Shown: in pieces, positions 1 through 52,877 of the stretch
Position numbering within the stretch: the first letter of the stretch is position 1
Layout: every line of letters starts with the position of its first letter
Source: an uncultured Alphaproteobacteria bacterium
GTDB taxonomy: Bacteria > Pseudomonadota > Alphaproteobacteria > UBA7887
Reading direction: 5' to 3'
Length of the DNA stretch: 52,877 bases
NCBI GenBank assembly: GCA_902562525.1
Contig: CACETT010000003.1
Coordinates: 1-52,877 of the forward strand
Program-made: the position numbers and the translations under genes
Notes under the pieces: generated by a model
The model's database searches: none
Seen by the model: only the letters and a program-made list of their open reading frames with translations
What the model was told of the DNA's origin: nothing

Positions 1-1110
1 GCCTTTTTCTTAAGGGTATCAAGCAAAGAAATTGAAATAGCCTTTGCATCGTGCGAGCGGGAAGATATTGCAGCACTAGAATTCGCAGCAGGTCGTATAG
101 AGGATTTTCATAAACGACAAATTCCTAGAGAGTTGTCATTTACGGACCAAGCAGGGTTGAAGCTTGCCACCCGCTGGACACCCATTCAATCCGTAGGCCT
201 GTATGTCCCTGGCGGGCAGGCTGTCTATCCTAGTTCTTTGCTTATGAACGCAATACCAGCGCGGTTGGCAGGAGTTGAGAGATTAGCAATGGTCGTTCCC
301 TGTCCCGGTGGAACTCTAAGCCCGTATCTTCTTGCTGCGGCAAAGATTGTTGGGGTGGAAGAAATTTATAAAGTGGGTGGGGCACAAGCGATAGCTGGCC
401 TGGCGTACGGTACTGAAACTATTTGCCCCGTTGATAAGATTGTTGGGCCGGGTAACGCGTTTGTTGCGGAGGCGAAACGGCAAGTTTTTGGTATAGTTGG
501 CATAGACGCGATTGCGGGACCAAGCGAAATACTAATAGTTGCAGATAGGGAGGCGGATCCAAGCTGGATTGCTATTGACCTATTATCGCAAGCGGAACAC
601 GATAAAGATGCTGTATGCACTTTGATAACTGATGATCTTTCTTTTGCACGAGCCGTGGAACAAAACATATTGGATCATCTAACGCGATTAGGACGGGCGG
701 ACATAGCGCGTGAAAGTTGGGAGAAAAATGGAATTACCATAGTGGTGGATGATCTCTTAGATTCGGCCATTCTGATAAATAGATTGGCGCCAGAGCACGT
801 CGAAGTGGCCTTAGAAAATCCAGACCCACTTCTAAAAAGGATCAAAAACGCTGGTGCTATATTTATTGGGCGTTATACCCCTGAGGCAGTTGGAGACTAC
901 GTCGCTGGTCCAAACCACGTCTTGCCCACAGCAAGGAGTGCTCGTTATTCTTCTGGTTTATCAGTGGTGGATTTTTGCAAGAGCACAAATTTGATCGAGT
1001 GTGATGCTTCGAGTCTTCGGGCTGTAGCTGAATACGGTATTACACTGGCTAAACGAGAGGGATTAGAGGCCCACGCCAAGTCTTTAGCCATAAGACTGGC
1101 GGATGAATGA
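1..1110 (+). CDS. hisD: Histidinol dehydrogenase, 5' end outside the window
   Basis: Frame is open from base 1 (AFFLRVSSKEIEIAFASCEREDIAALEFAAGRIEDFHKRQIP). Motifs VGLYVPGG, KIVGPGNAFVAEAKR, IAGPSE, DLLSQAEHD, APEH, GDYVAGPNHVLPT. The ORF-track start at 133 is internal. Confidence 0.97.
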   Translation, partial: AFFLRVSSKEIEIAFASCEREDIAALEFAAGRIEDFHKRQIPRELSFTDQAGLKLATRWTPIQSVGLYVPGGQAVYPSSLLMNAIPARLAGVERLAMVVPCPGGTLSPYLLAAAKIVGVEEIYKVGGAQAIAGLAYGTETICPVDKIVGPGNAFVAEAKRQVFGIVGIDAIAGPSEILIVADREADPSWIAIDLLSQAEHDKDAVCTLITDDLSFARAVEQNILDHLTRLGRADIARESWEKNGITIVVDDLLDSAILINRLAPEHVEVALENPDPLLKRIKNAGAIFIGRYTPEAVGDYVAGPNHVLPTARSARYSSGLSVVDFCKSTNLIECDASSLRAVAEYGITLAKREGLEAHAKSLAIRLADE

Positions 1111-1176
1111 TCGAGATGGTTTTACCGATGCCCTTGCGCTTAGAATTATTCTACTAACTGATTTTCGATAAGAGCT

Positions 1177-1680
1177 TTGAAAAATATAAAATTCGATGAT
1201 TTGAGTATAAAGTCCTACCGTATTGTTGAAGTTTCTCTTGATGAACGTAGTGTTGTTCGGTGGAATCCGGAAGTTGATAGGGAACGGAAGGTCGCGATTT
1301 ATGACCTTTTGGAAGAAAATTACTTCCAGCCTGTTGCCAAGATTCCCGGTCCTTATAAATTAATACTGGGGATAGAGGAAAATAGGTTGCTCTTCCTTAT
1401 TAACAATAATGCGGATACTACTGTTCAGGAGCGAATAGTGCTTCCGATGTCGGGATTGAGAAGACTGGTGAAGGATTATTTTACGGTATGCGAGAGTTAC
1501 CATAACGCAATAAAATATGCGCGACCTAGTCAGATAGAGGCATTAGACGTGGGGCGGAAGGGGCTTCATGATGAGGGGTCGCAAATGTTGTTAGATGCTT
1601 TGAGTAGTAAAGTAAGGATTGACTTTACGACAGCGAGGCGTTTGTTCACCTTAATATGTGTCATGCAACTGCGCAATTAG
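1177..1680 (+). CDS. UPF0262 family protein
   Basis: RERKVAIYDLLEENYF, IEALDVGRKGLHDEGS, TARRLFTLIC; usual position downstream of hisD in Alphaproteobacteria. Confidence 0.88.
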   Translation: MKNIKFDDLSIKSYRIVEVSLDERSVVRWNPEVDRERKVAIYDLLEENYFQPVAKIPGPYKLILGIEENRLLFLINNNADTTVQERIVLPMSGLRRLVKDYFTVCESYHNAIKYARPSQIEALDVGRKGLHDEGSQMLLDALSSKVRIDFTTARRLFTLICVMQLRN

Positions 1681-1862
1681 GGAAATAGGGGGATCCGGTA
1701 TAGTAATACGTGTTTATAAGCGCGATAATTTAAAGGATTTGTATCGGTGTGGATGATACAGAAGTTATTTGTTACAAACATTGAGAGTGTAGATTGGTTT
1801 GTAAATGGTCATGGAGTAGAGGCCAAATTTAGACACTGATGATATGAGTAATAGGAGATTTA

Positions 1863-2081
1863 ATGGCTAAAGAAGACGCGTTGGAGTTTCAGGGGCAGGT
1901 CACAGAGTTGCTGCCTAATGCAATGTTTAGGGTGAAACTAGAGAATGAGCACGAAATACTTGCCCACACTTCTGGGCGGATGCGTAAAAACCGTATACGT
2001 GTTTTAGCTGGTGATAAGGTTACCGTGGAAATGACGCCCTACGATCTTACAAAGGGTCGAATAGTGTTTCGACATAAGTAA
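1863..2081 (+). CDS. infA: Translation initiation factor IF-1
   Basis: [28 protein letters not shown]...[30 protein letters not shown]; AGGAG RBS upstream. Confidence 0.98.
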
Positions 2082-2126
2082 TAGAGTGGTCGGTGAAAGA
2101 GTATTTATGAAATTGGTAGCCTATCT

Positions 2127-2708
2127 GTGAGTTCGAAAGAGTTAATTCTAGCGTCGGCATCTGATAGAAGGTACCAGTTGCTTAATCAAATAGGTTGTGC
2201 GCCTGATCTAGTTATTCCCGCGGATGTCAATGAAGCCAGACTCATTGGAGAAAGTCCCAGAGAGTTGGTTACGCGATTGGCTTTTTTAAAGGGGGAAAAA
2301 ATTTTTCGAGACCATAAGGAAGCAGTAATAGTGGCTGCTGATACAACGGTTGCTCTGGGCAGAAGAGTAGTGGGTAAACCCAAAGATGCGGCTGAAGCGG
2401 AGGCGTTCTTAACCATGTTATCTGGCCGGAACCATCGTGTGTATACCTCTATATATATTCGTTACGGTCGGTCAAATCGGCAACGTTGTATTCAAACAAG
2501 AGTTAAATTTAAGAAGTTAACAACTCTGGAAATTTCAAACTATCTTGATAGTGGTGAGTGGGAAGGTAAAGCTGGAGGGTATGCCATACAGGGTAAGGCG
2601 TCAGCTTTCATCATATCCATTGTTGGATCCTACACGAATGTGGTTGGGCTACCGCTATATGAGACTTATACTATGCTTTCCGGTGTGGGTTATCCAACCT
2701 CAGACTAG
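2127..2708 (+). CDS. maf: Maf family nucleoside triphosphate pyrophosphatase (YhdE-like)
   Basis: LILASAS-RR, AADTTV, GKP, GKAGGYAIQG, SYTNVVGLPL. Confidence 0.93.
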   Translation: MSSKELILASASDRRYQLLNQIGCAPDLVIPADVNEARLIGESPRELVTRLAFLKGEKIFRDHKEAVIVAADTTVALGRRVVGKPKDAAEAEAFLTMLSGRNHRVYTSIYIRYGRSNRQRCIQTRVKFKKLTTLEISNYLDSGEWEGKAGGYAIQGKASAFIISIVGSYTNVVGLPLYETYTMLSGVGYPTSD

Positions 2709-2729
2709 AAATCCTAGGGATGGACAACC

Positions 2730-4175
2730 ATGGGACAAGAAATTTACGTATTTGATTCTGTCTTAACCACCCGTATTTCTCTTACTAGGGATGGCTATCT
2801 AGAACTATTGTCTATTGAACCTAAAAACGCATCTTCTTTGGTTGAGGGTGTTTACTTAGGTAAGATAACTAAAGTAATCCCTGGTATCGACGCTGCTTTT
2901 ATAGATTGTGGAATGCAAAAGGATGCATTTTTAAATCTAGAAGGGGAGACAGAACGAAAAAATAAAGGTGGTCAGATCCATGATAAGGATATTCTTACGG
3001 AGGGTTCAAGAATTCTTGTTCAGGTAAAGAGCGATGAACGGGATGGGAAGGGGCCTAGGGTCAGCAGTGTAATCTCATTAGTCGGCAGATACGCTGTATT
3101 CAGCCCATATTCTGGGACTATTAGTATCTCTCGTCGAATAACTGGGAGCGATGAACGGGCTCGTCTCAATCTGGTGGCGAGTCAGAACAGAAAAGGGGAT
3201 GAAAGTATTTCAGTAAGGACCGCTGCTAGAGGACAGGGTAGTGATGAAATTGCCCATGAGATTAGAAAGTTACGACAAACTTGGGCTGATATTAGAGAGC
3301 TAAAGAGTTTGGCAGAATCAGAAGGAGTGCTCCGGCCCGCACCCACGGCGGCCGAAAGGTTTTTAAGGGACCATTTGAATGCAGAAGTTGTATCCATAAT
3401 GGTGAGTGATAGAAACAAGCTTGATGAGGTGAAAAGATACTGTAAGACCTATTATCCCGAGGCAGTGGGATTGGTTGAAGCTCCAACTGGCGAGCGCGCC
3501 ATGATGGTAGAGAATAGTTTGGAAGAACAGTTGGAGGAGGTCAGCACTTCTGCGGTCAGGTTGCCTTCTGGGGGTCGTCTTTATTTTGAGGAAACCCGAT
3601 CAATGACTACAGTGGATGTGGATACGGGAGATAATAACAGTAAGGGCAGGCGCTCCGGGATTGCTTTCCAAACAAATTTGGAGGCGGCTTCAATTTTAGG
3701 GCGGCAAATTCGCCTACGAAATATAGGTGGCCTAATCGTGGTTGATTTTGTCAGTATGAGACATGAAAAGGATAAAAAAAGAATACTTAATGCCCTAAGA
3801 ATGGGTTTTAATGAAGATAAATTTCCTGTGAGGATATCTGGTTTTTCCGAATTTGGCGTTGTCGAACTTACGAGATATCGACGGGGATGGGCTCACTCTA
3901 GCGTGATGAGAGAGGTTTGTCCGAATTGTGACGGCGATGGGACAGTGCAAAATATTCGTGCTGTCATTGATAACATTTTTGTGGCATTGGAGAGGGAAAT
4001 TTTCTTTTCCCAAGGGACCAAGTTCTCGGTTGTTAGTAATGATAGAACCATAGATTTTATGAAAAATTATGGTTTAGAAATTATTGATGAGATCGAGAAA
4101 AATAGAGCTGTGAGGATAGATTTAATGGTAGATGGCGATGTTGGGTACACGGATTTTAGGATTGTGTCAGGTTGA
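2730..4175 (+). CDS. Rne/Rng family ribonuclease (RNase G-sized)
   Basis: S1 region (VYLGKITKVIPGIDAAFID), TNLEAA, RQIRLRNIGGLIVVDF, Zn-link CPNCDGDG; follows maf. Confidence 0.9.
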   Translation: MGQEIYVFDSVLTTRISLTRDGYLELLSIEPKNASSLVEGVYLGKITKVIPGIDAAFIDCGMQKDAFLNLEGETERKNKGGQIHDKDILTEGSRILVQVKSDERDGKGPRVSSVISLVGRYAVFSPYSGTISISRRITGSDERARLNLVASQNRKGDESISVRTAARGQGSDEIAHEIRKLRQTWADIRELKSLAESEGVLRPAPTAAERFLRDHLNAEVVSIMVSDRNKLDEVKRYCKTYYPEAVGLVEAPTGERAMMVENSLEEQLEEVSTSAVRLPSGGRLYFEETRSMTTVDVDTGDNNSKGRRSGIAFQTNLEAASILGRQIRLRNIGGLIVVDFVSMRHEKDKKRILNALRMGFNEDKFPVRISGFSEFGVVELTRYRRGWAHSSVMREVCPNCDGDGTVQNIRAVIDNIFVALEREIFFSQGTKFSVVSNDRTIDFMKNYGLEIIDEIEKNRAVRIDLMVDGDVGYTDFRIVSG

Positions 4176-4363
4176 GTCATAAAGAGGAAGATGAGAAACT
4201 AGGTCCTGGAAGTAGGCATGGAGAGTGTCCAAGTTGTGGACGGAACGTATTATTACAGCGGGCGCCTTTTTGCAGCAGGAGATGTGCCCAAGTAGACTTG
4301 GGAAAGTGGCTGACAGGTACATATAAGATTAGCAGAAATGTGTTGGCTGAAGATGAGGAATAA
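4172..4363 (+). CDS. yacG: DNA gyrase inhibitor YacG
   Basis: CPSC...PFCSRRCAQVDLGKW zinc finger; 4-bp overlap with the ribonuclease gene. Confidence 0.9.
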   Translation: MSHKEEDEKLGPGSRHGECPSCGRNVLLQRAPFCSRRCAQVDLGKWLTGTYKISRNVLAEDEE

Positions 4364-4447
4364 GTTCGCATTAACAGCTCTTATATTTTTTAGAAAGATG
4401 TCCGTACATCAGAGAATGTGAGAAACTAGCGGCTATTATTAAGTTTT

Positions 4448-5341
4448 TTGGATTGGCTTAAAATGCAACTTAAAGAAGTTTTAGAAAGCGAGAGCAAGGT
4501 GCTTACCTCTTCTCAGAGAGAAGAGTATTTCCATCGTGGTTATCTTAAGTTAGAGGGCTTTTTGGACACAGCTTGGTTGACAAGGCTGAGATCCGCAAGC
4601 ATGAGATTTATTGAGAAAAGTCGACCGGTTTCGCGAAATAATGAGATGTTTGTTTTGGAGAACGGCCATTGTTATGAACATCCAAAATTAAGAAGGGTAG
4701 TTAGTCCAGTATCTCACGATAAAATATTTTGGGAATTTGCGTCAGAGTCTGTTATCCCAGACTTGGTGGCAGATGTCGTTGGGCCCAATGTTCGTTTTTT
4801 TCACTCCAAACTAAATTACAAATGGGCAAACGGGGGCCAGAGATTTGAATGGCACCAAGATATCCAAGCTTGGCCGCATACTAATTATAGCCCTGTTACG
4901 GTTGGGGTGTTACTCGAGGATGTTAATATGTCTCAGGGGCCCTTAACTGTTGTTAAAAGGAGTCATGTTGGGCCACTGTATGACTTATATGATAATCGGG
5001 GAAATTTTGTAATTCGTATAGCAAAAGAAAAGTTAGGCTGGGTAACTGAAGCATTAAAAGATTATATGATAGGGCCTGCTGGCACAGTTTTTCTCTTGAA
5101 TTGTCGGACTATCCATGGCTCCGATGTAAATTACTCCAGCTCGTCAAGGCCGCTCCTTTTGAATGTTTACTCGGCGGCTGATGCTTTTCCTTACTCGGCA
5201 AACCCTATACCAAGTATCTACGATGGCACCATAGTAAGGGGGGAGCGTGCTCGTTGGGCCCACCATGATCCTAGGTCCTGTCAGGTGCCGCCAGATTGGT
5301 CCGCCGGATATGTGGGTCCCTGGGCTCACCAATCTAAGTAG
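4448..5341 (+). CDS. Phytanoyl-CoA dioxygenase (PhyH) family Fe(II)/2-oxoglutarate dioxygenase
   Basis: HSKLNYK, WHQD (HxD), RTIHGS (distal His), RPLLL. True start may be the ATG at 4463. Confidence 0.88.
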   Translation: MDWLKMQLKEVLESESKVLTSSQREEYFHRGYLKLEGFLDTAWLTRLRSASMRFIEKSRPVSRNNEMFVLENGHCYEHPKLRRVVSPVSHDKIFWEFASESVIPDLVADVVGPNVRFFHSKLNYKWANGGQRFEWHQDIQAWPHTNYSPVTVGVLLEDVNMSQGPLTVVKRSHVGPLYDLYDNRGNFVIRIAKEKLGWVTEALKDYMIGPAGTVFLLNCRTIHGSDVNYSSSSRPLLLNVYSAADAFPYSANPIPSIYDGTIVRGERARWAHHDPRSCQVPPDWSAGYVGPWAHQSK

Positions 5342-5361
5342 CTATCGAAGAATACAAATTT

Positions 5362-6165
5362 TTAAATTTTGCTCCCTAACAAGGACGCATTTTCTTCCAA
5401 TTGTACAGGTTCCCAGTTTGTGGAGCGAGCATATTCAGGGCGAGGGTTGTCGACTTCCCGCGGCCTATTGTTAGTGGGATTATAGCAAAAATACACCTGG
5501 CGCCTGTCTTCGGCCGATAAGTTTTGTCCGGACGAATGTAATAAGTTGCAGTGAAATAATACAGCGTCTCCTGGGCAACCTGTTATAGCTACAGGTTTTC
5601 TTCCTTGTTTCAAAGCGCGTTTTATATCTTCAGTTGGGGTGGAGTAGAAGTTGTAAGCGGTACTTTGGTCCCATTGTGGGTCAATCCTTCCTAGACGGTG
5701 GCTGCCAGGTTGAAAGTGCAAGCACCCTCCCAACTCTGTAGCTTCGTCTAGCATGATCATAAAGGTGACAAGATTTGGCTCTAAAATCCCATCGAGTTTC
5801 CACTGACCAAAATCTTGGTGCCAGGGCCATACGCTTCCTTCAATTGCGCCTTTAATATTAATTTTGCTGTGATGAAGATACAAATCTCTTGTCCGTAATA
5901 CTTGTTGAGCCGCACCTAATACTCGCGGTAGGCGTGCTGCCATTACATAGGCTGGCGAGGTCGTGGGTGACTCAGGATCGTGCATCCGCAACATTATTTT
6001 TGGGGTACTAGTTTTGTTCTCCTTAATAATCCCCTCAGTGTCCAACTTTGCGATTCGTGCTGCCTCTGTCTGAAGCACAGTGATTTCTTTTTGTGAAAAA
6101 AGATTTCTAAGGATCAAATAGCCATCTTGGTCAAAAGATATAATTTGTTTTTCCGTGAGGGTCAT
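5362..6165 (-). CDS. PhyH family dioxygenase, ectoine/proline-hydroxylase-like branch
   Basis: FDQDGYL, HHSKINIK, WPWHQDFGQW, PGSH, LLHSSGQNLS--DRR. Confidence 0.86.
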   Translation of the reverse strand: MTLTEKQIISFDQDGYLILRNLFSQKEITVLQTEAARIAKLDTEGIIKENKTSTPKIMLRMHDPESPTTSPAYVMAARLPRVLGAAQQVLRTRDLYLHHSKINIKGAIEGSVWPWHQDFGQWKLDGILEPNLVTFMIMLDEATELGGCLHFQPGSHRLGRIDPQWDQSTAYNFYSTPTEDIKRALKQGRKPVAITGCPGDAVLFHCNLLHSSGQNLSAEDRRQVYFCYNPTNNRPREVDNPRPEYARSTNWEPVQLEENASLLGSKI

Positions 6166-6206
6166 ATTTCCCCAAAACCTCCCAGAGTGCAGAATTTAAT
6201 AGGATA

Positions 6207-7721
6207 TTAATGTAATGCAAAATTCTCACGAAGCAAACGTTTGAAGATCTTTCCCGAATCCTCGCGTGGAAGTTTACCGTAAAATTTAACGATTTTTGGC
6301 ACCTTAAAGCCCGCTAAATGATTAGACACGAAGCTGCGAACCTCGGCCTCCTGTATCTTGATACCGGGCATAAGCTCAATTGCTGCAACTAATTGCTCGC
6401 CAAACTCTGGGTCTGGAATTCCAAACACGGCACAATCTCTAAGGCCTGGCATAGTGATCAATAGCGATTCAATCTCCGCGGGGTAGATATTCACACCCCC
6501 GGAAATCACCATGTCGGCTTTCCGGTCGGCCAGGTACAGGTATCCCTCCTCTGTAAGCCGTCCGCGGTCTCCATTGGTAATTAGTCCACGGATCTCAATG
6601 TTTGCACGTTTGGCGCTATCTTTGTGATAAGTAAAACCCGGACTGAAAGGCATATTTACATAGATATCTCCAATCTCTCCTGCTTCCAAATTATCGCCGT
6701 TTTCATTTAGAATGTGCACTTCCGTTCCAGGCAATGGCTTGCCCACCGTCCCTTTTTTCTCGAGCCACTCCTGACTGTTTACTACGGTAATTAAGCTAGC
6801 TTCTGTTGAGCCATAGTACTCATGGATTATTGGTCCCCACCAATTAATCATATCCAGCTTTACTTGTGGTGGGCAGGGTGCAGCCCCGTGGACCACACTT
6901 TCAAGACTAGATAGGTCATACTTTTGTTTTTGCTCATTGGTTAGTTGGAGTAGCCGGACAAACATGGTGGGAACCATGTGCATATGCGTTATTTGGTAAC
7001 GTTCTACCAATTGTAAACATTGCTCAGCATCGAATCGTGGCATCAAAATCAGGCTACCGCCCAGTAGAATGACAGCACGTGCATAAGCGTTTGGAGCACT
7101 GTGGTACATTGGTCCAGTCATTAGAGCTCTTATACCTTTCCGCAGTGCAAAGCCCAGCGCTAATCTTTCCATCATGGACGATTGGAGTTCGGGAGATGCC
7201 GGGAATCTTCTTACCCCTTTCGGATCTCCGGTTGTGCCCGATGTGTAAAGCATGCTTCCACGGGCGGGGAGGGGAGTTTCAGACCACTCTGTTTGGGCCT
7301 CTCTCCATGAATCCCAGTACAAAGTATTTTTAGAAAGCTGAAAATCCCTATCTGATGCGGGGTAGGCCAATTGTATTTCCTGGGGTGGGGTCACAACGAA
7401 AATCTTTAGATTTTGAAGAATATCCCTTCGCAGATTCGGCAAAAGATCGGTGTGAATGACGAGAGCTTTGGCCTCAGAATTTTCAATAATATAAGTGGTT
7501 TCTCGTTCTTTATAGTGCCAGTTTATTGGGACGGAGTAAGCTCCGATGAGACTAGCAGCAAACGTTGCTTCAAGAAACGGGAAGTCATTTCGGAGCATGA
7601 GCGCAAAACTATCTCCATCTCCAATACCAAGCTGAGATAAGCCTTGCGCTGTGCACAAAACACGCCTTTGAAACTGACTTGAACTTAGGGAGCGTGCCCC
7701 GCTGATAATCATTTGTTCCAT
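6207..7721 (-). CDS. Acyl-CoA synthetase (AMP-binding family)
   Basis: YTSGTTGDPKG, EYYGSTE, TNGD, DRKADMVISGGVNIYPAEIE, SGKIFKR. Confidence 0.93.
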   Translation of the reverse strand: MEQMIISGARSLSSSQFQRRVLCTAQGLSQLGIGDGDSFALMLRNDFPFLEATFAASLIGAYSVPINWHYKERETTYIIENSEAKALVIHTDLLPNLRRDILQNLKIFVVTPPQEIQLAYPASDRDFQLSKNTLYWDSWREAQTEWSETPLPARGSMLYTSGTTGDPKGVRRFPASPELQSSMMERLALGFALRKGIRALMTGPMYHSAPNAYARAVILLGGSLILMPRFDAEQCLQLVERYQITHMHMVPTMFVRLLQLTNEQKQKYDLSSLESVVHGAAPCPPQVKLDMINWWGPIIHEYYGSTEASLITVVNSQEWLEKKGTVGKPLPGTEVHILNENGDNLEAGEIGDIYVNMPFSPGFTYHKDSAKRANIEIRGLITNGDRGRLTEEGYLYLADRKADMVISGGVNIYPAEIESLLITMPGLRDCAVFGIPDPEFGEQLVAAIELMPGIKIQEAEVRSFVSNHLAGFKVPKIVKFYGKLPREDSGKIFKRLLRENFALH

Positions 7722-7848
7722 CCCAAAATGCTACATAAAAGAGGGCAAAAACTAAATAGTCTTATTAGAGTCTGGGTGCAAGATCGCCATAACTCAGCCA
7801 TAATTACTCTTAAAATGGGCCTGACGATGTGTAGGCTAGGCAATTTGT

Positions 7849-10323
7849 ATGAATTTATCACGAAATTATAACGGAGGTGGGCCTCGTCGCTTCAGGGTGC
7901 TGCGTTGGTTGTTTGCTGTTAGCGCCGTAGGCGCTCTACTATTGATATTGGGGGGGATAGGCCTTTTATTCTTTACGTTGCACCATTTTAGCAGAGGATT
8001 GCCAGAATACTCTCAACTGGCTGACTACGAACCTCCCACCTTAACACGCCTCCATGCGGGCGATGGACGTCTTCTCGCTGAATATGCTCGAGAACAGCGT
8101 GTATTCGTCCCAATCGAAACAATCCCAGAATTGCTTGTTCAGGCCTTTGTGGCTGCTGAGGATAAAAATTTTTATGCTCATCAAGGAGTAGATTTTGTTG
8201 GTGTTGGGCGTGCGGTAATTCAGAATATTATAAATTTTAGCTCGGGGAGGAGACTTATCGGGGCTTCCACAATTACTCAACAGGTAGCAAAAAATTTTCT
8301 CCTTACTAACGAAGTTTCGCTCGACCGAAAAGTTCGTGAGGCCATGCTTGCTATAAGAATAGAACGCGCCTTATCGAAGGATAGAATTCTGGAATTATAT
8401 CTGAACGAGATATTTTTAGGCCAAAGGTCTTATGGGGTTGGCGCTGCTGCGCTGAACTATTTTGATAAGTCTTTGGCCGAGCTTGATTTGGCGGAAATAG
8501 CCTTTCTAGCCGGTCTCCCCAAGGCTCCAAATAGTTACCATCCTAGTCGTAATATGGCCGCTGCATTAGGTAGGCGTGATTATGTTTTGGGCCGAATGCT
8601 AGAAGATGAATACATAGAAGAGGAGGAACTAAAGCGAGCAGGTGGCGCCCCCATAGAGTTAGTGCCCAGAAATCAGGCAGAGGTAGTAAATGCTCCATTC
8701 TTTGCCGAGGAGGTGAGAAGGGAAATCAACTCAAAATACGGGACGGATGCCCTGTATACGGGAGGCTTGTCGGTTCGAACTACCTTGGATCCAGTACTTC
8801 AACGTGTCGGAGTTCGTGCCTTACGAGATGGTCTAATCAACTATGATCGCAAGTTTGGCTGGCGTGGACCTCTAGGACAGCTAGATATAAGTGCTGATTG
8901 GGCAATGAATTTGAGGAAACTTGATAAACCGCTAGGATTGGGTCCGTGGCTGCTATCGGTGGTTCTTGATGTTCAGGCACTAGAGGTAACAATTGGATTT
9001 CCAGATAGTACACGGGGTAAAATACCATTATCTAATTTGGTGTGGGCAAGGCAGGCACGGGAAGGACAGCGTTTAGGGCCAGCTGTAGAGGATGCCAGGG
9101 ATGTCTTGTCGTTGGGGGATGTGGTGTTGGTGAGTGCCTCCCAAAGCGATCCGCAAATAGATATGGAAGGTCTCAAAAATTTCGATTTATGTCAGTTGCC
9201 GGAGGTTGAAGGCGCACTGGTTGCTATAGATCCTCATACGGGAAGGGTTCTGGCAATGATAGGTGGATGGAGTTTTGAGGAAAGCCAATTTAATAGGGTA
9301 ACTCAGGCCCGACGTCAGCCCGGATCTGCATTTAAACCGTTTGTTTATATAGCTGCGATAGAAAGGGGGTACACTCCATCAAGCCTAATCCTTGATGCCC
9401 CATTTGTAGTTGATCAGGGTCCTGAATTAGGCATGTGGAAACCAGAGAATTATGGGCGGGAATTTGGTGGTCCAGCAACTATGCGGGTAGGTATAGAAAA
9501 ATCAAAAAATTTGATGACAGTCCGATTGGCAAATACAATTGGTATGAGGAGTGTGTTAGATGCTGCGGCCCGGTTTGGATTAGGGAAATTTGAGCCGCAT
9601 CTTTCGACGGCCTTGGGTTCAGGCGAAACGACCTTGCTGAGGTTGACGTCAGCTTACGCCATGTTGGTTAATGGGGGTCGGAGAATCGAGCCTGCTTTTA
9701 TTGAAAGAATTCAAAATAGGAAAGGTGTCACTATAGAAAGAAGAGACACTAGGAAATGTAGGTTGTGCGGTTTTCCCAATGCATCCCCTGATGCGGTGCC
9801 GCAGTTAAATGATATCCGTGAACGGATTACTGATTCTGCTTCCGCATTCCAATTGACATGGATGTTAAAAGGGGTTGTGGAACGGGGAACGGCGCGCAAG
9901 GTTGGAAAACTTGGACGCCCTTTGGGCGGAAAGACCGGTACTACCAACGACAGTCATGATGCTTGGTTTATTGGATTTTCCCCTGATCTAGCGGTAGGAG
10001 TGTATATCGGATTTGATCAACCTAGAAGCTTAGGCCCTAGACAAACTGGTTCTAATGTTGCGGCTCCAGTTTTTAAGCAATTTATGGAGGGAGCGATGCA
10101 AGGAAAACCTGCTGTCCCGTTTAGGATTCCGAATGGGATCCGTATGGTCCGTATCGATGCCAATACTGGAACTTTGCCTGGGCCACGTAGTAAAAGAACT
10201 ATATTGGAGGCTTTTAAGCCGGGTAATGAGCCTGTCGGCGCTCCTATAATTTATCGAAGGGACGATGGAAATTTAGAGAGGATCGAAGAAATACCACTGG
10301 GTGACGACAGCGGATTATACTAA
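7849..10323 (+). CDS. mrcA: Penicillin-binding protein 1A (transglycosylase/transpeptidase)
   Basis: N-terminal TM helix, AAEDKNFY, GASTITQQVAKN, RKVRE, QPGSAFKP (SxxK), SKN (SxN), KTGTTN; upstream of prfB. Confidence 0.95.
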   Translation: MNLSRNYNGGGPRRFRVLRWLFAVSAVGALLLILGGIGLLFFTLHHFSRGLPEYSQLADYEPPTLTRLHAGDGRLLAEYAREQRVFVPIETIPELLVQAFVAAEDKNFYAHQGVDFVGVGRAVIQNIINFSSGRRLIGASTITQQVAKNFLLTNEVSLDRKVREAMLAIRIERALSKDRILELYLNEIFLGQRSYGVGAAALNYFDKSLAELDLAEIAFLAGLPKAPNSYHPSRNMAAALGRRDYVLGRMLEDEYIEEEELKRAGGAPIELVPRNQAEVVNAPFFAEEVRREINSKYGTDALYTGGLSVRTTLDPVLQRVGVRALRDGLINYDRKFGWRGPLGQLDISADWAMNLRKLDKPLGLGPWLLSVVLDVQALEVTIGFPDSTRGKIPLSNLVWARQAREGQRLGPAVEDARDVLSLGDVVLVSASQSDPQIDMEGLKNFDLCQLPEVEGALVAIDPHTGRVLAMIGGWSFEESQFNRVTQARRQPGSAFKPFVYIAAIERGYTPSSLILDAPFVVDQGPELGMWKPENYGREFGGPATMRVGIEKSKNLMTVRLANTIGMRSVLDAAARFGLGKFEPHLSTALGSGETTLLRLTSAYAMLVNGGRRIEPAFIERIQNRKGVTIERRDTRKCRLCGFPNASPDAVPQLNDIRERITDSASAFQLTWMLKGVVERGTARKVGKLGRPLGGKTGTTNDSHDAWFIGFSPDLAVGVYIGFDQPRSLGPRQTGSNVAAPVFKQFMEGAMQGKPAVPFRIPNGIRMVRIDANTGTLPGPRSKRTILEAFKPGNEPVGAPIIYRRDDGNLERIEEIPLGDDSGLY

Positions 10324-10418
10324 GTTCAGCTTGTTGTGTAAGCTTATCTAGAAGTCAGCTAATGGTTTAATCAGTAATAAGTTGTTTTTACGCTCGTATA
10401 AAGAGGAGACAATCAATA

Positions 10419-11535
10419 ATGCGGACAGAGACGGAGGTAACTCTAACAGAGCTTCGCCAGTCAATGGTATTGCTAAGGGGGCATCTTTGACCCGGACTCA
10501 GCGACGGAGCGCCTAGAAGACCTAAACAAGCAGATTGAACGGCCTGATTTTTGGAGTGACCAAGAGACGGCAAGAAAAGTTATGCGGGAGCGCACTCAAC
10601 TTGAAGATGCGATTAAACAATATGATGAGTTGGATCAGTCTCTTGCTGACTATCTAGAACTAATTGAATTGGCTGTCGCTGAAGATGATAGTGAGGTCTT
10701 GGCTGACGCTGAAAAAGGTTTAGCGGAACTAGCGGCGACGGCCAGGGTTTTGGAACTTGAAACAATGTTATCGGGAGAAGCCGATGGCAACGATTGTTTC
10801 GTCGAGATACACGCTGGAGCGGGAGGGACGGAAAGCCAAGACTGGGCAGCTATGCTGCAGCGCCTATATTTACGTTGGGCTGAGGACCACGAATTTCAGA
10901 CAGATCTGGTGGAGCAGGGGCCTGGGGAGGAAGCGGGTATTAAAACAGGTGTAATTAAAATATCTGGAACGAATGCATATGGCTGGCTAAAAACTGAAAG
11001 CGGTGTTCACCGGTTGGTCCGAATTTCGCCTTTTGATTCGAATTCACGCAGGCACACAAGCTTTGCGAGTGTCTGGGTCTATCCACTAGTCGACGATGCC
11101 ATAAATATAGAAATTGAGGATAAAGATTTACGGGTAGACACATATCGGGCTTCGGGAGCTGGAGGGCAGCACGTAAATAAAACTGATTCCGCTGTGCGCC
11201 TTACTCATGAGCCTACCGGTATAGTGGTGCAGTGCCAAAATCAGAGATCTCAGCACAAGAACCGTGCTACGGCTATGCGCATGCTTAAGTCGAGACTATA
11301 CGAAATGGAGTTACAAAAACGAGAGGCAGATATGGCGGAACAAGAGGCAGATAAAAAAGAGATAGGATGGGGTCATCAGATTCGTTCCTATGTTCTTCAG
11401 CCCTATCAACTTGTGAAGGATTTACGGACTGGTTTTGAGACGAGTAATACCAGTGCAGTTCTGGATGGTGAGATTGATGAATTTCTTAGTGCAGCTTTAA
11501 CTAAGAATGTTACTAAGGGTAATGCTAAGACGTAG
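10419..11535 (+). CDS. prfB: Peptide chain release factor 2, with programmed +1 frameshift
   Basis: ATG at 10419 behind a GAGGAG RBS gives 23 codons ([23 protein letters not shown]) ending CTT TGA C. The +1 frame continues [24 protein letters not shown] into the tracked ORF with SPF and GGQ motifs. Confidence 0.96.
10476..10491 (+). promoter_or_regulatory. prfB +1 ribosomal frameshift site
   Basis: AGGGGG (internal SD-like, 10476-10481), CAT, then CTT-TGA-C (10485-10491), the canonical RF2 autoregulatory cassette. Confidence 0.93.
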
Positions 11536-12325
11536 TGGGGTTGTTAATGCCATAGGCTCCCGCCCACTCCAATGTCTCTGCAGTGTCCTTACTTGGGCGA
11601 TACTCACAACCCACCCAATTGTTATAGTCTAAGGACTCAAGAAGTTGAAAGAGGTGTGGGTAATTAATTTCACCCTGGCTTGGTTCACAACGCCCAGGCA
11701 GGTTTGAGATCTGAAAGTGTGAAGTGATATCAATATTTTCTAATACTAGTGTTGTAAGATCTCCTTGCATGACCTGGGCATGATAGAAATCAAATTGAAG
11801 CCGTATATTATCGTGAGACAATTCAGTGATAATATCTCGGGCAACGGGAATTTTGGTAAGAAAGTACCCTGGAATATCTCTCTTGTCGTTAATCGGCTCA
11901 ATTAATAAATTAATTCCGTGTTTGGCGGCTATAGGGGCCGCTCTCTCCAAGTTACTCACAAAGGCTAATCTCGCCGTATCCCAGTCCTCAGGAGATTTGA
12001 GTACACCTGCCATCACATGAATTTGGCTGCAATTCAGAATATTGGCGTATTCGATTGCCTGTTGTATATCATCCCAAAAGGCTGTTTCCATGCCAGGGAC
12101 CGCAGCTCTGCCCCGTTCTCCATTTTTGGTGTTTCCAGCAGCCGAATTTATTAGAACCTGAGTAAGAGAGTGTTCTTTCAGCGCATCTGCTATGTCTTCC
12201 GCAGGCCATTGATATGGGGACAAAATCTCCACACCTTTAAAACCAAATGCTGCTGCTTTTGCAAAACGATCCATGAATGGATCTTCGGAAAACAGTAGAG
12301 AGAGATTGGCTGCAAGTTTTATCAT
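11525..12325 (-). CDS. Hydroxypyruvate isomerase (Hyi) family TIM-barrel protein
   Basis: [59 protein letters not shown]. Confidence 0.88.
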
Positions 12326-12330
12326 GATAC

Positions 12331-13500
12331 TTACTTCTCGACGTTTGGAAGGGCAGCCTCCGCTAGTCTAACAAAAAAACTAGCACCAACCGGAAGAATA
12401 TCATCATTGAAATTATAATGAGGGTTATGCAGGTGTGCACTTTCTCCTATAAGGCCATTACCAATCCAGGCGTATGCGCCAGGTAGCTCTTGAAGATAAA
12501 ATGAAAAATCCTCTGATCCCATGGAGTGTTGTGCTTCGACTGATTCTTGACCGGTTACTTTAATTGCTACTTCGCGAGCAAAATCAGCCTCTTCCTCATG
12601 ATTAACTGTTGGGGGATAGACTTCATCATAAGAAAAGTCGACTTTGACATTATGGGCAGATGCTATTCCATCCAACATTTGGTGCATTCGTTTTTTATTA
12701 CTTGCCCCCAAATCAGTGTCAAAATATCGGACCGTGCCGCCAAAAACAACAGAGTCTGGAATTACATTAAATGCATCCCCACCGTTGATTTTAGTCACGG
12801 AAATAACAAGAGTTTCCTTAGGGTCCGCGGATCGCGACACTAGGCTTTGCAGCCCACTTATCATCAAGGAGCTTGCGACCACAGGATCGACTGCTTTGTG
12901 GGGCATGGCACCATGTCCTCCTTGACCTGTTACCGTAACCAAAAATGTATCCGCTGCCGCCATTATAGGTCCCGGTGAAATTAGAATTTCTCCACTTGGT
13001 GCGCCCGGCCAATTATGCACTCCGTAAACTGAATCGACAGGAAATTTTTCGAACAAACCATCCTTCATCATGGCTCTTGCACCAGCAAACCCTTCCTCGG
13101 CAGGTTGGAATATAAGGACTATTGTTCCTCGAAAATTTTTTGTCTCCGCGAGGTATCTTGCCGCACCTAATAGCATTACCGTATGTCCGTCATGCCCACA
13201 GGCATGCATGACCCCTTGATGGACAGAGCTATAGTCAGCTCCTGTTTCTTCACTTATGGGGAGAGCGTCCATGTCGGCCCGAAGAGCTATTCTTGGGCCA
13301 TCACCATTTTTTATAACCGCGACAACTCCAGTGCCACCTATGCCTTCCGCAATTTCGGTAATACCGAATGATTTCAAGAGCTTCACTACTTGACCAGCAG
13401 TTCGCTTTTCCTCATAAGCTAATTCCGGATGTTGATGTATGTCATGACGCCAGTCCTTCATATCATCATGATATGCGGAGATACGATTAACGATAGGCAT
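12331..13500 (-). CDS. M20D family amidohydrolase (hippurate hydrolase-like)
   Basis: RHDIHQHPEL, LRADMDAL, MHACGHDGH, FQPAEE, GSEDF, LHNPHYNFND. Confidence 0.92.
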   Translation of the reverse strand: MPIVNRISAYHDDMKDWRHDIHQHPELAYEEKRTAGQVVKLLKSFGITEIAEGIGGTGVVAVIKNGDGPRIALRADMDALPISEETGADYSSVHQGVMHACGHDGHTVMLLGAARYLAETKNFRGTIVLIFQPAEEGFAGARAMMKDGLFEKFPVDSVYGVHNWPGAPSGEILISPGPIMAAADTFLVTVTGQGGHGAMPHKAVDPVVASSLMISGLQSLVSRSADPKETLVISVTKINGGDAFNVIPDSVVFGGTVRYFDTDLGASNKKRMHQMLDGIASAHNVKVDFSYDEVYPPTVNHEEEADFAREVAIKVTGQESVEAQHSMGSEDFSFYLQELPGAYAWIGNGLIGESAHLHNPHYNFNDDILPVGASFFVRLAEAALPNVEK

Positions 13501-13637
13501 GCGCTTTTACCTTCTATGATGAAATAGTAATTGGCACAATTATAGCATATCATCGGCTTCAACGTCGGTAATAATATGGTTATTCAGTTAAGGCGACGAA
13601 GTTGCAGATGGCTTGCTCGGGGCTGAAGTAGAGAAAA

Positions 13638-15170
13638 ATGTGGGAAATCAAACATTCCGGTCAGGCTACAGTGGGGAGCCTTCTCGCTCAACAGGCTCGG
13701 ATCAGGCCAGAAGAGATAGCGGTAGAATTTAATGACCTTTGCCGGTCCTTTGCGGTTTTAAATGAGAGAGTTAATAGGCTTGCCAACGCTCTTGTTGAGT
13801 GCGGTGTGGAGAGGGGAGATCGGCTTGCTGTATTGTCAGAAAATCGCCTTGAGTATGTTGAGATTTATTTTGCGGCCTCCAAAATTGGGGCAATAGTATG
13901 TGCACTTAATTGGCGGTTGCGAAATATTGAGTTGGGTCATTGTATAAAACTCACTGAACCTAAAATTATTTTTGTGTCTCCTAAATATGAAGAAAACGCA
14001 AATTTCCCAGGTGCGGGGAGTGATTTAAAAATAGTTTTAGGAGAAACTTTTGAGAGATTTGTGAGCCAGGGGTTGCCAAAAGAGCCGGAAGTCCAGGTCG
14101 ATCCTGAAGATCCGTTGGTCATCCTCTATACCAGTGGAACGACGGGCTTGCCAAAGGGTGCGGTAATAAGTCATCGGGCCTTCATCGCCAGAGTCAATGT
14201 TTTCTGTGTAGATTATGGGATGACGAGGGACGATACTTTTGTTGCCTGGGCACCTATGTTTCACATGGCTTCCACGGATTTATCTATTGGTATGCCGTTA
14301 ATTGGTGGGCGCGTTATTATTGTAGATGGTTTTGATACGCTCCGTTTGGGAGAAGTCATCGCGACAGAACGGTTGGGTTGGTTAGTCCTTATGCCCGGGG
14401 TTGTTGATAGGTTGATCACGCATATTGAGAATGAATCCATTATCCCACGGGGTATTCTAATGATTGGTGCGATGGCTGATTTATTGCCTCCTAGTCAGGT
14501 GCAGAAAATATCACAACTTCTTTCCAGTCCCTTTCTAAATAGTTTCGGTTCGACAGAAACAGGGATCCCACCTTGTTCAGGGAGTATGTTGAAGTTTGAT
14601 GCTGACTCTTTATCCCTATCAAAGACTCAAAACTCGCTTTGCGTGGTTAAACTTGTTGATGAAAACGACGAGGAAGCAGAAGTTGGTATTCCAGGTGAAA
14701 TGGCTGTGCGGGGCCCCACATTATTTAGTGGTTACTGGAACGCTGAAGAAACTAATCTTAGAGATTTTAGAAACGGTTGGTTTCATATGGGAGATATGTT
14801 CCGGCGTAACGAGAATGGTACGTTCGATTTTGTGGATAGGGCAAAATATTTGATTAAGTCCGGGGGTGAAAATATTTATCCGGCGGAAATCGAACGGGTT
14901 TTGCTGAGTGATGAGCGGATTATTGAGGCAGTAGTGGTAAAACGTGCCGACCCCCTATGGGGGGAAGTGCCGGTCGCGGTAATTGCTTGTGCTGCATTGC
15001 CTATGACCGAAGAGCAGGTTTTTAAGATTTGTCGTCCAAACTTAGCAGGTTTTAAACAGCCCAAGCAGGTAGTATTTTGTTCCCTAGGGGACTTTCCTCG
15101 AAGTACAACTGGGAAAATCCTAAGACACGAAATTGAAGAATTGGTGGAGCAAAAATATTCGAAGTCATGA
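13638..15170 (+). CDS. Acyl-CoA synthetase (AMP-binding family)
   Basis: YTSGTTGLPKG, FGSTETG, WFHMGD, IKSGGENIYPAEIE, TGKILR. Confidence 0.93.
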   Translation: MWEIKHSGQATVGSLLAQQARIRPEEIAVEFNDLCRSFAVLNERVNRLANALVECGVERGDRLAVLSENRLEYVEIYFAASKIGAIVCALNWRLRNIELGHCIKLTEPKIIFVSPKYEENANFPGAGSDLKIVLGETFERFVSQGLPKEPEVQVDPEDPLVILYTSGTTGLPKGAVISHRAFIARVNVFCVDYGMTRDDTFVAWAPMFHMASTDLSIGMPLIGGRVIIVDGFDTLRLGEVIATERLGWLVLMPGVVDRLITHIENESIIPRGILMIGAMADLLPPSQVQKISQLLSSPFLNSFGSTETGIPPCSGSMLKFDADSLSLSKTQNSLCVVKLVDENDEEAEVGIPGEMAVRGPTLFSGYWNAEETNLRDFRNGWFHMGDMFRRNENGTFDFVDRAKYLIKSGGENIYPAEIERVLLSDERIIEAVVVKRADPLWGEVPVAVIACAALPMTEEQVFKICRPNLAGFKQPKQVVFCSLGDFPRSTTGKILRHEIEELVEQKYSKS

Positions 15171-15217
15171 TTTATATCTTTTCGATGTAGAAAATTTAAA
15201 TTGCAGACTTCACTGAT

Positions 15218-15817
15218 TCAAGTTTTCTTTGCTAGCCGACGCTTTAGAAACTCGTCCCGCATGTCAAAGCCATTTCCTGGTTTAGCGACCATCTCGTTAG
15301 GTTTGGTGGGTGCTGATACATTTGGCCATTGCCCTGGTTGTGGTTTTGAGCCTTCTAAGGCTACTTTTAGCGGCTTGCTCTCAACTATCGCTGGTGCTTC
15401 TATAATTTCCAAGTAATTCCAGGAAGCTTCAAGGGGGAGGTTATTACAAGGGTCAAAAAAATAAATCGACCACAAGGTTCCGTGATCGATTGCCTCAGAT
15501 ACTTCGATTTTTGCTGCCAGTAATTTATCCCTCAGACCAAAAAGAGCTTCACGAGATTCAACGGTAAAGGAAACATGGTCAAATCCTATTGGCTCAGTGG
15601 TGGGGGATCCATGAAATTTTTCGTATTTCATGGGCTTGGCTTCATCATATTCAAAAAATGCCACGGAGCCCTCGCCACACTTAAAAAAATAATGTCGGAA
15701 TCCAGGATGCCCAACCCCGAAAATTAAATCCATTTCCAAAAGGTCTCTGTAAAATCGGATTGTTTTTTCCATGTCGGAGGTTATAAAAGCTAAGTGATTC
15801 AAACCAGTAAAAATCAT
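15218..15817 (-). CDS. VOC (glyoxalase/bleomycin resistance/dioxygenase) family protein
   Basis: GLNHLAF, RFYRDLL, FDHVSF, SIYFFDP...LEAS. ATG at 15817 is preceded by GAGG; the track start at 15856 is probably too long. Confidence 0.85.
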   Translation of the reverse strand: MIFTGLNHLAFITSDMEKTIRFYRDLLEMDLIFGVGHPGFRHYFFKCGEGSVAFFEYDEAKPMKYEKFHGSPTTEPIGFDHVSFTVESREALFGLRDKLLAAKIEVSEAIDHGTLWSIYFFDPCNNLPLEASWNYLEIIEAPAIVESKPLKVALEGSKPQPGQWPNVSAPTKPNEMVAKPGNGFDMRDEFLKRRLAKKT

Positions 15818-15952
15818 ATGCCGCCTCGACGTTACTTTATGTAGGGTGTAAGGCATTCTAGTTTATCTAATCAAATAAATAAACAAAGTGTACGCTAACA
15901 TTTTAACAGTCGGGCTCCTTCTAGCACTGCGGCACATTGTTGAAAATGGAAA

Positions 15953-16882
15953 ATGAGAAGCAAAACTAAGGTTTTTTTTGGTGCTCTTGAGGGGAACACC
16001 AAAGCGGTTTTATTTATGGTGGTTGGCACAATATTTTTCTCCATGATGCATGCTCTTATTCGATATATGTCAGATGAGTTGCATGCCTTTGAGCTAGCTT
16101 TTTTCAGAAATTTATTCGGAGCGATAGTTATACTTCCGTGGCTGTTTCGGTCTGGTTTTGCGCCATTAAAAACTGAACGGTTGGGGTTGCATTCTGTTCG
16201 TGGGATAGTTAATGGCGCGGGGATGCTGATGTTTTTTTATGCGGTGACCATAACTCCTTTGGCTGATGTCACCGCTCTTTCCTTCACTGCTCCAATTTTT
16301 GCAACTGTTTTGGCAATTGTCTTTCTAGGAGAAACAGTTGGCGCTAGGCGTTGGACAGCAATTTTTGTAGCGTTTTTTGGAGCTCTAGTAATTCTTCGAC
16401 CTGGTTTGGTGGAAATTAGTCAGGGACAGATTCTCGCCTTAAGCGCGGCAGCCCTATGGGCATGCGCATTGATTATGATTAAGGTCCTAGGTCGGACTGA
16501 TTCCAGCATCACCATCATTGCCTACATGATTATTTTTCAGGTGCCGGTTTCGGGCCTAGCAGCGGCTGCTGTTTGGGTGTCACCTAGTTTTGAGCAGCTT
16601 TGCCTGATGGCACTTATGGGCGTCATTGGTACCCTTGGGCAATGGCTATTGGTAGAGGCTTTGAAGGCAGGGGATACCAATGTGGTAATGCCGTTCGATT
16701 TTCTTAAGATGATTTGGGCAGTACTTTTTGGTTTTTTCTTTTTTAATGAGTTTCCTGATGTTTTTACCTGGGTTGGGAGTGCCATAATTTTTGGAAGTGC
16801 CATATATATAGCCATACGTGAGAGAAAAACTGCTAGGAGAGTTGGGGATAAACTGATCAGCAGACCCTCAGATCAATCGTAA
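15953..16882 (+). CDS. DMT/EamA family permease
   Basis: About ten hydrophobic segments; FFRNLFG, LSFTAPIF, GETVGARRW, PFDFLKMIWA. Confidence 0.9.
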   Translation: MRSKTKVFFGALEGNTKAVLFMVVGTIFFSMMHALIRYMSDELHAFELAFFRNLFGAIVILPWLFRSGFAPLKTERLGLHSVRGIVNGAGMLMFFYAVTITPLADVTALSFTAPIFATVLAIVFLGETVGARRWTAIFVAFFGALVILRPGLVEISQGQILALSAAALWACALIMIKVLGRTDSSITIIAYMIIFQVPVSGLAAAAVWVSPSFEQLCLMALMGVIGTLGQWLLVEALKAGDTNVVMPFDFLKMIWAVLFGFFFFNEFPDVFTWVGSAIIFGSAIYIAIRERKTARRVGDKLISRPSDQS

Positions 16883-16982
16883 TAGCTTGAACTTTTTCTT
16901 GCTAATATCGGTGTGTAGTTCCATTTTTTGGTTCATTAGCTATACTCACAGGGAATCGGTCTTGCGCTGTGGAGAATTATAG

Positions 16983-17882
16983 ATGACCCCAGATGAAATT
17001 TTGTTGGAACCTGCTCGAGTTTTGAACCAGGCTCAAAGAGAGTTTTATTTTGAGAATGGATATATTTGTGTGGAGGGGCTAATAGGGAAAGACCTTCTTG
17101 GGCAACTGCGTAATGTAACTTCGGAGTTTATAGAGAAGAGCCGTGGGAGTGAGGAAAGCAATGATGTGTTTGATATAGCCCCAGGCCATTCTAGGGAATT
17201 GCCCCGCCTCCGAAGAATTAAGGAACCAGACGCACAACATGAGACATATTGGTCCTTTAGTAATGGAGTGATAGCCGATGTCGCAGCAGATTTGGTAGGT
17301 CCTAACGTTTTTTTTCATCATTCAAAATTAAATTTTAAATGGCATGAGGGCGGTGACACAGTGCAGTGGCACCAGGATATCCAATTTTATCCTCATACTA
17401 ATTATAGTCCTTTGGCTATTGGTTGCTATTTAGAAGATACGGGCCCTGATGATGGGCCAGTTGGAATTATTCCGGGATCCCATGATGGACCGTTGTATGA
17501 GTTATATGACGAAGAAGGGAAATGGACAGGAGGATTGCGGGATGAAGATGTTGTGGGCCTTGATACTTCGCGAGCGGTATACTTAAGTGCTCCAGCAGGT
17601 TCAATAACCATTCATAATTCCAGAACCGTTCACGGGTCTCCGCCCAGCAAGCGGGCCGATGGGAGACCCTTGCTGATAAATGCATACGCATCCGCAGATG
17701 CCTTTGCGTATACGCCGAGCCCGGCTGCATCTAAAAACTATCGGGCTATTGTGAGAGGGAAATCTGTTAAATGGGCTCATCATGATCCACGGCCTTGCCC
17801 CATACCACCAGACTGGTCAGGTGGCTATACCTCGATTTTTGCGGCTCAGGCTGGTGACAAGTCTGAGGCAGTCACGGGCTAG
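16983..17882 (+). CDS. PhyH family dioxygenase, paralogue of 4448-5341
   Basis: HSKLNFK, WHQDIQ, PHTNYSP, RTVHGS, C-terminal WAHHDPRPCPIPPDWSGGY shared with the 4448 gene. Confidence 0.88.
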   Translation: MTPDEILLEPARVLNQAQREFYFENGYICVEGLIGKDLLGQLRNVTSEFIEKSRGSEESNDVFDIAPGHSRELPRLRRIKEPDAQHETYWSFSNGVIADVAADLVGPNVFFHHSKLNFKWHEGGDTVQWHQDIQFYPHTNYSPLAIGCYLEDTGPDDGPVGIIPGSHDGPLYELYDEEGKWTGGLRDEDVVGLDTSRAVYLSAPAGSITIHNSRTVHGSPPSKRADGRPLLINAYASADAFAYTPSPAASKNYRAIVRGKSVKWAHHDPRPCPIPPDWSGGYTSIFAAQAGDKSEAVTG

Positions 17883-19504
17883 GTGCTGGAGGAAGTAGAA
17901 ACTATTTTTTCCTGCGCCAAGTCTCTTAGAACTGTCCGTTGAATCTTAGTTCCATTAGGACCAGAAGTAGTAGGAAACTTGCTGATCAAAAATACATAGG
18001 CAGGCACTTTATACTTCGCGAGGCTAGTCTGACAGAATTCTCTGATTTCCTGCGTGCTGACATAGGTTCCTTTTTCCGTCGTTATGAAGGCTGCGCAGGT
18101 TGGCCTTTTAGGCCCATTTATTCCCACTACCTGGCAGCCTATGACTTTCGGGTGTTTTTGGATGAAGCTTTCGATTTCCTCTGGATTTACGAGAAATCCA
18201 CCGAGCCTAAGTACGTCGCCCATGCGAGATAAGAATTCAAAACTTCCATCATCGCAAATTTTTCCTAAGTCACCACTCTTAAAAAAGCCATCCTTGGTAA
18301 CTGCCCGTGCTGTTGCATTGGGGTTCTGATAGTAACCTTCCATTTGACTGACAGATTTAAACTCAAGTTCGCCAACTTCTCCCTTTGGAAGAGTTTCCCC
18401 AGTTTCTGGATCCCTAACCCTAACTTTGGTGCTCTCGCCGACAGGAAAACCACCCATTCGCCGACGTTGAGAAGCGGGCAGCTCTGGTCTTTGGATCGCA
18501 AGAAAAGCAAGTAATTCGCTTGTGCCATAAAGTCCCACTAGGGCTAATCCAAATTCTTCAGATGTTTGGACAATATCCGCCAGAGAAGGAGTAAAATTTG
18601 CGTAGCCGCAGAAAGCAACCGAAGTAAAATCAGTTATGTTAGTGCTTTCATGGAGTAATCGATCAAACATTTCATCGCTTCCATTGAGGTGGGTGACATT
18701 GTGTTCTTTTATCAAATCTATCGTGCTAGTTGCATCGAATGACGGAAGGCAAAGAATGGAAGCCCCAGAAGAGATGGCGGCCATTGCCTGGGAAAAGCCA
18801 AACACTCCACAAAATGGAATAGCCTGCAGAATCACAGCAGAAGGAATGTCTAATTTAAGTGTTTTTGCGATATCCTTGGCATGAGAGGCGATACCATTCT
18901 GATTATGTACAACCAATTTGGGTAAACTCGTTGTGCCAGATGTGGTGAACATTATACACTTTGAGGAAGGAGTAATAGTTGTCAATAACGATAATGGGGA
19001 GCTACTTTGAGTTAGTTTTGCATAGGGAATGAGTTGAATTTTTTCGAGGCCTTTTCCTTCCCCAGAGGGCTTGCCGATGGTAATGACTGTTTCTAGTGCG
19101 ATTAGGAAATGCTCGTCTATCTGGCTAAGTTTGGATAAATATTTGTCATCGCCCGGGTTAGAAAAAATAAATAGAGCCTTGCAGCCAGAGCGATTTAGTA
19201 TGTCAGCTACTTCTGTAGTGCCAAACCTTGTGTTAATGGAGACAGCTATTGCTCCTAGGTGCGCAGACGCAAAAAACACCTCAATCCACTCTGGGATATT
19301 AGGCAGCCATATTCCTATCCGGTCTTCTTTTTTGATGCCCAATTTTTCGAGCTGAGAAGCCAAATTATATACTCGCTTCTGTAAGGTTCCGTATGAAATA
19401 CGTTCCTTGTTATGAAGAAGCGCTGTCGCACTTGGATTTATCTTACTTGTTTGGTCAAGTAAGTTGATGAGTGTTTGGGAAGGTGATTTATTTTGTTTGG
19501 GCAT
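17879..19504 (-). CDS. Acyl-CoA synthetase (AMP-binding family)
   Basis: TTSGTTSLPK, LYGTSE, FFKSGDLG, RLGGFLVNPEEIE, GTKIQR. Confidence 0.9.
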   Translation of the reverse strand: MPKQNKSPSQTLINLLDQTSKINPSATALLHNKERISYGTLQKRVYNLASQLEKLGIKKEDRIGIWLPNIPEWIEVFFASAHLGAIAVSINTRFGTTEVADILNRSGCKALFIFSNPGDDKYLSKLSQIDEHFLIALETVITIGKPSGEGKGLEKIQLIPYAKLTQSSSPLSLLTTITPSSKCIMFTTSGTTSLPKLVVHNQNGIASHAKDIAKTLKLDIPSAVILQAIPFCGVFGFSQAMAAISSGASILCLPSFDATSTIDLIKEHNVTHLNGSDEMFDRLLHESTNITDFTSVAFCGYANFTPSLADIVQTSEEFGLALVGLYGTSELLAFLAIQRPELPASQRRRMGGFPVGESTKVRVRDPETGETLPKGEVGELEFKSVSQMEGYYQNPNATARAVTKDGFFKSGDLGKICDDGSFEFLSRMGDVLRLGGFLVNPEEIESFIQKHPKVIGCQVVGINGPKRPTCAAFITTEKGTYVSTQEIREFCQTSLAKYKVPAYVFLISKFPTTSGPNGTKIQRTVLRDLAQEKIVSTSSST

Positions 19505-20043
19505 TGACCAGATATTAGACCTTTTGGGCCCCTTATTAGTTCATGAATTTAGGCTAATGTGTTATTCAACAGGTACTCTTTAGTTTCTACTATTTTATTA
19601 CAATATGTTAGGGTATCTAAAATCACAGAGGGGAACGTGTGTGTAGCTTCACTTATGGTGAATTTGAGACAATTTCCTAGTATTAAAAATCCAAGTTGAG
19701 TGAGATAGCCGTCCTAGGCTGACATATTGTAGGGCTATAAAAAACTTCTTTTTTTGAACCAGAAATACGACACAGTGGTTGGGTTTTTAGGCGCTCGTTC
19801 CTTACTATAGGTCCTGATCCAGGCTTGCTTGATTTTGCAATTGTCTATTCTTAAATCTTATAGCAAGAGTTGTTCATCAGATTTTGGAAGCTCAAAGCCG
19901 TATCACGAGCTGTGACACTTGGGAATGTGTGCTGTTTGGAAGAAGGTATAAGGAAACTGAGAAAAAGATAGGGTACGATTAGCTTTAGCAAAAGATATAA
20001 TTTAATTAAGTGTGGCGGACTTTGATGTAGAGGGAAGAGGCAA

Positions 20044-21579
20044 ATGGATGAGAGTAGAGTGCCAGTCTTAGTTGGCAGTGGCCAAATTACGCAAAGGGAG
20101 CCTGATCCTTCTCGTGGGCTGCCTCCCATAGATCTCACAGCTTCCGCAGTTTACAAAGCAGCAGATGATAGTGGGGCAGGTCGAACTTTACTAAAGGCGC
20201 TAGATACGATTGTTGTGGTACGCTCTTTCTCTGATACGAGTTGGCGATTTACTTGTCCTTTTGGTACCTATTCAAACCCACCAAAATCTTTAGCTAATCG
20301 TATCAAAGCAGAAAACGTTCAACGTTTAGTATACACTCATCCTGGCGGAAACATGCCTCAATGGTGTGTGAATAGAATGTTTGAGATGATAACCAGGGGT
20401 GAACTAGAGGCGGCAGTAATTGCTGGTGGGGAGTCGTTGGCAACTCAAAAGGGAGCCGAGCGTGCAGGTCTTGAATTAGACTGGAGTGAAGATCCGGGAG
20501 GTAGTTGTGACACTTGGGGCATAGAAACTAGAGGCTGGTCCGATATGGAAGATCGGCATAAAATGGCTGGTGCGATATTTGCTTACCCCATGATTGAAAA
20601 TGCAATCCGCGGTAATAGAGGAAGGACAATTGAACAGCATGGCCTTGAGATGGGTAAGCTGTTTTCAAGGTTTGCAAAAGTTGCAGAAGGTAATCCTCTG
20701 GCCGATCGTCGCCAGGGCTTTACAGCTGAGCAAATTTCCTCTGTGAATCCCAATAATCCTTATATTGGTTTTCCATATACAAAATTAATGAATTCAAATG
20801 CCTTTATTGATCAGGCCGCAGCCATAATTTTAACCTCTGCGAAGAAGGCCCGGGAACTTGGTATTCCGGAGAAAAAATGGGTTTATTTGCATGGTTGTGC
20901 GGATGCCTATGACCATTGGTATCTGAGTGATCGTATAAACTTCCACTCCTCCCCGGCTATGTCTAAAGTGGCAAGAGAGGCGCTTGAAATGGCTGAATGT
21001 TCTCTGGGTGACGTAGACGCGCTCGATTTATATAGTTGTTTTCCATCTGCTGTCCAAATAGCGTGCGATGAAATGGGGATTAATCCAGATGACCCAAGAG
21101 GTTTAACTGTTACGGGGGGCTTGCCATATTTCGGGGGACCCGGGAATAATTACGTTACACACTCTATTGCCGAAATGATGGATACGGTCAGGGAAAAACC
21201 AGGGAGTAGGGGACTTGTTACGGCCAATGGGAATTATATAACCAAGCAATCCGCTGGAATTTACTCCACTGAACCTCCTAATAAGCCGTTTAAGCCCAAA
21301 GATCCAAAAATATATCAAGCAGAAATTGATGCGGCCAGAGGGCCGCGTGTCACGGAGGTGGCTTATGGAAAGGCTACGATCGAAACCTATACAATTATGC
21401 ATGACCGTAAAGGTCCTTCTTTTGGTATTTTATTTGGCAGGCTGCCAGATAATTCTCGTTTCATCGCAAATACCCTGGGTGACCCAACTCTTTTGGCGGA
21501 TATGACCGCTGAGGATTACTTGGGTGCTAAAGGAACAGTATCGAGCTCCGATGGGGTGAACGTATTCACACCTGATTAG
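20044..21579 (+). CDS. Thiolase-like protein (TLP1 type) with extra C-terminal domain
   Basis: PVLVGSGQ, GGNMPQ in place of the nucleophile-Cys loop, DLYSCFPSAVQ, TVTGGLPYFGGPGNNY, LVTANG; C-terminal ATIETYTIMHDR...GRL--NSRFIAN domain. Confidence 0.8.
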   Translation: MDESRVPVLVGSGQITQREPDPSRGLPPIDLTASAVYKAADDSGAGRTLLKALDTIVVVRSFSDTSWRFTCPFGTYSNPPKSLANRIKAENVQRLVYTHPGGNMPQWCVNRMFEMITRGELEAAVIAGGESLATQKGAERAGLELDWSEDPGGSCDTWGIETRGWSDMEDRHKMAGAIFAYPMIENAIRGNRGRTIEQHGLEMGKLFSRFAKVAEGNPLADRRQGFTAEQISSVNPNNPYIGFPYTKLMNSNAFIDQAAAIILTSAKKARELGIPEKKWVYLHGCADAYDHWYLSDRINFHSSPAMSKVAREALEMAECSLGDVDALDLYSCFPSAVQIACDEMGINPDDPRGLTVTGGLPYFGGPGNNYVTHSIAEMMDTVREKPGSRGLVTANGNYITKQSAGIYSTEPPNKPFKPKDPKIYQAEIDAARGPRVTEVAYGKATIETYTIMHDRKGPSFGILFGRLPDNSRFIANTLGDPTLLADMTAEDYLGAKGTVSSSDGVNVFTPD

Positions 21580-21589
21580 ACGGGCTAAA

Positions 21590-23098
21590 ATGACCACGAA
21601 GAAATCAGATGAAATAGAGTTTTTATCGATAAAGGATCTAGCTCACGGCTTGGATCAAGGAATTTTGACATCCAGTGATCTAGTCAAATTTTTTTCAGAA
21701 AAGATTTCGTCGGAGGATGGAGATTTTAATTCTATAGCCTTTCCAAACCCTCAAGCAGAAGACATCGCTAAAAGAATGGACGAGGAAAGAGGCAGGGGAC
21801 ATGTTCGCAGCGTTTTACATGGAATCCCCTTAGTCATCAAAGATAATATCGATACAGCGGACGAAATGATGACATCTGCTGGCTCTTTAGCCTTGGACGG
21901 ATCGCGAGCTCAAAGAGATGCGCACTTAGTGTCTCAACTACGAGCAAAAGGTGCTATTATTTTGGGCAAAAGTAATTTAAGTGAGTGGGCTAATTTTAGA
22001 TCCACAAGGTCTTGTAGTGGCTGGTCTAGTCGTGGGGGCCAAGTTCGAAATTCCTATGCTGTAGATCGCACTCCCGGTGGGTCGAGTTCTGGGTCTGCTG
22101 TTGCCGTGGCTCGGAGTTTTTGCGCTGGTGCAATAGGTACAGAGACTGATGGATCTATTGTTGAGCCTGCAGCGATGAACTCACTTGTAGGTATAAAGCC
22201 AACAGTGGGGCTTATTAGTCGGACGGGAATTATTCCCATCTCTTATAATCAAGATACTGCTGGCCCAATGGCTAAAAATGTTGCCGACGCTTCGACTATT
22301 TTAGCTGCACTAATGGGGGATGATATTGAAGACAGATCGACGAAGGTGCTAGCCAAGAATTTTCACCATAATTTTTCAGGCTCATTAAACCCGAAGGCAC
22401 TTCAAGGACAACGAATTGGCGTGGTTAGGAATTTTGCACGTTTTCAAGAATCTGTTGATAAAGTCTTCGAGGATGCTCTTGCAGTAATTCAGTCTGCTGG
22501 TGCCGAAGTTATAGATGGTATTGCTCTTCCTGATCAGCAGACTATTAGGGAACATGAAATTGTGGTGTTGAGAACAGAGTTCAAAGTTGCCCTGAACGCT
22601 TATTTGTCTGGCCTACCAGACCAGACTAGAGTTAGGTCTTTATCTGAATTAATACATTTTAATGAGCAAAATCGGCTTGAGGTAATGCCATATTTTCAAC
22701 AAGAGCAGTTATTAGCAGCTGAGGCGACTCATGGGCTCGATGATTTGAAATATAAGAAAGCCCTTGGAGAATGTCAGCGCCTTAGTAGACGAGAAGGCAT
22801 AGACAAAGCGTTGTCAGATTATTCGTGCTCCGCTTTGGTGGCTCCCACCAGTTCTACACCGTGGGCGATCGATTTAATAAATGGAGACAACAGACTTGGG
22901 GGTAGTTCTTGCCTCGCAGCCGTGTCTGGTTATCCAAGCGTAACACTGCCCATGGGCTATATTACAGGCTTACCTGTTGGTTTATCTTTTATTGGTAAGG
23001 CCTGGGACGATCTTTTTATTATTAATCTTGCCTATGCTTTTGAACAAGCTTCGTTAGTCCGATATCCACCAGGTGGTTCAGCCCAGTTGTTGCAATAA
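21590..23098 (+). CDS. Amidase signature family enzyme (peptide-amidase-like)
   Basis: LHGIPLVIKDN, PGGSSSGS, GTETDGSI (Ser-cisSer-Lys triad), GLPVGLSF. Confidence 0.92.
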   Translation: MTTKKSDEIEFLSIKDLAHGLDQGILTSSDLVKFFSEKISSEDGDFNSIAFPNPQAEDIAKRMDEERGRGHVRSVLHGIPLVIKDNIDTADEMMTSAGSLALDGSRAQRDAHLVSQLRAKGAIILGKSNLSEWANFRSTRSCSGWSSRGGQVRNSYAVDRTPGGSSSGSAVAVARSFCAGAIGTETDGSIVEPAAMNSLVGIKPTVGLISRTGIIPISYNQDTAGPMAKNVADASTILAALMGDDIEDRSTKVLAKNFHHNFSGSLNPKALQGQRIGVVRNFARFQESVDKVFEDALAVIQSAGAEVIDGIALPDQQTIREHEIVVLRTEFKVALNAYLSGLPDQTRVRSLSELIHFNEQNRLEVMPYFQQEQLLAAEATHGLDDLKYKKALGECQRLSRREGIDKALSDYSCSALVAPTSSTPWAIDLINGDNRLGGSSCLAAVSGYPSVTLPMGYITGLPVGLSFIGKAWDDLFIINLAYAFEQASLVRYPPGGSAQLLQ

Positions 23099-23127
23099 GA
23101 TTTCTCATATATTCCCAATGTTTTTAA

Positions 23128-23188
23128 GTAGCTTGATCAACTGGACCTCCGCTTCTGAAGGGTGGAGGTTCAAATCCTTCCCCCCACC
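23128..23188 (+). pseudogene. Degenerate tRNA-fMet-like remnant (non-functional)
   Basis: GTAGCTTGATCA and CTGAAGGGTGGAGGTTCAAATCCTTCCCCC resemble initiator tRNA-Met segments (GTAGCTCGTCA; CTGAAGGTCGTAGGTTCAAATCCTACCCCC, recalled consensus). T-arm GGAGG-TTCAAAT-CCTTC can pair. No anticodon arm, no 5' acceptor strand and no CCA. Confidence 0.35.
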
Positions 23189-23236
23189 CTATTTCTATAA
23201 TGTGACCGGCAACCGAACTCTCAATGGAGCCTGCGA

Positions 23237-23614
23237 CTAAAGAGTTATGACTTGGTCCGGGGCAGCTGGCGCCAATGCTTCATATAATTGAGGAAAACAG
23301 CCCACATGAACACCATCCACGAGGTCTTTTGGGGTTACCTCCCCACTGCCGCATTGGGTAAAATCGCCTTCCGCGAGATTGCGGCGCAAAGCGCATTGAT
23401 CGCATCCCATCAACAGTATGTTGTTAGCCGCAGCCACCTTGGCTAGGCGCTCCCCGATTGGATCACCTTTCCGCAGGCAGTAAAGATTATCATCAAAGAA
23501 AAACATTCCGACCACTTCGGCGCCGTGGTTACCAGCTTCAAGCTGTGGAAGGATCATAGTAGCAAGTTTAAATGTTGAGGCCATATTGGTAGAAAAAATG
23601 TAGGCAACCTTCAT
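23237..23614 (-). CDS. DsrE/F-like (SaoD/DsrE family) protein
   Basis: MKVAYIFST...ILPQLEAGNHGAEVVGMFFFDDN...LMGCDQCA...VGCFPQLY...PDQVITL. ATG at 23614 is preceded by GGAG; the track TTG at 23680 looks like a -35 hexamer rather than a start. Confidence 0.75.
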   Translation of the reverse strand: MKVAYIFSTNMASTFKLATMILPQLEAGNHGAEVVGMFFFDDNLYCLRKGDPIGERLAKVAAANNILLMGCDQCALRRNLAEGDFTQCGSGEVTPKDLVDGVHVGCFPQLYEALAPAAPDQVITL

Positions 23615-23649
23615 TGTGTTGCTTCTCCAGTTGGAATTAACTTTGAAAA

Positions 23650-23668
23650 GTAATGCTTTAACATAAAC
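23650..23668. promoter_or_regulatory. Putative second Zur-type operator upstream of the DsrE-like gene
   Basis: GTAATGCTTTAACATAAAC; the core ATGCTTTAACAT differs at 2 of 12 positions from ATGTTATAACAT. Lies between a TTGACT hexamer (minus strand, 23680-23675) and the start codon. Confidence 0.45.
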
Positions 23669-23786
23669 TAAAGTAGTCAAGATTTAAAAGAACGCGGTGA
23701 CGATTTGGCTGCTTTGCACTGTTTGATTACCTCCTTTAGGCTACTCGCCTTTCAGGGGCCTGGTTTATGAGATGTATGTTGCTTAA

Positions 23787-24506
23787 TTAAAGATGTGCCG
23801 ACCATGCCTCTGGAGATACGTCTGACTGCTGGTTAAGGCAGAGCAACAAACGCTTAAAGCCAGAGCCCTCGATGGGTGGCGAGCGATGCACGATCCCCTT
23901 GCCTGAAGTGGCGCAGCTTCCCTTGAATATTGCCACGCTATTCTCTTGGAGTTGCTCGACTGGTCCCGTGAAGCGTTTCTGTTCGCTCATAGCCCGCGCG
24001 GCGTATTGGGGGTGGACCCATTCGGTGGTTGGGCCTCGATAAGTTGTTAACAGTCGCCTCTCTACCCAGTCGCGATGAAATTTCCAGCAGGCATCGTGAC
24101 TGATGACATCTAGACGAACATCCACGAGTCTACTGTTGGTAATACCTGCAAATACCGATATAAGTTCCCCAATATCTTTTATAAGAAAATCACGCATATC
24201 TCCGGCGCCTATATCACATTCATCCAGATGTGGTTTGATGGCGCGTGGAAGGTGATCGGGTTGGATAAGAACACGCAGGTTTTGAAACGACGATGAATCC
24301 AATTGGTCTAGCCAAACCTGAAATTGGCGAGGAAACGAACGTTCCCAAATCACGAGTTCAGTTGTGGGAGCAGTAATGGCAGAGAGTTCAGCTCGTTGGC
24401 CGACAGTACAAATGCCTTTTGGTAGCTTATTAGTTTCACGGGAACGTTCTTCCCCCGAGGTTGGCGGGGTTCTCAAGGAACTAACACTTTCTTTAGCGAG
24501 AATCAC
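23787..24506 (-). CDS. DUF1826 family protein (2OG-Fe(II) oxygenase-like)
   Basis: [39 protein letters not shown]...KRLLLCLN. Likely GTG start at 24506 overlapping the TGA of the GTPase gene (GTGA). Confidence 0.82.
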
Positions 24507-25738
24507 TCGGCCATCTCCGTACGCCGCCATGTAGGAAATGGGTCAGGCAAGTCAGGGAGGGTTGTAATACTATTGGCTTGAGATTCCGGAAGGAGGCAGG
24601 CATCGAGACGCCCTTTTATTTCCGGCCAATTGATCCCATTGCCAATGAAGACGATTTCTTGACGACGATCACCCCACGGCTCCCGCCAATTTTCTCGTAT
24701 GCTACTAAGCATGTTTTCATCCTCGGGCCAACGTTCCTTCGGCGCTGCGGCCCACCATGTCCCAAGCGGATCAACGCTGGAAAGCGCGCCAGCGAGAGAG
24801 AATTCTGCGACCCAGTTGGGTCGGCTAGCGATCCAGAAGTGTCCCTTGGCCCGGATCACACCGGGCAGATCTCCGTTTAACGTAGCGTAAATGCGGTCTG
24901 GATGAAATGGACGCCGGGCACGATAGGTAAAGCTACTAACGCCGTACTCCTCTGTCTCGGGCAGATGATCAGAAAATCCGTATAATTCCTTGGCCCACAT
25001 TGCGTGCTCATGCGCCTTTTCGAAATCAAACGCGCCTGTATCTAGGATTGAATCTTCAAGAACATTGGAATGATCTGTTTCAATAATTTGAGCATCCCCG
25101 TTGAGACTTCGGATTATTTTTCGCGCAGCGTCCACCTGCTGTGACCCGGCATCGGAGATCTTATTGAGGATAACCACGTCGGCGAATTCTATCTGGTCCG
25201 TCAGAAGGTGGACAAGGGTTCTATCATCCTCTGCCCCCATAGTTTCACCTCTATCACGCAAGAAATCGTGGCTAGAATAGTCGTTAAGCAGGTTTACTGC
25301 GTCGACGACGGTGACCATGGTGTCAAGGCGTGCGACATCTGACAAGCTTTCGCCCGTCTCATCTCTAAAATCAAAGGTCGCTGCAACGGGTAAAGGCTCA
25401 GAAATGCCGGTTGACTCGATCAACAGGTAGTCAAAACGCTTTTCTTCGGCGAGCCGGCGTACCTCTGCGAGCAGGTCGTCACGCAAAGTGCAGCAGATGC
25501 AGCCGTTTGACATCTCAACCAATGTTTCATCGGTGCGGCTAAGTTCGGTTTCGGCTCGCACCAGATCGGCGTCAATGTTCACTTCGGACATGTCGTTGAC
25601 TATTACCGCCACCCGTCGACCGTCACGATTGTTAAGTACCCGGTTGAGAAGGGTTGTCTTTCCCGCGCCGAGAAAACCAGAGAGTACGGTCACCGGCAGG
25701 CGGGGGTCTTCACGAGGCGTTATGTCTTTTCGGGTCAT
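24503..25738 (-). CDS. COG0523 G3E-family zinc metallochaperone GTPase (ZigA/YciC type)
   Basis: [32 protein letters not shown] (CxCC), [30 protein letters not shown]. Confidence 0.93.
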
Positions 25739-25809
25739 CTTTGAGCATCTGTTCTTGGGCCTAGCGTAAATGACGATGTCGCAGGGTGGGGTGGTATCTG
25801 GGTAATAAA

Positions 25810-25827
25810 GTTATGTTATAACATATC
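25810..25827. promoter_or_regulatory. Zur-type operator
   Basis: GTTATGTTATAACATATC with perfect palindromic core ATGTTATAACAT (25813-25824), about 72 bp upstream of the COG0523 gene. Confidence 0.8.
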
Positions 25828-26363
25828 ATTTAAGAGTTTTGCTGTCCACCTAAGGATGTTGTCGGAATAATGAAACTTAATTAGGCCAAAAATATTAGAA
25901 GGTTGTTTCTGTACCCTCCGGAGGGAGGTTACCTAATCGCTGGTTTTGAAACGCGGCCCCTTCTGGGATCGGTAATCCCTACATTATCTAAGGTCGATGA
26001 ATGGGAGTGGTCCGACGAACAGTGCCTTTGTTTGGTCACCTGGGGCGTTTGGATTAAAGGTGATTCGCCCAAGGTGAATGGCGGACTACACTCAGAGCCA
26101 TGTGTTAAGTTTTACGAGGTGATAATCGTTTTTTTTGGGTTGGATCACTAATAGCCTGTGGTTGGGAACCAAATATCTACGGGCTATGTTGCGCAGGGGT
26201 TTTTGGTAGTTGAGAGTAAAGAGTCTAGTTCTTAGGAAGGACCTAAAGTGGATTTTAATAGTCACTACTGCGGCAAAGTAGCTTGCACTGGATTAGCGTA
26301 TTTTGTTTAGTAGTAATTCGAATTTTAGTGGCAATAGGAAAATCCTCTACAATATAGAGGGCT

Positions 26364-26398
26364 TTATCCACAAACGATTATCCACACACTGTGGATAG
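26364..26398. promoter_or_regulatory. Cluster of three DnaA boxes upstream of nrdA
   Basis: TTATCCACA at 26364-26372 and 26378-26386 (perfect), and inverted TGTGGATAG at 26390-26398 (one mismatch). Confidence 0.72.
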
Positions 26399-26421
26399 AT
26401 ATTGAGTGCAAGGGTGGTGAC

Positions 26422-28248
26422 ATGCTTAACGTAGTCCAGCTTGAACGGGGCGGGCAGGTCGAGACTAATCCTGAAAGGGATGCGTTGCTCACAGGATTTG
26501 GCAAGGCAGTATTGGATGACCGGTATTTGATGCCTCAGGAGAGTTATCAGGAATTGTTCGCTCGCGTATCTAGTTATTTTGCCCACGATACGGCTCACGC
26601 CCAACGTTTGTACGAGTATATTAGCCAACACTGGTTTATGCCTTCCACCCCTGTCCTCAGTAATGGCGGTACCAACAGAGGTCTTCCGATATCATGCTTT
26701 TTAAATGAGTCATCAGATAGTCTAGAAGGAATAGTAGACTTATGGACCGAGAATGTTTGGCTTGCTGCGCGAGGTGGGGGCATAGGAAGCTACTGGGGTA
26801 ATCTTCGTTCAATCGGCGAAACCGTGGGGGGTAATGGCAAGACATCCGGCGTGATTCCTTTTATACGGGTCATGGATTCTCTGACCTTGGCGATTAGCCA
26901 GGGGTCGCTTAGAAGAGGGAGTGCAGCAATTTACTTGCCGGTTTCCCACCCTGAAATTGAGGAGTTCATTGAGCTCCGGCGCCCAACTGGAGGTGATCCC
27001 AATAGAAAAGCCCTTAATCTTCATAATGCGGTTGTAATCCCTGACTCCTTCATGCGGGCCGTGGAAGACGGCGAAGATTGGGCACTGATTAGTCCAAAAG
27101 ATAAGGCGGTTGTGCGAAAAGTATCTGCTCGAGACCTGTGGGTGAGGATTTTGACTGCCCGCATAGAAACGGGGGAGCCCTATCTCCTTTTCATTGATCA
27201 TGTAAATAGGGCGTTGCCTGAGCATCAGAAATTAGCAGGCCTAAGCGTAAAAATGTCAAATTTGTGTAGTGAAATTACCTTGCCCACGGGAATGGACCGG
27301 CTTGGCTCAGAACGTACAGCAGTTTGTTGTCTATCCTCACTAAATTTGGAGTACTTTGAGGAATGGTGCAATGAACCGCAGTTCATCAAAGATATTATGC
27401 GTTTCTTGGATAATGTTCTTCAGGACTTTATTGAGAAGGCTCCAGATAGTATGTCACGAGCTCGGTACGCGGCAATGAGGGAGCGAAGTGTTGGTTTGGG
27501 TGTAATGGGTTTTCACTCTTATCTTCAACAAAAACGCGTGCCAATGGAGTCAGCGGTAGCTAAATCATTAAACTTCCGGATTTTTAAGCATATAAAAACT
27601 GAGGCGGATAAGGCCTCCCGAGAGATAGCCGTTGAATTGGGGCCTTGCCCTGATGCAGCAGATTTTGGGATAGCTGAGAGGTTTTCAAACAAGTTAGCCG
27701 TCGCTCCAACTGCTTCCATTTCAATAATCTGTGGTGGTGCCTCACCTGGAATCGAGCCAGTTGCTGCAAATAGCTACTTACACAAAACTCTGAGTGGTTC
27801 TTTCAATGTGCGAAATAAGTATCTGTCAGAAATTTTTGCGGAAAAAGGCAAGGATAATGACGCAACTTGGTCATCGATTATCGCCAATGAAGGATCTGTG
27901 CAGCATTTGGATTTTCTGACCAGTGATGAGAAGAATGTCTTTAAGACAGCATTTGAAATTGATCAGAGGTGGTTAATTGAATTAGCAGCAGACAGAACAA
28001 GATTCATCTGTCAGTCTCAATCTCTGAACCTTTTTTTGCCAGCAGATATTCATAAGCGAGATCTACATGGAATCCACTTCAGTGCCTGGAAGAAGGGAGT
28101 AAAAAGCCTTTATTATTGTAGATCAAAGTCTCTTCAACGAGCAGATACCATTGCCACCCTGGGGGAAACGGGCGTCACTTCGTCCTCCTTGGATGCTGAG
28201 CCCTCTGGTAGTGCTGTAGATTATGATGAATGTCTCGCTTGTCAATGA
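26422..28248 (+). CDS. nrdA: Class Ia ribonucleoside-diphosphate reductase alpha subunit, short form without ATP cone
   Basis: STPVLSNGG, GLPISCFL, SNLCSEI, VCCLSSLN, APTAS, LYYCR, C-terminal ECLACQ; only about 30 residues precede the DRY motif. Confidence 0.96.
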   Translation: MLNVVQLERGGQVETNPERDALLTGFGKAVLDDRYLMPQESYQELFARVSSYFAHDTAHAQRLYEYISQHWFMPSTPVLSNGGTNRGLPISCFLNESSDSLEGIVDLWTENVWLAARGGGIGSYWGNLRSIGETVGGNGKTSGVIPFIRVMDSLTLAISQGSLRRGSAAIYLPVSHPEIEEFIELRRPTGGDPNRKALNLHNAVVIPDSFMRAVEDGEDWALISPKDKAVVRKVSARDLWVRILTARIETGEPYLLFIDHVNRALPEHQKLAGLSVKMSNLCSEITLPTGMDRLGSERTAVCCLSSLNLEYFEEWCNEPQFIKDIMRFLDNVLQDFIEKAPDSMSRARYAAMRERSVGLGVMGFHSYLQQKRVPMESAVAKSLNFRIFKHIKTEADKASREIAVELGPCPDAADFGIAERFSNKLAVAPTASISIICGGASPGIEPVAANSYLHKTLSGSFNVRNKYLSEIFAEKGKDNDATWSSIIANEGSVQHLDFLTSDEKNVFKTAFEIDQRWLIELAADRTRFICQSQSLNLFLPADIHKRDLHGIHFSAWKKGVKSLYYCRSKSLQRADTIATLGETGVTSSSLDAEPSGSAVDYDECLACQ

Positions 28249-28264
28249 TAGGTAGTTCCTCCAG

Positions 28265-29224
28265 ATGAGTCTTCTTGATGCAGATCCGGTATACAAACCC
28301 TTTAAGTATCCCTGGGCCTACGACGCATGGTTAAAACAGCAGCAGATACACTGGTTGCCTGAGGAAGTGCCGCTAGCAGACGATGTCAAGGATTGGCATC
28401 GGATCTTGACCCCCCAAGAAAGAAACCTCCTAACCCAAATTTTTCGATTTTTTACCCAGTCGGATGTCGAGGTAAATAATTGCTATATGAGGCACTACTC
28501 AAGAGTTTTTCGGCCAACTGAAATACAGATGATGCTGGCGGCCTTTTCTAATATGGAAACTGTGCATATCGCGGCATATTCTCATCTTCTGGATACAATT
28601 GGCATGCCAGAAATCGAGTACTCTGCATTCTTGCGGTATAAGGAGATGAAAGACAAGTATGATTTTTTGCAAGCATTCAAATCCGATTCGAAGAGAGAAA
28701 TCGCCTGTACGTTAGCAACTTTTGGTGCATTTACGGAAGGCCTTCAGTTGTTTGCAAGTTTTGCTATCCTTCTCAATTTTCCTCGATTTAATAAAATGAA
28801 AGGGATGGGGCAGATTGTTTCTTGGTCAGTGCGCGATGAAACTTTGCACACCAACTCTATGATAAGGTTGTTTTCCACGTTTATGTCGGAAAATACAGAA
28901 TTACGTTCTAATTCCCTGGATCAGGAACTCCAGGAAATATGTTTGAAAGTTGTATCCCATGAAGATGCTTTTATTGATCGCGCCTTTGAACTTGGGGGAG
29001 TTGAGGGTTTGGAGGGAGCCGATGTTAAGAGATATATTCGGTTCGTAGCGGATGGTCGGCTCAGGCAGCTTGGTTTGGATCCTTGCTTTGAGATTACAGA
29101 AAACCCACTTCCGTGGGTCGAAGAGATGATTAACGGAGTGGAGCACGTTAATTTTTTTGAGAATCGTGCCACCGAATATAGCAAGGCGGCCACCAAGGGA
29201 AGCTGGGGCGACGTTTTCAGCTAA
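28265..29224 (+). CDS. nrdB: Ribonucleoside-diphosphate reductase beta subunit
   Basis: HWLPEEV, FFTQSD, METVHIAAYS (E/H ligands plus radical Tyr), TEGLQLFASF, RDETLH, NFFENRATEY. Confidence 0.96.
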   Translation: MSLLDADPVYKPFKYPWAYDAWLKQQQIHWLPEEVPLADDVKDWHRILTPQERNLLTQIFRFFTQSDVEVNNCYMRHYSRVFRPTEIQMMLAAFSNMETVHIAAYSHLLDTIGMPEIEYSAFLRYKEMKDKYDFLQAFKSDSKREIACTLATFGAFTEGLQLFASFAILLNFPRFNKMKGMGQIVSWSVRDETLHTNSMIRLFSTFMSENTELRSNSLDQELQEICLKVVSHEDAFIDRAFELGGVEGLEGADVKRYIRFVADGRLRQLGLDPCFEITENPLPWVEEMINGVEHVNFFENRATEYSKAATKGSWGDVFS

Positions 29225-29543
29225 ACACTTTTTCTAAGTGAGATTGTATTTATTAAAGGTTTGCAGCCAAATATGCTTGGGAAGAGCTACAAGTAATCTT
29301 GTTCATTTATGCAATGTGGTATCAAAATAATGTACAAATAATAGATACTTATAAGAAAAATCTAACAAATTTTATTAGTTTTGAAATAATTCCACTCCTT
29401 CTGGTAAGGGAATGCCCATTCCTTTCTTTAAATGTGAAGAAATTTCAATTATTACTGGGGCGAAGTTAAAATGTAGTATTGTATTTTGAACCTGATACTC
29501 GTTGTTGTCTGTACCATTCGGACAGAGCCAAAAGGAACTTACA

Positions 29544-30371
29544 TTGCTAGTAGTACTTCGAAACGCCTTACTATGCTGGGTTGTGTCCAGTTTTGCCTTC
29601 TCTATGGAAGGTTTGGGGCAACACAGCCCGTCAGCCCCGGAGGAGTTTCAGCCAATTTTCGAGGAAGAATTTCTACTGGGTCAGGGAGCCGAGTGGCTGG
29701 AAACGGACTTGGCCCTGAAGGTTTTTGTGGGAGATGGCAATGTTTTGTGGAACGATGAGTGGTCGACAGGCGGTAGTGTTGGCCTATCAGAGTTAGGATC
29801 GACAATCATATCAATTGGACCAGACGCGAAGTTCATAGCAGGTAATATTATGTCGCTTAATATGAAGATCGGATACGGCATGTTATCGAATAGAGATCTT
29901 GCTATTTCGTCAATAGATCAATCGGGAGTGCCAGGGAGTAAGTCTCCATGGAGATGGTTTTCATCGGTGGGATTGAGCTCATATCATAAAGTCAGGGGTA
30001 TGAATTTGCACGGCCGAATTAACTTCAGTCAACCCTTGGTGGATAAGGGTAGAGGGTTAGTCGAAAATCATAATTGGTTTTCAGAAGGGTACGAGGAAGG
30101 GCCTAAACAGCTCATCGATGCCCGGTTAGGTCTGGCGCTTGGTCGCATTGAGCCTTTCTTAGGTGGCCTCTTCTCTTACAAAGATAGTTCCCCGATTTCG
30201 GCTTTTCGAAAGGGTTGGGAACTTGGTGTCGGAGCAAGTCTAGGTCTTCGAGGCGGGTTAAAATTTGAGATTGGCGGTGCTTTAAGTGGCGGAATTGTAG
30301 GTTCAAGGAAACTGGATAGTATTGGAGGGGATGCAAACGCTTTAGAGGGAAGTTTGCGCATAAAGTTTTAG
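29544..30371 (+). CDS. Hypothetical exported protein, probable outer-membrane beta-barrel
   Basis: TTG at 29544 behind AAGGA gives a signal-peptide-like N-terminus (MLVVLRNALLCWVVSSFAFS). Gly/aromatic amphipathic strands; ends GSLRIKF (terminal Phe). The track start at 29502 is in the same frame. Confidence 0.55.
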   Translation: MLVVLRNALLCWVVSSFAFSMEGLGQHSPSAPEEFQPIFEEEFLLGQGAEWLETDLALKVFVGDGNVLWNDEWSTGGSVGLSELGSTIISIGPDAKFIAGNIMSLNMKIGYGMLSNRDLAISSIDQSGVPGSKSPWRWFSSVGLSSYHKVRGMNLHGRINFSQPLVDKGRGLVENHNWFSEGYEEGPKQLIDARLGLALGRIEPFLGGLFSYKDSSPISAFRKGWELGVGASLGLRGGLKFEIGGALSGGIVGSRKLDSIGGDANALEGSLRIKF

Positions 30372-31372
30372 CTGTCTGAGTGGGAAGGCAGGGAAGGTAT
30401 TCGCGCTCTTAGGTCTTTTAAAGCTTCTATTAAAGCTGTTTTAATTTCGGGTTCCGTCGCGGTATGGCCAGCGTAGGGTATGATCCGAAGTTCGGCGTCA
30501 GTCCAATGTTGAGCAAGTCGATGGGCGGTTTTTGGGGGACATAGCATATCGTAACGTCCCTGGATTAGGATCCCTGGAATTCCCTGAAGACGGGCTGCGC
30601 CCTCTATGAGTTGGTTGGGGCCGAGAAACCAATTATGCTTAATGTAATGCCATTCTATGAAGGGTGTGTTGGGTGTGCCTCCCAGGCTTTGGGTTTCTCC
30701 ACTGGCCATGGCGGAAGGGAGGTCAGTGGAAGTGGGTAAAAGAGATGAAAGTATTCGCTCAAATTGGCCCCAATTCTGAGAGGCGGGAATATGGATTTTA
30801 GGGTCGGCGTTTTCTAATCGTTTGCCGAAAGTCGGAATAGGGTTGTGCCTCTCGCCTTCTGGCACTAACTGTATAAATTTGGCCCAAAGGTCTGGATAGA
30901 AGGTTCTGGGGCCGACTCCAAAAGCCCATTCGGTTTCTTCGGAGGTTCCCAGAAAAATTGCTCGCAAAACTAATCCATAGACCCTCTCTGGATGTTGCTG
31001 AGCATATGCAAGCCCTAGCGTGGAACCCCAGGATCCTCCAACCACGACCCACTTCTCTATTGATAAGGTTTCTCGTACTACCTCTATATCAGAGATGAGA
31101 CATTGTGTAGTATTGTTCTCCAGCGAGCGTTTTGGGGTGCTTCTCCCAGAACCTCGTTGATCGAGGAGTATTGCATGGTAGTGGTCTGGATTAAAGAGAC
31201 GGGCTTGGTCGGGATTACATCCGCTTCCCGGACCGCCGTGTAGGAATATGGCCGGAATTCCTTTTGGATTTCCAAACGTTTCGAGATAGAGAGTATGACC
31301 ATCTCCTACGTCTACGTATTTATTGCTTATTGGTCTAAGCGGAGGGAATAAATCATGTGGTCTTTGGGACAT
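30368..31372 (-). CDS. pip: Proline iminopeptidase
   Basis: GDGHTLY, FLHGGPGSG, LDQRGSGRSTP, GGSWGSTL, IQGRYD, AGH. Confidence 0.93.
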   Translation of the reverse strand: MSQRPHDLFPPLRPISNKYVDVGDGHTLYLETFGNPKGIPAIFLHGGPGSGCNPDQARLFNPDHYHAILLDQRGSGRSTPKRSLENNTTQCLISDIEVVRETLSIEKWVVVGGSWGSTLGLAYAQQHPERVYGLVLRAIFLGTSEETEWAFGVGPRTFYPDLWAKFIQLVPEGERHNPIPTFGKRLENADPKIHIPASQNWGQFERILSSLLPTSTDLPSAMASGETQSLGGTPNTPFIEWHYIKHNWFLGPNQLIEGAARLQGIPGILIQGRYDMLCPPKTAHRLAQHWTDAELRIIPYAGHTATEPEIKTALIEALKDLRARIPSLPSHSDS

Positions 31373-31480
31373 AAATTTCTCTCAGATTGGCAGTAGAATG
31401 TGTTTAAACTTTCCTCATTAGGCACTTGAGCCGAGTTCCTAGGTCGGTTATACACTCCAGCATATACTAGGATAGGTATT

Positions 31481-31705
31481 ATGAAAAAAGACGTACATCC
31501 CGATTACCACGAAATTAACGTCGTCATGACTGACGGTACAGAGTATAAGACGCGGTCAACGTGGGGAAAGGAAGGGGACACGTTAAAATTGGACGTAGAT
31601 CCTCTGACCCATCCAGCTTGGACAGGTGGCGGGACCCATCTTGTTGATACCGGAGGCCAGGTGGCAAGGTTTAATAAAAGATTCAAAGGTTTCGTTGCGG
31701 GCTAG
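31481..31705 (+). CDS. rpmE: 50S ribosomal protein L31
   Basis: [43 protein letters not shown]. Confidence 0.97.
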
Positions 31706-31720
31706 CCCGTTGAGGGCTCT

Positions 31721-32176
31721 CTAGAGTGAGTCGGGGCCCTTGGTGGATAGTTGGGCGAGGGCCGCTCTCAGATCGCCGGGAATTTGGACAGGTTGGCCCT
31801 GCTGTGCCCGATTTACGAAAACGTGAACAAAGTAGCACTCAGCGGATGCATCGGATTCCTCTGGTCTAAAGAGGGCACTATCATAAGTGACGCTTGATTT
31901 TCCAAGTCGAGTTACTTTCAAACCAACATCTAGCTTATCGGGAAACCGGACAGGTTTTCTATATTTACAATGGGTTTCTGGTATTATGCCAGCAATATCA
32001 CCATTTTTGATGTCTAGGTTGCCGAACTTGATGAGATATCGGTTAATTACAGTATCGAATAATTCGTAGTAGATAACATTGTTTAGGTGTCCATAGGTAT
32101 CATTATCATTCCAGCGGGTATCTACCGTATCAAAGTAGGAGTAGTCGGATCGTGTGCGTGGTTTTTCTTCAGGCAT
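31721..32176 (-). CDS. Acyl-CoA thioesterase (4HBT/YbgC hotdog fold)
   Basis: TRWNDNDTYGHLNNVIYY, FPD-LDVGL-V--LGKSSVTY, FVHVFVN. ATG at 32176 lies 2 bp after the upstream stop codon. Confidence 0.88.
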   Translation of the reverse strand: MPEEKPRTRSDYSYFDTVDTRWNDNDTYGHLNNVIYYELFDTVINRYLIKFGNLDIKNGDIAGIIPETHCKYRKPVRFPDKLDVGLKVTRLGKSSVTYDSALFRPEESDASAECYFVHVFVNRAQQGQPVQIPGDLRAALAQLSTKGPDSL

Positions 32177-32178
32177 AA

Positions 32179-32988
32179 TTAGCAAACAGTAGAATTTGAG
32201 CTGGCAAAATCCCAGAGAGTTTGGAGCAACTCATCCGGCGTCTCTATCATCATCATGTGGCCAGCACTGGGAATAACAGCAGTGTCTGACCCGGTTATAT
32301 TTTCAGCTATAGTTTTAATACTGCCCGGTGGGGTCATTTTGTCGTCAGCGCCCGCTACAATAAGGGTGGGGCACTTGATATTTTTTGCGGCACTTAGGCC
32401 ATTTAAATACTCGTTGCACGCTTTGAAATCAGCATGTAGCTGGCCATTTTTACTTTTCATAAGGAGTTGCCGGCCTCCTCCAAGCATCCAGAATCCCGGA
32501 GTCCTTGTCCCGCCAATTTGTGCCCGCCTTCCGAAGGCCCAGTTCACAATCAATTCCACAGCTTCTGGGATAGAATTTTTGGTTTTGGCCAGTAGGTCTG
32601 CATTGACTGGCATCGGTACAGAAACACCGACTAAGCTTAGGAACGAGACTAAGTCAGGCCTTTTTGCAGCGGTTTCTAGGGTAACAAGGGCGCCCATACT
32701 ATGGCCAACAAGGCCTACCCGACCGCACGACAGTGATCCTATCAAAGTGATGAGCCAGTCAGCCATTTCTTCTACGGATGATAAACAAGGGCCTTGGGAT
32801 CCCCCGTGTCCAGGAAGATTTGCGGCTATTACAGAAAATCCATGGTGAGCAAAATAACGACTCTGTAGCGCCCATACGGTGTGGTCCATACCCGCACCGT
32901 GGACAAAAACCAAGTTTGGTTTGGAGGGATCAAACTCCCGCCCTCCAGTTTCAAGCTTAACTAGTTTATCGTTTACATGAATATCCAT
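32179..32988 (-). CDS. Alpha/beta fold hydrolase
   Basis: FVHGAG, LPGHGGS, GHSMG nucleophile elbow, GADDKMTP, AGHMMM. Confidence 0.9.
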   Translation of the reverse strand: MDIHVNDKLVKLETGGREFDPSKPNLVFVHGAGMDHTVWALQSRYFAHHGFSVIAANLPGHGGSQGPCLSSVEEMADWLITLIGSLSCGRVGLVGHSMGALVTLETAAKRPDLVSFLSLVGVSVPMPVNADLLAKTKNSIPEAVELIVNWAFGRRAQIGGTRTPGFWMLGGGRQLLMKSKNGQLHADFKACNEYLNGLSAAKNIKCPTLIVAGADDKMTPPGSIKTIAENITGSDTAVIPSAGHMMMIETPDELLQTLWDFASSNSTVC

Positions 32989-32991
32989 TGC

Positions 32992-34293
32992 TCAACTCTT
33001 TTGGGATGCTCTCAAGGCTTGTTGTAAGTCGTTCTTTAGATCCTCTGAATCTTCTAAGCCTATGGATAGGCGGACTAGGTCTGTGCCAATTCCTGCAGCT
33101 TGTAGCTCTGCGTCTGACATTTGTTGGTGTGTTGTGCTAGCTGGGTGTAGGACTAGCGATTTTGCGTCACCGACGTTTGCCAAGTGGGAAAATACTTTAA
33201 GCCTTTCGATAAATTTTTTCCCCGCTTCTCTGCCCCCTTTTATGCCAAAAGAAGGGACTGCCCCGCAGCCTTTGGGTAACAGGGCCTTGGCTAATTCAAA
33301 ATCTGGGTGTCCAGCAAGCTCAGGATAACTTACCCATTCAACCGCATCGTGTTGGTTCAAAAATTCAACAATTTCTCTAGTGTTAGCTACATGCTGTTTC
33401 ATCCTGACATGCGCATCTTCTACTCCCAATATTATGTAGAATGCATTAGAGGGACTCATACAAGCGCCGAAATCGCGTAGACCTTCCGTTCGAGCCCGCA
33501 TTAAAAAAGCTCCTGGACCAAACTCATCCTGATATTTTAACCCATGATATCCCTCGTAGGGCTGTGTCATATTTGGAAACTTTTCTCCACCACCCCAATC
33601 AAAGGAGCCCTTGTCTATCAGAGCTCCGCCAATTGCCACTCCATGTCCACCTAAAAATTTTGTTACTGAGTGCATAACAATATCTGCGCCAAGCTTGAGA
33701 GGTTGGCTAAGGTATGGGGTAGCAAAAGTGTTGTCGATCATTAACGGGATGCCGGCCGAGTGCGCGATTTTAGCTAGGCGTGGAATATCTAAGACTTCCA
33801 GACCAGGATTTCCCAGAGTTTCCCCAAACACCAAGCGGGTATTGGGTTGTATCGAGGCTTCAAATTGGTCAATAGCGCGGGCATCCACAAAGCTAGTTTC
33901 TATCCCAAACCGGGGAAGAGTATGTTTGAATAGGTTGTAACAACCTCCATAAATATTTTTAGAGGCAACTATGTGACTACCTGAATCCATGAGAGTGCTG
34001 ATGGCCAAATGTAAGGCAGCCATTCCGCTAGCTGTACAAATTGCGCCAACCCCTTCTTCCAACGCGGCCAACCTTTCTTCTAAAACAGAAACGGTGGGGT
34101 TGCTTATCCGCGAATAGATATGACCAGCCCTCTCAAGGTTGAAGAGAGAGGCAGCGTGGTCAACGTTTCCAAATACGTAAGAGGTGCTTTGATAAATCGG
34201 TACTGCTCGTGACCCAAAATCGCTATCTGGTTGTTGTCCAGCGTGAAGAGATAACGTGCCAAGCTTCAAGGTTTCATTTTTTGCCAAGGTCAA
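32992..34293 (-). CDS. metY: O-acetylhomoserine aminocarboxypropyltransferase/sulfhydrylase (Cys/Met metabolism PLP family)
   Basis: LHAGQ, PIYQSTSY, YSRISNPT, ASGMAA, DNTFATP, HSVTKFLGGHG (PLP Lys), LANVGDAKSL-LHPASTTH, VRLSIGLED. Confidence 0.88.
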   Translation of the reverse strand: MTLAKNETLKLGTLSLHAGQQPDSDFGSRAVPIYQSTSYVFGNVDHAASLFNLERAGHIYSRISNPTVSVLEERLAALEEGVGAICTASGMAALHLAISTLMDSGSHIVASKNIYGGCYNLFKHTLPRFGIETSFVDARAIDQFEASIQPNTRLVFGETLGNPGLEVLDIPRLAKIAHSAGIPLMIDNTFATPYLSQPLKLGADIVMHSVTKFLGGHGVAIGGALIDKGSFDWGGGEKFPNMTQPYEGYHGLKYQDEFGPGAFLMRARTEGLRDFGACMSPSNAFYIILGVEDAHVRMKQHVANTREIVEFLNQHDAVEWVSYPELAGHPDFELAKALLPKGCGAVPSFGIKGGREAGKKFIERLKVFSHLANVGDAKSLVLHPASTTHQQMSDAELQAAGIGTDLVRLSIGLEDSEDLKNDLQQALRASQKS

Positions 34294-34478
34294 GTCTTTC
34301 TAAAAAAAGATTCTGCTTTGAGTTTGAGAAGTGATTTTTTTTGAATTTCCTCATTTACTCGGTCCATTTCCTTTTGGAGGATTACGAGGTACTCTTGTAA
34401 GGAGTCAGTCGATAGAGGGTCTAACACGGGGGGGGTAAACATCTTGTCAGATTTTTCAAGCTCTTCTTCCTCTTCCAT
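34290..34478 (-). CDS. DUF1192 family protein
   Basis: LDPLSTDSLQEYLVILQKEMDRVNEEIQKK...AESFFR coiled-coil pattern; 4-bp TTGA overlap with metY. Confidence 0.75.
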   Translation of the reverse strand: MEEEEELEKSDKMFTPPVLDPLSTDSLQEYLVILQKEMDRVNEEIQKKSLLKLKAESFFRKT

Positions 34479-34549
34479 ATCTACAGTAATCCTTTCAATG
34501 AATATCTCCCATACCCAAATTCTCCAACATACGAACTCTATGTCATTCT

Positions 34550-35344
34550 TCAGACTTGTTGATATATGCCTACCATTCTTTGAAATCCACTATCGGTTTC
34601 CTCAAGAATAGAAATCACGTCAGTAATATCTGTAAACAGGTATTCCCAGAAGTACTTTTGATAGCCATCCCGGAATTGATCCAAAGTTTGCAGGCCAAAT
34701 CGGTCCAAAACTCCACCTTCTCTGGCAGATAAAAACATTTTCAAAGTAGCTCGATTGGTGTCCAGATTAGACATTAAACCAATTATTTGGCAGGCGCGCG
34801 TTATGGTGCTCAGGTGACCAGGGTTTCCTGGAGGGGCTGTTTCCGTAAAATCGGCACATTGTATAGCCTCAGCAATAGGTTCAAGCGAGAGATAGGAAAT
34901 ATCGGCAAGTTTTGTGCGGACATACATACAACTTCGATCTGCACAATGTTGCCACAGTGCAGAGTCTGTTTGGGTAAAAGGCAGGGTAATCATTTCACGA
35001 TTGGGTTTTAAAAAGCTTGGATCTTTATCCTCTATAAACAACCCTCTTAGGATCCCAACACGGCAGAATAGAGTGGCACATAAAATTTGTCGCATGTTGT
35101 GAGCGTCAGCCTGTCCAGTTTGTATGATTTGGCCACGGACGACATCGAGTGCAATGATAGCGCACTTAATGGTATAATCTAGGGAAAAGAGAAGGCTGTC
35201 GCTTTTAGACATAGTCGAAAACGCCAGTGCTGCCATTGATTTTACTTGATGCTCCAGGAGAGGATCATCTCGGAAGTGGCTATCGCAGAGGGTGCTGAGG
35301 TAATCAAAAAAAATATCAGTCTCTACAGAGGTAAATTTAAACAT
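34550..35344 (-). CDS. Catalytically degenerate paralogue of the adjacent HD-domain protein
   Basis: Aligns by eye along its length with residues ~1-270 of 35354-36694 (SDSLLFSLDYT/SDALYHDTEHT; LFCRVGILRG/LFHDIGYSRG; TDSALWQHCADRS/TDAFLTPYHVERS; ACQIIG/SADLIG; YQKYFWEYL/YPSFFYNYV), with all predicted metal ligands replaced. Confidence 0.75.
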   Translation of the reverse strand: MFKFTSVETDIFFDYLSTLCDSHFRDDPLLEHQVKSMAALAFSTMSKSDSLLFSLDYTIKCAIIALDVVRGQIIQTGQADAHNMRQILCATLFCRVGILRGLFIEDKDPSFLKPNREMITLPFTQTDSALWQHCADRSCMYVRTKLADISYLSLEPIAEAIQCADFTETAPPGNPGHLSTITRACQIIGLMSNLDTNRATLKMFLSAREGGVLDRFGLQTLDQFRDGYQKYFWEYLFTDITDVISILEETDSGFQRMVGIYQQV

Positions 35345-35353
35345 CCTATTAGC

Positions 35354-36694
35354 TCACAAATACTTGGACATTTCGTAGCCGAGTTGTGACATAAATGATA
35401 AAGTAGGGATATCGGGTTCTTCAACCTTGAGGCTAAAAAATTCCAGGACATAGCGAACGCCAAGCTTATCCGAGACTGGGAAGGCAAAAGCGCCCTTAAC
35501 ACCAATATCTTGCGCTAGCTTAGCTCTTGGAAAGTTGGGATCTATAGTCACATCCTCCACCCACTCCGCTCGACCGGAAACAGAAACTCTGCCAGGGAGC
35601 CCCTCGCCATTTTTGAAAACGGTTCTTGATGTGACCGAAACAAACGTGTCCAGGGCCGAGGAAGAGCTTTCTAGGTGCCAAACCCCAGTGGGTCTCATAC
35701 AAACCTCACCATCTATGTTTTCTGGTCTCACATATGCATGGCCGACCGGCCACTTCTGGAAAGCACAAATCCGGGTCAGGATAAATTTCAGGGAAGCCTC
35801 AAAATCCTGTTCTATTTTTAACTTTTCACTAATTACATGTAATAATTCCAACCCTTGGCTGGAGAGTATTGCCCTATGCTCTTCAAAGAAAACATGAAAA
35901 TTTAAGTTTGAGTTCCACTGTCTACCATTAGCTGTTAGGGATAAATATTCGCTGGCTTGTGCGATGTGTGGTTGAACATAGTTGTAGAAAAAGGAAGGGT
36001 ATGACTTTTTTAAGTCCATAGGGCTGTCGTAGCCAAGTTTGCTGTTAGCGCCAGTCTCCTCAAATTCATAAAATAAAGCAGGGATTTTACGGTAATATCC
36101 GGGGTCACCTAGTTGGCCTATCAAATCGGCGGAGGACACCAGATTGGTTAATTCTCTATTTTTAGTGTCGTTTATCCCATGGCTTCTGTCTTTAGGGATA
36201 GGGAATTCAGTGTTTTTGATGAAGTCACAAATCAACTGTATATCTAACTCTCCTGTCCACTCAGCCTCATTTAGGAAAATTTGCGATCGTTCAACGTGGT
36301 AAGGGGTAAGGAATGCATCAGTTGCGTTAGGGGGTATTTGGATGGATTTCCCATTAAAATTTATCACTTGCCTAGAGTCGTTGTCGCCCTTCAAGATCCC
36401 TCTGGAATAGCCAATATCGTGAAAGAGCAATGAGATACTGTAGTGTATCCAGTCGTCAATATTTACGTCGTTTTTGACGATCTTCCGTCCAACGAAGATA
36501 TCTTGGCCGCAAAGTGTTACTAATACTGTGTGTTCAGTATCATGGTATAAGGCATCACTGTTATTTAGTATTTTGATACAGTTGTGGACGGCTCGGTATA
36601 ATACGTCGTTAAACATATCTTTTTGTTCTGGAAAAATTACGCTTTTTCGCTTTTGAATTTCCTCGATAAAAATGTCGGCATAATCTACAGCCAT
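35354..36694 (-). CDS. HD-domain metallohydrolase (resembles the cyanobacterial Npun_R2479 family) fused to a C-terminal GAF domain
   Basis: SDALYHDTEHT, LFHDIGY, LTPYHVERS, ADLIGQLGDP, LFYEFEETG. Residues ~283-446 show a GAF pattern (WPVGHAY, GEGLPGRV, WVEDV--DPNFPR, GAFAFPV, VLEFF). Confidence 0.82.
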   Translation of the reverse strand: MAVDYADIFIEEIQKRKSVIFPEQKDMFNDVLYRAVHNCIKILNNSDALYHDTEHTVLVTLCGQDIFVGRKIVKNDVNIDDWIHYSISLLFHDIGYSRGILKGDNDSRQVINFNGKSIQIPPNATDAFLTPYHVERSQIFLNEAEWTGELDIQLICDFIKNTEFPIPKDRSHGINDTKNRELTNLVSSADLIGQLGDPGYYRKIPALFYEFEETGANSKLGYDSPMDLKKSYPSFFYNYVQPHIAQASEYLSLTANGRQWNSNLNFHVFFEEHRAILSSQGLELLHVISEKLKIEQDFEASLKFILTRICAFQKWPVGHAYVRPENIDGEVCMRPTGVWHLESSSSALDTFVSVTSRTVFKNGEGLPGRVSVSGRAEWVEDVTIDPNFPRAKLAQDIGVKGAFAFPVSDKLGVRYVLEFFSLKVEEPDIPTLSFMSQLGYEMSKYL

Positions 36695-37033
36695 TGCCTA
36701 ATGTCCATTCGATAGTAGTTGTCTAGCAGGAATCTAAAGCAGTACGAGCTCCCAGCAACCAATTATATCATATTATAAATAGTGCTGTTCTTCGGAGGCA
36801 ATACGATTTTGGCGTCAATTTCTTTTAAATAGATTATATTTTAGTCAAGCTACAGTTCTGTTACTGCCCAACTTGTCCTAGTAGGCTAGTATTTGCTTGC
36901 CAGGAGGCTGCACAAGAATTATCTACGGCCTTGTCTGAGAGCGCTCATCTCTTGACGTCCTGCTTTTCAGGTGAATTTTTGGGTGTTTCGGATCAGTTTT
37001 CTAGTAGGGCTTAATATGCGCAGGAGTAATTAA

Positions 37034-37867
37034 ATGGGTGCCGAGGGTGGCCTCAGGTTGAAATTTTGGGGGGTGAGAGGAAGCATTGCATGTCCAGGCC
37101 CTAAAACGGTCCGATATGGGGGAAACACATCATGCGTAGAGGTTCGATGTGGCCAAGATTTATTAATATTGGATGCCGGTACCGGATTGAGAGGGCTAGC
37201 AGAGAGTTTAAAACAAGGACAAGCGTTGAAAGCAAATTTATTTTTGACCCACACCCATTTGGATCACGTTTGCGGGTTTCCTTTTTTCCAACCCTTGTTC
37301 AAGGCAAGTACTAGTTTGAACATCTGGGGAGGGCATCTTTCCTCGGGTCGTCCAGTGCGGCAGGTTTTCGATAGCTTGATGATGGATCCTCTTTGGCCAA
37401 TACAGTTAGATGACTTAAAGGCGGGAATAACATTTCATGACTTTATTGCGGGTGATGCTTTGACGCCAATTGATGGTGTTGAGGTGCAAACGGCAGCTCT
37501 TAATCATCCTAATGGGGCAACAGGCTATCGTATTAATTATCAGGGGAAATCTGTTTGTTATGTAACTGATACGGAGCATTTTGCGGATCGTATCGATGAG
37601 AATATAGTGGGATTGGCTGACAATGCGGACATATTAATTTACGATTCCACATACACACCAGATGATTATAAGAATAGAGTCGGCTGGGGACACTCTACCT
37701 GGGAGGAGGGTGTTAAAGTTGCGAAGCAAGCTGGTGTAAAGAAATTCATCGTGTTTCATCATAATCCCGAACATAATGACGATGACATGGATCTAATAGA
37801 GCAACAGGTGTGCGATGTTATGGGGAATGCTGTGGTTGCAAGGGAGGGGATGGTATTATGCCTATAG
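37034..37867 (+). CDS. MBL-fold metallo-hydrolase (RNase Z/PhnP/phosphodiesterase-like branch)
   Basis: FWGVRGS, YGGNTSCV, LDAGTG, THTHLDH (HxHxDH), LNHPNG, TDTEH, IYDSTY, GWGHST, FHHNP. Confidence 0.9.
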   Translation: MGAEGGLRLKFWGVRGSIACPGPKTVRYGGNTSCVEVRCGQDLLILDAGTGLRGLAESLKQGQALKANLFLTHTHLDHVCGFPFFQPLFKASTSLNIWGGHLSSGRPVRQVFDSLMMDPLWPIQLDDLKAGITFHDFIAGDALTPIDGVEVQTAALNHPNGATGYRINYQGKSVCYVTDTEHFADRIDENIVGLADNADILIYDSTYTPDDYKNRVGWGHSTWEEGVKVAKQAGVKKFIVFHHNPEHNDDDMDLIEQQVCDVMGNAVVAREGMVLCL

Positions 37868-38871
37868 ATGACCTTGAAGGCCTTCCAAAAAGCATGAAGG
37901 TTGTTGAGATCTCCAAGTTTGGGGGTCCAGATGTACTCACCATAGCAGAACGGGAGCTGCCAATCCCAAATGCTGGTGAGGTCCTGATCCGGGTCTCAGC
38001 TGCAGGGATAAATCGGCCGGATATTATGCAACGAAAGGGTTTATACCCACCGCCACCAGGAGCCTCCGATATTCCCGGCTTGGAAGTAGCTGGTGAGATA
38101 TGTGCGGTCGGCAATGGGGTAGGCCCTGACAAGCTCGGTCAGTCTGTTTGTGCATTAGTTTCGGGCGGTGGGTATGCTGAATATTGTCTAGCGCATATCG
38201 GACACTGTCTAGCAGTGCCCCACCGTTTGACTATGGCTGAAGCGGCAGCTTTACCTGAATGTGTTTTCACTGTCTGGACAAACATTTTTGAAAGAGGAAA
38301 ATTGGCTAGTGGAGAGAGTATTTTAATCCATGGAGGTAGCAGTGGCATTGGGACGTTGGCTATCCAATTGGCTAGTCATTTTGGTGCCCGTGTTTTTGCG
38401 ACAGCTGGCTCTTCAGATAAGTGTCGGGTTTGTGAGGAGCTTGGGGCTGAGCACGCCATTAATTATAAGAAGGAGAATTATAAGCAAGAAATGTCCAGAC
38501 TTTTGAAAGATGAAGGGTTGGATGTAATCTTGGATATGGTTGGTGGGGACTATATTGAACAAAACCTTTCTCTTCTCAGGAAGAACGGTCGGCTTGTCCT
38601 AATTGCTTTCCTAGGCGGTTCTAACGTCAAATTAGATTTAAGTCCGGTGTTGCTTAAATGGCTGACTATTACTGGCTCCACTCTTCGACCTCGTACTTTA
38701 GTCGAGAAAGAGGCAGTGGCACGGGCGGTAGAACAAAACGTGTGGCCACTTGTCGAAGCAGGTAAAGTAAACCCCATAATATATAAGAAATTCCCTCTTT
38801 TTGAGGCTCCGAAGGCCCATTTTTTAATGGAAACTAGTGAACATATTGGGAAGATCGTGTTGCAGACCTAG
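37858..38871 (+). CDS. NAD(P)H-quinone oxidoreductase, PIG3 family (zinc-independent MDR)
   Basis: GINRPD--QRKGLYPPPPGASDIPGLEVAG, IHGGSSGIG, ITGSTLRPR, HIGKIVL. Likely ATG at 37858 overlaps the MBL stop codon. Confidence 0.92.
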   Translation: MPIDDLEGLPKSMKVVEISKFGGPDVLTIAERELPIPNAGEVLIRVSAAGINRPDIMQRKGLYPPPPGASDIPGLEVAGEICAVGNGVGPDKLGQSVCALVSGGGYAEYCLAHIGHCLAVPHRLTMAEAAALPECVFTVWTNIFERGKLASGESILIHGGSSGIGTLAIQLASHFGARVFATAGSSDKCRVCEELGAEHAINYKKENYKQEMSRLLKDEGLDVILDMVGGDYIEQNLSLLRKNGRLVLIAFLGGSNVKLDLSPVLLKWLTITGSTLRPRTLVEKEAVARAVEQNVWPLVEAGKVNPIIYKKFPLFEAPKAHFLMETSEHIGKIVLQT

Positions 38872-39056
38872 GAAATGACTAACTTTGCCCTTGCCAATTT
38901 TTATGATTTTAATCTTTGTGAAAGTGTTGATGTCTTTTTGAATATGCTATTGTCGGTAGGTGATTGCGATTTAAGGTGTCATAAATTAGTTTTTTGGGCC
39001 TTAATTAGTCGTAGGGCTTTGGATCAGCTCTGAACCAAGCAAGTGAGGATAAAATA

Positions 39057-39620
39057 ATGCCCTTAATGCCAAAGGCTACCGCCGTATGGCTGGTAGAAAA
39101 CACAACGCTTACTTTTCAGCAAATCGCAGACTTTTGTGATATGCACCCGTTAGAGGTGCAGGGAATCGCTGATGGTGAGGTCGCAGTGGGGATAATGGGA
39201 CAAGACCCGCTAACGAATGGCCAGTTGTCAAAGGATGAAATCACTAGGTGTGAAGCCGATGAAAGCTCCAAGATGGAACTGCTTAAGGCTAAGGAAGCAG
39301 TAGCTAACCCTCGGAGAAAAGTTCCGCGTTACACACCGGTTTCTAAGAGGCAAGATAGGCCTAATGCTATTTCTTGGCTTATAAAATATCACCCAGAGCT
39401 TAAAGACGCCCAGATTTCTCGGTTATTGGGAACTACCAAGACGACGATAACTGCTGTGCGTAGCCGTAGCCACTGGAATATAGTAAATATTAAAGCCCAG
39501 GACCCGGTTTTGCTAGGATTATGTAAGCAAATTGAATTGGAAGCAGAGGTTTTAAAGGCTTCAAAATCCAACAAGAGGACTTTGAAAGCGGCTGCGGCCA
39601 ATGCGGAAACAGCAGAGTAA
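39057..39620 (+). CDS. trcR: DUF1013 family protein, cell cycle transcriptional regulator TrcR
   Basis: PLMPKATAVWLVENTTLTFQQIADFC-MH-LEVQGIADG, RYTPVSKRQDRP, LGLCKQIEL. Confidence 0.88.
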   Translation: MPLMPKATAVWLVENTTLTFQQIADFCDMHPLEVQGIADGEVAVGIMGQDPLTNGQLSKDEITRCEADESSKMELLKAKEAVANPRRKVPRYTPVSKRQDRPNAISWLIKYHPELKDAQISRLLGTTKTTITAVRSRSHWNIVNIKAQDPVLLGLCKQIELEAEVLKASKSNKRTLKAAAANAETAE

Positions 39621-39647
39621 CTAGGGCAAGTTGGGCGCCTTACTTCC

Positions 39648-41123
39648 ATGAAGGTTGATCTCAATAATTTAACTGCTGGAATAGCCAAGTTGGCTAAGGC
39701 TAAGGTCTTGTGTGTGGGAGACCTAATGTTGGATCGCTTTTTATATGGGAGTGTGGGGCGGATTTCACCGGAGGGTCCAATCCCAATCATCCATGTGGAT
39801 ACCGAGACTATTATGCTGGGGGGAGCAGGCAATGTAGTGCGTAATGTTGTCGCTTTGGGTGCTCATTGCACCTTCGTCAGTGCGATTGGTACGGATTCCG
39901 GGGGTAAGCGATTGACAGATTTAGTGGCTCAGTTGGAAAATGTTGAAGCATATCTGCTGCGGGAGTCGGGACGGCCATCTACTATTAAGACGCGCTATAT
40001 GGCTGATGGTCAGCAACTATTGAGGGCTGATCAGGAAACAGATACATCTCTTGCTCCAGCCACTGAGGCTGATATCCAATTAGCCGCCCTGGATGCTGTA
40101 ATTGGCTGCGACGCTGTCGTTCTATCTGATTATGGCAAGGGAGTTCTATCTGATCCGGTTATTCAGAGTGTGATCAAGAAAGCTAGGGAACACGGTAAGC
40201 CAGTAATTGTGGATCCTAAGGGCCAAAATTTTGGAAGGTATTCCGGTGCAGATTTTGTCACCCCTAATAGTGCAGAATTGGCCCTGGCTTCCGGTAAAAC
40301 ACTAAATGATGAGCAGTCCATAATCAGAGCTGCGAGACATCTTCTTGTTGAGCATGAGATCCACTCATTCTTAGTTACAAGGAGCCAGGAAGGTATGTCG
40401 CTCGTGGATTTGGATCATGTTAGTCATATTCCGGTGCAAGTGCAGGAGGTCTTTGACGTATCTGGAGCTGGGGACACGGTGGTGGCAGTTTTTGCGGCTG
40501 CAATTGCGGTAGGACTGGACCCAATAGAGGCGGCGAACCTTGCCAATATTGCGGCAGGACTTGTTGTTGGTAAGCTCGGTACAGCTGCTATTTCATTGGA
40601 AGACCTTAATCACGCGGCGGTGCACAGCCATGTAGCGACAGGAAAGGTGAAGGTGGTCACGCGGGAGACCGCAAGGGAGATTAGAAATGTTTGGCATAGA
40701 AAGGGCGAGTGTGTGGGGTTTGCTAACGGTTGTTTCGATATTCTACATCCAGGCCACCTCGCTTTGCTCCATCGGGCACGGGGATCTTGTGACCGTTTGA
40801 TTGTGGGATTAAATAGCGATGCATCTGTGCAGCGCTTAAAAGGAACTGGAAGGCCGGCTCAAACAGAAGCGGATAGGGCAAAAATTCTTGCTGCCCTTTC
40901 AGATGTGGATTTAGTTGTGATATTTGAGGAGGATACTCCTGAATTGTTGATCCAGGAGTTGGCTCCTGACCTGCTGGTTAAGGGAGCAGATTATAAAAGA
41001 AAGGATGTGGTGGGTGGCGATTTCGTGGAAGAAATTGGCGGTAAAGTCTTGCTGGTCGAGCTGGAATCTGGCTACAGCACGTCGGATACAATAGCTAAAA
41101 TAGTGGGAAGTCACGATGACTAA
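39648..41123 (+). CDS. hldE: Bifunctional heptose 7-phosphate kinase / heptose 1-phosphate adenylyltransferase
   Basis: GDLMLDRF, RISPEGPIP, GGAGNV, LSDYGKG, DVSGAGDTV, GCFDILHPGH, VGLNSDASV-RLKG-GRP. Confidence 0.94.
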   Translation: MKVDLNNLTAGIAKLAKAKVLCVGDLMLDRFLYGSVGRISPEGPIPIIHVDTETIMLGGAGNVVRNVVALGAHCTFVSAIGTDSGGKRLTDLVAQLENVEAYLLRESGRPSTIKTRYMADGQQLLRADQETDTSLAPATEADIQLAALDAVIGCDAVVLSDYGKGVLSDPVIQSVIKKAREHGKPVIVDPKGQNFGRYSGADFVTPNSAELALASGKTLNDEQSIIRAARHLLVEHEIHSFLVTRSQEGMSLVDLDHVSHIPVQVQEVFDVSGAGDTVVAVFAAAIAVGLDPIEAANLANIAAGLVVGKLGTAAISLEDLNHAAVHSHVATGKVKVVTRETAREIRNVWHRKGECVGFANGCFDILHPGHLALLHRARGSCDRLIVGLNSDASVQRLKGTGRPAQTEADRAKILAALSDVDLVVIFEEDTPELLIQELAPDLLVKGADYKRKDVVGGDFVEEIGGKVLLVELESGYSTSDTIAKIVGSHDD

Positions 41124-41697
41124 CCGCATGATAGTAGGAATGACGGGAGCATCGGGAGCCATATATGGCATTCGCCTGTTGCAGGTGTTAAAAACATTGG
41201 ATGTCGAAGCCCATTTAGTTATGAGCCAATCAGCCGAGGTTACCTTGGCACATGAAACCGTAATGAAGGTTTCAGAGGTTAGACAGTTGGCCGACCAGTG
41301 GTACAAAATAGATGACATAGCCGCTGCCCCTGCAAGCGGCTCCTACCAAACCGTAGGTATGATTATCGCTCCTTGTTCAATGCGAACCGCAGGGGAGTTG
41401 GCTTCAGGAATCACTAGTAATTTGCTAACAAGGTCTGCGGATGTCGCCATAAAGGAGAGGCGTCGTTTGGTACTAATGGTTAGGGAGACCCCGCTTCATT
41501 CGGTTCACCTTGGTAATCTTAAAACTTTGTCTGATTTGGGGGTGGTAATAGCTCCTCCAGTCCCAGCTTTTTATACACGTCCTAAAGGTGTAGATGAAAT
41601 TGTGGATCATAGCATAGCTAGGGTATTAGACTTGTTTGGTCTTGCCCCTAATAATGTCCTTAGGTGGGGCGAGAATATTGGGAAAATCAAAGGCTGA
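41116..41697 (+). CDS. ubiX: Flavin prenyltransferase UbiX
   Basis: VGMTGASGAIYG, ASGS, APCSM, RSADV-IKERR-LVLM-RETP, PPVPAFY. Confidence 0.94.
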   Translation: MTNRMIVGMTGASGAIYGIRLLQVLKTLDVEAHLVMSQSAEVTLAHETVMKVSEVRQLADQWYKIDDIAAAPASGSYQTVGMIIAPCSMRTAGELASGITSNLLTRSADVAIKERRRLVLMVRETPLHSVHLGNLKTLSDLGVVIAPPVPAFYTRPKGVDEIVDHSIARVLDLFGLAPNNVLRWGENIGKIKG

Positions 41698-41711
41698 GTA
41701 TCGGGAAGTGG

Positions 41712-42239
41712 CTATGGAGATAATGATAAAACTTCTTCTGTCAAATTGACTAATTTACCCTTGGTTTCGTGCATGTTCTGGCTGTTGGGAAGGGTTAGCA
41801 AAGAAAAATAGGTGTCCAAATTAGTAGTTGCCAAACCTCTTTTATTGGAGCCCTTTGGTAGGTTCTTCAGATTCAGATATTCTTGGCATAGAAGGGCTTG
41901 GCATATACGTTCTGCTTCTAATTCGATATCAGATGTCATGTTGAGAAAATTGTCCGAGAAATCGGAAAATAAGGCTGTTTGCGCTTTGGCTGTTTGGCGA
42001 ATCTTTCTAAGTGGCTGAATGATGTTATCTCGCCATTTGGCAATCGATGAGTCGAGTGTCTGGAAATGGTCTTTAAGAAGAGCAGTGCTTTCAATCCAAC
42101 CTGCCCACAAGGCAAAAAGTGTGAGATTTACATCTAGCGCGTATTTATTTTGGAGTCCCAGCAAAATTTCTGAACTATTGGAATGTTGATAATAGGCTAA
42201 GGAAAACTGCCAGAACTTTAAAGAAGTGGAGTTTGTCAT
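41712..42239 (-). CDS. TIGR02444 (DUF2390)-like protein
   Basis: FWQFSLAYY, LLGLQNKYALDVNL-LFALW, WRDNIIQPLRKIR, ELEAER. Start uncertain (42239 or 42254). Confidence 0.72.
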   Translation of the reverse strand: MTNSTSLKFWQFSLAYYQHSNSSEILLGLQNKYALDVNLTLFALWAGWIESTALLKDHFQTLDSSIAKWRDNIIQPLRKIRQTAKAQTALFSDFSDNFLNMTSDIELEAERICQALLCQEYLNLKNLPKGSNKRGLATTNLDTYFSLLTLPNSQNMHETKGKLVNLTEEVLSLSP

Positions 42240-42421
42240 AGGGATATCGACCAAGGTATTACTCTTCGGAAATGATGGACATAGCTAGGTGACAGTATAT
42301 TAAGGCTGGGTTGCAGGAAAGTCGCAGGGTTTGAGGGCATGCGCTTAAAAACGGCTGTCTCTTGCTACAAACACTAGCTCCAATCATAATAGCGGGGATA
42401 TTTTTTTGGGGAGCAAATTTT

Positions 42422-42916
42422 ATGGCCAAAGGCGTTCCAGAGGTTGGATTGATCATGGGGAGCCAGTCTGACTGGGATACCATGCGTCACTCTGCCGAGA
42501 CCTTGACTTCTCTTGGTGTACGGCATGACGTGCGAGTGGTTTCAGCTCATCGGACACCTAAGCGTCTAGTCGAGTATGCCGAGGGTGCAGAAGGAAGGGG
42601 GCTTCGCGTTATTATTGCTGCGGCCGGTGGAGCAGCCCATCTCCCAGGCATGGTGGCTTCTCTTACGACTTTGCCCGTTATTGGTGTTCCGATCGAAAGT
42701 CATAGTTTAAAGGGATTAGACAGCCTGTTATCAATTGTCCAGATGCCGGGTGGTGTCCCTGTAGGAACCATGGCTATTGGGAAGTCAGGGGCTATAAATG
42801 GTGCCCTCTTCTCTGCGGCAATAGTGGGATTATCTAACTCAAAGGTAGCGGAGGCTCTTAAAGAATTTCGGATGAAGCAGACAAGATCGGTTCCTGATAC
42901 GCCAGAATCAAATTAA
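42422..42916 (+). CDS. purE: N5-carboxyaminoimidazole ribonucleotide mutase
   Basis: [48 protein letters not shown] at 42422 preferred over the track start at 42362. Confidence 0.97.
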
Positions 42917-42933
42917 ATAGAGAGGAACTTCTG

Positions 42934-44031
42934 GTGCCAGTCAAAAATCATATAGCGCTACCTCCAGGATCCGTAGTAGGGATTTTTGGAGGAGGTCAAC
43001 TGGGAAGAATGATGGCAGTTGCTGCAGCGCAAATGGGATATCATACTCATATTTATGTAGATGAAATCGGTAGCCCTGCTATAGAGGTTAGTCACTCCCA
43101 TACAATTGCTTCCTATTCAGACGAGGAACGCCTAAAGAATTTTTCCCAAGAAGTCGATGTTGCAACTTATGAGTTTGAAAACATCCCAGTTAATAGTTTG
43201 CGTGAAGTCGAGAAGTTGGTTCCTGTGTATCCAAAACCGGACATACTAGAAATTGCGCAAGACCGAGTGGCTGAGAAGGACTTCTGCAACGAATTGGGTA
43301 TACCAACAGCGCCTTATTGGAGGGTTACCGACCTCGAGATATTGGAGGCATCCCTGAGTGAACTTGGTCGACCGGGGCTCTTAAAAAGCACAAGGTTTGG
43401 TTACGATGGAAAGAACCAGATAAAGGTTAAAATTGGCGATAATTTAGGCGATGCATGGAGCCGTATAGGTGGTGGCCCCGGTGTGTTAGAGGGTTGGATG
43501 GACTACGAGAGAGAAATCTCTGTAATTGTTGTAAGGACACAAAGTGGTGATGTTCAATGCTACGATCCAGTAGAGAATGAGCATAAGAACTATGTTTTAC
43601 ACAGAAGTATTGTTCCTGCCAGGATTTCCTCTGAAACAAAGGAAGCAGCTGTTAACTCAGCCAAGCATTTAGCAGTTAGTCTTGACTTGGTTGGCGTCCT
43701 GGCTGTGGAGATGTTTGTCATGAAGGATGGCACAATTACAATCAATGAGATGGCACCGCGACCACATAATTCCGGTCATTGGACCATTGAAGCTTGTGCC
43801 TCAAGTCAATTTGAGCAGTTGATACGATGTATTTGTGGAGTGCCTCTTGGTTCTTGTGCCAGGAATGCAGATGCAGAGATGCAAAATCTTCTTGGTGATG
43901 AGGTCAATGACTGGCTTGTTTATTTGGGGGAACCTAGCCAAAGATTACATCTTTACGGCAAGGGTGAGATTAGGGCAGGGAGAAAAATGGGACACGTGAC
44001 TAGCCTGAAACCGCTGTCCAAGCACTTGTAA
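42934..44031 (+). CDS. purK: N5-carboxyaminoimidazole ribonucleotide synthase
   Basis: GGGQLGRMM, YEFENI, GYDGKNQ, NEMAPRPHNSGHWT, LYGK, RKMGHV. Confidence 0.96.
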   Translation: MPVKNHIALPPGSVVGIFGGGQLGRMMAVAAAQMGYHTHIYVDEIGSPAIEVSHSHTIASYSDEERLKNFSQEVDVATYEFENIPVNSLREVEKLVPVYPKPDILEIAQDRVAEKDFCNELGIPTAPYWRVTDLEILEASLSELGRPGLLKSTRFGYDGKNQIKVKIGDNLGDAWSRIGGGPGVLEGWMDYEREISVIVVRTQSGDVQCYDPVENEHKNYVLHRSIVPARISSETKEAAVNSAKHLAVSLDLVGVLAVEMFVMKDGTITINEMAPRPHNSGHWTIEACASSQFEQLIRCICGVPLGSCARNADAEMQNLLGDEVNDWLVYLGEPSQRLHLYGKGEIRAGRKMGHVTSLKPLSKHL

Positions 44032-44051
44032 TTAGCCCGTTTCAAACAGCT

Positions 44052-44714
44052 TCAATGTGCTCGGCGGAGTGACTTAAGCACCTTGAATAGCGAAAATATT
44101 GAAGTTTCTATTTTTGGAAAACAGTTCTTAATCTTAGGCTTCATCTTTTGTACAGACATTACGTTGGCTATTCTGCGGTCAAGGAAAGCTTGGGTTTCTA
44201 AATAGTCAGGAGAATTATCTGTAAGCCAATAAAGTACGGTGGAACAGTAGACTGCTGTGAGCAGAGAGCGTTTGGAGTAGTAGTTGAAGTCCGTAGCAGT
44301 ATCGCCAGCGGTTCGCCACATTAAGTCTATGCTGCGGTAAAGAGTCTCAGCGCCTATTGAGAGATATTGAGGTGAGTACAATAAAGGAATGAGGCGAGAC
44401 ACAGCTTCTCGATGAGATGACATAGCTTGAATTCTAAGCATTACCAGGGTGCTGATACGTTTCCTTACGGGCATATCTAGGAGTGCCAAGGGGCTAGCAG
44501 AAGTTAGCATTGCCGAATCAATCGCCGCGCCGTGTGCAAGAATAAGGTCACGAACCCCGCTCGGGAAAACCCTTATCATAGTCCGTTGATCAAATCCGAA
44601 ATCCTGACATACGTTCCGAATGTTTGCTTCTGTCCATCCAAGAAATGGGTCCTGGTTGACTAGAGCCTCCAAAATTTGAGTACGTTCGGTTTCAAAATCT
44701 GATGTTATTGGCAT
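44052..44714 (-). CDS. COQ9 family protein (rpsU-associated ubiquinone biosynthesis lipid-binding protein)
   Basis: FLGWT, D-MWRTAGDTATDFNYYSKR--L-AVY-STVLYWL-DNSP----T-AFLDRRIANVM. Confidence 0.9.
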   Translation of the reverse strand: MPITSDFETERTQILEALVNQDPFLGWTEANIRNVCQDFGFDQRTMIRVFPSGVRDLILAHGAAIDSAMLTSASPLALLDMPVRKRISTLVMLRIQAMSSHREAVSRLIPLLYSPQYLSIGAETLYRSIDLMWRTAGDTATDFNYYSKRSLLTAVYCSTVLYWLTDNSPDYLETQAFLDRRIANVMSVQKMKPKIKNCFPKIETSIFSLFKVLKSLRRAH

Positions 44715-44738
44715 ACGGATTGGGTTCCAAAAACTACT

Positions 44739-45257
44739 CTAATCTGCGTTAAAACGCATTTCCGAGACATAATGCAGGGTGTTTAGTTTGTCCATTCGCA
44801 TGGGATAAAGAATACCATCCAGGTGGTCATATTCGTGTTGCACTACTCGGGCATGAAAACCAGAGGCTTCGCGGGTGATTTTCTTGCCGTTTTCGTCCCA
44901 TCCCTGGTAATTAATGTGCGTAAACCGAGGGACAGATCCTCGAAGATCTGGCACAGATAAGCATCCTTCCCATCCATCCTCTTTCTCATCCCCAAGAAAT
45001 TGTAATTCCGGATTTATTAGAACCTGCTCCTCAAAAGCCATTTCATCGCCTTCTCGTTCGGCAGGGATCTGAAATATCATCACTCGCAGAGAAACGTAGA
45101 TCTGAGGAGCTGCCAGGCCCACTCCTCCTGCATCAGCCATTGTCTCCCTCATATTATCCAAAAGCTCGCGGATCTCGCGGCTAGTAGGGTCGTCAACCGC
45201 TTTAGCAACCTCCTTGAGAATGGGATGTCCCATTTTTGCGATTTTTAATATGGCCAT
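44739..45257 (-). CDS. def: Peptide deformylase
   Basis: GVGLAAPQ, EGCLSVP, HEYDHLDG. ATG at 45257 preferred (45287 possible). Confidence 0.96.
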   Translation of the reverse strand: MAILKIAKMGHPILKEVAKAVDDPTSREIRELLDNMRETMADAGGVGLAAPQIYVSLRVMIFQIPAEREGDEMAFEEQVLINPELQFLGDEKEDGWEGCLSVPDLRGSVPRFTHINYQGWDENGKKITREASGFHARVVQHEYDHLDGILYPMRMDKLNTLHYVSEMRFNAD

Positions 45258-45408
45258 GGTGGTCGATCCTACAATTCCTCTATCCATTTATTGAGCATGG
45301 ATCACAAGATACTCCTGTTGGTATAATTTTGGAAGGACTTCACAGAGTGCACGGATTGTGGTACTTCATCCTCTCTTATAGAAAATCTGTGGATTGAGAG
45401 GATAGATT

Positions 45409-45609
45409 TTGCAAGTTTTGGTGCGTGATAATAATGTCGATCAGGCTCTTCGTGCTCTAAAGAAGAAGATGCAGCGGGAGGGAATTTTTAGGGAAATGAA
45501 GATGCGGAGATCTTTCGAGAAACCTTCTGAGAAGAAGGCGCGGGAGAAAGCTGAGGCTATTCGAAGAGCTCGAAAATTAGCCAGAAAAAAGGCCATGCGC
45601 GAAGATTAA
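45409..45609 (+). CDS. rpsU: 30S ribosomal protein S21
   Basis: [29 protein letters not shown]...[14 protein letters not shown]; TTG start behind GAGG. Confidence 0.97.
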
Positions 45610-45656
45610 GGCCTACCTAAATTAATAGAAAATATGTATGTCTAGCGAACGAGTAA

Positions 45657-47060
45657 TTATTGTTGCTCTATGGTGGGCATTTTAAAAGGTTCTGCCATTT
45701 CAAAAGCGTGACACAACCTCAATAAATTTGCTTCATCAAAACGCGACCCAACTATTTGCATGGAGAGGGGCAAGTGCTCTTTTGTAAAACCGCAAGGCAC
45801 AGTCGCGGCTGGGTGTTGTGTCAAATTAAATGGATAGGTGAAGGGTGACCATTCCCACCAACGTTTCATTCCACTGTTGGGCGGCACTTCATTATTTGCT
45901 TCAAACGCGGTCAGGGGAAGTTGGGGAGTGATAAGAAAATCATAATCTTGCAGAAAAAGGGTAATTGCGACAGCTAATTGGTCACGGGCTTTTTCGGATT
46001 TCCTGAGTTCTATGCTACTCACCTGGCTTCCCAATTCCGCCAGTTCCCGCAGAGGGGCATCCATCAGGGCCTGTTTTTCTTTTGGAGTTTCATTCACCAG
46101 GACGGCCAATCCAACAGACCAAAGTGTAATCATATCTTCAATTGGATCGCTTATGGGTGGATCGATCTCCGTTACTTTGGCTCCAAGTTGCTCGAAAAGA
46201 CCAACTGCCTGACGCACCTTTTCGGCGACTTGAGGATCTACTTTCGCGTAACCTAATGAAGGGCTGAAAGCGATTTTCACATTTTTAATCCCTTGGTCCA
46301 GATCTTGTTCATAATCAATTGGACGGTACGGGGCAGCATACCAATCGCGCGGATCAGGTTGACTAATAATACTAAGCATACGCGCCGCATCTCGCACTGT
46401 CCGGGTCATAGGTCCTTGGTGGGACAGAGTGCCCATAACAGTTTGGGGGTAAGCGGGTACTAGGCCAAAAGTTGCCTTCAGGCCAAAAATTCCACAAAAG
46501 CCTGCGGGCATTCGTATCGATCCGCCACCGTCCGAACCTATATTGAGGTGTCCCATTCCTAGGGCAGCAGCAACAGCTGCTCCCCCTGAACTGCCACCAG
46601 GGGTAAGCTCTGGGTTCCAGGGGTTTCTGGTGCTTCCGGTTAAGGGACTGTCTGTTACGCCTTTCCATCCAAATTCCGGCGTAGTTGTTTTGCCTACAAA
46701 GACCACGCCTTGTTCCCGCATTCGAGCAACACTCGGTGCGTCTTCATGCCAGCTCTGATTTGGGTCTGTTGTCCTTGACCCCTTAAGCGTAGCCCACCCC
46801 TTTGATAACATGAGGTCTTTAATGGTGCTTGGGACTCCATCTAATAGTCCAATGGCTTCCTTGTTTTGCCACCGCTTTTCCGACGCCTGGGCATCGCGGA
46901 GGGCTTTCTCTTCATCTACAAGACAGAAGGCGTTATATTTTTTCTGAAGGAGGCTAACTCTGTCCAATACAGACTGGGTCGCTTCCACAGGAGAGGCTTC
47001 CCCAGATTTATACAAGTGAACGAGATCTATAGCCGATAAATCACATAGTTGACTCGACAT
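45657..47060 (-). CDS. Amidase signature family enzyme
   Basis: LDGVPSTIKD, GKTTTPEFGW, PGGSSGG, GSDGGGSIR, FTYPFNLT. Confidence 0.92.
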   Translation of the reverse strand: MSSQLCDLSAIDLVHLYKSGEASPVEATQSVLDRVSLLQKKYNAFCLVDEEKALRDAQASEKRWQNKEAIGLLDGVPSTIKDLMLSKGWATLKGSRTTDPNQSWHEDAPSVARMREQGVVFVGKTTTPEFGWKGVTDSPLTGSTRNPWNPELTPGGSSGGAAVAAALGMGHLNIGSDGGGSIRMPAGFCGIFGLKATFGLVPAYPQTVMGTLSHQGPMTRTVRDAARMLSIISQPDPRDWYAAPYRPIDYEQDLDQGIKNVKIAFSPSLGYAKVDPQVAEKVRQAVGLFEQLGAKVTEIDPPISDPIEDMITLWSVGLAVLVNETPKEKQALMDAPLRELAELGSQVSSIELRKSEKARDQLAVAITLFLQDYDFLITPQLPLTAFEANNEVPPNSGMKRWWEWSPFTYPFNLTQHPAATVPCGFTKEHLPLSMQIVGSRFDEANLLRLCHAFEMAEPFKMPTIEQQ

Positions 47061-47087
47061 TTGATTTGCCTCGCTTCCTACCCTCAG

Positions 47088-48485
47088 TTAAAGGCTTTTT
47101 ACTATACCTTCAACCATTTGTTTGGCATCACCGAACAACATCATGGTCTTGTCCGAGTAAAACACCTCGTTATCTATTCCCGCATATCCTGGAGAAAGTG
47201 ATCTTTTAACAAATAGTACTGTGCTAGCTTTCTCCACATCTAATATAGGCATTCCGGCAATTGGACTGGCGGGGTCTTTCTTAGCTGCAGGGTTAGTTAC
47301 GTCATTAGCACCAATAACAAAAGCCACATCACATGAAGCAAAATCGTTATTGATCTCTTCTAGCTCAAAAACCTCATCATACGGCACGTTGGCTTCAGCT
47401 AATAATACGTTCATATGTCCAGGCATGCGACCCGCCACAGGATGAATTGCGTACTTCACATTGACGCCTTGATCTTTTAACAAATCTGCCATCTCTCGAA
47501 GAGAGTGTTGAGCTTGGGCCACTGCCATACCATAGCCCGGCACGATGATAACGTTTTGGGCATTTTTCATGATGAAAGCAGCATCATCGGAGCTGCCGCT
47601 TTTTGCATTCTTATCGCTGTTATCTGATGACGTGCTACTCGTTTCCGCTCCAAATCCTCCCAGTATTACGCTAAAAAAGGAACGATTCATTGCGCGGCAC
47701 ATGATGTAACTTAGGATAGCACCCGAAGATCCCACTAAAGCTCCGACTATAATTAACGCGGGGTTTTGTAGCGTAAATCCAATGCCTGCAGCAGCCCATC
47801 CAGAATAAGAATTCAACATGGACACAACGACAGGCATATCTGCTCCACCAATGGGAATGATGATGAGAATACCCAATAAAAGGGCTAAGGCTATCATAGC
47901 CCAGAAAATGGAGTAGCTGCCGCCGCCAGTTAAACAAAACAAAACAATCAAGCCGATAATCACAAGGCCTGCAAGGAGGTTCAGCAGGTGTTGCCCCGGA
48001 AATACAATTGGAGATCCGCTCATGAGGGCTTGTAGTTTCGCAAATGCAATGATCGAGCCTGTGAATGTAATGGCGCCTATGACCGCCCCTAGTGACATTT
48101 CAATGAGGCTTGCTGATTTTATGTCTCCGCTTGAGCCAATTCCATACGCTTCAGGGGCATACAGAGCGGCCGCAGCAACTAAGACCGCTGCAAGGCCAAC
48201 CAGACTGTGAAAGGCTGCCACTAGCTGTGGCATGGCTGTCATTTGTATGCGGAGAGCAGTGATCGTTCCTATTGCAGCACCCGCGGCTACAGCTACAAAG
48301 ATGCTGAGGTAAGCGGAGACGTTAGGTGCCAGAAGGGTGGTAACAACAGCAATAGTCATTCCTGCTATCCCAAACATATTTCCCGAGCGGGCGGATGCAG
48401 GTGACGATAAACCCTTTAAAGCAAGGATAAAGCAAACAGCAGAGATAAGATAAAGAATTGCGGAAAGATTGCTTGTCATGGCCAT
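47088..48485 (-). CDS. pntB: NAD(P) transhydrogenase subunit beta
   Basis: MPQLVAAFHSLVG, IGGADMPVV-SMLNSYSG, VPGYGMAVAQAQH, IHPVAGRMPGHMNVLLAEA, IGANDVTNP. Confidence 0.97.
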   Translation of the reverse strand: MAMTSNLSAILYLISAVCFILALKGLSSPASARSGNMFGIAGMTIAVVTTLLAPNVSAYLSIFVAVAAGAAIGTITALRIQMTAMPQLVAAFHSLVGLAAVLVAAAALYAPEAYGIGSSGDIKSASLIEMSLGAVIGAITFTGSIIAFAKLQALMSGSPIVFPGQHLLNLLAGLVIIGLIVLFCLTGGGSYSIFWAMIALALLLGILIIIPIGGADMPVVVSMLNSYSGWAAAGIGFTLQNPALIIVGALVGSSGAILSYIMCRAMNRSFFSVILGGFGAETSSTSSDNSDKNAKSGSSDDAAFIMKNAQNVIIVPGYGMAVAQAQHSLREMADLLKDQGVNVKYAIHPVAGRMPGHMNVLLAEANVPYDEVFELEEINNDFASCDVAFVIGANDVTNPAAKKDPASPIAGMPILDVEKASTVLFVKRSLSPGYAGIDNEVFYSDKTMMLFGDAKQMVEGIVKSL

Positions 48486-48493
48486 TCCTTTCC

Positions 48494-48811
48494 CTATTTC
48501 TTTTTCTTGAACATTTGAAGCATTCGCTGCGTGACAATGAAGCCGCCAAAAATATTAATGGACGCTAATAACACTGCGAAAAATCCTAATGTTTTGGATA
48601 TACTGAGTGAACCACCGTCAGGGCTTGTTGCAATCCCGGGTATTTGGGTTCCAACAGCAATTAGGGCTCCAACCACAATGATGCCCGAAATTGCGTTTGT
48701 TACTGACATTAGAGGGGTGTGAAGGGCAGGGGTAACACTCCACACCACATAATAGCCAACGAATACGGCCAACACAAAAATTGTTACATCGGTAATAAAA
48801 GGGTCGACCAT
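48494..48811 (-). CDS. pntAB: NAD(P) transhydrogenase subunit alpha part 2 (membrane)
   Basis: [35 protein letters not shown]. Confidence 0.95.
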
Positions 48812-48813
48812 AG

Positions 48814-49965
48814 CTAAACCTCATCCTTTAACATTGGGTGAACCACTTCACCTCCACGAGTTGTTAGGGTCCCCGAAATTATTTCATCTTCCCAGTCAAT
48901 AGAGAGCTTTCCAGACTCCGTGTCTATCATAGGTGTGAGAAAGTTCACGAGGTTTCTCGCAAGTAAAGCGCTTGAGTCCACTGGAATTCGTGCAGGCATG
49001 TTACTGTGCCCAACTAGCGTCACCCCTTGCTTTACTGTCACTTTATCTATTTCTGATAGCGGGCAGTTACCGCCGGCCTCTACTGCTAGGTCGACAATGA
49101 TGGACCCGCCCTTCATGTCCTCAAGCATATAACCCGGTATCAACTCGGGGGCGGGTTTTCCTGGAATTAGGGCTGTTGTGATGACGATATCCTGTGTTTT
49201 GAGGGTCTCGTGTATTAGTTTGCTTTGTTGCTTTTTGTAGTCATCCGACATTTCCTTAGCATAGCCACCGGTTGTTTCGGCGTCTTGGCCACCCGTATCG
49301 GCTACCTCAATAAACTTTGCGCCGAGGCTCTCTACTTGCTCTTTAACCGCGGGTCGTACGTCAAAGGCGGAAACAACTGCACCCAAACGCTTGGCTGTTG
49401 CGATAGCCTGTAATCCCGCAACGCCTGCGCCAAGGACCAGCACCTTGGCTGGGGCGATAGTGCCAGCCGCCGTCATCATCATTGGAAAAGCTCTGCCAAA
49501 CTCTTCTGCGGCATCTATGACTGCTTTGTAGCCGGCTAGGTTACTCTGGGAGGAAAGAACGTCCATGCTTTGCGCGCGACTAATTCGTGGAAGAAGCTCC
49601 ATGGAAAACGACGTAAGTCCAAACTTAGCATAAGTTAAAATTGATGCTCGGTTTTGAAGAGGAGAAAGTAATCCAATAAGAATTGAGTTCGGATCCATAA
49701 AAGAAAGCTCGTCCGTTCCTTCTTCGTTGGTCATTGGTCCGCGAACTTTCAAAACGACTTCAGCATCAGCATACGTTTCCTTGGCATCCGGGGCAACGAA
49801 TGCGCCTGCCTCGGTAAAGGCTGTATCGGTAATTTTACAGTGATCTCCCGCACCTGCTTCAATAACGACTTGGGCTCCCGTTTGGACTAACTTTTTAACC
49901 ATGTCCGGGGATGTGGCGACGCGAGTTTCTCCGCCGCGCGTCTCCTTAGGAATCGCGATCTTCAT
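48814..49965 (-). CDS. pntAA: NAD(P) transhydrogenase subunit alpha part 1 (NAD(H)-binding)
   Basis: [49 protein letters not shown]. Confidence 0.96.
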
Positions 49966-50076
49966 TACTAGTTACCTACTGTGATCCAGATATGAACATA
50001 GATGCTAAATAAAATGCACTTTTTTATAGCTTTGCCAAGCACGTTATTATTGAATTTTTCTGAAAGTTGAGAAGAT

Positions 50077-51402
50077 CTAGGTTAATTCACGCTCCAACCG
50101 TGGATAACGGACTCCTAAGGTGATACCTCGAAAGCTCAGAAAAATAAGAAATGCAAGCCATAATCCATGGTTTTCGAATATTGGGACTAGGACAAGTATG
50201 CATAAAAGGTAGGCGAAGAAGGACACGAACATGGCGTTGCGCATTTCTTTGGCTCGTGTGGCTCCAATGAAAATCCCGTCAAGTTGGAAGGCCCAAACCG
50301 AGATGAGAGGTGCTATCACTACCCATACTAAATATTTTGCAGCTTCTTGTTGTACGGCCTTTATGTCTGTTATGGCAGAAATAATATAATTTCCCAAAGC
50401 TCCATATAGGCATACGTAGGCAACCGACACAAATAGGGCGAGCTTAGTAGATTCTATGACTGCTTTTCGCAATCCAGCGCGATTTTTCTCCCCAATGGCA
50501 TGTCCTACCAAAGTTTCGGCCGCATGCGCAAAGCCATCCAATCCATGGCTTAAAAGGGATAAGAAAAGAATAAGAATTCCATTCGCAGCTAGTACAAGCT
50601 CACCCATCTTTGCCCCTTGTGCTGTAAACATGGCAACGGATGTGATGACGCAGATGCTTCGAAGAAATAGGTCCCGATTGATCCCCATAAGATTCGAGAG
50701 ACGTGTTCTATCTACAATGCTACGCCAAACTACTTTGGCTCCGAGGGTCAGTTTTGTATTAGCTATTATCCAAAGCGCTGCAAGTAGGCCAGCGTATTGC
50801 GCTATCACCGTTGCCCACGCAACGCCGTTAACCCCCATTTCCAGTTGGACGGCCAATAGAACGTCAAAAACAATATTGACCCCGTTGATAAGGACCTGCA
50901 GTGCCAGTGCTGTTTTCACTTTTTGGAGGCCAATTAGCCATCCTAAAACACCGATATTAGCCAGGGTAGCGGGGGCACAAAGGATCCGGATACCCATATA
51001 TTCTCTAGCTAGGGTTTCCACTTTTTCTGTGGAATCGACCAAAAATAAAGAGAGAGAAACAATCGGCTGCTCAGAGACAATGAAAATAGTTCCAAAAATT
51101 ATAGATACGGCGAGGGTCTGGCTTAATACAGTAAATACTTCGTCTGGTGTGTCAGCCCCGTAGGCTTGCGCAGTGAGGCCGGTGGCAGAAAAACGGATGA
51201 ATGCTAAGCTCCAAAACAAGAACGAAAAAATCATGGAGCTGAGCGCGACCGAGCCGATGTGCGCTGCACTTAGGTTCCCAATGACGGCCGTATCCACCAT
51301 TCCCAACAATGGAACCGTTAGGTTCGCTAATATGAGTGGAAGCGCAAGATGCCATATTTTGCTATAATGATGTCCTCCGAGGGGAGGTCGCCGACCTGTC
51401 AT
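50077..51402 (-). CDS. MATE family efflux transporter (DinF-like)
   Basis: LALPLILANLTVPLLGMVDTAVIG, GLTAQAYG, DGFAHAAE-LVG, FQLDGIFIGAT. Confidence 0.92.
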   Translation of the reverse strand: MTGRRPPLGGHHYSKIWHLALPLILANLTVPLLGMVDTAVIGNLSAAHIGSVALSSMIFSFLFWSLAFIRFSATGLTAQAYGADTPDEVFTVLSQTLAVSIIFGTIFIVSEQPIVSLSLFLVDSTEKVETLAREYMGIRILCAPATLANIGVLGWLIGLQKVKTALALQVLINGVNIVFDVLLAVQLEMGVNGVAWATVIAQYAGLLAALWIIANTKLTLGAKVVWRSIVDRTRLSNLMGINRDLFLRSICVITSVAMFTAQGAKMGELVLAANGILILFLSLLSHGLDGFAHAAETLVGHAIGEKNRAGLRKAVIESTKLALFVSVAYVCLYGALGNYIISAITDIKAVQQEAAKYLVWVVIAPLISVWAFQLDGIFIGATRAKEMRNAMFVSFFAYLLCILVLVPIFENHGLWLAFLIFLSFRGITLGVRYPRLERELT

Positions 51403-51422
51403 ATTTGCTAATTATGTGCGGA

Positions 51423-52160
51423 TCAAAAGTCAGAAGTATCGTCGGAAATGGAGCTGTGTATTAGCTGATAATGACATGAATCGTAGGAATCAGCACCTTT
51501 GTGCATACTTGTCTCAGCGGACAGGTGCTTCGAAAGAACTTCTTTAGTAATTATAGAATTATGCCCTTCCACCAGTACGATCCATTCCGACATTTTATCG
51601 GGGGTGCCACGGATTTCCAATTCTTTCGTGACGGCGTGAGTGGCTTCCTGGTTGCCTTCACACATGTGAATGCCCACTATGCCTACGCATTCCATGATTT
51701 CTCGAAAGACAGCCTTCCGCACCCAGTTCTCCATCTCGTTCTTAGTTTTATCAGATGGTGAAATCCATGCGACCGAAAGCCCGGCACCAATTCCATACCC
51801 GAAACTCTCCTTTACCTTGAAGGCCGTACGGTTAGTATTTCGAAACTTGGCTAAATTTGCTGTAGACCATTCCGTGGGGTTGTTGAGTTGTTTGTGATAT
51901 GCGGGACTGGCAAGGGTCTCTGCAGTTTCAGTTTCATACAGTGCTGCAAATTGTGGATCTCCCTCGACGGCTTGATAGCGCCGTCCCCGCAAGAAACCAG
52001 CAACATTCAGTCTTTCTGGTAGATGTTGCTTAGTATACCATAGTTGGAAGTCTTGTAATTCAGCATCGTTTTGAATTGCGAGGTCGTGCCAAATCCCCAA
52101 CAAACCTTTGCCTAAAAGAGCCATGGATGGCAGGCTAGTGGGGAAGTTCTTACCGGTCAA
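51423..52160 (-). CDS. Hypothetical protein, DUF4286/EthD-like alpha-beta barrel
   Basis: WY---HLPERL--AGFLRGRRY, ALYE-E----LASPAY, NPTEWS; a second, more divergent half follows. Confidence 0.6.
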   Translation of the reverse strand: MTGKNFPTSLPSMALLGKGLLGIWHDLAIQNDAELQDFQLWYTKQHLPERLNVAGFLRGRRYQAVEGDPQFAALYETETAETLASPAYHKQLNNPTEWSTANLAKFRNTNRTAFKVKESFGYGIGAGLSVAWISPSDKTKNEMENWVRKAVFREIMECVGIVGIHMCEGNQEATHAVTKELEIRGTPDKMSEWIVLVEGHNSIITKEVLSKHLSAETSMHKGADSYDSCHYQLIHSSISDDTSDF

Positions 52161-52206
52161 TATTTAGTCCAACAATATCGTTGTTAGTCGCACAAGGAGT
52201 AGTTTA

Positions 52207-52877
52207 ATGAATTTTCCGTTTTTTATCGTAGATGCATTTACTAACGTACCTTTTGGGGGAAACCCAGCAGCGGTTTGTATAGTGGAACAAGATATTGATG
52301 CAGCTTGGATGCAGAATGTAGCTGCTGAGACACGTCTGTCTGAAACCGCATTCATCCAATCCGGAAGTGGGTCTAGGTTTAACTTAAGGTGGTTTACTCC
52401 AACGGTTGAGGTTAACCTTTGTGGCCATGCCACCTTAGCCAGTGCCCTAGTTTTGTGGACTGAAGACAGGGTGCCGTCTTCTCAGAATATTGAATTTGAG
52501 ACCAAAAGTGGCCTCCTCACTGCTACGCGGGTAGCTGAGGGTACTGCCGTGGACTTTCCTTCCATTTCATCCCATTCTATCGAGGTTCCGCCGGACCTCG
52601 AGGACGTCCTAGGGATTGATTTCGTGTGGGTTGGCACAGCTGGTGAAGATTTATTGATTGAGGTAGACGACCCAGTTTTAGTTAAAAACTTTCAGCCGAA
52701 TTTTTCAAAACTCTCAACTGTAGAAACTCGGCGGGGAATTATTATTACGGCTAAAGGAGATACTGACGGCTCTGCTGATTTTGTTTCCCGTTTTTTTGCG
52801 CCGCGATTTGGAATCGACGAGGACCCGGTAACCGGCTCTGCTCATTGTGCTTTGGGGCCTTATTGGGGCGTCAAACT
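52207..52877 (+). CDS. PhzF family epimerase/isomerase, 3' end outside the window (absent from the ORF track)
   Basis: ATG at 52207 behind AAGGAG. Translation MNFPFFIVDAFTNVPFGGNPAAV...SETAF...LRWFTPTVEVNLCGHATLA...SRFFAPRFGIDEDPVTGSAHCALGPYW; open to the window end. Confidence 0.93.
   Translation, partial: MNFPFFIVDAFTNVPFGGNPAAVCIVEQDIDAAWMQNVAAETRLSETAFIQSGSGSRFNLRWFTPTVEVNLCGHATLASALVLWTEDRVPSSQNIEFETKSGLLTATRVAEGTAVDFPSISSHSIEVPPDLEDVLGIDFVWVGTAGEDLLIEVDDPVLVKNFQPNFSKLSTVETRRGIIITAKGDTDGSADFVSRFFAPRFGIDEDPVTGSAHCALGPYWGVK

Follow-up and report, generated by a model that had tools for sequence, protein, structure and literature searches.

A degenerate Npun_R2479-type HD paralogue encoded directly downstream of a phosphodiesterase-like HD-GAF protein is most likely its non-catalytic partner

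Introduction

Degenerate EAL, GGDEF and HD-GYP domains act as non-hydrolysing sensors, and in long RSH proteins the pseudo-hydrolase domain of RelA is an HD domain made inactive by the loss of its catalytic residues, with a regulatory or structural role beside the active domain. In RelA, however, the inactive HD belongs to another HD branch than the protein described here, sits in the same polypeptide as its active partner, and that partner is a synthetase and not a paralogous HD domain. Closer in kind are PA2572 of P. aeruginosa, a degenerate HD-type domain ('YN-GYP') that has kept a regulatory role (PMC3411652), and PDEPg of P. gingivalis, a proposed HD pseudo-phosphodiesterase (PMC13700151). 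Both share with the protein studied here, P0001, an HD-superfamily domain whose catalytic residues are lost; they are, however, single proteins of the HD-GYP and PgpH-like branches, fused to REC or membrane domains, whereas P0001 is a separate polypeptide and the fixed downstream partner of its own active paralogue.

A second point of comparison is offered by the class I cyclic-nucleotide phosphodiesterases (PDEs), of which a separately encoded dead catalytic-domain subunit is, to our knowledge, not a feature. Class I PDEases are dimeric (PMC8177086).

The family to which P0001 leads is that of Npun_R2479 (PF28239), covered in NCBIfam by NF045583, the 'Npun_R2479 family HD domain-containing metalloprotein'. 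Our literature search for Npun_R2479 found one passing mention in a proteomics preprint and no experimental characterisation, and a search for 'HD-CE' found nothing relevant. The family is rare, occurring in 10 of 401 genomes of the class, and a family search of 1.84 billion proteins returned 233 representatives at E ≤ 1e-3. Here we describe a gene pair of this family in a 52,877-nt stretch of DNA from an uncultured alphaproteobacterium (contig CACETT010000003.1, assembly GCA_902562525.1), the whole of which is called the window below. The case is set apart from known HD pseudoenzymes by a dead paralogue that has a gene of its own, fixed downstream of the active one, and by its family, which is uncharacterised, PDE-like and equipped with a C-terminal GAF domain.

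Results

Organisation of the gene pair

The pair and its parts are given here in the direction of transcription.

36772..36801, minus strand: promoter-like site TTGCCT-18-TATAAT (10/12) upstream of the HD-GAF start, a consensus match only
35354..36694, minus strand: HD-GAF protein P0002, 446 aa, encoded directly upstream of P0001
35870..36694, minus strand: HD (PDE-like) catalytic domain of P0002, residues 1-275 (NF045583, E = 4.2e-79; all family invariants intact)
35354..35860, minus strand: C-terminal GAF domain of P0002, residues ~279-446, plus stop codon (Pfam, profile and Foldseek matches)
35345..35353, minus strand: 9-nt spacer gctaatagg between the HD-GAF TGA stop and the P0001 ATG, read from the sequence
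34550..35344, minus strand: P0001, 264 aa, degenerate, predicted catalytically dead HD paralogue of the Npun_R2479/PF28239 family

The 9-nt spacer implies that the HD-GAF and P0001 genes lie on one transcript, and the two are probably translationally coupled. The promoter-like site is a candidate promoter of this two-gene operon; between 34100 and 37200, eight such sites were found against 6.4 expected, which is no enrichment. Within the same interval there is no terminator-like site, and no Rfam RNA family was found in 34000-37200 at E ≤ 0.1.

A DUF1192 gene (62 aa, 34290-34478, minus strand) lies 71 nt downstream of the P0001 gene; DUF1192 is also found downstream in the contigs of the 42%-identity orthologue (L001 and L002) and is absent from other lineages. 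An MBL-fold hydrolase gene (37034-37867, plus strand; Lactamase_B_2, 2.4e-23) is divergent from the HD-GAF gene, and an orthologue of this hydrolase has a weak Anti-Pycsar_Apyc1 match in one source table. PADLOC gave no defence-system match for P0001, P0002, the DUF1192 protein or the MBL protein.

The C-terminal ~170 residues of P0002 were assigned to GAF by sub-threshold Pfam matches (GAF_2/GAF_NLP), by profile matches to GAF domains in the PDB (E ~1e-5) and by Foldseek matches to GAF structures (TM 0.7-0.79, E 3e-6). P0002 thereby joins a PDE-like domain to a GAF domain, as do the GAF-containing class I PDEs (PDE2/5/6/10/11); the GAF domain is, however, N-terminal in animal PDEs and C-terminal in P0002.

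Homology and family assignment

P0001 and P0002 are homologous in direct comparison (BLASTP E = 3e-10, 20% identity over 221 columns) and in a comparison of profiles built from ten P0001 orthologues (set A1) and 28 HD-GAF proteins (set A3), which HHalign aligned over 257 columns (99.4%, E = 4.3e-21). The NF045583 model matches P0001 with E = 5e-24 and 85 bits, its alignment covering residues 34-264, and P0002 with 265.6 bits, both under the equivalog cut-off of 400 bits; PF28239 is given for both genes and for P0001 orthologues in source tables. P0001 is best read from these matches as a member at Pfam-family level and not as an NF045583 equivalog. It shares with the Npun_R2479 family full-length homology, the PF28239 assignment of its orthologues and the helix order of the catalytic neighbour; it differs in that every His and Asp that would define a 'metalloprotein' is gone and in that it belongs to a separate, well-supported clade.

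Pfam had zero matches to P0001 at E ≤ 1 (the release used predates PF28239), P0001 lacks the H...HD...D motif of the HD superfamily (PF01966) and matches no HD model, and even among the catalytic relatives a weak match to Pfam HD was found in 10 of 33 (best E = 0.031). Sequence searches of the PDB with P0001 and P0002 returned nothing at E ≤ 1-10.

Loss of the catalytic residues

To define the catalytic positions, 165 family domains were aligned to one HMM, 58 of them full-length canonical catalytic domains. Six positions read H/H/H/D/H/D in all 58 catalytic members, and the signature D-H-H-HD-H...D has no exception among these full-length canonical domains; P0001 retains none of the six. BLASTP and profile alignments agree on the mapping from P0002 to P0001, namely H51 to F53, H55 to Y57, H92-D93 to C94-R95, H133 to C134 and D190 to Q186, and the codons concerned are the following.

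36542-36544, minus strand: P0002 H51, intact family invariant
36530-36532, minus strand: P0002 H55, intact family invariant
36419-36421, minus strand: P0002 H92, intact family invariant
36416-36418, minus strand: P0002 D93, intact family invariant
36296-36298, minus strand: P0002 H133, intact family invariant
36125-36127, minus strand: P0002 D190, intact family invariant
35186-35188, minus strand: P0001 F53, substituted catalytic position, codon checked
35174-35176, minus strand: P0001 Y57, substituted catalytic position, codon checked
35063-35065, minus strand: P0001 C94, substituted catalytic position, codon checked
35060-35062, minus strand: P0001 R95, substituted catalytic position, codon checked
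34943-34945, minus strand: P0001 C134, substituted catalytic position, codon checked
34787-34789, minus strand: P0001 Q186, substituted catalytic position, codon checked

Because these positions are 100% conserved in the 58 catalytic members, their joint loss is expected to abolish the metal site of the family. An earlier sequence-only reading of the locus had proposed that every predicted metal ligand is substituted. Its five listed changes are reproduced by both alignments, while the label 'metal ligand' may not hold for all of them: in class I PDEs the His that opens the YHNxxH motif, to which H51 is aligned, is the general acid and not a metal ligand, and by the same analogy H55, H92, D93 and D190 are presumably the metal ligands. 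For H133 we know of no class I PDE counterpart that can be named. The same reading had described a loss at catalytic positions within an intact scaffold, and this holds and can be extended. The catalytic-clade invariants Y50, T162, Q194, D197 and E210 are replaced in P0001 as well, all of the listed scaffold motifs (SD, LF..G, RG, TD, RS, IIG and the aromatic YFW helix) were located in it, and its open reading frame, which had been read as 264 codons free of stops and frameshifts, starts with ATG and has zero internal stops.

Of the roughly 25 invariants of the catalytic clade, P0001 keeps only 9, so that retention of none of the six is by itself not very improbable (~0.07 by our own arithmetic). 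The evidential weight lies instead in the pattern being maintained throughout the whole partner clade, which has invariants of its own (S50, S128, W131, R183, S206, R225 and W233). The residues that replace the ligands vary within this clade, position 94 being C/A/S, position 95 R/H/N/Q and position 134 C/Y/R/K/H; this variation makes it less likely that a new site for catalysis or metal binding has arisen.

Predicted fold and resemblance to class I PDEs

The AF2 model of P0001 (pLDDT 93, pTM 0.91, from a 47-sequence alignment) is all-alpha with one small hairpin, and its elements match residues 1-272 of the P0002 model (pLDDT 86) one to one and in the same helix order. Structure prediction of each chain, which had been suggested as a check, thus gives P0001 an all-alpha fold of the HD/PDE-like kind, its helices arranged in the same order as in the HD domain of P0002. 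The best PDB matches of the P0001 model in Foldseek were PDE5, PDE10A, PDE1B, PDE9A, TbrPDEB2 and TcrPDEC1 (probability ~1, TM ~0.5, with weak E-values of 0.04-0.2), and the HD proteins 2pjq and 3i7a followed after the class I PDEs. These matches support a relation of P0001 to the HD superfamily at the level of the fold.

The catalytic relatives point in the same direction. A profile of catalytic single-domain members (A4) searched against the PDB matched PDE10A, PDE8A and PDE5 (E 0.0025-0.03), and for a profile of the N-terminal half of the catalytic members all matches listed were class I PDEs (best E 0.0014), with 'sdalYHdveHt...llHDi' aligned to 'nvaYHNwrHa...alsHDl' of PDE5. Designer PPR proteins, which appeared as top matches of the A4 profile, were rejected as repeat artefacts over a 30-residue stretch. 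The catalytic relatives thus share with class I PDEs a YH[DN]xxH[TA]...HD motif that aligns with that of PDE5 and PDE10A (best E 0.0014-0.01), and 19 of 33 match the Pfam model PDEase_I (PF00233; best 1.6e-5), all under its gathering cut-off of 24.8 bits. Differences are the second His of 'HDxxH', which is absent from the family (HDIGY), and P0001 itself, which lacks any catalytic residue and has none of the residues of the PF00233 signature YHNxxH plus HD(x)xH. By these profile and model comparisons the catalytic family appears closest to the class I cyclic-nucleotide PDEs, in the sense of resemblance and not of membership.

Fixed pairing across lineages

Each of the 14 HD-GAF loci that we inspected (alpha-, beta- and unclassified proteobacteria) has a degenerate paralogue directly downstream, the junction between the two genes varying from an overlap of 8 nt to a gap of 10 nt (-8 to +10); the upstream gene always carries the full catalytic signature, and the downstream gene lacks most or all of it. 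In the window's own family the dead gene was found in five genomes, each time directly downstream of the HD-GAF gene. On metagenomic and NCBI contigs of ever more distant members, the same arrangement recurs at the 42%-identity orthologue P0012, at the distant partner-clade members P0019, P0016 and P0017, and at the HD-GAF proteins P0089, P0176 (source name: Betaproteobacteria MAG), P0247 and P0239. On two truncated contigs, the fragment that lies upstream can be recognised as a GAF C-terminus.

The flanking genes differ by lineage (CMD/DUF2805; Asd/DLH; GltX/aldehyde dehydrogenase; GCV_T/AprE; luciferase-like/ABM), and the MBL hydrolase, DUF1192 and MetY are therefore regarded as family-level synteny and not as parts of the module. 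The MBL hydrolase stands beside the pair only in the window's own family, along with a quinone oxidoreductase and TrcR; a three-gene module including it was rejected, as it is absent in five other lineages. On a betaproteobacterial MAG contig (L028), the gene two places downstream of the pair (7779-8347) codes for a cNMP_binding/POPDC-like protein, a single case. Taken as a whole, the genomic context strongly supports a functional tie between P0001 and the HD-GAF enzyme. Fusions of a catalytic with a degenerate domain, which would serve as a Rosetta stone, were absent among the 150 best representatives. Catalytic family members also occur as partnerless singletons, so that a dead subunit is no inherent requirement of the catalytic domain.

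Genes are ordered alike in a second pair type, in which the catalytic protein consists of the HD domain alone (~280 aa) and the gene for a ~285-aa partner begins 3-45 nt further on (L009 in G025, L019 in GCA_900172325.1, L020 in G373 and L021 in G209). This partner is partly degenerate, with H51 and H55 kept, F[A/S] in place of HD and H in place of D190. At one further locus (L022; G177:C3:2899000-2903500, about 2087-2904) the second-type partner is split into overlapping frames of 191 and 267 aa, which may be a frameshifted pseudogene (a local loss) or a sequencing error.

Selection and evolutionary history

The ten orthologues of P0001 (98-42% identity, about 264-277 aa) all have intact frames and begin with MF[KR][FL]. 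Their alignment has 86 invariant columns, among them those of SDSL, TDSALW, ITRACQ and YFW. In the wider partner lineages, down to about 15-25% identity, frames of ~264-290 codons are intact except for the second-type partner of G177. An additional gene call, P0013 (276 aa, annotated with a DnaA domain), is 84% identical to 21% of P0001 and is probably a chimeric call or an assembly artefact.

Pairwise dN/dS estimates, obtained at dS 0.2-1.0, were 0.07-0.09 for the P0001 gene between the window and a metagenomic relative (L003), 0.08-0.11 between the window and a same-genus genome (L005), and 0.16-0.23 for its orthologues in two genomes of a sister genus (L006 and L007). For the window and L003, the corresponding values were 0.03-0.05 for HD-GAF, 0.05-0.07 for MetY and 0.08-0.11 for an alpha/beta hydrolase; the P0001 gene is thus similar to neighbouring housekeeping genes. 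Compared over one and the same genome pair, the dead protein is 87% identical and its catalytic neighbour 93%. The P0001 gene is under purifying selection and is not decaying. The sequence-only reading had argued for selection for a non-catalytic role and against decay, and had named dN/dS among orthologues as a check: all three pairs show values far from neutral evolution (0.07-0.23), and the intact orthologues and the clade-specific invariants agree with them.

In a maximum-likelihood tree of 107 domains with SH-aLRT support, the fully dead partners form one clade (100) and the catalytic domains another (99). Neither partner type falls within the catalytic clade, whereas the enzymes of the two pair types group together there (94). 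The position of the dead lineage outside the catalytic clade points to one old duplication, and the sequences fit such a duplication followed by stepwise loss of the site. When the enzyme and partner distance matrices of 13 pairs are compared, they correlate (r = 0.95, permutation p = 0.0002), which gives no sign of partner swapping, with the partner evolving faster than the enzyme (mean distance 0.71 vs 0.54); such co-diversification is also expected from the mere co-inheritance of adjacent genes.

Discussion

P0001 combines homology to an enzyme, loss of the catalytic residues, purifying selection and conserved linkage with an active paralogue. Judged from its sequence and predicted structure, it is a pseudoenzyme, an old Npun_R2479-type HD paralogue that appears to have lost its metal and acid-base apparatus and kept the fold. 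In our view it most likely serves a PDE-like enzyme under GAF control, either as an obligate partner that takes no part in catalysis or as a regulatory subunit. The HD-GAF protein would, by analogy with class I PDEs, have phosphodiesterase chemistry, with a cyclic or other nucleotide as its putative substrate. The best reading, to which we assign a moderate probability, is an asymmetric active/dead heteromer: P0001 would pair with the catalytic HD domain of P0002 in an arrangement resembling the dimeric catalytic domains of class I PDEs and would act on the single active site by stabilising it or tuning it allosterically, and the GAF domain of P0002 would sense a small ligand. This heteromer is favoured because the gene coupling implies matched stoichiometry, because the catalytic domains of class I PDEs have been described as dimeric (PMC8177086) and because the ligand-replacing residues are variable in the dead clade.

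The strongest competitor, unlikely in our estimation and still deserving consideration, holds that P0001 acts without a stable complex as a stand-alone ligand receptor or decoy, its dead HD domain binding the nucleotide or phospho-ligand of HD-GAF as a non-hydrolysing sensor or buffer. The charged residues D106, R137, E209 and R183 are invariant in the catalytic and dead clades alike, and the clade-specific conservation sits in motif blocks lining the old cleft, a distribution equally compatible with an interface and with a ligand pocket that has been kept. Moreover, degenerate domains of the family are joined to an AAA_35 NTPase in three copies and to a caspase in two, where a non-catalytic role is the only one available to them, and PA2572 (YN-GYP; PMC3411652) and the HD pseudo-PDE of P. 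gingivalis (PMC13700151) provide precedents. On the other hand, positions 94, 95 and 134 are variable in the clade, a metal-free phosphate site is not evident, and no ligand can be named; the strict coupled pairing with a stoichiometry of about 1:1 also suits a subunit better than a free receptor.

We regard as very improbable that P0001 is still an enzyme with a rewired site, using Cys-based or metal-independent chemistry built on conserved cysteines and Q186. It is true that C20, C61, C89, C185 and Q186 are invariant in the ten closest orthologues and that two of the old ligand positions of P0001 are now taken by C94 and C134, but the wider clade loses the cysteines (C185 is V/I/T in P0016-P0021, C61 is retained in 74%, C94 and C134 in 42%), and P0001 contains no known catalytic motif and has no Pfam or PADLOC match. 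A new Cys-based metal site in P0001 was rejected on the same pattern, since its cysteines are not conserved across the wider partner clade.

That P0001 is a decaying duplicate, a pseudogene in progress that has so far escaped stop codons, is refuted by the selection and conservation data and carries next to no probability: its faster evolution relative to the catalytic neighbour (87% vs 93% identity; 0.71 vs 0.54) and the split G177 partner are set against a dN/dS of 0.07-0.23, intact ~264-290-codon frames in every other lineage down to about 15-25% identity, 86 invariant columns in ten orthologues and a confident AF2 fold.

Considering P0001 as a non-catalytic subunit, a wider proposal can be formulated, which is tentative and to us rather doubtful in its entirety: HD-GAF and the dead HD protein would together form an undescribed bacterial second-messenger PDE near the eukaryotic class I GAF-PDEs, an obligate active/dead heterodimer in which the dead subunit would provide a non-hydrolysing nucleotide pocket or an allosteric interface, and cyanobacterial NTPase/caspase conflict proteins would have taken up degenerate copies of the domain to sense nucleotides.

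Among bacterial proteins, the catalytic members of Npun_R2479/PF28239 seem to stand nearest to the class I cyclic-nucleotide PDEs, and the GAF-bearing subfamily always comes with a strongly selected dead paralogue (14/14 loci). PDE likeness, a fixed and selected dead partner and one old duplication together make the Npun_R2479 family a tractable target. What is proposed is a two-subunit, ligand-regulated PDE, common in marine alpha- and betaproteobacteria; if this is true, a separately encoded HD pseudoenzyme subunit would join the few known HD pseudoenzymes, and the system could help to explain how GAF-PDE signalling arose. Should the partner only stabilise an ordinary phosphohydrolase, the result would amount to no more than a useful annotation.

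Degenerate copies of the domain were also encountered in larger proteins. Two multidomain proteins from the representative search have no Npun_R2479 domains other than degenerate ones. P0015 (1373 aa) has an AAA_35 NTPase domain followed by three tandem degenerate Npun_R2479 copies, with HYQD, HYQD and HHQN in place of HHHD, and P0018 (929 aa) has a caspase domain (Peptidase_C14) followed by two; both architectures recall the NTPase/caspase proteins with which filamentous bacteria conduct conflict or signalling. Two eukaryote-like, low-complexity proteins, P0088 (528 aa) and P0094 (708 aa), begin with a segment that resembles RIIa (sub-threshold match to the Pfam model, E = 0.0016) and also have a degenerate Npun_R2479 domain that reads H-L-[SG]-[HY]-R-D and lies on a very long branch of the tree.
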